In this document: in pieces, positions 1-32,000 of the stretch
Layout: each line of letters starts with the position of its first letter
Position numbering within the stretch: position 1 is the first letter of the stretch
DNA from: Candidatus Saccharimonadota bacterium
Lineage (GTDB): Bacteria > Pseudomonadota > Gammaproteobacteria > Enterobacterales > Enterobacteriaceae
Length of the DNA stretch: 32,000 nt
NCBI GenBank assembly: GCA_049942775.1
Contig: CP188087.1
Span: forward strand, 501,872 to 533,871
Reading direction: 5' to 3'
Notes under the pieces: generated by a model
The model's database searches: none
The model's input: the letters and a program-made list of their open reading frames with translations, nothing else
What the model was told of the DNA's origin: nothing
Made by a program: the position numbers and the translations under genes

Positions 1-272
1 ATATCCTAATTACATACATAAATAATTTTTTTTAAAAAAGAAAAATTTTTAATAAATCAATTATTAACTAATCTCATAACTAATAATCAATACATTAAAT
101 TTAATATTCAAACAAAAAATTTTTTCCATATTAAGAATATGTTTTAAAATTTTTTCATAAAAAACAACTTAAACAATGTTTTTAAATATTTATTAAATAC
201 GTCTAAATAAAATAAATACATTTTTATATCTTTTAAACTCTAAAAACCAAAAAACAATATCCTCAAAAAAAA

Positions 273-1223
273 TTATTTTTTTATCATTTTATTCATAGTT
301 TTTTGGATAAAATATAAAGAACCTAAAAAATCGTTACTATCTAAGAAAAACAAATTTTTCCATCGTTTAGACCAAGTAATTTGCTTCTTAGCTAATTTTT
401 TAGTAGCCGCAATTGAACTACTTACCATTTCTTCATATGTTATTTCATTCAAAAAATATTTCCACATTTGTCTATACCCAATACATTTCATTGAAGGTAA
501 ATTAGGATTCAAATCACCTCTAGAAAAAAATCTTTTACATTCCAATTCTAAACCAGAAATTAACATATTTTTAAAACGAGATTCTATTTTTTTAAATAAT
601 GAATTTTTGTCAAATGGAAATAAAAAAAACTGTAAAACAGTATATGGAAAATTGTAAGGAACAGCATTAGAACACAAATTACTCAAAGTCTTTCTAGATT
701 TTAAAAAAACTTCAATAGCACGAAATATTCTTTTGTGATCGTTTTTATGAATTCTATTAGCTGAAATAGGATCAATAGATCTTAAATACTCATGTGAATA
801 TTGAGATTTCAATTTAATATTATTGTCTGTTTTAAAAAAATAACTTGAACCAGGAAGAGAAGATAAACCATTTAATAAAACTTTAAAATATAACATTGTT
901 CCACCAACTAAAATAGGAATTCGATGTCTAAAAAAAATTGTTTTTTCTATTTCTTTTAAAGCATCTTTTCTAAAATTTTCTATTGTATAAATATCAACTG
1001 GATCACAAATATTAATTAATTTATGAGGGTAATTTAATAAAATTTTATCATCTGGTTTATCTGTACCAATATTCATTCCTCTATAAATCAAAGCTGAATC
1101 AGCACTAATAATATCACAAGAAAAAAAATTAGATAATTGAATAGCCAATTTACTTTTTCCACTAGCTGTTGTGCCCATAATAAATACAACGATTGGCAAT
1201 TTATTTTCATCTATCATCTTCAT
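273..1223 (-). CDS. miaA: tRNA dimethylallyltransferase
   Basis: 316-aa ORF. It has the N-terminal P-loop GTTASGKS, then ISADSALIYRGMNIGTDKP and GGTMLYFK motifs typical of MiaA. Length is similar to enterobacterial MiaA. Confidence 0.93.
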   Translation of the reverse strand: MKMIDENKLPIVVFIMGTTASGKSKLAIQLSNFFSCDIISADSALIYRGMNIGTDKPDDKILLNYPHKLINICDPVDIYTIENFRKDALKEIEKTIFFRHRIPILVGGTMLYFKVLLNGLSSLPGSSYFFKTDNNIKLKSQYSHEYLRSIDPISANRIHKNDHKRIFRAIEVFLKSRKTLSNLCSNAVPYNFPYTVLQFFLFPFDKNSLFKKIESRFKNMLISGLELECKRFFSRGDLNPNLPSMKCIGYRQMWKYFLNEITYEEMVSSSIAATKKLAKKQITWSKRWKNLFFLDSNDFLGSLYFIQKTMNKMIKK

Positions 1224-1575
1224 AAAATTTTTATTACTTTTAAAAAATATATAAAATTTCTTTTTACAAAAAATATAAAAATCAAAATATTATCGATATT
1301 TATTTAAATTTTGTAACTAATTATTAACAAAAAAAACTAAAAATATAACTATATTAAGTTTTAAATATATATATAAAAATATGATCAATTAATTGATTTA
1401 ATTTAAATTAAAATTTAGATTTTTGAAAAAATATTTATATATAATTCAAAAAATTTTAAATTTAAATTAATTAATAGGAAAAATAAAATTTTAAATATTT
1501 AAATATAAAAAACAAAAAATAATCATTTTTTGTAAATATTTTAAATATTTTCAAAAAACATATTTGTTTATTAAT

Positions 1576-3231
1576 TTAACTAATCCAAGAAAAATAAGTA
1601 TTAATCAAATTTCTAGTAGAAGAATCATAATGAATAGAATTAGAAATTCTATTTGATTCTAAAGTCTTAAAAATATTATTTGCTACTTTTTTTCCTAATT
1701 CTACACCCCATTGATCAAAACTAAAAATATTAAATATTATTCCTTGAGTAAAAACTTTGTGTTCATAAATAGCTAATAATAATCCTAAATTATATGGAGT
1801 AATTTTATCGAATAAAAAAGAATTAGACGGTCTATTTCCTTCAAAAATACGAAATTGAATCATTCTATCTATTTCTTTTATTTCTATCTTTTCATTTAAT
1901 AATTCTTCTTTTAAAGTCTTTATAGACTTTCCAAAAGCTAAAGATTTTGTTTGAGCTAAAAAGTGAGAAAACAATCTTTTATGATGATCGAGTAATTTAT
2001 TATGTGTATTTACCGAAGCAATAAAATCAGAAGGTATAATTTTAGTTCCTTGATGCATCAATTGATAAAATGCATGTTGTCCATTAGTTCCGGCTTCTCC
2101 CCAAATAATTGGTCCTGTTTGCCAATTTACTTTCATTCCATTTCTATTTACTGATTTACCATTAGATTCCATGTTTAATTGCTGTAAATAAGTAGCTAAT
2201 TTATGCAAATTTTGATCATAGGCAAAAACAGCTTCTGTTTCATATTTAAAAAAATTATTATACCAAATTCCAATCAATGCTAGTATAACAGGGATATTTC
2301 TTTCCAAATCTGTAGTTAAAAAATGCTTATCCATAGCATGTGCACCAGATAATAAATCAACAAAATTTTTAAAACCAATAGAAAGTATTATACTAAGTCC
2401 AATTGAAGACCATAAAGAATAACGGCCTCCAACCCAATCCCAAAACTCAAAATAATAATCTTTAATTATTCCAAATTTTACCACTTCTAAGAAATTCATT
2501 GATAATGCTATAAAATGTTTGCTGATAAATTGAGCATTTCCTGTTTTTTCTAAAAACCAATTTCTTGCTGTATAAGCATTTATCATAGTTTCTTCTGTAG
2601 TAAATGTTTTAGATGCTATTAAAAATAATGTAGTTTTCGGATTAATTTTTTTTAAAACTTGACTAATATGAGTACCATCTATATTGGACACAAAATGTAC
2701 ATTTAAATGATTTCTGTATGGAGATAAAGCATCTATAATCATATTCGGTCCTAAACTAGAACCACCTATTCCAATATTTACTATATCTGTTATTGTTTTT
2801 CCTGTATATCCTTTGATGTGACCTGAAATAACTTCTTCTGAAAATTGATTCATTTTTTTTAAAACATAATTTACTTTAGGAACAATATTTTCTCCATTTA
2901 CTAAAATAGATTTTTTATCTTTATTTCTTAAAGCGATATGTAAAACTGATCTATTTTCTGTAAAATTAATTTTATTACCGTCGAACATTGACTGAATTTC
3001 TTTTTCTAAATTCATCTCTCTTGCTAATTGTATCAAATAAGTGATTGTACATTTTGTAATTTTATTTTTAGAAAAGTCTATTAACATTTTATTTTTAAAG
3101 AAAAAAGAAAAATTATCAAAACGAGAAGAATCGTCTTTAAACAAATCTTTTAAATGAATATTTTTTATTTCGTTAAAATGTAATTTTAAATTTTTCCAAG
3201 ACTGAGTAGAAATAGGATCAATATATTTCAT
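1576..3231 (-). CDS. pgi: glucose-6-phosphate isomerase
   Basis: 551-aa ORF with the phosphoglucose isomerase signatures [17 protein letters not shown] and [15 protein letters not shown]. Length is close to E. coli Pgi. Confidence 0.95.
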
Positions 3232-3760
3232 ATTTTAGTTCTCATAAAATATTTAAAAAAATCAAGTTTTAAATAATTAAAAAAATATTTTTTAGCAATC
3301 ATAAAAATTCTATTTTTTATAAATTAAAATTCTTTTTGTTCTTACTTTGATTTTATCATTAAAATTTATATTTATTTAAATAAATACTAATTTTATTTTT
3401 ATCAATGAGAAAAATTTTTTAAAGAAATTAAAATAGCAAATTTAAAAAATTATTACTTGTTACAAAAATGTTTTCTTAATATTAAAAAAGAAAAATTCTA
3501 AGTTAGTTTTTTAAAAAAAATTTTGTCAACAAAATAAAACATAATTTTAAACTAGTTGCTAATAATACAATATTAAAATATTGTTATTCATATAATACAT
3601 CTAATAAAAAAATTTAGTTTTAAAAAATTGATTTCAATTATTTTTTCTTAAAAAAAACAATACTTACAAAAAATTTAATAATTTTCTTTTAATTTACAAA
3701 ATTTTATTTAACAATAAATTTTTTATCTAAAGTGTTATTATATTTTAAAAAAATAAAAAA

Positions 3761-4303
3761 ATGAAAATTAATAAAAAAAATTTAATTTGGATAGATTTAG
3801 AAATGACCGGGTTAAATCCAGAAAAAAATAAAATACTTGAAATAGCAACTGTAGTAACTAATTATAAATTAAAAATAATGGACGAAGGACCACTAATTCC
3901 TATTTTTCAAAAAAAAAAAGAAATTAAAAAAATGAAAAAACCAATTTTTGAAATGCACAAAAAAAATGGATTAATAAAAAGAGTCAAAAATAGTTCTTTT
4001 AATGAAAATCAAGCAGAAAATTTAACTATTAATTTTTTAAAAAAATGGGTTCCCAAAAATATGTCACCAATGTGCGGAAATACTATTGCACAAGATAGAA
4101 GATTCTTATTTAAATATATGCCAAAGTTAGAACAATATTTTCATTATAGATATATTGACGTTAGTACAATTAAAGAATTAATGCTCCGATGGAAATCAAA
4201 AAAAATAAAAACTAAAAAAAAAAAAACTCACTCGGCATTAATCGATATTTATGAATCTATAGAAGAATTAAAATTATATCGAAAACATTTTTTTAAATTT
4301 TAA
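3761..4303 (+). CDS. orn: oligoribonuclease
   Basis: 180-aa ORF. It has the DEDDh exonuclease motif LIWIDLEMTGL near the N-terminus and a C-terminal H-x4-D (HSALIDIYESI). tRNA-Gly(GCC) follows it, as downstream of E. coli orn. Confidence 0.9.
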   Translation: MKINKKNLIWIDLEMTGLNPEKNKILEIATVVTNYKLKIMDEGPLIPIFQKKKEIKKMKKPIFEMHKKNGLIKRVKNSSFNENQAENLTINFLKKWVPKNMSPMCGNTIAQDRRFLFKYMPKLEQYFHYRYIDVSTIKELMLRWKSKKIKTKKKKTHSALIDIYESIEELKLYRKHFFKF

Positions 4304-4390
4304 TTAAATTCAAAAAAAATCTTTAAAGAAACCTATCTTGCAAAAAAAAATTGTCTAACATATAATACTTATTTGTATTTTTTATTTTAT

Positions 4391-4463
4391 GCGGGGATAA
4401 CTCAGTTGGTAGAGTACAACCTTGCCAAGGTTGAAGTCGCGAGTTCGAATCTCGTTCCCCGCT
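4391..4463 (+). tRNA. tRNA-Gly (anticodon GCC)
   Basis: Hand-folded cloverleaf. Acceptor is GCGGGGA/TCCCCGC, anticodon arm CAACC-TTGCCAA-GGTTG, T arm GCGAG-TTCGAAT-CTCGT. No CCA is encoded. Confidence 0.93.
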
Positions 4464-4488
4464 AATAATTTTTAAAAATTTTTAGAAC

Positions 4489-4692
4489 TTAGAAAAAATT
4501 GAATTTTTTATTAAATTTTTCAATTCTACCTCCTGTATCAGCATTTCTTTGTTTTCCGGTGTAAAATGGATGACACTCCGAACAAACATCTAAATGAATA
4601 TTTTTTCCAATTGTAGAAAAAATTTTTCTTTTACTACCACAAGAACAAAAAGCCACAACTTCGCTATAATTCGGATGAATTTTTTTTTTCAT
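4489..4692 (-). CDS. rpmE: 50S ribosomal protein L31
   Basis: MKKKIHPNY...CSCG...[13 protein letters not shown] matches L31, including the zinc-ribbon cysteines. I place the start at the ATG at 4690-4692. The ORF track extends two codons further to a TTG at 4698. Confidence 0.92.
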
Positions 4693-4755
4693 TATCAACC
4701 CTTTAATTTAATTATTATTAATTATTTTTATTTAAAATTAAAAAAATAAAATTTT

Positions 4756-4805
4756 AATTTATTAAAAATAAAAATCTAAAAATTTATTAAAAATAAAAAT
4801 CTAAA
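4756..4805. repeat. Perfect tandem duplication of a 25-bp AT-rich unit (AATTTATTAAAAATAAAAATCTAAA x2, with a partial third copy to about 4817)
   Basis: Direct reading shows 4756-4780 identical to 4781-4805. It lies in the divergent rpmE/hslV spacer. Confidence 0.9.
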
Positions 4806-4866
4806 AAAAAATTTATTGATTAAATTTTGTAATCTAAATAAAATTTACATAATATAAAAAATATAG

Positions 4867-4892
4867 AAAAAAAAAAAAAAAAAAAAAAAAAA
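4867..4892. repeat. Poly(A) homopolymer, 26 nt
   Basis: Counted directly as an uninterrupted A run from 4867 to 4892, in the rpmE-hslV intergenic region. Confidence 0.95.
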
Positions 4893-4979
4893 TAACTGCT
4901 TATTTTTTTTATTAAAATTTGATTAAATTTTAATAAAAAAAATAATTTAAAAAAAATACTTTTTAAAGAAATCTTATTT

Positions 4980-5510
4980 ATGACAACAATTCTAAGTCTT
5001 AGAAAAAACAAAAAAGTAGTTATTGGCGGTGATGGACAAGCTACTTTAGGTAATACAATTATGAAAAGCAACGTAAAAAAAATAAGATCACTCTATCATA
5101 ACAAAATCATTGCTGGTTTTGCTGGTGGAACAGCTGATGCTTTTACTTTATTTGAACTTTTTGAACAAAAATTAGAAATATATCAAGGTCAAATAAAGAG
5201 ATCCGCAATAGAATTAGCAAAAGATTGGAGAAGTGATCGAATTTTAAGAAAATTAGAAGCATTACTTGCTGTTGCTGATAATAAAAATTCATTAATAATA
5301 ACAGGAAACGGAGATGTTATACAACCAGAAGATGATTTAATCGCCATAGGATCTGGCGGATCATTCGCACAAGCAGCGGCTCGTGCATTATTAGATAACA
5401 CAAATCTAGAACCATCAGAAATAGTAAAAAAATCATTAAATATTGCTGCAAATATTTGTATATATACTAATCACAACATTCTTATTAAAGAATTACCTTC
5501 AGAAAAGTAA
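4980..5510 (+). CDS. hslV: ATP-dependent protease subunit HslV
   Basis: 176-aa ORF beginning MTTILSLRK, so the catalytic Thr follows the initiator Met. [14 protein letters not shown] and GSGG motifs are present. hslU follows immediately. Confidence 0.95.
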
Positions 5511-5520
5511 GGATCACTCT

Positions 5521-6864
5521 ATGTCTGAAATGACTCCTAGAGAAATTGTACAAGAACTTAATAAATACATTATTGGTCAAGAAACTGCAAAAAGAGCAGT
5601 ATCAATTGCGCTTCGAAACCGATGGCGTCGCATGCAGTTAAATAATGAATTAAAAAATGAAATCACCCCAAAAAATATATTAATGATAGGGCCAACGGGG
5701 GTTGGTAAAACAGAAATTGCTAGAAGATTAGCAAAATTAGCTAATGCACCTTTTATAAAAGTAGAAGCTACCAAATTTACTGAAATAGGATATGTTGGAA
5801 AAGAAGTAGATTCAATAATTAGAGATTTAACCGATTCAGCTATAAAGATGATTCGAATACAAGAAATAAAAAAAAATAAAAAAAAAGCAATAAAATTGGC
5901 TGAAGAAAGAATATTAGATGTTCTCGTTCCATTACCAAAACAGAATTGGGAAAAAAACGAATCTGAAAAAAAACCAGAATCTACAATACAAATATTTAGA
6001 AAAAAACTACAAGAAGGAAAACTAAAAGATAAAGAAATTGAAATTAATGTTGCTGCAATACCTGTTGGAGTTGAAATTATGGCTCCTCCTGGAATGGAAG
6101 AACTAACTAATCAATTGCAATCTTTGTTTCAAAATTTGAGTGGTAGAAAAAAAAATAGAAGAAAGCTAAAAATTAAAGATGCAATGAAATTATTAGTAGA
6201 AGAAGAAGCTGCTAAACTCGTCAATTTAGAAGATATAAAACAAAAAGCAATTAATGCTGTAGAGCAGCATGGAATTGTATTTATTGATGAAATAGATAAA
6301 GTATGTAAGAGAGGAAATTCTTCTTCTAATGGAACAGATGTCTCAAGAGAAGGAGTACAAAGAGATTTGCTTCCTTTAGTAGAAGGTTGTACTGTTTCTA
6401 CAAAACATGGAATGGTAAAAACTGACCATATTTTATTTATTGCCTCTGGAGCATTTCAAATCGCAACTCCAGCTGATTTGATTCCAGAATTGCAAGGACG
6501 TCTTCCTATTAGAGTAGAGTTAAAAGCATTGACAATAGAGGATTTTGAAAGGATATTAACAGAACCTAATGCTTCTATTACAGTTCAATACAAAGCACTT
6601 TTAAAAACTGAAGGAATAAATATTAATTTTACTACAGAAGGAATAAGAGCTATTGCAGAAGCTGCTTGGAAAGTAAATGAATCTATGGAAAATATAGGAG
6701 CTAGAAGATTACATACAATCTTAGAAAAATTAATGGAAGATATTTCTTTTTATGGATTAGAAAAATATAGTTCAACTGAAGAAATTAAAATAGACCCATC
6801 TTATGTAGGAAAGCATTTAAATAAATTAGTATTTAATAAAGATTTAAGTAGATTTATTCTATAA
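5521..6864 (+). CDS. hslU: ATP-dependent protease ATPase subunit HslU
   Basis: [20 protein letters not shown] is the canonical HslU N-terminus, and Walker A GPTGVGKT and Walker B VFIDEIDK are present. I start at the ATG at 5521, 11 nt after the hslV stop. The track ORF start at 5443 lies inside hslV. Confidence 0.95.
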
Positions 6865-6910
6865 TCATTAGATGTTAAAAATAATTGACAATTCCTTTAG
6901 AATATTTTTT

Positions 6911-6938
6911 ACCTATCTTCAAAACAATTAAGATAGGT
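6911..6938. other. 9-bp perfect stem-loop (ACCTATCTT-loop-AAGATAGGT) in the hslU-fpr spacer
   Basis: The inverted repeat was read directly at 6911-6919 and 6930-6938. A T6 run precedes it and there is no clean T-tract after it on the + strand, so a terminator role for hslU is uncertain. Confidence 0.35.
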
Positions 6939-6968
6939 AATTATTAAAAAAAATAGAGAACAAATAAA

Positions 6969-7727
6969 ATGAATTGGATAATTGGAAAAATATATAAAAT
7001 AAAAAGATGGAATGAAAAATTATTTACTTTAATTATTCATGCTTCTATTGATCCTTTTAAGGCAGGACAATTTACTAAATTGGCTATTTTTGATAATAAA
7101 AAAAAAAAAATATCTATTCAAAGAGCTTATTCTTTTGTAAATCCTCCAAAAAAAAAAAATTTAGAATTTTATATTCTATTAATTCCTAACGGAAAACTAA
7201 CTAATTATTTGTATAATTTAAAACCATCAGAAAAAATTTTAATAAGTAAAAATTCGTTTGGTTTTTTTACAATAGATAAAATTAAAAATTGTGAAAATTT
7301 ATGGATGATTTCAACAGGTACAGGTATTGGTCCTTATATTTCGATATTACAAGATAATATATGGAAAACAAAATTTAAAAGAGTTATTATTGTTAATGCA
7401 GTAAGATATAAAAGTGATTTAATTTATTTACCAATATTAAAGAAGATAAAAAAAGAAAACAAAGAAAGAATAAAAATAATTACAATTATTAGTAGAGAAA
7501 AATTTTCTAATAAACAAATCTTAAAAAAAAGAATACCTAATTTAATTAAAAACAACATTTTGGAAGAAAAAGTTGGAATAAAAATTAATTCAGAAAATTC
7601 ACATGTAATGTTATGTGGTAATCCAAACATGGTTAGAGAAACAAAACAAATATTACAAGAAGAAAAAAAGTTAACAAAAAATTTAATAAGAAAACCTGGA
7701 CAAATTACTACAGAAAACTATTGGTAA
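6969..7727 (+). CDS. fpr: ferredoxin/flavodoxin-NADP+ reductase
   Basis: 252-aa ORF. It has the FAD-binding RAYSFVN motif and the NADP-binding STGTGIGP motif, and ends in ENYW as Fpr does. The N-terminus is alignable to E. coli Fpr (W..GK...W.....F.L..HA....F.AGQFTKL). Confidence 0.9.
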   Translation: MNWIIGKIYKIKRWNEKLFTLIIHASIDPFKAGQFTKLAIFDNKKKKISIQRAYSFVNPPKKKNLEFYILLIPNGKLTNYLYNLKPSEKILISKNSFGFFTIDKIKNCENLWMISTGTGIGPYISILQDNIWKTKFKRVIIVNAVRYKSDLIYLPILKKIKKENKERIKIITIISREKFSNKQILKKRIPNLIKNNILEEKVGIKINSENSHVMLCGNPNMVRETKQILQEEKKLTKNLIRKPGQITTENYW

Positions 7728-7846
7728 TTTAGTTATGTATAAATTTTTTTTTAAATTATTTTTTCGAAAGAATCTTATTTATAGATAATTTTTTTAAAAT
7801 AATTTAAAAATAAATCAATTAATTTAAAATTAAATAAAACCTCTTA

Positions 7847-8842
7847 TTAACTTTTTTTAATTGGAAAAGTAAGAACATTATTTATGTTCTTTGAATTTGT
7901 TAAAATCATAATTAATCTATCTATCCCAATAGCAATTCCAGAATATAAAAAATTAGTTTTTTTAATTGAATTAACAAAAAATTTATCAATAGAATAAACA
8001 GATAATCCTATTTTTTTTCGAGATAAATTATGATTTTCAAAAATTTCTTTTTGACGATCAAAATCAGTTAATTCTTCGCAACCATTACCTAACTCTAAAC
8101 CTTTAAAAAAAACTTCAAATCTATTAGCTAACCTAGAATCATTAGAGTTTATAATCGAATTTTGAGACTGAGAAGCAGGATAATGATATACTATAATTGG
8201 ATTTTCAAGTCCTAAAACAGGTTCTATAGCCAGCGAAAAAATTAATTCTAATAAATGATCATTGTTTATTTCAGTTTTATTTTTTAAGTTAATATTCGAA
8301 AAAATAACATCATCTTGAATTCCAAGATTTTTAGATTTTTCTATTAAATCTTTTTTGGAAACCGATAAAGGGTCAATTCCAATTACGTTAAGATAAATGT
8401 TTCTGTAAGAGATTGTTTCTACAAATTTACAACATAAAATTTTTTTTAAAAAAAAAGTTACCTCTTCAATTAAATTGAACATATTATACTTTGGACGATA
8501 CCATTCTAGAATAGTAAATTCTGGATTATGATAGTTTCCAATTTCCCCATTTCTAAAACTATGACAAATTTGATATATTGATCCACTACCTTCTGAAATC
8601 ATACGTTTCATATGATACTCTGGACTAGTTATCAACCACATTTTTTTTTTTTTTTTACAATAAGATTTTTTTCCTACTTCAGTAATAAAATGAGTTTTAA
8701 AAGAACTTAAATGAACTTCAGTAGTTCTATAATTAGAAATTAAAGGAGTTTCTACTTCTAAAACATCTAAATTCAAAAAAAATCTTCTTATGCTTGATAT
8801 AATTTCAGCTCTTTTTTTTATTTTTTTAAACAAAGTGTTCAT
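7847..8842 (-). CDS. epmA: elongation factor P--(R)-beta-lysine ligase (LysRS-like, GenX/PoxA)
   Basis: 331-aa ORF with class II aaRS-like motifs: FLNLDVLEVETPLIS, FRNGE, EFTILEWY, and GIAIGIDRLIM at the C-terminus. It has no anticodon-binding domain, which fits EpmA rather than LysS. Confidence 0.88.
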   Translation of the reverse strand: MNTLFKKIKKRAEIISSIRRFFLNLDVLEVETPLISNYRTTEVHLSSFKTHFITEVGKKSYCKKKKKMWLITSPEYHMKRMISEGSGSIYQICHSFRNGEIGNYHNPEFTILEWYRPKYNMFNLIEEVTFFLKKILCCKFVETISYRNIYLNVIGIDPLSVSKKDLIEKSKNLGIQDDVIFSNINLKNKTEINNDHLLELIFSLAIEPVLGLENPIIVYHYPASQSQNSIINSNDSRLANRFEVFFKGLELGNGCEELTDFDRQKEIFENHNLSRKKIGLSVYSIDKFFVNSIKKTNFLYSGIAIGIDRLIMILTNSKNINNVLTFPIKKS

Positions 8843-8921
8843 ATGTGTTATTTTAATTAATTATGTTTTATAATTTTTTTATTTATAAAAAAGTATTTAA
8901 TAAATATCATTTATGAAGTAT

Positions 8922-8951
8922 ATCATAGTTCGTAGAAAATCGAACTATGAT
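8922..8951. other. 11-bp perfect stem-loop (ATCATAGTTCG-TAGAAAAT-CGAACTATGAT)
   Basis: Read directly. It lies on the minus-strand transcript between the stop of the 481-aa ORF (9023) and the epmA start (8842). No adjacent T-tract is present. Confidence 0.4.
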
Positions 8952-9022
8952 CTTGAATTTCATAAAATATATTTATATTTTTCTATTAATTTATTTAAAT
9001 AATTTAAAGAAGAAATATTTAT

Positions 9023-10468
9023 TTATTTTTGCAAATAATATAAAAATTTTATACAAGGAATTCTATGTTTACTTAACATTACCGAAGCTCTTACACCTAA
9101 GGTTAAATCTTTATCTTCATTATTTGAATTAACAATATGCAACTTAGTTTTATTAGTAACAATTAGTCTTAAGAAACCATGATGAGTTGGTTCAACTTCA
9201 TAAGAAAAAGAAATATTTTTTGGAGGATAACGGAACAAATCAGGAGCAAAGCTTGTCAATTTTAAATATGCAGGTTCTAGTATTTTTTGATTAGCATATG
9301 TAGATACCAATTGTCTAGTTTCTAAATCAGGAAGTAATTTTTTAAATTTTTTAAACAATTCTTCTCTAGTTTCATTTGGTACTAAATAATGACTAACTTT
9401 CAAATCTACATCTTGATAATCATTCATAAATCCAGGAACTAACGAGTTAGTACCTTTTAGATCTTCATATCTTTCATATAATTTTTGAGAATAATTTAAA
9501 TTATCCTTTGAAAAATTTAATGAACGAAGTCCTTTCCAACTGATTGCATTAGGATCCCCAAATGAAAAATTAGGCAAATAACCATCTTTTGTATTAAAAC
9601 TAGAATTCTTATCCAAAAAATAATTTTGAACACTTGTTAGATCTTCATCATTATGACATTTACCAAACGAATGATCAACAGGAAAATCATCAGTTAATTT
9701 AGTTTCATGATCATCGTTTTTATTTATTCTTCCTCGATGATTTTTATTTACATAATCTTGAATTTCTTCTATTGAAACATGATCTTTTAAGAAAACATCA
9801 TATTTTGTATGAAAACTAAATTTATCTTCTTCTTTTTTGTCTTTGATAAGAGAATCTTTATTATTTTCAATTTGTACTTTTTGGTTTTTATTATCGGAAA
9901 TTTCTTGTTTCTTAACAGGAGGATTGTTATGTGATAACACATCAAAATTAGCATGAAAAACTGGTTTGTCAATATTTTTTAAAGAATTATTATTGTTATC
10001 TACAATAGTTGCATCATTTTTATTAATTTCATTACTATCATTAGTATTTGTTTTATCTGTATTTTGTAAATCTAAATTTTCTAAAACGTCATTATTTTTA
10101 ATAAAGTCAGTGTTAATAATATTATCAAAAATATTTTCTAAACCTTGTTTCATAATATCTTTAGAAAAAAAAGAATTAAAATGAACTAAAAAATTTTCTA
10201 AATTTAGAGTAACATCGTTAGAATTAATATTTTCATTTTGTACATCTTTTTTTGAATTTGGTTTGGAATAAATTAATGAATTGTCAGAAGGAATGAAATT
10301 ATCATCTATAATAACTGAAGAATTAGTTTTTTGTTCTAAATTATCAACTTTATTATTTTCTTTTCTTATTAATCTGTCTTTATCTATAGTTGTAGAAGAA
10401 AAATTACGAAAATCGTTTGTATTATTTATTAGTCTTCTTATATTATCATTTGATAGAATTGATGACAT
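9023..10468 (-). CDS. hypothetical protein, Asn/Asp/Lys-rich, no recognisable family
   Basis: This 481-aa frame is by far the longest open frame in the region. The N-terminal two thirds or so is low-complexity N/D/K/S-rich. The last 200 aa or so have a normal composition with aromatic and Pro/Gly residues (GYLPNFSFGDPNAISWKGLRSLNF ... FRYPPKNISFSYEVEPTHHGFLRLIV). I see no TM segment, signal peptide or known motif. Confidence 0.6.
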   Translation of the reverse strand: MSSILSNDNIRRLINNTNDFRNFSSTTIDKDRLIRKENNKVDNLEQKTNSSVIIDDNFIPSDNSLIYSKPNSKKDVQNENINSNDVTLNLENFLVHFNSFFSKDIMKQGLENIFDNIINTDFIKNNDVLENLDLQNTDKTNTNDSNEINKNDATIVDNNNNSLKNIDKPVFHANFDVLSHNNPPVKKQEISDNKNQKVQIENNKDSLIKDKKEEDKFSFHTKYDVFLKDHVSIEEIQDYVNKNHRGRINKNDDHETKLTDDFPVDHSFGKCHNDEDLTSVQNYFLDKNSSFNTKDGYLPNFSFGDPNAISWKGLRSLNFSKDNLNYSQKLYERYEDLKGTNSLVPGFMNDYQDVDLKVSHYLVPNETREELFKKFKKLLPDLETRQLVSTYANQKILEPAYLKLTSFAPDLFRYPPKNISFSYEVEPTHHGFLRLIVTNKTKLHIVNSNNEDKDLTLGVRASVMLSKHRIPCIKFLYYLQK

Positions 10469-11002
10469 ATCTATTACTAATCCTATTTTTATAAATCTAC
10501 ATAATCTCTCTTTTACTTTAATTTACTTATTTAGTCAAGATCATAAAAGGAATATTAATTATAGTATTTTTATATATAGAACCTTTTTTTAAAACTTATT
10601 CATCTTATTCATAATAACAAAAAAAAATTATAAAGAAAAAATTTAAGTAAATAATGAAATATTTAAAAATTTGTTTCTTTAATGTTTAGTTCTTTTGTAA
10701 TTAAAAAAAATATTTTTAAAGAAATAAATAATTTAAAATTTAAAATTGTCAATTTTCTAAAAAATAGAACTAATCAATAGCTAATATTAAAAAGTAAAAA
10801 ATTACTACTAATTTTTTTTAAAATTTTATAAATTAATTTCGAAATTTTTTCTAAGTTTAATAAAAAAAATAAAGATAAGATATCCAATATAAAAAAATAA
10901 AAGAACTCCTAGCTAATTTAAGAAATAATCAAAAAAAATACAATAAAACCAAAACAAACTACCCCTTAAATAATAAAAATCGAACAAAAAAATAATAAAT
11001 AA

Positions 11003-11026
11003 CTAAAACTAAAACTAAAACTAAAA
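11003..11026. repeat. Hexanucleotide microsatellite (CTAAAA)x4
   Basis: Read directly, inside the 1.5-kb ORF-free spacer. Confidence 0.9.
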
Positions 11027-11952
11027 TAATCACTTGTTAAACTATTGATTGGTAAAAAGAAAAAAAATAAATTCCAGTAAGATATATGTATTTGTAAGAA
11101 AACATGACCTAGTTTGATTTCAATAAAAACCTATTAATTGACATGAAAAAATCAACCCATTAAAGAACAAAAACCAAAAAAAGCAATTATCTTATTAAGA
11201 TAAGACGTTTGATTTTTTAAAATCAATAAATTTTTTTTTAAATTAATTTTTTGTAATTTAAATTATTTACAATAAAAAGTAGAAATGAAAATATTATAAA
11301 ATTGAAAAAAAAACATGATCAAAAAATTAATAATTTTCAACTTCTAAAAAATAAATAGATAAAATATTTTTTATTCTAAAAAATCATCTATAATTTTTTT
11401 ACTAATATATATATAATTCAAAAAAATATTTTTTTTAAAATTTATTTCTTCATTAAGATAAGTTAACATAATCTTAGTTATTCCATTTTCAGAAATATTT
11501 ATTAAGCTCTTAATAATAACTATCTATTTAAAAACGTTTATTATAGACAAATCTATCTAATATATAAAAATGTTAATAATAAAAATATAATTATCGAAAT
11601 ATTTCTAATAATGAAAAATTAGTAAATAATGAATTTAAATTGAAGAATTTTTGAAAAAATGAGTAAAATCGATTGTACCAGATACAGTCTTTTAAAAACA
11701 AGTAAACTAATTTTAAAAAAAAATATATTAAAAAAAGTAATTCAACTATTCTTTTGTTAATAAATTTTTACTATAGACGTAAATCTATTTTAAAAAAAAA
11801 ATGTTGTTTTTATAAAACTTAAAAAAAACTAAAATCAAATAAAATTCACTAAAAAAATAATTATAAATTTCTATTTAATATAAGTCTTTTGTAAAAAAGA
11901 AAATTATTTTTTTTATAAAATATAGTTATGCTAAAAGTATTTCTAAATTTTT

Positions 11953-12804
11953 CTACACATATATTAAACCATCATATACATGATTTGCTGGACCAGACAT
12001 AAAAAGAGAATGACCTAAACCTTTCCAAAAAACTTTTATTATTCCTCCTTTTAATATTACTGATACATTAAAATTTAGCAATCCTCTAAAAATTCCAACA
12101 GCTACTGCAGCACAAGCACCACTTCCGCATGCTTGAGTCTCTCCAACACCTCTTTCATAAACTCTTAACAAAATTCTATTTCTAGATAATATTTGAACGA
12201 ATCCAACATTTACTTTATTTGGAAACAAACTATGTCTTTCCAAAATAGGTCCAAGTTTTTTTATATTACATTCATCGATTTTTTTTACTATTAAAATACA
12301 ATGAGGATTTCCAATAGAAACAACATTAAAATAAATTTTTTTTCCTAATATTTTTACAGAATATATTTTTTTTTCTTTACTAACTAAAAATGGAACTTTT
12401 TTAGGAATAAAATTAGGTTTTCCCATATTTACTAATATTTCAAAATTATCTAAAATTTTACAAATCATTTTGATTTTTGAAGTCATAACGGAAACAATTC
12501 TTTTTTTTATTAATCCTTTTTTGTACAAAAAAAAACAAAAACAACGAACTCCATTACCACATTGTTCTACTTCTTCTCCACTAGAATTAAAAATTCGATA
12601 AAAAAAATCAATATTGTTTACTTTTGTTTGCTCTATTAGTAATAACTGATCAAAACCAACTCCATAATTTCGATTTGACAAATATGTTATTTCATTAATA
12701 GATAAGTTATATTTTTTTTTAGTCATATCTATAACCATAAAATCATTTCCCAATGATTCCATTTTTGAAAAATAAATTTTTTTTATTGATTTTTTTTTAT
12801 TCAT
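11953..12804 (-). CDS. dapF: diaminopimelate epimerase
   Basis: 283-aa ORF. FSKMESLGNDFMVID parallels E. coli FSKMHGLGNDFMVVD. Both catalytic Cys motifs are present (CGNGVRCF and ACGSGACAA). Confidence 0.93.
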   Translation of the reverse strand: MNKKKSIKKIYFSKMESLGNDFMVIDMTKKKYNLSINEITYLSNRNYGVGFDQLLLIEQTKVNNIDFFYRIFNSSGEEVEQCGNGVRCFCFFLYKKGLIKKRIVSVMTSKIKMICKILDNFEILVNMGKPNFIPKKVPFLVSKEKKIYSVKILGKKIYFNVVSIGNPHCILIVKKIDECNIKKLGPILERHSLFPNKVNVGFVQILSRNRILLRVYERGVGETQACGSGACAAVAVGIFRGLLNFNVSVILKGGIIKVFWKGLGHSLFMSGPANHVYDGLIYV

Positions 12805-12852
12805 TTAATATCCTAGTATAAAATGTTAATAAAAAAATAAAATATTAACTAT

Positions 12853-13197
12853 ATGAAAAAAAACGAAATGACTAATTCTACTTATATTTCTTTGGTAGAA
12901 GAATTACTATCCAAGTTAGAGAATGCATTAGATAATTGTAAAAATAGTGATATTGATTATCAATATAATAATGAAATATTTACGATAACTTTTAAAGATA
13001 AAAATCTTATTTTAATTAATAAACAATCATCAATTCAAGAAATTTGGCTTGCTACTGAAATTAACGGATATCATTTTCAATTTAATTCAATCAATCGCGA
13101 TTGGATATGCAAAAAAACTAAAAAAAATTTTTGGAGAATTATAGAAAAAATTTTTTTAGATAAATGCAACGACAACGTTTTTAAAGAAATCTATTAA
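12853..13197 (+). CDS. cyaY: iron-sulfur cluster assembly protein CyaY (frataxin homolog)
   Basis: 114-aa ORF. IWLATEINGYHFQF...DWICKKTKKNFWRIIEK aligns with E. coli CyaY VWLATKQGGYHFDL...EWICDRSGETFWDLLEQ. It is divergent from dapF, as in E. coli. Confidence 0.88.
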   Translation: MKKNEMTNSTYISLVEELLSKLENALDNCKNSDIDYQYNNEIFTITFKDKNLILINKQSSIQEIWLATEINGYHFQFNSINRDWICKKTKKNFWRIIEKIFLDKCNDNVFKEIY

Positions 13198-13383
13198 TTT
13201 AATACTAGTCATAACTAAATAAAAAATAAAAATTTCAAATAAATTCTCTAAAATAAAAAATTCAGAAATATAATATCAAAATTTACAAATATTAAATTTA
13301 AAAAATTTTTTCTTTAAAATAATTTAATTTAAAAATTAAAATTTTTACCAACAAAAAAATAACATTTTTATAAATGAATTTTT

Positions 13384-13457
13384 TCGGCGAAAGAGGATTT
13401 GAACCTCTGACCCACTGGTCCCAAACCAGTTGCGCTACCAAGCTGCGCTATTCGCCG
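13384..13457 (-). tRNA. tRNA-Pro (anticodon UGG)
   Basis: The reverse complement folds as CGGCGAA...ACTGG-TTTGGGA-CCAGT...AGAGG-TTCAAAT-CCTCT-TTCGCCG-A. Confidence 0.92.
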
Positions 13458-13521
13458 TTCAGTAAAATAATTAAAATATCTGTAAATCTAATAATAAAAA
13501 ACAAAAAAAACATTTTTTTTG

Positions 13522-13595
13522 GGTGACTAATGGGAATCGAACCCATGACCACTGGAACCACAATCCAGAGCTCTACCTACTGAGCTATAGTCACC
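13522..13595 (-). tRNA. tRNA-His (anticodon GUG)
   Basis: The reverse complement has the His-specific extra 5' G (G-1) paired to C73. Anticodon arm is CTGGA-TTGTGGT-TCCAG and T arm is ATGGG-TTCGATT-CCCAT. Confidence 0.92.
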
Positions 13596-13661
13596 ATCAT
13601 TTCTTTAAAAAATATTTTTTTTATTCTTTAGAATAAAAAAAACAACATATAAGATATTTTC

Positions 13662-13737
13662 TACACCCGACAGGATTCGAACCTGTGAAACCTATACTTT
13701 CGGAAAGTATTGCTCTATCCAACTGAGCTACGGGTGC
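13662..13737 (-). tRNA. tRNA-Arg (anticodon CCG)
   Basis: The reverse complement is GCACCCG-TA-GCTCAGTTGGATAGAGC-A-ATACT-TTCCGAA-AGTAT...ACAGG-TTCGAAT-CCTGT-CGGGTGT-A. It closely resembles E. coli argX. Position 1:72 is a G-U pair and the variable region appears to be 7 nt in my fold. Confidence 0.85.
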
Positions 13738-13894
13738 TTATTAAAAAATTTCCATTTTCTTATTTTTTGAATTAAAAATATTTAAATAATTTATATATAC
13801 TTTGTTTTCTGTAGAAATAAACATAAATTATTTAATTTAAAAAAAATTTTAACCATTTATTAAAATAAAATCAACTAATATATCGTTATATTTT

Positions 13895-15154
13895 CTAAGA
13901 TCTTTTCATCATATCAAAAAATTCACTATTTGTTTTAGTCATAGATAATTTATTAATCAAAAACTCCATAGCATCTATTTCTCCCATTGGGTGAATTATT
14001 TTTCTTAGAATCCACATTTTTTGTAATTCTTCAGGGATTGTTAATAATTCTTCTTTTCTAGTTCCAGACCTATTATAATCAATTGCTGGAAACACACGTT
14101 TCTCTGCAATTTTTCTAGATAAAGGTAATTCCATGTTCCCAGTACCTTTAAATTCTTCATATATTACTTCGTCCATTTTAGAACCAGTATCAATTAATGC
14201 AGTAGCAATGATAGTTAAACTACCTCCCTCTTCAACATTTCTTGCTGCTCCAAAAAAACGTTTAGGTCTATGCAATGCATTTGCATCTACACCTCCTGTT
14301 AATACTTTTCCTGAAGCTGGAACAACAGTATTATAAGCTCTCGCTAAACGAGTAATGGAATCTAATAAGATAATCACATCTTTTCTATGTTCTACCAGTC
14401 TTTTTGCTTTTTCTATAACCATTTCAGAAACTTGAACATGTCTAGATGCGGGTTCATCGAACGTTGAAGCAATTACTTCTCCTTTTACCAAACGTTGCAT
14501 TTCAGTCACTTCTTCTGGTCGCTCATCAATCAATAATACCATTAAAACACAGTCTGAGTGATTATAAGCTATACTTTGTGCGATATTTTGTAATAATATA
14601 GTTTTTCCTGCTTTTGGAGGAGCAACAATTAAGCCTCTTTGTCCTCTTCCTATAGGAGAAGCAAGATCTAAAACTCTTGCAGTAAGATCTTCCGTAGATC
14701 CGTTTCCACGTTCCATTCTTAAACGAGAGTTTGCATGTAAGGGAGTTAAATTTTCAAATAAAATTTTACTTCTTGCATTTTCAGGCTTATCGTAATTTAC
14801 AAAATTTACTTTTAATAATGCAAAATATCTTTCTCCTTCTTTGGGAGGCCTTATTTTACCTGATATAGTGTCTCCTGTTCGTAAATTAAACCTTCGTATT
14901 TGACTTGGAGAAACATAAATATCATCTGGTCCAGCCAAATAAGAACTATCTGAAGAACGTAAAAAACCAAATCCATCTTGTAATATTTCTAAAACACCAT
15001 TTCCAAAAATATCTGCTCCACTTTTTGCATGTTGTTTAAGAATAGAAAAAATAATATCTTGTTTTCTCATACGTGCTAAATTTTCTAATCCTATTTTTTC
15101 AGCTAAAGTAATTAACTCAGAAACTGTAGTATTTTTAAGCTCGGTAAGATTCAT
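13895..15154 (-). CDS. rho: transcription termination factor Rho
   Basis: 419-aa [22 protein letters not shown] is the canonical N-terminus. The RNA-binding FGFLR motif, Walker A APPKAGKT and the Q and R loops are conserved. Length is identical to E. coli Rho. Confidence 0.97.
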
Positions 15155-15247
15155 GATTGCGGATTTCTTAAATAAACTTGAAGTAAGTCGTGATATGTAA
15201 ATATATTTAATATTTTATTTTAATGTTTTTAATTATATCTTTTATAA

Positions 15248-15285
15248 TAAAAAAAATCCAGCGGTTTTTATTAAACAAAACCGCT
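15248..15285 (-). terminator. Candidate intrinsic terminator downstream of trxA
   Basis: On the minus strand, a 9-bp perfect stem (AGCGGTTTT/AAAACCGCT, 15260-15268 and 15277-15285) is followed after GGA by a T8 run (the complement of A 15249-15256). It lies 20 nt past the trxA stop, and its G/C pairs stand out in AT-rich spacer. Confidence 0.6.
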
Positions 15286-15305
15286 ATAATTCAATTTGTA
15301 TTAAT

Positions 15306-15647
15306 TTATTGTTTTAAATAATTTTCAATTAGTTCTTTTATTTTGAATTTAGATACTAAACCACTAATCCTATGCAATGTTAATTTATTACGAATAAACA
15401 ATAATGTTGGAATGCTTTTTATCTCGTGTTTTAAAGCAGATTTTTTATTTTCATCAATATTAACTTTTATTAAAAATAAATTATTGTTATCAACGTATTC
15501 ATTAGCAATACTATCTAAGATAGGAGCTAATTGTTTACATGGAGCGCACCATTCCGCCCAAAAATCAATTACTAGTAATTGATTTTTGGAATCTATATAT
15601 CTATTTAATTCATTTTCATTTAAATTAATTAATTTTTTTTTTTTCAT
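15306..15647 (-). CDS. trxA: thioredoxin (active site WCAPC)
   Basis: 113-aa ORF with a thioredoxin fold pattern: VIDFWAEWCAPCK, then the cis-Pro motif IKSIPTLLF. It sits upstream of rho, as in E. coli. Confidence 0.9.
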   Translation of the reverse strand: MKKKKLINLNENELNRYIDSKNQLLVIDFWAEWCAPCKQLAPILDSIANEYVDNNNLFLIKVNIDENKKSALKHEIKSIPTLLFIRNKLTLHRISGLVSKFKIKELIENYLKQ

Positions 15648-15982
15648 TAATTTATGTTTCCTACTTTAAAAAATAAATGTTCAACTAACTTTTAAAATAC
15701 AAAAATAACTATTTTTATTATAAATTTAAAAAATTTTTTAATATTTAATGGAAAAATAAAACTTGTAAAATTATTTTAAATTTTAAAATTTAAAATTTTT
15801 GTAAAAATTTTTTAGTATATTAAAAACAAATTTTCTAAAAAATTTTCTATATTATGTTAAATAAAATTTTTAAAATTTAATAACTATTAACAATCATTAT
15901 TGATAATCTAAGACGGATTTTAAAAACAATAGTTTTAAGATTGAATTTTCAATATTAAAATTAATAACAAGATAAAAATCTT

Positions 15983-16000
15983 AAAAAAAAAAAAAAAAAA
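15983..16000. repeat. Poly(A) homopolymer, 18 nt
   Basis: Counted directly, in the trxA-ilvC spacer. Confidence 0.95.
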
Positions 16001-16073
16001 TATAGAAATATTTTTTTAATTTACAAAATCTCACTTTTAATTTTTTTTATTAAAATAAGAGTAAATTAAAAAT

Positions 16074-17552
16074 TTATTTTTCTTCTTCATAGATGGATTT
16101 CATTTTAATCATGTGTTTTCTTAATTTTTTTCCTATAATTTCAATTGGATGTTTAGATATTTCATTATTTATTTTATGTAATTCAAAATTACTAATTTTT
16201 GTATTTAAAACACTATTTCCTAAATCTCCATATTTTAATTCTTTTATAAATTCCTTTAAAATTGGAATTGCTTTTTCACTAAAAAGATAATTTCCATATT
16301 CTGCAGTGTCGGATATAACTAAATTCATTTCATATAATCTTTTTCTTGCTATTGTGTTTGCAATTAATGGCAGTTCGTGTAAAGATTCATAATAAGCTGA
16401 TTCCGAAAGAATTCCTGTTTCTACCATTATTTCAAAAGATAATTCTACACCTGCTTTGATAAGCGCTATCATAAACGTACAATTTTCAAAGTAGTCTGAT
16501 TCTATTATAGTACCTCGATAAGATTTAGCATTTTCAAAATTAGAATTTTTTGTTTCTTTTCTTTTAGAAATTAAATATTTATCTTGCTTATTCCAATCAT
16601 TTATCATTTTTTTAGAAAAATGGCCTTCAATTATTTCATCCATATGTTTTCTGAATAAAGGCAATAAAATTTTTTTTAGTTTTTTAGATAATTGACAAAC
16701 TCTAATTTTTGAAGAATTAGTTATTCGATCTAGCATTAAAGTAATACCACCAAACTTTAAAGATTCTGTAATAGCTTGCCATCCATATTGAACTAATTGA
16801 CATGCATAAGCAGGATCATTCCCTTGTTTTACTAAATAATCAAAACATATCAAACTACCTGATTGTAACATTCCACATAAAATCGTTTGCTCTCCCATTA
16901 AATCTGATTTAACTTCAGCTGAAAAAGAAGAAAGTAAAACTCCAGCTCTATGACTTCCTAAAGCATAAGCCCATGATTTTGCTATTTTTTCTCCATTTTT
17001 TTTAATATCATTTTCATTATGTATAGCTATTAATGTTGGAACTCCAAAACCTCTTTTATATTCTTTTCTTACTTCTGTTCCAGGACATTTTGGAGCAACC
17101 ATAATAACAGTAATATCTGAACGAATCTTTTCTCCCATTTCAACTATATTAAATCCATGAGAATAACCTAAACATGATTCATGTTTCATTAATCCTTGTA
17201 TATCTTTAATGACATTTGAATGTTGTTTATCTGGAGTTAAATTAATAACTAAATCAGCATTTGGTATTAAATTTTGATAAATATCTACGAGAAAACCAAA
17301 TTTTGTAGCTTGTTTCCAAGAATTATTTTTTTTTTTAATTGATTCTTTTCTCAGTGCAAAAGAAACATCCAATCCAGAATCTCTTAAATTCAATCCTTGA
17401 TTTAATCCTTGCGAACCAGCTCCTATAATAACAATTTTTTTTCCCTTCAAATAATTACAACCATCTAAAAATTCTTTCTTTTTAATAAAACGACATTTTT
17501 GTAATTCTATTAATTTTTCCCTAAAATTTAAAGTATTAAAATAATTTTTCAT
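16074..17552 (-). CDS. ilvC: ketol-acid reductoisomerase
   Basis: 492-aa [22 protein letters not shown] parallels E. coli [22 protein letters not shown]. The Rossmann motif [17 protein letters not shown] is present. It is the long class II form, as in enterobacteria. Confidence 0.95.
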
Positions 17553-17608
17553 AATTTTCTCAAAGTTATATTTAAAATATATAAATTTATAAAATAATTA
17601 AATGTTAA

Positions 17609-19474
17609 TTAACTAAAATTATTTTTCATCAGAAATTTATTTAATTTATTGATATCTCTTATAGCTCCTTTATCAGCGCTAGTAACTAACAAGGAATAAA
17701 TTTTTAAAGAGCTAGAAATTGTTCTTTTTTTTCTATTTGGAAGATATGAATTTTGTTTTTTAGAATTTTCATATTTTTTTCTATTTGAAAGCTCTAATTC
17801 CGAAATCTCTAAATTTATAGTTCTATTTGGAACATCAATTTTGATTACGTCACCATTTTTTATTAAAGCAATTTCTCCACCGTTAGCAGCTTCTGGTGAT
17901 ACATGCCCGATAGATATTCCAGATGTTCCTCCTGAAAATCTTCCATCAGTAATTAAAGCACAATTTCTGTCTAGCTTCATAGATTTTAAATATGTAGTAG
18001 GATATAACATTTCTTGCATTCCCGGACCACCTTTCGGTCCTTCATATCGTATAACTATAACATCTCCAAATCTAATTTTATGATTTAATATATCGTAAAC
18101 AGCATCTTCCTGAGAATCGTATACTTTAGCTTTTCCTAAAAATACATAATTTTTTTTTTCTATTGCTGCTGTTTTTACAATACAACCATTTTTTGCTATA
18201 TTTCCGAATAAAATAGCTAAACCACCTTCTTTGCTATATGAATTTTTAACAGAACGTATACAACCTCTTTTAGAATCATTATCTAACGATTTCCATTTAG
18301 AATTTTGAGAAAACGGAACTATAGTTCTATAACCTCCTGGTCCTGATAAAAACATATTAATTACATTTTTATTCTTTGTATTAGAAATATCATATATTTT
18401 AAGAGTTTCCTTCAAAGTCATACCTAAAATATTTTTAACAGAAGTATCAATTAACTTTTCTTTATTTAATTCACCTAAAATACGCATAACTCCACCAGCT
18501 CTATGCATGTCTTCCATGTGAAATTTATTACTACTAGGAGCAATTTTACAAATGTGTGGAATCTTTTTAGATAATTCATCTATATCAGAAAGATTAAAAT
18601 TTATTTTTCCTTCTTTTGCAGCAGCTAATAAATGTAAAATAGTATTAGTAGATCCTCCCATTGCAATATCAAGTTTCATTGCATTTTTAAACGAAGATTC
18701 ACAAGCTATATTTCTAGGTAAAACATCTGGATTATTTTCTTCATACCAAGATTTAGCTATTTGAACAATAATTTGACCTGCTTGTAAGAATAATTTTTTT
18801 CTATCCTTGTGTGTGGCTAATAATGTTCCATTTCCAGGCAAAGATAATCCCATTGCTTCAGTTAAACAGTTCATCGAATTAGCAGTGAATAATCCTGAAC
18901 AAGATCCACAAGTAGGACATGCAGAACTTTCTATTTGAGAAATTTCATTATTATTTACATTTTTTACACTTATTTCAATTGCATCAACTAAATTAATTTT
19001 TTTATTTTTGTTTTCTTGTATTCCAGCTTCCATTGGACCACCAGAAACAAATATAGTTGGAATATTTAATCGTAATGATGCCATTAACATTCCAGGAGTA
19101 ATTTTATCACAATTTGATATACAAACCATAGCATCTGCACAATGTGCATTAATCATATACTCTACTGAATCTGCAATTAGTTCTCTAGATGGTAATGAAT
19201 ACATCATTCCGGAATGTCCCATAGCAATTCCATCATCAATAGCTATTGTATTAAATTCTTTAGCAACACCTCCACAAATTTTTATTTCGTTCGATACCAA
19301 TGATCCTAATTGTTTTAAGTGAATGTGACCAGGTACAAATTCAGTGAAAGAATTTACAACAGCTATAATTGGTTTTTCAAAATCTGAATCTTTCATCCCT
19401 GTAGCTTTCCATAATGCTCTTGCACCAGTCATATTTTTTCCATGCGTGGTAGTAAAAGATCTATATCTTGGCAT
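17609..19474 (-). CDS. ilvD: dihydroxy-acid dehydratase
   Basis: 621-aa [29 protein letters not shown] matches the IlvD N-terminus. The cluster ligand regions ([19 protein letters not shown]) and the C-terminal GRFSGGTSG motif are present. Confidence 0.96.
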
Positions 19475-19665
19475 TTTCCCTCATTATTATTTTTCAGAAA
19501 AGAAAGGATATAACAATTAATTTAAGGATATAAAAATTGTTTGATTTAAGAATTGTAAAAAAAAAATTGATTTTTTAGCAAGAAGCTAAGAAGCAAAAAA
19601 TAAAAAGTAAGATATATTTTTTATTTTTTTTTGTTTTATTGTAAGAGCTACAAACAAAACTATTT

Positions 19666-19738
19666 CAGGGGTAGAGGGAATTGAACCCACAACCTTCGGT
19701 TTTGGAGACCGAAACTCTTCCTATTGAGCTATACCCCT
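19666..19738 (-). tRNA. tRNA-Trp (anticodon CCA)
   Basis: The reverse complement is AGGGGTA-TA-GCTCAATAGGAAGAGT-T-TCGGT-CTCCAAA-ACCGA-AGGTT-GTGGG-TTCAATT-CCCTC-TACCCCT-G. The AGGGG 5' end and G73 match E. coli tRNA-Trp. There is one T-T mismatch in the T stem. Confidence 0.88.
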
Positions 19739-19899
19739 ATTATTTTTTAAAATTTTTCAAATTCATTAATTTATAATATAATAATTATATAAAAAATTGC
19801 AAAAAAATCAAATAATTTGTTTTCAGTAAATTGAAATATCCATTTTTATTAAAAAATATTTCGAAATTTTTCAAAGTTTAAAACCATAAGGAAAAAAAA

Positions 19900-21120
19900 T
19901 TGAATTACAAACATCCAATATATTTAGATTACGCAGCAACAACACCCATGGATCCATTAATAGTAAAAAAAATGTTAAAATATTTAACTTTAGATGGAAC
20001 TTTTGGAAATGCAGCATCACGTTCTCATATATTAGGCTGGAAAGCTGAAGAATCTGTTGACGAATCAAGAAATATTATAGCTCAATTAATTAATGCAGAT
20101 CCTAGAGAAATAATATTTACTTCCGGAGCTACAGAATCAAATAATTTAGCTATAAAAGGATATTGTGATTTTTATCAAAAAAAAGGAAAACATGTCATTA
20201 CTAGTAATACAGAACATAAATCTGTATTAGATACTTGTAGATTTTTAGAAAAGAACAACTTCAAAGTCACATATGTTGATCCAGACTCTAATGGATTAAT
20301 TAATCCTACAGAAATAGAAGAAAAAATCTCCAGGGAAACAATTCTTGTCTCAATTATGTTTGTGAATAATGAAACAGGAGTAATACAAAAGATAAACGAA
20401 ATATCAAAAATATGTAACGAAAAAAATGTTGTGTTACATGTTGATGCAACTCAAGCTATTGGGAAAATTAACATTGATTTAAAAAAAATAAACATAGGAT
20501 TAATGTCTTTTTCAGGGCATAAAATATATGGCCCTAAAGGAATTGGAGCTCTTTATGTAAGTAGAAGTCCTAATAGAATACGTTTATCAGCTCAAATTCA
20601 TGGAGGTGGTCATGAAAGAGGAATGAGATCTGGAACTTTACCTGTTCATCAAATTGTAGGAATGGGAGAAGCTTTTCGACTTGCAAAACTTAATTTTGTT
20701 ATAGAATGTAAAAAATTGAATTTTTTAAAAAATAAGTTATGGAACGGTTTAAAAGACATAGAAGAAGTTTATTTAAATGGAAATTTTGAAATTACTTCTC
20801 CTCATATTTTAAATATTAGTTTTAATTATGTAGAAGGGGAATCTTTAATTATGGCCTTGAAAAACTTAGCTGTTTCGTCTGGTTCAGCTTGTACATCTAC
20901 TAGTTTAGAACCGTCGTACGTGTTAAGAGCTATGGGAGTAAAAGATGAACTTGCACATAGTTCAATTAGATTTTCTTTAGGAAAATTTACTACTGAAGAA
21001 GAAATTAATTATACGATCAAATCAGTCCGTTCTGCAATTGTTCGTTTACGTAAATTATCTCCATTATGGGAAATGTTTAAATCAGGAATAGATTTAAAAT
21101 CAATAAAATGGAATAAATAA
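19900..21120 (+). CDS. iscS: cysteine desulfurase IscS
   Basis: 406-aa [17 protein letters not shown] is the N-terminal region, [17 protein letters not shown] carries the PLP-lysine, and SSGSACTS carries the catalytic Cys. The start is TTG at 19900, with AAGGA about 8 nt upstream. Confidence 0.95.
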
Positions 21121-21146
21121 ATTAAATTAAGTTAACGAGGATAAAA

Positions 21147-21575
21147 ATGTCATATAGTAAAAAAGTAATAGATCACTATGAAAATCCTAGAAATGTAGGA
21201 TCTTTTTCAGAAGACGATATTAATTCTGACAAAGATATAAATATTGGAAATGGTTTGGTAGGTTCACCTTCTTGTGGTGATGTCATGAAATTACAAATTA
21301 AAGTTAACAATGAAGGTATAATTGAAGATGCAAAATTTAAAACATACGGATGTGGTTCTGCTATTGCTGCTAGTTCATTAGCTACTGAATTAGTTAAAGG
21401 AAAATCTTTAAAAGAAGCTAAAAATATAAAAAATGTTAATATAGCCCAAGAATTGGATTTACCTCCTGTTAAAATACATTGTTCTATTTTAGCAGAAGAT
21501 GCAATTAAAGCAGCAATTTTAGATTACAAAAATAAAAAAATAAAACAAAATCAACAGTTTGATTCTAAATCATAA
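21147..21575 (+). CDS. iscU: iron-sulfur cluster scaffold IscU
   Basis: 142-aa ORF. KVIDHYENPRNVGSF, CGDVMKLQI, YGCGSAIASS and LPPVKIHCSILAEDAIKAA are all near-identical to E. coli IscU. GAGGA lies upstream. There are a small N-terminal insertion and a C-terminal tail. Confidence 0.96.
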   Translation: MSYSKKVIDHYENPRNVGSFSEDDINSDKDINIGNGLVGSPSCGDVMKLQIKVNNEGIIEDAKFKTYGCGSAIAASSLATELVKGKSLKEAKNIKNVNIAQELDLPPVKIHCSILAEDAIKAAILDYKNKKIKQNQQFDSKS

Positions 21576-21725
21576 ATATAACAATTTATCAAAATTTTTT
21601 AAATTCAATAAAAGTTAGGTATATTTTTAAAATATTTATAAATAAAATAAATTTTAGAACTTTTAAAAAAAATTAGAAATATTTTAGTTAAAATTTTTCT
21701 ATTTATTTAATCAGAAGTATTATTA

Positions 21726-24700
21726 GATCGATCCCATGACTGACATCGATGCAAGTTAGTTCTACTACTGATCATAGATGCAAGTACGATGAGCGATCGA
21801 TCCCATGACTGACATCGATGATGCAAGTTAGTTCTACTACTGATCATAGATGCAAGTACGATGAGCGATCGATCCCATGACTGACATCGATGCAAGTTAG
21901 TTCTACTACTGATCATAGATGCAAGTACGATGAGCGATCGATCCCATGACTGACATCGATGCAAGTTAGTTCTACTACTGATCATAGATGCAAGTACGAT
22001 GAGCGATCGATCCCATGACTGACATCGATGCAAGTTAGTTCTACTACTGATCATAGATGCAAGTACGATGAGCGATCGATCCCATGACTGACATCGATGC
22101 AAGTTAGTTCTACTACTGATCATAGATGCAAGTACGATGAGCGATCGATCCCATGACTGACATCGATGCAAGTTAGTTCTACTACTGATCATAGATGCAA
22201 GTACGATGAGCGATGAGCGATCGATCCCATGACTGACATCGATGCAAGTTAGTTCTACTACTGATCATAGATGCAAGTACGATGAGCGATCGATCCCATG
22301 ACTGACATCGATGCAAGTTAGTTCTACTACTGATCATAGATGCAAGTACGATGAGCGATCGATCCCATGACTGACATCGATGCAAGTTAGTTCTACTACT
22401 GATCATAGATGCAAGTACGATGAGCGATCGATCCCATGACTGACATCGATGCAAGTTAGTTCTACTACTGATCATAGATGCAAGTACGATGAGCGATCGA
22501 TCCCATGACTGACATCGATGCAAGTTAGTTCTACTACTGATCATAGATGCAAGTACGATGAGCGATCGATCCCATGACTGACATCGATGCAAGTTAGTTC
22601 TACTACTGATCATAGATGCAAGTACGATGAGCGATCGATCCCATGACTGACATCGATGCAAGTTAGTTCTACTACTGATCATAGATGCAAGTACGATGAG
22701 CGATCGATCCCATGACTGACATCGATGCAAGTTAGTTCTACTACTGATCATAGATGCAAGTACGATGAGCGATCGATCCCATGACTGACATCGATGCAAG
22801 TTAGTTCTACTACTGATCATAGATGCAAGTACGATGAGCGATCGATCCCATGACTGACATCGATGCAAGTTAGTTCTACTACTGATCATAGATGCAAGTA
22901 CGATGAGCTGATCATGACATCGATGCAAGTACGATGAGCGAGATGATGAGCGATCGATCCCATGACTGACATCGATGCAAGTTAGTTCTACTACTGATCA
23001 TAGATGCAAGTACGATGAGCGATCGATGACTGACATCGATGCAAGTTAGTTCTACTACTGATCATAGATGCAAGTACGATGCGATCGAATGACTGACATC
23101 GATGCAAGTTAGTTCTACTACTGATCATAGATGCAAGTACGATGAGCGATCGATCCCATGACTGACATCGATGCAAGATCATAGATGCAAGTACGATGAG
23201 CGATCGATCCCATGACTGACATCGATGCAAGTTAGTTCTACTACTGATCATAGATGCAAGTACGATGAGCGATCGATGCAAGATCCCATGACTGACATCG
23301 ATGCAAGTTAGTTCTACTACTGATCATAGATGCAAGTACGATGAGCGATCGATCCCATGACTGACATCGATGCAAGTTAGTTCTGATCATAGATGCAATC
23401 ATAGATGCAAGTACGATGAGCGATCGATAGATGACTGACATCGATGCAAGTCGATGCAAGTTAGTTCTACTACTGATCATAGATGCAAGTACGATGAGCG
23501 ATCGATCCCATGACTGACATCGATGCAAGTTAGTTCTACTACTGATCATAGATGCAAGTACGATGAGCGATCGATCATGATGACTGACATCGATGCAAGT
23601 TAGTTCTACTACTGATCATAGATGCAAGTACGATGAGCGATCGATCCCATGACTGACATCGATGCAAGTTAGTTCTACTACTGATCATAGATGCAAGTAC
23701 GATGAGCGATCGATCCCATGACTGACATCGATGCAAGTTAGTTCTACTACTGATCATAGATGCAAGTACGATACGATGAGCGATCGATGCAAGATCCCAT
23801 GACATAGATGCAAGACATCGATGCAAGTTCTACTACTGATCATAGATGCAAGTACGATGAGCGATCGATCCCATGACTGACATCGATGCAAGTTAGTTCT
23901 GATCATAGATCCCATGACTGACATCGATGCAAGTTAGTTCTACTACTGATCATAGATGCAAGTACGATGAGCGATCGATCCCATGACTGACATCGATGCA
24001 AGTTAGTTCTACTGACTGATCATAGATGCAAGTACGATGAGCGATCGATCCCATGACTGACATCGATGCAAGTTAGTTCTACTACTGATCATAGATGCAA
24101 GTACGATGAGCGATCGATCCCATGACTGACATCGATGCAAGTTAGTTTACTACTACTCTGATAGATGCAAGTACGATGAGCGATCGATCCCATGACTGAC
24201 ATCGATGCAAGTTAGTTCTACTACTGATCATAGATGCAAGTACGATGAGCGATCGATCCCATGACTGACATCGATGCAAGTTAGTTCTACTACTGATCAT
24301 AGATGCAAGTACGATGAGCGATCGATCCCATGACTGACATCGATGCAAGTTAGTTCTACTACTGATCATAGATGCAAGTACGATGAGCGATCGATCCCAT
24401 GACTGACATCTCTGATCATAGATGCAAGTACGATGAGCGATCGATCCCATGACTGACATCGATGCAAGTTAGTTCTACTACTGATCATAGATGCAAGTAC
24501 GATGAGCGATCGATTGACTACTATGCTGATCTGATAGATGCAAGTACGATGAGCGATCGATCCCATGACATGACATGATCATAGATGCAATGCAAGTTAG
24601 ATCGATCCCATGACTGACATCGATGCAAGTTAGTTCTACTACTGATCATAGATGCAAGTACGATGAGCGATCGATCCCATGACTGACATCGATGCAAGTT

Positions 24701-27001
24701 AGTTCTACTACTGATCATAGATGCAAGTACGATGAGCGATCGATCCCATGACTGACATCTGATGCAAGTTAGTTCTACTACTGATCATAGATGCAAGTAC
24801 GATGAGCGATCGATCCCATGACTGACATCGATGCAAGTTAGTTCTACTACTGATCATAGATGCAAGTACGATGAGCGATCGATCCCATGACTGACATCGA
24901 TGCAAGTTAGTTCTATGCTACTGATCATAGATGCAAGTACGATGAGCGATCGATCCCATGACTGACATCGATGCAAGTTGTTCTACTAGTTCTATCTGAT
25001 CATAGATGCAAGTACGATGACGATCGATCCCATGACTGACATCGATGCAAGTTAGTTCTACTACTGATCATAGATGCAAGTACGATGAGCGATCGATCCC
25101 ATGACTGACATCCATGATGCAAGTTAGTTCTACTACTGATCATAGATGCAAGTACGATGAGCGATCGATCCCATGACTGACATCGATGCAAGTTAGTTCT
25201 ACTACTGATCATAGATGCAAGTACGATGAGCGATGATCCCATGACTGACATCGATGCAAGTTAGTTCTACTACTGATCATAGATGCAAGTACGATGAGCG
25301 ATCGATCCCATGACTGACATCGATGCAAGTTAGTTCTACTCAAGTACGATGAGCGATCGATCCCATGACTGACATCGATGCAAGTTAGTTCTACTACTGA
25401 TCATAGATGCAAGTACGATGAGCGATCGATCCCATGACTGACATCGATGCAAGTTAGTTCTACTACTGATCATAGATGCAAGTACGATGAGCGATCGATC
25501 CCATGACTGACATCGATGCAAGTTAGTTCTACTACTGATCTGATCATAGATGCAAGTACGATGAGCGATCGATCCCATGACTGACATCGATGCAAGTTAG
25601 TTCTACTACTGATCATAGATGCAAGTACGATGAGCGATCGATCCCATGACTGACATCGATGCAAGTTAGTTCTACTACTGATCATAGATGCAAGTACGAT
25701 GAGCGATCGATCCCATGACTGACATCGATGCAAGTTAGTTCTACTACTGATCATAGATGCAAGTACGATGAGCGATCGATCCCATGACTGACATCGATGC
25801 AAGAGTACGATGAGCGATCGATCCCATGACTGACATCGATGCAAGTTAGTTCTACTACTGATCATAGATGCAAGTACGATGAGCGATCGATCCCATGACT
25901 GACATCGACATACTGATCATACTGATGCAAGTACGATGAGCGATCGATCCCATGACTGACATCGATGCAAGTTAGTTCTACTACTGATCATAGATGCAAG
26001 TACGATGAGCGATCGATCCCATGACTGACATCGATGCAAGTTAGTTCTACTACTGATCATAGATGCAAGTACGATGAGCGATCGATCCCATGACTGACAT
26101 CGATGCAAGTTAGTTCTACTACTGATCATAGATGCAAGTACGATGAGCGATCGATCCCATGACTGACATCGATGCAAGTTAGTTCTACTACTGATCATAG
26201 ATGCAAGTACGATGAGCGATCGATCCCATGACTGACATCGATGCAAGTTAGTTCTACTACTGATCATAGATGCAAGTACGATGAGCGATCGATCCCATGA
26301 TCGATCCAAGTTAGTTCTACTACTGATCATAGATGCAAGTACGATGAGCGATCGATCCCATGACTGACATCGATGCAAGATCTGATCATCGATCCCAGAT
26401 GCAAGTTCTACTACTGATCATAGATGCAAGTACGATCGATCCCATGACTGACCGATGAGAGCGATCGATCCCATGACTGACATCGATGCAAGTTAGTTCT
26501 ACTACTGATCATAGATGCAAGTACGATGAGCGATCGATCCCATGACTGACATCGATGCAAGTTAGTTCTACTACTGATCATAGATGCAAGTACGATGAGC
26601 GATCGATCCCATGACTGACATCGATGCAAGTTAGTTCTACTACTGATCATAGATGCAAGTACGATGAGCGATCGATCCCATGACTGACATCGATGCAAGT
26701 TAGTTCTACTACTGATCATAGATGCAAGTACGATGAGCGATCGATCCCATGACTGACATCGATGCAAGTTAGTTCTACTACTGATCATAGATGCAAGCGA
26801 TATCCCATGACGATGCAAGTTAGTTCTACTACTGATCATAGATGCAAGTACGATGAGCGATCGATCCCATGACTGACATCGATGCAAGTTAGTTCTACTA
26901 CTGATCATGACATCGATGCAAGATGATGCAATGACTGACATCGATGCAAGTTAGTTCTACTACTGATCATAGATGCAAGTACGATGAGCGATCGATCCCA
27001 T
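21726..27001. repeat. 69-bp-period tandem repeat array, about 76 unit equivalents. Consensus: ATCGATCCCATGACTGACATCGATGCAAGTTAGTTCTACTACTGATCATAGATGCAAGTACGATGAGCG
   Basis: Direct reading places unit starts at 21727 and 21796 (69 bp apart), then 21868 (69 plus a 3-bp insertion). The pattern continues to 27001. The unit has 30 G+C of 69 by hand count, against flanks that are visibly about one-fifth G+C. Both junctions with AT-rich spacer are abrupt. There are no spacers, so it is not CRISPR. Confidence 0.97.
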
Positions 27002-27050
27002 AATAAAAACACAATTGTCTGAAGATTTTTAAAAAAAAAAGATAAAACTC

Positions 27051-27575
27051 ATGAAAAATTATTTTAAAATTTTTAATTTACCTATTTCATTTCAACTAGA
27101 TAAAAAACAGCTAACAAAAAATTTTTATGAACTTCAAAAAAAATATCATCCTGATTTTTGTATTGATGAAGATAAAATAAAAAAGTCTAATTTAATGAAA
27201 AAATCCATTAAAATTAATCATGCCTATAAAATTTTGATTGATCCTATAAAAAGAGCTGAATATTATATACGTATAAATTATCTAAATTTCGAAAAAGAAA
27301 AAAAAGATATTCCATTTGATATAATTTTTTTAAAAAAACATATGAAGTTATGTGAAGAACTAGAACATATTAAAAAATCTTCTAAAAAAAATGAAAAAAT
27401 AATGCAATTTTTTTTAAAAAAAATTGACGATTTAATTTTTTTATATTTGCATAAAATTGAAAGAAAATTTATCAACAAAGAATGGGAAACTGCTATTACT
27501 ATTTTAAATAAATTATTTTTTTTAAAGAGAATAAAATATTCTACAATTCAAGAAATTAGTAATTTAAATAAATAA
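27051..27575 (+). CDS. hscB: Fe-S cluster co-chaperone HscB
   Basis: 174-aa ORF. NYFKIFNLPISFQLDKKQLTKNFYELQKKYHPD is the J-domain with its HPD motif. Length is close to E. coli HscB, and hscA follows. Confidence 0.9.
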   Translation: MKNYFKIFNLPISFQLDKKQLTKNFYELQKKYHPDFCIDEDKIKKSNLMKKSIKINHAYKILIDPIKRAEYYIRINYLNFEKEKKDIPFDIIFLKKHMKLCEELEHIKKSSKKNEKIMQFFLKKIDDLIFLYLHKIERKFINKEWETAITILNKLFFLKRIKYSTIQEISNLNK

Positions 27576-27597
27576 ATTGAAAAATTAAGGTTTTTAT

Positions 27598-29079
27598 ATG
27601 TCTAAAAAAAAAAAATTATGCATTGGATTTGATTTAGGGACGACAAATTCTTTAGTTGCAAGATTTTCCTGTAATAAAATCAAAATATTAAAAGATGAAA
27701 ATGGAAAGAAATTGTTGCCTTCAGTTGTTCAATATAAAAAAAATAAAATTTTAGTTGGTTGGAATGCAGTAAAAAACTATAAAGACGACTCAGAAAATAC
27801 AATTTTTTCTATAAAAAGACTAGTAGGATTATCAGAAAAAAAAATAAAAGTTTTATACCCTAAATTGCCGTATTTGTATAAAAAAAACAACGATAACAAA
27901 GTTTGTATCAAAACAATTCAAGGATATATACAAGTTTCTTGTATTATTAGTCAAATTTTATTTGTATTAAAAGAAAGAGCAATAAATTTTTTTAAGCAAG
28001 AAATTGATCATTCAGTAATAACTGTTCCGGCATATTTTGATAATAAACAAAGAAAAGAAATCAAAAAATCAGCTTTCTTAGCTGGATTAAAAAATGTACG
28101 ATTATTAAATGAACCTACTGCAGCGGCTATTGCATATGGATGTGATTTAAAAAAAACAGAATTAGTTGCTGTTTATGATTTAGGAGGGGGTACTTTTGAC
28201 TTTTCTTTATTAAAATTAGAAAATGAAGTTTTTGAAGTATTAACCACAACTGGAAATTCTCATTTAGGTGGAGATGATTTTGATTTTTTATTGTTAAAAT
28301 ATATATATAAAAAATATCATTTATTTTTCGCTAATTCAAAAACCAAAGCAGAGATGTTTTTAAAAGTAAAAATTTTAAAAACAGAACTAACTTTTAAAGA
28401 AAAAGTAATCTTTAAAATTCAAGATTTTATAATAGAAATCACTAGAAATGAATTTAATCAATTAATTAATAAATTAGTAGAAAAAACACTTATAATTTGC
28501 AAAAAAGCACTAATATCTGTTGAAGTTCAGATAAATGAAATTAATGAGATTATATTAGTAGGTGGTTCTACTTATATTCCTATTATTCGAGACAAGATAG
28601 CTTTATTTTTTAAAAAAAGCCCCCTTTTTTTTGTTAATCCAGAAGAAGCTGTTGTAATCGGATCTGCTATTCATTCTGAAAATCTTTCTGAAAATATTAA
28701 TAAAAAAAAGAAATTTTTGTTAATTGATGTATTGCATTTATCTTTAGGAATTGAAGTAATGGGAGGGATAGTTGAAAAAATAATTACAAAAAACGAAAAA
28801 TTACCAACAGAATGCACAAAAGTTTTTACTAATTTTCAAGATAATCAAACTTCAATTAAGATACATATTTTGCAGGGAGAAGATAAATTAGTAAAAAACT
28901 GTCGTTCTTTATTTTGTTTTTCATTATCAGGAATAACTCCTCAATTAGCTGGAGTGAATAGAATTTTTGTTAATTTTAAAATCGACAATGATGGATTATT
29001 GCATGTTACTGCAATAGATAAAATTAGTAAAAATAGAAAAAATGTTATAATCAATACCGTTGATAGTAAAAATATTTAA
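27598..29079 (+). CDS. hscA: Fe-S cluster chaperone HscA (Hsp70 family), C-terminally short
   Basis: 493-aa ORF. IGFDLGTTNSLVA, VITVPAYFDNKQR, LLNEPTAAAIAYG, VYDLGGGTFDFSLL and LVGGSTYIPIIR are Hsp70/HscA ATPase motifs. The substrate-binding beta domain is present through DNDGLLHVTAIDK. The ORF then stops about 110 aa earlier than E. coli HscA (616 aa). Confidence 0.9.
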   Translation: MSKKKKLCIGFDLGTTNSLVARFSCNKIKILKDENGKKLLPSVVQYKKNKILVGWNAVKNYKDDSENTIFSIKRLVGLSEKKIKVLYPKLPYLYKKNNDNKVCIKTIQGYIQVSCIISQILFVLKERAINFFKQEIDHSVITVPAYFDNKQRKEIKKSAFLAGLKNVRLLNEPTAAAIAYGCDLKKTELVAVYDLGGGTFDFSLLKLENEVFEVLTTTGNSHLGGDDFDFLLLKYIYKKYHLFFANSKTKAEMFLKVKILKTELTFKEKVIFKIQDFIIEITRNEFNQLINKLVEKTLIICKKALISVEVQINEINEIILVGGSTYIPIIRDKIALFFKKSPLFFVNPEEAVVIGSAIHSENLSENINKKKKFLLIDVLHLSLGIEVMGGIVEKIITKNEKLPTECTKVFTNFQDNQTSIKIHILQGEDKLVKNCRSLFCFSLSGITPQLAGVNRIFVNFKIDNDGLLHVTAIDKISKNRKNVIINTVDSKNI

Positions 29080-29188
29080 AGTTGTTATTTTTTTTAAAAT
29101 ATTAATATTTTAAAAAAAATAATTTTTAAAAAACATTTGAGTAAAATTTAAATTTTTTAGTTAACTATAATATTTTAGGAGTTATAAA

Positions 29189-29524
29189 GTGATTAAAATA
29201 GTTTTTTTACCACACAAAATAATATTACCGAAGGGAAAAATAATTTTTGTAAAGTCTGGAGAAACTATATTAGACGTTGCCTTATCTCATAACATTAATA
29301 TAGATCATGCTTGTGAAAAATCATGTGCTTGTAGTACTTGTCATTGTATAGTAGAAAAAGGATTTTTTTCGCTTTCTAAAATGGAAGAAAAAGAAGAAGA
29401 TTTATTAGATAAAGCTTGGGGTTTAACAGAATTTAGTAGATTATCCTGTCAAGCTAGAATAGGAAATGAAAATCTAGAAATAAAAATTCCTTTTTATTCA
29501 TTAAATTATGTAAAAGAAAAATAA
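29189..29524 (+). CDS. fdx: 2Fe-2S ferredoxin (ISC-type)
   Basis: 111-aa [17 protein letters not shown] and RLSCQARI supply the four cluster cysteines and are near-identical to E. coli Fdx. The start is GTG at 29189, with TAGGAG upstream. Confidence 0.93.
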
Positions 29525-29553
29525 AAAATAGTTCCTAAGAACTATTTTTTTTT
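29523..29553. terminator. Candidate bidirectional terminator between convergent fdx and der
   Basis: The stem AAAAAATAGTTC / GAACTATTTTTT with loop CTAA (29523-29550) is flanked by an A-run on the left and a T-run on the right, so a hairpin plus U-tract forms on either strand. It overlaps both stop codons. The stem is AT-rich, so it is weak. Confidence 0.45.
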
Positions 29554-30918
29554 AATTTTTTTTAAAAAATATGGATTTTTTTTATTTTTAAAGTAAAAAA
29601 GAATACTAGAATTTTTTATATTTAATTTTTTTTGAAAAAAATTCTTTAGATATTTCTTATAAGATTCATTTAATTTATCTAACATACAGCCATGTATTAT
29701 CACTCGAAGAGGTTGATAACCTCCAGGATGAGCGAAATTTAATCTTATTTTTTTTCTTTGAACTATAGGAGGTGAATGTTTTTTAGTAGCTAAATACATT
29801 ATTTTAGTTAATTTAGAACTATTAATTTTTTTATTTGATAAAAAAAATAAGTGATTACATAAATTTAAAATTTTATTTATATTTATGTTATATAAAGCTG
29901 AAATAAAATGAACACAAAAATTCGAAAAATGTTTTAATCTAGAATATGTTATTTTTTTAAAAATTTTTTTTTCGTTAGGTTTTATTAAATCCCATTTGTT
30001 AATTAGTATTATTGTAGGAATTCCTAGTTTTTGAGAATGATTCAATATTTTTAGATCTTGTTTTGTTATATTTTCTTGTGAATCAATTAAATAAACTAGT
30101 ATATTACTATTTTCTATAGTTTTATAGCTTTTTTTTATTGATAAAAATTCAATTAGATTACTATTTTTTTTTTTTTTATAAATTCCAGCTGTATCAATCA
30201 AATTATATGTTTGTGATTTAGTAATTATAGGAACAGAAATACAATCCCTAGTTGTATTTGGAGTTTTTTCTGTAATTAGTCTTTTTTCTTTAACTAATGA
30301 GTTTATTAAAGTTGATTTTCCTGCATTTGGTCTTCCTATAAATCCTATTTGTATGGTTTTGACTTTCTCTTCCTTTAGAAAATTGTTTTCTCTGGTTTTA
30401 TTTTTTTTAATTACATTTTCTATTGTTTCTTCTATTAATTTGGAAATTCCTATTTTTTTTTCGACTGAAATAGGAAATACTTTTTTGAAATTTAGATTAA
30501 CAAACTTTTCATAATATATTGTTTCAAAGTTTAAATTTTCAATTTTATTTATTATCAAAACAGTTTTTTTTTTAGTTTTTTTAATATATTTTTCTATCTT
30601 TTTATTTTCTTTAACATCTTCTTTATAAGCATCTACCAAAAAAAAAATAAGATCAGATTCTTTTATAGCAATCATAGTTTGTTCGTTTATTTTTTTTTCG
30701 ATGTCTATCTTTGTGTTTATTTTTAATCCTCCCGTATCTATTAAAATTATATTTTTTTCGGTTCTTTTAAAGAAACCGTATTTTCTATCTCTTGTTATAG
30801 ATTCGAATTTTTTTTCTTGGTTTATTATTGAATAAGAATGATTTTTTGTTAATAAATTAAATAGTTTTGATTTTCCTACATTTGGTCTTCCTATTATTGC
30901 AATAATAAATTTATTCAT
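29542..30918 (-). CDS. der: ribosome-associated GTPase Der (EngA)
   Basis: 458-aa ORF with two tandem GTPase domains (GRPNVGKSKLFN ... DTGG and GRPNAGKSTLIN ... DTAG ... NKWD) plus a C-terminal KH-like region. Confidence 0.93.
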   Translation of the reverse strand: MNKFIIAIIGRPNVGKSKLFNLLTKNHSYSIINQEKKFESITRDRKYGFFKRTEKNIILIDTGGLKINTKIDIEKKINEQTMIAIKESDLIFFLVDAYKEDVKENKKIEKYIKKTKKKTVLIINKIENLNFETIYYEKFVNLNFKKVFPISVEKKIGISKLIEETIENVIKKNKTRENNFLKEEKVKTIQIGFIGRPNAGKSTLINSLVKEKRLITEKTPNTTRDCISVPIITKSQTYNLIDTAGIYKKKKNSNLIEFLSIKKSYKTIENSNILVYLIDSQENITKQDLKILNHSQKLGIPTIILINKWDLIKPNEKKIFKKITYSRLKHFSNFCVHFISALYNININKILNLCNHLFFLSNKKINSSKLTKIMYLATKKHSPPIVQRKKIRLNFAHPGGYQPLRVIIHGCMLDKLNESYKKYLKNFFQKKLNIKNSSILFYFKNKKNPYFLKKIKKK

Positions 30919-30940
30919 TATTTTTTTCTCTAAAAAATGT

Positions 30941-30972
30941 AATATTAAGTTTTTTTAATATTAAGTTTTTTT
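30941..30972. repeat. Perfect tandem duplication of a 16-bp AT-rich unit (AATATTAAGTTTTTTT x2, with a partial third copy to 30980)
   Basis: Read directly, in the yfgM-der spacer. Confidence 0.9.
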
Positions 30973-30979
30973 AATATTT

Positions 30980-31620
30980 TTATTTTTGTAATTTTTGTAT
31001 TTTCATTTTTATTATTTCTTTTGATTTGTTATCAATTTGATATTTTAAGCTTCTTTTCCAAGTAATTACAGCTAATTTTTTTTTATTTTCTAAACAATAT
31101 ATATCACCTTGTTTATCCATAAAAATATTTTCCCAACCTTTTTCTTTGATTTCAGAAATTGTTTTTTTTGCTTTTTTGATTTCTTTTTGCTCAATTTCTA
31201 AATCAAGTATTCTAAATTTAATTATATTTTTTAAATTCTCTTCGTTTGTCATGTCTTTTAGTATGTTTAATATTTTTTCAGATTGAACGAGTTCATTATT
31301 ATTTATATGTTCTTTGGATAGTTTTAACCCCATTAATAGAGAATATGTATTTTTATTTTTTAATATATATTTTATTATTTCATGTTTTTTTTTTTTATAT
31401 CTGTATTTTTAATTATTTTTTCATCTTCTTGAAATTGATTGTTTGATAGATTTTTCTTTTCAAGAATGCTGTTTTTTCTTTCTGAGTTTTTTAAGCATAT
31501 GAATGTAGTTGCTAATATAACTATAGATAATATTAACATTATTATTAAGTGTGTTTTTTTTTCGTTACTTTTCATTTTAGAAAATAAATATTTCTTGATA
31601 AAAAAAATTATATTTTTCAT
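30980..31620 (-). pseudogene. yfgM: yfgM-like membrane-anchored TPR-like protein, split into two frames at an A12 tract
   Basis: The upstream ORF (31375-31620) has a short N-terminus and one TM helix (HLIIMLILSIVILATTFICL), like YfgM. The downstream ORF (30980-31333) aligns to the E. coli YfgM C-terminal half: EENLKNIIKFRILDLEIEQKEIKKAKKTISEIKEKGWENIFMDKQGD against DENLKAVINLRLARVQVQLKQADAALKTLDTIKGEGWAAIVADLRGE. The two frames overlap across the T12 run at 31385-31396 (A12 on the coding strand). The position upstream of der matches E. coli. Confidence 0.65.
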
Positions 31621-31757
31621 TTTGTTATTCTTTTTGTATGTTATTTTTTTTATTTTAATAATATTTTATATTATACATTTTATTAAAAAAAAAAAAAATA
31701 AAAAAAAAAAAGTTCGTCTGTTAATAACTTATACAAATTTAAGAAAACATTAATTAG

Positions 31758-31821
31758 TTATACACAGTTAATCCACATCAAAAAAGCTTTATATATCAAT
31801 GGTTAAACATAGTTATCCACA
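31758..31821 (+). promoter_or_regulatory. Cluster of three co-oriented DnaA boxes, likely the edge of oriC
   Basis: TTATACACA (31758-31766) fits TTATNCACA. TAATCCACA (31769-31777) has one mismatch. TTATCCACA (31813-31821) is the perfect consensus. Box starts are spaced 11 and 44 bp apart. The cluster lies in ORF-free DNA at the end of the window. Confidence 0.55.
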
Positions 31822-32000
31822 GGATTTCAATTTTCTAATAATAGTGTTTATTGTTTTTTTATGTTTAAAAAAAAAATAAAGTTAAATAAAGTACTTTTTA
31901 AATTTAATTTTGATATTTTTTTAAAAAAAGTGTATATGTTATTTTTTGATTTGAGTTTATAATTAAAGGTAATTTAGATATAAATAAAAAGGTTTTTTTA

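Follow-up and report, generated by a model that had tools for sequence, protein, structure and literature searches.

A G+C-rich tandem array in the isc-hsc operon of Buchnera from Tetraneura aphids

The chromosome of Buchnera aphidicola from Tetraneura sorini (CP188087) carries a long tandem array of a 69-bp unit in the spacer between iscU and hscB. This array is very probably a genuine, vertically inherited, non-coding minisatellite of the isc-hsc operon in the Buchnera of Tetraneura aphids, hairpin-prone and with a constrained core. Its copies would be gained, lost and homogenised via replication slippage or unequal exchange between sister chromosomes, processes that would be helped by the unit's short palindromes and its capacity for hairpins, and that might be helped as well by transcription of the operon head-on toward oriC, ~5 kb away.

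Buchnera serves as the textbook case of a genome that is static, free of repeats and decaying toward A+T. A G+C-rich array that resists this drift is uncommon in genomes of this kind and seems not to have been described before: no account of this Buchnera array was found in the literature, where repeats of the pTrp plasmid are the sole tandem-repeat class that we found reported for Buchnera. The initial annotation of this DNA had likewise considered such an array highly unusual for a Buchnera chromosome and its unit no recognised element, and we uphold both judgements. A kilobase-scale satellite of 43% G+C has outlasted at least two speciations of the host and holds its G/C positions against a background in which most neutral G/C sites were replaced. 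Its persistence, changes in copy number and retention of G/C imply that such genomes still gain and maintain new non-coding DNA. Two options present themselves, namely, selection keeping a new cis-element or homogenisation overriding the mutational bias; both are testable, and both bear on the evolution of reduced genomes.

Structure of the array and its place on the chromosome

The array and its neighbourhood in the 32-kb stretch of DNA that was analysed (the window) are summarized in Table 1. Tandem Repeats Finder returns a period of 69 bp across the entire span that had been annotated as head-to-tail copies, in blocks at 21726-23900 (30.6 copies), 23908-25803 (27.4 copies), 25787-26379 and 26459-26797 (4.9 copies at 100% identity). 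Each unit breaks down into a 29-bp and a 40-bp sub-unit, which are related and both open with AT[CA]GATGCAAGT. The consensus unit, GATCGATCCCATGACTGACATCGATGCAAGTTAGTTCTACTACTGATCATAGATGCAAGTACGATGAGC, contains 30 G+C of 69, in agreement with the earlier hand count, and the composition is indeed foreign: all 500-bp windows within 22001-27000 have a G+C fraction of 0.43-0.44, those elsewhere 0.15-0.34, and the DNA just right of the array 0.18. Both junctions read as first reported (...tattattag/atcgatccc on the left, ...gatcgatcccat/aataaaaac on the right), with the first base of the array set here at G 21726, one position before the first unit of the initial annotation.

Table 1. Coordinates of the array and its surroundings in the window
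Feature	Position	Strand	Remarks
iscS (cysteine desulfurase), first gene of the array-bearing operon	19900..21120	+	
iscU, directly upstream of the array	21147..21575	+	
Left spacer, iscU stop to array, 9% G+C	21576..21725	+	T. akinire alignment: 127 matches, 22 mismatches, identical junction
Tandem array, 69-bp unit, ~76 unit equivalents, 43% G+C	21726..27001	.	5276 bp
First complete unit (GATCGATCCC...GATGAGC)	21726..21794	+	
First 14-nt core, ATAGATGCAAGTAC	21774..21787	+	Identical in T. akinire and T. ulmi
Cleanest block, adjoining the unique left flank	21726..22908	.	Consensus-type 20-mers 93%, 100% and 77% in three 500-bp bins
Interior holding most irregular copies	22909..26458	.	Insertions, deletions and phase jumps, nearly all singletons
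Right spacer, array to hscB start	27002..27050	+	No consensus sigma-70 promoter on the + strand
hscB, directly downstream of the array	27051..27575	+	100% identical to HscB of Buchnera aphidicola (Tetraneura sorini)
hscA and fdx, rest of the operon	27598..29524	+	Intact in all three Tetraneura Buchnera
Two DnaA boxes, presumptive oriC	31758..31821	.	TTATACACA at 31758, TTATCCACA at 31813

Direct reading of the junctions bears out the reported absence of a target-site duplication and of terminal inverted repeats. The flanks, CAGAAGTATTATTAG and AATAAAAACACAATT, have no duplication in common, which sets the array apart from insertion sequences, MITEs and integrated elements, and, as reported before, neither an integrase nor a transposase was identified among the reading frames of the window with assignable function. 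The array does not have the form of a CRISPR either, given that its units abut without spacers and that no cas gene is found among the assignable frames of the window. Head-to-tail copies of a 10-100 bp unit, here with a 69-bp period over the full length of the array, are the hallmark of bacterial minisatellites (VNTRs). The assignable long frames are ordinary Buchnera genes (miaA, pgi, orn, hslVU, fpr, epmA-like, dapF, cyaY, rho, trxA, ilvCD, iscSU, hscBA, fdx, der and a yfgM remnant); one 481-aa reading frame in the window has no family match.

The array is chromosomal. The initial annotation had kept a non-chromosomal origin (misassembly, chimera or synthetic insert) as an option, which is abandoned here because both junctions are present in separately built Illumina and Nanopore contigs and because two further Buchnera of Tetraneura, one of them from an unrelated project, have homologous arrays in the same iscU-hscB spacer. 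The contigs are Logan contigs of runs SRR33632137 (Illumina) and SRR32628561 (Nanopore), with the platform of each run taken from PMC12243488. The Illumina (L003, L002) and Nanopore (L004, L001) contigs reach into the array by 14-30 nt from the left flank and by 18-26 nt from the right flank, with junctions that match the window. Read-derived contigs of T. akinire and T. ulmi (L006, L007, L009) also begin inside their own arrays. The unit does appear hand-typed, being rich in restriction-site palindromes (GATC, ATCGAT, TGATCA, CGATCG), the interior of the array is scrambled, and the assembly was built on noisy Nanopore reads with an N50 below the array length. Nevertheless, an assembly artefact, a misjoined host satellite, a chimeric read, a vector or adapter concatemer or a planted sequence is extremely improbable in the face of junctions recovered on two sequencing platforms, of species-specific homologous arrays at this same position in T. 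akinire and in the independent T. ulmi assembly and reads, and of a difference in genome size between T. sorini and T. akinire (3008 bp) that is accounted for by the difference in array length (3115 bp).

Sister arrays, age and copy number

The sister loci also decide between the two parts of the earlier proposal of a very recent acquisition or expansion. In T. akinire (CP188088), the iscU-hscB spacer holds an array of 2161 bp with a 69-bp unit that differs from the T. sorini unit by 4 fixed changes; the left junctions of the two arrays are identical base for base and the right junctions nearly so. The T. ulmi array (OZ060366, an independent project) spans at least 0.34 kb and is built of 38-bp units, A and B; HscB of this Buchnera is only 68% identical, yet the array is related and its 14-nt core is identical. 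The same spacer measures ~50-130 bp in five other Buchnera (those of Eriosoma harunire and E. lanigerum, CP186013, L105 and L013). A fourth Tetraneura-like Buchnera (L101, SRR14373458) falls outside the array comparison because its contig stops inside hscB. The arrays in the same spacer of T. akinire and T. ulmi, together with the short spacers of the five other Buchnera, imply that the array is old rather than recently acquired; it predates the split of the three host species. The ancestral unit was probably ~38 bp long with dyad symmetry, as in T. ulmi (TACTTGCAT-AG-ATGCAAGTA). The expansion part of the earlier proposal stands as a possibility, given that only copy number is lineage-specific.

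A very recent acquisition by horizontal transfer, or an origin anew in T. sorini, would fit the near-identity of the copies, their foreign composition and the lack of a match elsewhere in the window. It is nonetheless highly improbable because the boundaries are common to T. akinire and the core is common to T. ulmi, because searches of plasmids, phages, E. coli genomes, viral contigs and a set with one genome per bacterial species turned up nothing similar, and because homogenisation would itself yield near-identical copies. Perfect copies dominate in each species, with the four differences between T. sorini and T. akinire fixed in each unit; such near-identity within species combined with fixed changes between species amounts to concerted evolution.

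The number of copies in the same spacer varies as in VNTRs, from at least 9 in T. ulmi to 31 in T. akinire and ~76 in T. sorini, and this several-fold range argues against selection on length. The exact length of the T. sorini array is to be taken with caution. Perfect 69-mers make up 37 of its 65 anchor-delimited segments (2553 of 5276 bp), and the remainder contains 83 breakpoints, almost all of them insertions, deletions or phase jumps and nearly all singletons. The scrambled interior copies probably reflect noise of the Nanopore consensus or its polishing. The T. sorini assembly is Nanopore-based, at 42x depth and with a read N50 of 4.5 kb, and the T. akinire assembly has 181x depth (PMC12243488); the former shows 83 breakpoints vs 9 in the latter, and the T. 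sorini read N50 is below the array length. Against this reading, irregular copies also lie within 200 bp of the right junction. The irregular interior copies and the exact T. sorini array length would largely be assembly noise, and the copy number is uncertain. Arrays of this kind break short-read assemblies and are rendered unreliably in polished Nanopore assemblies. All short-read contigs examined stopped at the array.

A conserved core in a drifting genome

All three arrays, those of T. sorini, T. akinire and T. ulmi, carry the same 14-nt core. With up to 2 mismatches allowed, the window contains 73 instances of it, every one on the + strand and within the array, against a chance expectation of 0.14. 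Neither the window nor the sister loci contain the core outside the arrays, so that it is no dispersed regulatory site. Between T. sorini and T. akinire, 28 of the 30 G/C positions of the unit are kept, compared with 31 of 79 four-fold G/C sites (39%; Fisher p = 2e-7 against the unit) and 45 of 89 spacer G/C sites (51%; p = 2e-5), which indicates that the unit sequence is constrained. Between T. sorini and T. ulmi, 94% of the four-fold G/C sites have changed while the core has not, and the G+C content of the arrays stays at 39-43% across species. Outside the core, the similarity of the T. ulmi and T. sorini units is no better than that of shuffled sequences. The + strand has a modest hairpin potential in all three species (z-score -2.0 to -3.4), and the predicted stems differ among the three.

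The likeliest source of the constraint, at about even odds, is selection for a cis-acting motif that a protein or RNA partner would recognise as a repeated binding site or hairpin. More specifically and more tentatively, a trans-acting factor, encoded either by Buchnera or by the host, could recognise the invariant core TAGATGCAAGTA, and eriosomatine Buchnera would have evolved tandem platforms within ~10 kb of oriC; the core would possibly shrink to TAGATGCAWGTA if the 43-bp array of Eriosoma lanigerum is related. If so, tandem binding-site or hairpin platforms would serve chromosome replication or segregation, or the processing or insulation of isc-hsc transcripts, and a new selectively maintained cis-element would have been found in a class of genomes thought to be nearly devoid of regulatory DNA.

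The constraint might instead, although this appears doubtful, come from selection among copies within the array, without benefit to the cell. In such a neutral, self-propagating satellite, likewise a possible but doubtful account, units rich in G+C and palindromes would persist only through being more prone to slippage and amplification than decayed ones. The hairpin potential of the unit, the several-fold variation of copy number between species and the turnover of non-core sequence between T. ulmi and T. sorini are all compatible with this, as are unrelated tandem arrays, some of them A+T-rich, nearby in related Eriosoma Buchnera, which suggest an array-prone lineage. The exact conservation of 14 nt in three species despite 94% neutral G/C change, however, has the look of recognition by sequence, not of some general property of structure, and the stems predicted in the three species are not the same.

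The setting of the array near the presumptive oriC invites a further comparison. The DnaA boxes lie 4.8 kb beyond the right end of the array, in the direction in which the isc-hsc operon is transcribed, and the gene order gidA-oriC-yfgM-der is found in L101 and L103. GC skew was dropped as a guide to the origin because it tracks gene orientation here and is uninformative. Scans revealed no consensus + strand promoter before hscB and no terminator within the array; with no such promoter and with hscB-hscA-fdx intact, the array is probably transcribed with the operon. A replication element tied to oriC, either a DnaA- or SeqA-like titration or sequestration site or an iteron-type origin, would accord with this proximity, with 229 GATC sites in the array vs 20 expected, and with oriC-adjacent arrays in Eriosoma Buchnera, one of which also has TAGATGCAWGTA (p ~0.015, judged post hoc). 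These arrays were found only by looking near this locus, so that their position is not independent evidence. We consider such an element unlikely: the array contains no DnaA box (TTATNCACA matches only at 20361, 31758 and 31813), the T. ulmi units have no GATC enrichment (each 38-bp B unit contains one site, the A units none), GATC frequency outside the array is as expected, and no rep-type initiator gene is present among the assignable reading frames of the window.

Coding potential, database searches and related repeat systems

The array is taken to be non-coding on the grounds that the T. ulmi frames are closed and that neither protein homologues nor an Rfam match was found. A minus-strand protein with a 23-residue repeat (LIVLASMISSRTNLHRCQSWDRS) is conceivable because 69 is a multiple of 3, and in both T. 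sorini and T. akinire perfect units leave one minus-strand frame open, the longest open frame having 248 residues. Such a protein is very unlikely, however: no reading frame is conserved across species, all six frames being closed in the 38-bp units of T. ulmi; 3 of the 4 differences between T. sorini and T. akinire alter an amino acid in the minus-strand frame; the 248-residue frame has no homologues among 5.8 billion protein clusters; and one open frame of six in 69 bp at 43% G+C is the chance expectation. Pfam matches (Ribosomal_S19, RNase_3_N and others) were rejected as weak matches summed over repeats, with no single significant stretch. An Rfam search of 19000-29000 gave no match in the array and, outside it, only tRNA-Trp and one sub-threshold chance match.

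An exact 26-mer of the unit has 0 matches in viral contigs and likewise 0 in a set with one genome per bacterial species; a blastn search with three units found nothing in plasmids, phages or E. coli genomes, and blastn-short of the unit, run on the remainder of the window and on six Buchnera loci, yielded chance 11-mers only. In JGI metagenomes, a core-pair pattern retrieved 11 human-gut contigs of 44-50% G+C, all with one 22-bp tandem repeat (ATAGATGCAAGTACTTACGATG, ~5 copies) that sits downstream of a 692-residue reading frame, with no rep gene nearby. We rejected these contigs as relatives and judged the match to be due to chance because the pattern fixes only ~14 bases inside a tandem repeat. 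The flanking spacers were also tried as decayed copies of the unit and rejected, local alignments being no better than shuffles. Compared by eye, the last 19 nt of the left flank agree with the T. ulmi B unit at 11 of 19 positions in register, which is not significant.

Several known systems resemble the array in part. The mycobacterial MIRU-VNTRs are intercistronic minisatellites present at dozens of loci with few copies each; the array is similar in its tandem units of ~40-100 bp between operon genes, in being non-mobile and in its lineage-variable copy number, but differs in its single locus in the 32 kb examined, its 31-76 copies, its strongly foreign composition and its presence in a class of genomes noted for having no repeats. 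The REP/BIME elements of enterobacteria are scattered by the hundred, frequently in inverted pairs, and have ties to RAYT transposases. They share with the array G+C-richer imperfect palindromes of ~35-40 bp in intercistronic spacers, whereas the motif described here is confined, in the window and the sister loci, to one head-to-tail array. Like plasmid iterons, the array directly repeats a short conserved core at regular spacing, as protein-binding arrays look; iterons, however, measure 17-22 bp, are few and lie beside a rep gene and an A+T-rich region, whereas here no rep gene was identified and the core lies within a 29/40-bp or 38-bp unit.

Tandem repeats are also known from insect symbionts. 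The tandem repeats of the Buchnera pTrp plasmid have 18- and 55-nt units that flank trpEG, and the 55-nt unit bears a DnaA box and is a proposed origin (PMC4898801); these repeats are plasmid-borne, whereas the array is chromosomal and has no DnaA box. Portiera of the B. tabaci lineage, also an obligate insect symbiont with a reduced genome, likewise harbours tandem repeats, exceptionally for such genomes, in enlarged intergenic regions; in Portiera, these have been linked to the loss of replication and repair genes (PMC3673631). Those repeats are many dispersed microsatellites, with a 7-bp spike, accompanied by genome rearrangements (PMC3673631), in contrast to the one long, G+C-rich array of 69-bp units in Buchnera from T. 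sorini, which has a conserved core and lies in an unchanged gene order.

Extent and assembly of the array

The 69-bp period delimited by Tandem Repeats Finder spans 21726-27001, within the gene string iscS-iscU-hscB-hscA-fdx (see the table). The G+C content is 0.43-0.44 in every 500-bp window from 22001 to 27000, compared with 0.15-0.34 elsewhere and 0.18 directly to the right. The consensus unit, GATCGATCCCATGACTGACATCGATGCAAGTTAGTTCTACTACTGATCATAGATGCAAGTACGATGAGC, contains 30 G+C among its 69 positions and consists of two sub-units, both of which open with the same core. The period, the compositional contrast and both junctions described in the initial annotation were thus re-derived. The array is real, inherited and constrained: a bacterial minisatellite in a class of genomes without known ones, which keeps a foreign composition against the mutational bias. 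The known tandem repeats of Buchnera are those of the pTrp plasmids (PMC4898801), and among symbionts the Tetraneura array has its closest analogue in the proliferation of microsatellites in Portiera (PMC3673631). No description of the array was found in the literature on Buchnera repeats, including Tetraneura and Eriosoma lanigerum, and the genome announcement does not mention it (PMC12243488).

Coordinates, lengths and sequences of features in and around the array and its counterparts
Feature	Genome or locus	Window position	Length	Sequence or remark
iscU	T. sorini	21147-21575		left neighbour of array
hscB	T. sorini	27051-27575		right neighbour of array
Two consensus DnaA boxes	T. sorini	31758 and 31813 (31758-31821)		near window end; presumptive oriC
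Sub-unit 1	T. sorini		29 bp	ATCGATGCAAGTTAGTTCTACTACTGATC
Sub-unit 2	T. sorini		40 bp	ATAGATGCAAGTACGATGAGCGATCGATCCCATGACTGAC
Unit A	T. ulmi		38 bp	ATAGATGCAAGTACTATGAAATCACTGTTGTTACTCGA
Unit B	T. ulmi		38 bp	ATAGATGCAAGTACTATTGGATCGCTTTCACTACTTGC
iscU-hscB spacer	E. lanigerum (L102)		52 bp	
iscU-hscB spacer	E. harunire (L020)		~60 bp	
iscU-hscB spacer	Buchnera locus L105		92 bp	
iscU-hscB spacer	CP186013 (L103)		101 bp	
iscU-hscB spacer	Buchnera locus L013		~120 bp	

The HscB encoded in the window is 100% identical to that of Buchnera aphidicola (Tetraneura sorini). The CP188087 sequence is a miniasm assembly of Nanopore reads (Guppy 4.2.3, read N50 4.5 kb, 42x depth; run SRR32628561), corrected with Racon and then polished in three rounds of Pilon with paired 75-bp Illumina reads (SRR33632137), all reads coming from one gall colony (PMC12243488). 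In contigs assembled independently from the two runs, the left junction is crossed from iscU by an Illumina contig (L003) that reaches 14 nt into the array and a Nanopore contig (L004) that reaches 30 nt, and at the right junction an Illumina contig (L002) begins 26 nt and a Nanopore contig (L001) 18 nt inside the array, both continuing into hscB. All four match the junction sequence of the window, and the short-read contigs end precisely where a long repeat would end them, so that neither a planted sequence nor one chimeric read can explain the array; the initial annotation had entertained such an artefact, and this reading is to be dropped. The window and the Illumina contig agree on 10 A for the poly-A run before hscB (27027-27036), which the Nanopore-derived L001 gives as 9 A, a typical homopolymer error that shows the quality of the reads behind the assembly.

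Perfect 69-mers account for 37 of the 65 anchor-delimited segments, and the remaining segments contain 83 breakpoints, nearly all of them indels or jumps at short shared words rather than base substitutions. Most irregular copies, as well as the exact length of the array, we infer to be consensus or polishing noise: just 51 of the 873 distinct non-consensus 20-mers are seen more than once, the 1.1 kb adjoining the left unique flank is almost perfect, the T. akinire array, sequenced four times as deeply, shows 9 breakpoints, the read N50 is below the array length, and the 75-bp polishing reads have no unique placement inside the array. Against noise, however, some irregular copies lie near the right junction, a region in which anchored read pairs would be expected to aid the correction.

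Homologous arrays in Tetraneura

In the T. akinire genome (CP188088), the array occupies 2161 bp of a 2366-bp iscU-hscB spacer, and its unit, also 69 bp, has four fixed differences from that of T. sorini; the left junctions are identical base for base, and the right junctions are 9 nt of the unit apart. The difference in genome size between the two (3008 bp) is close to the difference in array length (3115 bp). The 528-bp spacer of T. ulmi (OZ060366), which comes from a separate project, contains two types of 38-bp unit, with at least nine units in all, broken by a run of N. This run (9812-9831 of locus L008) is exactly 20 N long, the length that completes one A unit, and may represent either masked sequence or a true gap concealing further copies. 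For both T. akinire and T. ulmi, contigs derived from reads (L006, L007, L009) likewise begin within the arrays.

Given the two core-led sub-units of the T. sorini unit, the arrays of the three Tetraneura Buchnera are homologous and probably derive from an ancestral unit of about 38 bp. The presence of arrays in all three, together with the short spacers of the five Buchnera genomes or loci compared outside Tetraneura (see the table), indicates an origin in the Tetraneura lineage prior to the split of the three species; the recent acquisition proposed as the other outcome in the initial annotation is contradicted by homologous arrays at the same spacer.

Constraint and possible roles

In a neutral array with unbiased homogenisation, changes in the consensus are expected to accumulate at the mutation rate. 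Of the 30 G/C sites of the unit consensus, 28 are kept between T. sorini and T. akinire, compared with 31/79 (39%) at four-fold degenerate sites (Fisher p = 2e-7) and 45/89 (51%) in intergenic spacers (p = 2e-5); divergence of the unit amounts to 4 of 69 positions, against 12% overall at four-fold sites and 15-18% of aligned sites in the flanking spacers. The comparison of T. sorini with T. ulmi shows change at 94% of the G/C four-fold sites and yet an identical 14-nt core, ATAGATGCAAGTAC; the core is thus under sequence-specific constraint. Outside the core, the similarity of these two units is not above that of shuffled sequence, and the G+C content of the arrays remains 39-43% despite this divergence; the non-core part of the unit is thus constrained over a shorter timescale and held in composition over a longer one.

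The exact conservation of the core fits a protein or RNA recognition site better than a purely structural property. We give a selected cis-acting role for the array roughly an even chance; selection among copies inside the array, with no cellular role, is a possible but rather doubtful account, and what is left falls to other explanations. Dispersed single copies of TAGATGCAWGTA, if present genome-wide, would favour a binding-site role; in the 32-kb window and the sister loci, the core does not occur outside the arrays and so is not dispersed there.

Several familiar identities do not apply. One minus-strand frame is open in the T. sorini and T. akinire arrays, but in T. ulmi none of the six frames is open, which rejects a protein-coding array; no homologues were found in 5.8 billion protein clusters, and the Pfam scores arise artificially from the addition of weak matches across repeats. 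The array matches no known RNA family in Rfam, lacks the terminal repeats and target duplication of mobile DNA, with no transposase or integrase among the assignable reading frames of the window, and contains no DnaA box, unlike an origin repeat. Searches of plasmids, phages, E. coli genomes, viral contigs and one genome for each bacterial species yielded no similar sequence. A 22-bp unit that shares the core, ATAGATGCAAGTACTTACGATG, is repeated about five times in tandem in human-gut metagenome contigs (L090-L100; 44-50% G+C; e.g., L095, 3260-3380), in an intergenic position downstream of a 692-residue reading frame; this is probably a chance match.

Turnover, replication setting and neighbouring loci

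Copies are homogenised within species, with fixed changes between species, and copy number varies several-fold; replication slippage or unequal exchange between sister chromosomes would probably account for copy gain, loss and homogenisation. Short palindromes abound in the array (GATC 229 times against 20 expected; ATCGAT 147, TGATCA 74, CGATCG 73), two-unit stretches of the plus strand fold better than shuffles in all three species (z -2.0 to -3.4), and the T. ulmi array includes a near-perfect 20-bp dyad, TACTTGCAT-AG-ATGCAAGTA. The DnaA boxes imply that the window ends at the boundary of a reoriented record. With the presumptive oriC there, 4.8 kb from the array, transcription of the isc-hsc operon would run against oncoming replication forks, a head-on setting that would favour fork stalling and template switching. 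In the Buchnera of E. lanigerum, in CP186013 and in L105, ilvC adjoins rep, which encodes an accessory helicase; rep is missing from this position in T. sorini (trxA-ilvC spacer, 15648-16073), T. akinire and T. ulmi, and tblastn found no remnant in the T. sorini window. Loss of rep may add to fork stalling, a mere lead because Eriosoma has both rep and arrays. The array is probably transcribed within the operon, since no consensus promoter was found before hscB and all three Tetraneura Buchnera retain intact hscB, hscA and fdx.

Two adjoining arrays lie upstream of yfgM in E. lanigerum (L102, OZ060395): 4.8 copies of a 74-bp A+T-rich unit at 100% identity (83-434) and, just upstream of yfgM and beside the oriC side of the record, 5.9 copies of a 43-bp unit with 42% G+C (437-688). 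The latter unit forms a strong hairpin (z -3.3 on one strand, -4.9 on the other) and includes TAGATGCATGTA, an 11/12 match to the Tetraneura sequence exactly at the conserved core (p ~0.015 by shuffling, judged after the fact); a relationship between the two is suggestive, not established. E. harunire (CP188086; L020, 10863-12471) has a different array between the yfgM 5' end and the oriC side of the record, with at least 26 copies of a 62-bp unit, a 186-bp higher-order period and 22% G+C, strongly pyrimidine-rich on the given strand and running past the end of the locus.

The yfgM homologue of the window (30980-31333, minus strand) is cut to 117 residues, which match the TPR_21 profile in its C-terminal part alone; the T. 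akinire homologue has 128 residues, and those of T. ulmi and the remaining Buchnera examined have about 200. An open reading frame of 481 residues (9023-10468, minus strand), N/D/K-rich in its N-terminal part, has no match in Pfam or NCBIfam, which is unusual for a 534-kb Buchnera genome. The hscA gene (27598-29079, plus strand) encodes 493 residues, compared with 609 in L105.

Follow-up and report, generated by a model that had tools for sequence, protein, structure and literature searches.

A genuine, lineage-specific and non-coding minisatellite occupies the spacer between iscU and hscB in the Buchnera of the aphid genus Tetraneura. It was analyzed in a 32,000-nucleotide stretch of DNA (the window) from the Buchnera aphidicola strain of Tetraneura sorini (CP188087), where it runs for 5,276 nt between these two iron-sulfur genes, and it is mentioned neither in the announcement of that genome (PMC12243488) nor in the T. 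ulmi paper. What sort of history would leave such a sequence at such a place? The account that we hold to be probable is that of a real and conserved satellite, evolving in concert and under constraint, whose visible damage is of mixed origin.

The iscU-hscB locus and its repeat unit

Upstream of the array, iscU (21147..21575, plus strand) is an ORF of 142 aa, with the Pfam domain NifU_N detected on an identical Logan product, and its protein is 99% identical to the IscU of Buchnera from T. akinire. It is followed by a unique AT-rich spacer (21576..21725, 9% GC) that aligns with its T. akinire counterpart at 85% identity. The tandem array itself extends over 21726..27001, as delimited by TRF, which returns a 69-bp period from 21726 to ~27000, and by parsing against the consensus. 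It is made up of ~76.5 units of 69 bp, the terminal 70 nt (26932..27001) being exact consensus that ends with GATCGATCCCAT at the right junction. Downstream, the ORF of hscB (27051..27575, plus strand) encodes 174 aa with a Pfam DnaJ domain, and its product shares 88% identity with the HscB of Buchnera from T. akinire and 67% with that from T. ulmi. The GC content is 0.43–0.44 within the array (43.5% overall) vs. 0.15–0.34 in the rest of the window, and 23% for the window as a whole. Going by the record coordinates, only a few kb would separate the array from the start of the chromosome record, a start chosen by the authors of CP188087 to match the APS genome.

The consensus unit, GATCGATCCCATGACTGACATCGATGCAAGTTAGTTCTACTACTGATCATAGATGCAAGTACGATGAGC, is present in 45 exact in-register copies. 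Its units follow each other head to tail with a constant 69-bp period over the 5,276 nt, as those of a satellite do; they abut without spacers, exact consensus making up 92% of the array, so that a CRISPR array was dismissed. Each 69-bp unit is a dimer, both half-units containing GATGCAAGT. It is crowded with short direct repeats (TGACTGAC, ACTACT, AGTTAGTT, and the two copies of GATGCAAGT) and carries the palindromes GATCGATC, CATCGATG, and TGATCA. GATC reaches a density of 43 per kb in the array vs. 2.0 per kb elsewhere (1.9 expected); Dam methylation of Buchnera was not borne out by PMC4246565.

Variant events within the array

A greedy parse against the cyclic consensus yielded 84 exact segments, which were grouped into 32 long exact anchors (4,876 nt, 92%) with 31 events between them. 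The preliminary description, made by reading the letters alone, had reported a near-perfect block at the left edge with a 3-bp and a 7-bp GATGAGC variant, then scrambles and small indels to the right of 22900, and the parse located all of these. The left block (21726..22908, 17 units) holds two duplications only, a 3-nt GAT at 21821 and a 7-nt GATGAGC at 22215, that is, two of the 31 events in 22% of the length (binomial P = 0.02). The damaged zone (22909..26931) has 29 events set among exact units: five clean deletions, one clean duplication, and a remainder of complex events. It includes the scrambles at 22909-22946, 23385-23451, 24515-24600, and 26380-26459, deletions of 5 nt at 23028 and of 1 nt at 25021, and 1-nt insertions at 24014 and 24760. 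The single change that had looked like a substitution, near 26298, turned out to be a complex indel at 26301-26307 with a net loss of 6 nt.

Tabulating the units against the consensus, as had been proposed, thus gives 31 length-changing events and no length-neutral event or pure substitution, in line with the view that the variants are almost wholly insertions, deletions, and duplications. Under a jump-model alignment, 3–25 apparent mismatches are obtained, their number varying with the jump cost; they always adjoin jumps, and none is isolated in an otherwise intact unit. No event moves the composition toward A/T, and the scrambled sequence (400 nt) has 42.2% GC vs. 43.5% for the consensus, so the reported lack of G/C-to-A/T accumulation holds and AT-biased decay is absent.

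The suggested search for higher-order structure came to little. Recurring non-consensus 12-mers (53 of 548) are mostly hot-spot junctions, the recurrent junction types of the damaged zone including GATGCAAG/A and TCT/GATCATAG, and a higher-order repeat was rejected in view of a single recurring pair of two-variant blocks, offset by 511–516 nt. The ~540-nt spacing of the 12-mer TCTGATCATAGA is apparent only, as it links unlike events. Event positions show no periodicity in a Rayleigh periodogram (p = 0.98), on which ground artifacts of the 500-nt Racon window were rejected, and which counts more generally against windowed-consensus artifacts. Methylation-driven Nanopore error at GATC was also discarded for T. 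sorini, where breakpoints are just mildly enriched at that site; in the T. akinire array, five of the six small deletions lie within GATCGATCCC, consistent with such an error.

Authenticity and coding potential

The exact IscU and HscB of the window were found on Logan contigs from SRR33632137 and SRR32628561, respectively the Illumina and Nanopore runs of T. sorini (PMC12243488). The left junction (...GTATTATTA/GATCGATCCC) occurs in contigs L003 and L004 and the right one (...GATCGATCCCAT/AATAAAAACAC) in L001 and L002. These contigs reach 15–30 nt into the array and cover both its edges, both junctions being recovered independently from Illumina- and Nanopore-derived contigs of the source sample, and 7,087 nt of the window match the Illumina contigs without a difference. 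The junctions found in these independent contigs exclude an assembly artifact or a chimeric insertion of the whole array. A simulated or engineered array, one of the readings first put forward, or a contaminant such as an adapter concatemer joined at assembly, could draw on a unit that resembles hand-typed DNA, with many restriction-site palindromes, and that lacks an exact match in GTDB genomes, IMG/VR, and JGI metagenomes as well as any blastn similarity in plasmid or phage records, the latter result also discarding a plasmid or phage origin. The GTDB miss arises because the T. akinire unit differs at four sites. The junction-spanning contigs of independent runs, together with the arrays that three further Buchnera lineages of Tetraneura, sequenced by other routes, carry between iscU and hscB, and with the diverged arrays there in data of other laboratories and platforms (T. 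ulmi OZ060366.1, the MAG GCA_035718965.1, SRR7186xxx, SRR14373458), refute the simulated or engineered origin and make the whole family of such explanations next to impossible.

The array does not code for protein and resembles no known family. Its unit has one stop-free frame out of six, along which a broken run of ORFs of 83–248 aa (21707..26941, minus strand) was listed and judged non-coding; at least one open frame of six has a ~85% probability of arising by chance in a 23-codon unit of this composition. That the array encodes a minus-strand protein of 23-residue repeats, with the frame-breaking indels as sequencing errors, is therefore very improbable, even though the ORFs reach 267 aa in T. 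akinire and four of the eight indels there are multiples of three. The frame is interrupted at least 11 times in the T. sorini array, and net indels modulo 3 are uniform (11/11/9 over the 31 events); the 38 nt of the T. ulmi unit cannot be divided by three, and no ORF there exceeds 44 aa; changes between species in that frame are four non-synonymous to one synonymous; and the public annotation of the sister genome places no gene at the array. A search with the minus-strand repeat ORF found no homologues among 5.8 billion proteins, nor was there a genuine Pfam match, the apparent hits (Ribosomal_S19, RNase_3_N, and others) being the same weak match summed over repeats with no single passing stretch.

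Distribution and concerted evolution

In T. akinire, the array spans 2.16 kb, with ~31 units vs. ~76 in T. sorini, and has the same left junction. An Illumina-based MAG (GCA_035718965.1) and several SRA runs carry an iscU-hscB array whose unit is 1 nt away from that of T. akinire. The iscU-hscB array of T. ulmi (OZ060366.1), which contains a 22-N assembly gap, is made of 38-nt units with a 14-nt core in common, and the dimeric T. sorini unit aligns to two of them (38+38 nt). No array was found in three Eriosoma species and Baizongia, where the iscU-hscB spacers measure just 52–193 nt; these genomes are already devoid of iscA and yet have short spacers, and so a remnant of iscA was rejected as the source. 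The array would have arisen in the Tetraneura lineage and is kept throughout the genus. Four-fold-site divergence from T. sorini is p = 0.12 for T. akinire and 0.24 for T. ulmi, and the array is older than the split of the three, because the junction is the same in T. akinire and the spacer is the same in T. ulmi.

Four of the 69 consensus sites distinguish the T. sorini unit from the T. akinire unit, and these differences are fixed in all units: every exact T. sorini segment follows the T. sorini consensus, the T. akinire array has no mismatch to its own, and the state of the other species is absent from every unit of both arrays. Such array-wide fixed differences demonstrate concerted evolution. 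As in the general model for satellites and minisatellites, within-genome homogeneity comes with fixed species differences, a dimeric unit, and varying copy number. Classical concerted evolution relies on unequal crossing-over or gene conversion; since Buchnera lacks recA, slippage would have to homogenize the Tetraneura array. recA-independent replication slippage would gain and lose units faster than point mutations arise, and any substitution would then either disappear or spread to every unit. That G/C is retained here although mutation is biased about tenfold toward AT lies outside the neutral form of the model.

Sequence constraint and possible function

The array has 43.5% GC vs. 8–9% at four-fold sites. 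In a test that covers 69 sites in a single pair of species, only 2 of the unit's 30 G/C sites differ between T. sorini and T. akinire vs. 55 of the 89 G/C positions of T. sorini at four-fold sites (62%; P = 3e-10), which makes the unit's G/C sites ~10 times better conserved than synonymous ones. The contrast with G/C positions of intergenic spacers, 49 of 191 of which differ, is weaker (P = 0.009), some such sites being functional. Two changes are cleanly polarized by the T. ulmi outgroup alignment; they are A to C, against the mutational bias. The unit consensus is thus held against AT mutation pressure, and the premise that long-resident DNA of this genome would necessarily have decayed from G/C to A/T fails for this old array. 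An unconstrained neutral satellite was rejected on the same figures, with no drift toward the genomic composition. Could the G/C richness simply reflect the youth of neutral junk, expanded very recently? The absence of substitutions within the array and the 17 units of the left block would fit, and to that extent the proposal of a very recent expansion stands, as the units have recently been homogenized; the array as such predates the split of the three species, and neutrality predicts ~60% of the G/C sites differing between T. sorini and T. akinire, far from the count obtained, so that recent neutral junk is highly improbable.

The force holding the G/C residues might be selection at the level of the host, directed at a cis-acting element of DNA or RNA that is centered on the invariant core ATAGATGCAAGTAC, or else intragenomic selection for units still able to expand. 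A more specific proposal, which we rate as less likely than not, is that of a functional cis-element array maintained by selection: ~150 motifs of the GATGCAAGT type with the invariant core ATAGATGCAAGTAC would form a putative binding platform or sink for Buchnera or host factors, or alternatively a spacer of structured RNA within the isc-hsc operon, having arisen in the Tetraneura lineage, remained G/C-rich by purifying selection, and been homogenized by recA-independent slippage. No Rfam match was obtained at E <= 1 on either strand of 21000-27700, and the array showed neither a terminator nor promoter enrichment. The predicted RNA structure is modest (z = -2.4, plus strand). A hairpin conserved by covariation was rejected: the strong T. 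ulmi hairpin is placed differently, and no shared structure is claimed. Pairing of ACTGAC with GTYAGT looks suggestive in T. sorini and T. akinire.

Origin of the damage

How much of the damage belongs to the chromosome itself? For the 29 events to the right of 22909, indels and scrambles alike, we judge real and consensus-artifact origins to be about evenly balanced and favor a mixture, long-read errors being a plausible cause of one part. CP188087 was assembled with miniasm, Racon, and Pilon at 42x Nanopore coverage, with a read N50 of 4,510 nt, shorter than the 5,276-nt array, and it was polished by Pilon using 75-nt Illumina reads vs. the 69-nt period (PMC12243488). Since reads rarely span the array and a 75-nt read has no unique position in a repeat of 69-nt period, the multi-fragment scrambles of the interior are more likely consensus or polishing artifacts; they may have been seeded by true heteroplasmy in array length within the gall colony that was sampled. 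Two observations count in the same direction: the T. akinire array (181x, 2.2 kb) has no complex scrambles, and a 75-nt read anchored in the right flank would extend about as far as the 70 nt of exact consensus found there. Deletions and duplications of the clean, slippage type are probably genuine, and the same holds for events that fall no more than a few hundred bases away from the unique flanks. Two scrambles, at 26798-26811 and 26909-26931, are just 70–204 nt from unique sequence, where the consensus of ~40 anchored long reads ought to be reliable, and the 1-nt events of the array are not of the homopolymer type to which the usual residual Nanopore errors belong; both points count toward partly real damage.

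If the scrambles close to the flank are real, then those of the interior, which look alike, may be real too, and this weighs against a mixture. At its furthest, the argument would have all or nearly all of the 31 variants produced, in a genome devoid of recA, by replication slippage and by template switching at quasi-palindromes, with a single switch behind each complex scramble and a recent local expansion behind the left block. A unit packed with short direct repeats and palindromes lends itself to this, textbook slippage events are present (AGTT deleted twice; GAT, GATGAGC, and TGATC duplicated), some junctions have 4–9 nt of microhomology, and the two-variant block does recur; the scrambles close to the right flank and the non-homopolymer 1-nt events speak for it as well. 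Shuffled pieces of 3–15 nt are however unusual slippage products, complex scrambles are confined to the low-coverage T. sorini assembly, nearly all of them are singletons where spread to neighbors would be expected if unit duplication homogenizes, and ~60 breakpoints with no substitution demand an extreme indel-to-substitution ratio. An entirely real origin is thus rather unlikely, and the mixture is retained.

The damage resembles residual Racon/Pilon errors in repeats in being confined to a repeat longer than most reads, with polishing reads barely exceeding the period; it departs from the usual residual long-read errors in its non-homopolymer character, its presence near unique anchors as well, and its lack of window periodicity. 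Until checked at the read level, the interior of the CP188087 array and the small deletions of CP188088 are unfit as mutation-spectrum data.

Known systems and significance

Like "Candidatus Portiera aleyrodidarum" of Bemisia tabaci, the Tetraneura symbiont is an AT-rich obligate insect endosymbiont with an enlarged, repeat-filled intergenic region and indels in a repeat context, and a further parallel may be seen in structural variants that coexist within hosts (Sloan and Moran, 2013; PMC3673631). In Portiera, the repeats are short genome-wide microsatellites with a 7-bp spike, tied to the loss of dnaQ and of further genes for replication and repair (PMC3673631), whereas the Tetraneura array is a single locus with a 69-bp unit of 44% GC, genus-wide and sequence-constrained. 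The Buchnera pTrp repeats, with 18-nt and 55-nt units, are likewise tandem and non-coding and blocked short-read assembly, but they are plasmid-borne and flank trpEG, the Tetraneura array being chromosomal; their 55-nt unit has a DnaA box and was proposed as an origin (PMC4898801), whereas the Tetraneura unit has neither a DnaA box nor similarity to plasmid records. By analogy, the array may also be likened to iteron or centromere-like arrays, whose units of tens of bp each bear a conserved short motif and palindromes, the appearance to be expected of an array that binds a protein. The F-plasmid sopC, with its 12 tandem 43-bp repeats, is such a case; unlike it, the Tetraneura array is adjoined by no partition genes and its core ATAGATGCAAGTAC lacks palindromic symmetry.

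Buchnera chromosomes are the textbook example of static, repeat-free, AT-driven, and deletion-biased genomes. A 2–5 kb array of 44% GC that has stayed in one place while an aphid genus radiated, that evolves in concert without recA, and that keeps its G/C sites in the face of a roughly tenfold AT bias of mutation runs contrary to that expectation. The array offers a natural system for weighing slippage against point-mutation rates, and selection against drift, within an obligate symbiont, and it may mark an unrecognized cis-element.

A Single G/C-Rich Array Between iscU and hscB

A tandem array with a 69-bp period, traced by TRF on the window from 21726 to about 27000, occupies the spacer between iscU (21147-21575, plus strand), which borders it upstream, and hscB (27051-27575, plus strand), which borders it downstream. 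It extends over 21726-27001, that is 5,276 nt or about 76.5 units, 45 of which are exact in-register copies of the consensus, and its GC content of 0.43-0.44 stands out against the 0.15-0.34 found in the rest of the window. Every consensus unit has a site for each of the enzymes ClaI, PvuI, and BclI. Aphid names are used below for their Buchnera aphidicola strains, the window being from that of Tetraneura sorini.

The array region gave no match to a known RNA family, and it contains neither a terminator nor more promoter-like sites than expected; the array itself shows no similarity to plasmid or phage DNA. Its predicted RNA structure is modest (z = -2.4 and -1.1 for the plus and minus strands, respectively). 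A coding repeat was rejected: chance would leave one frame in six free of stop codons, the search for protein homologues found none and the Pfam matches are noise summed over repeats, net indel lengths are uniform modulo 3, open-frame changes between species are 4 non-synonymous to 1 synonymous, and the T. ulmi array has a 38-nt period and no ORF longer than 44 aa.

The neighborhood has some features of its own. IscU measures 142 aa in three Tetraneura Buchnera, vs. 135 aa in Eriosoma strains and 125-129 aa in most other matches, and judging from these lengths the longer IscU beside the array is a genus-specific extension. At 493 aa, the hscA ORF (27598-29079) has the same length as in T. akinire and is close to those of T. 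ulmi (499 aa) and of Eriosoma harunire, E. lanigerum, and Baizongia (494-511 aa), but the ORF of E. grossulariae reaches 614 aa; C-terminal shortening of HscA thus seems widespread among these Buchnera. Cumulative GC skew is lowest about 20 kb into the window, in the divergent spacer between ilvD (minus) and iscS (plus) at 19475-19899, where gene orientation also switches. From the record coordinates of the sister genome, we infer that the right end of the window is close to where the chromosome record, oriented by its authors like Buchnera APS, begins.

Sequencing Basis of the Array

The 533,871-bp chromosome CP188087 was assembled from Nanopore R10.3 reads (run SRR32628561; basecalled with Guppy 4.2.3; depth 42x; read N50 of 4,510 nt, shorter than the array) using miniasm and Racon, and Pilon was then run three times with the 75-nt read pairs of the Illumina run SRR33632137 (PMC12243488). 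That paper lists a TruSeq RNA kit, so the Illumina library may be of RNA rather than DNA. The exact IscU and HscB of the window were found in Logan contigs of these two runs only. Four such contigs carry the flanks of the array and end 15-30 nt into it, at both edges, which is how a graph with k = 31 should behave on reaching a repeat. Because independent Illumina and Nanopore contigs carry the flanks into the array, the simulated or engineered origin entertained in the preliminary description is excluded.

Over 7,087 nt outside the array, no difference separates the window from the Illumina contigs, and two homopolymers are its sole differences from the Nanopore contig (L001), which is 1 base shorter in an A run (27023-27031) and in a T run (28617-28625), the latter difference causing hscA of L001 to be called as two genes. 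Of these two sites, the Illumina contig, which ends at 28331, covers only the A run, and there it supports the window. On the left side, the Illumina contig L003 ends at 21740, after CCCATGAC and only 15 nt into unit 1, whereas k = 31 would predict 30 nt. This early stop hints at a branch, such as would arise if some of the population had lost TGAC from unit 1, and could also have been caused by sequencing noise at high depth.

Variant Events Within the Array

A greedy parse against the cyclic consensus resolves the array into 84 exact segments. With segments of at least 25 nt taken as anchors, 32 anchors hold 92% of the array bases and are separated by 31 events, that is departures from the consensus. 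None of the 31 is length-neutral, and pure substitutions are therefore absent; the 3-25 “mismatches” of a jump-model alignment, a count set by the jump cost, each lie beside a jump. The indel-only spectrum first noticed by eye is thereby borne out and all of the variant examples then listed were found again, except that the apparent substitution near 26298 proved to be a complex indel that removes a net 6 nt. The near-perfect left block was also confirmed, since the left-hand 1,183 nt contain only one 3-nt and one 7-nt duplication (P = 0.02 for such paucity), and so was the lack of AT-biased decay, the scrambled stretches having 42.2% GC vs. 43.5% in the consensus.

Whether the scrambles, that is the complex events of several fragments, are consensus artefacts of the assembly or real sequence variants is a question on which the evidence is about evenly balanced. 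Depth was low, reads were shorter than the array, and 75-nt polishing reads have no unique placement in a 69-nt period, all of which favors an artefact, as does the shorter and better covered T. akinire array, with its 8 events and no complex scramble. The scrambles themselves consist of reordered consensus pieces of 3-15 nt, nearly all singletons, and the exact run ahead of the right flank (70 nt) is about the reach of a flank-anchored short read. Real variation is favored by two scrambles so close to the unique right flank (70-204 nt) that some 40 anchored long reads should suffice for a sound consensus, and by 1-nt events that are not of the homopolymer type, so that the usual residual Nanopore errors are not seen. 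Several events are moreover classic slippage products at internal micro-repeats, and event positions show no periodicity. A mixed origin is favored here: the clean and flank-proximal events are probably real, and for the multi-fragment scrambles of the interior a consensus artefact is the likelier source, which true heteroplasmy of array length in the pooled gall colony may have seeded.

In the T. akinire sequence (L005:8460-9320 and 9841), deletions of 1-3 nt account for six of the eight variants, and five of these deletions lie within GATCGATCCC (GATCATCCC three times, GATTCCC, and GATCCCC), a pattern suggestive of either a slippage hot spot or a basecalling error tied to this motif.

A Satellite Shared by Tetraneura Buchnera

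In T. akinire (CP188088; runs SRR33632138 and SRR32628560; HscB 88% identical), a 2,160-nt array has the same 69-bp period and the same left junction, and 4 of the 69 sites separate its consensus unit from the T. sorini one. A unit 1 nt away from that of T. akinire occurs in the Illumina MAG GCA_035718965.1 and in several unrelated SRA runs, whose contigs likewise break at the array. These contigs (SRR7186xxx and SRR14373458 among the runs) represent a fourth Buchnera lineage, which shares its IscU sequence with T. akinire but differs slightly in the spacer and in the unit, where GATGGCAG takes the place of GATGCCAG; it recurs in many unrelated sequencing runs. The more distant T. ulmi (OZ060366.1; HscB 67% identical) carries two types of 38-nt unit in its iscU-hscB spacer, and their a+b dimer aligns over the entire 69-mer, with ATAGATGCAAGTAC as the invariant core. 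This array (L006:9625-9958) holds a 22-N assembly gap, so the record may understate or overstate its length, and the Logan contig of ERR13998916 breaks there too. No core motif was found in the iscU-hscB spacers of the outgroups E. harunire (58 nt), E. lanigerum (52 nt), E. grossulariae (60 nt), and Baizongia pistaciae (193 nt). Its presence in the Tetraneura strains and in none of these outgroups places the origin of the array in the Tetraneura lineage, which has kept it ever since.

Concerted Evolution and G/C Retention

The array evolves in concert: none of the T. sorini units carries a T. akinire state, and none of the T. akinire units a T. sorini state. As unit turnover is faster than point mutation, within-array substitutions are expected to be absent, and their absence cannot date the array. 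Buchnera lack recA throughout the genus, and given this loss replication slippage would be the likely motor of turnover.

Between T. sorini and T. akinire, four-fold sites diverge by p = 0.119, with a GC content there of 8-9%. Of the G/C four-fold sites of T. sorini, 55/89 (62%) differ in T. akinire, as do 49/191 (26%) of the spacer G/C sites, vs. only 2/30 of those in the unit (binomial P = 3e-10 against four-fold sites and 0.009 against spacers). Alignment with the T. ulmi outgroup cleanly polarizes two unit changes, both from A to C. A neutral satellite would fix G/C-to-A/T changes at the mutation rate; since the array does not, either the unit sequence may be functional, or intragenomic selection may retain G/C in that only such units are able to keep expanding. 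The recent expansion initially proposed thus holds as recent homogenization, given the lack of within-array substitutions, but not as young neutral DNA, the array being shared across Tetraneura with so few of its G/C sites changed.

Among the nearest parallels are the repeat-rich spacers of Portiera of Bemisia tabaci (PMC3673631) and the 18-nt and 55-nt repeats of Buchnera pTrp plasmids (PMC4898801), but neither is, like the Tetraneura array, a G/C-rich satellite at one chromosomal locus that is conserved across a genus. The array goes unmentioned in the genome announcement (PMC12243488) and in the T. ulmi paper. Its mutation spectrum will be usable only after read-level validation. The more interesting result goes beyond what was first claimed: Tetraneura Buchnera hold a conserved satellite that, on comparison of its units, is apparently under constraint.
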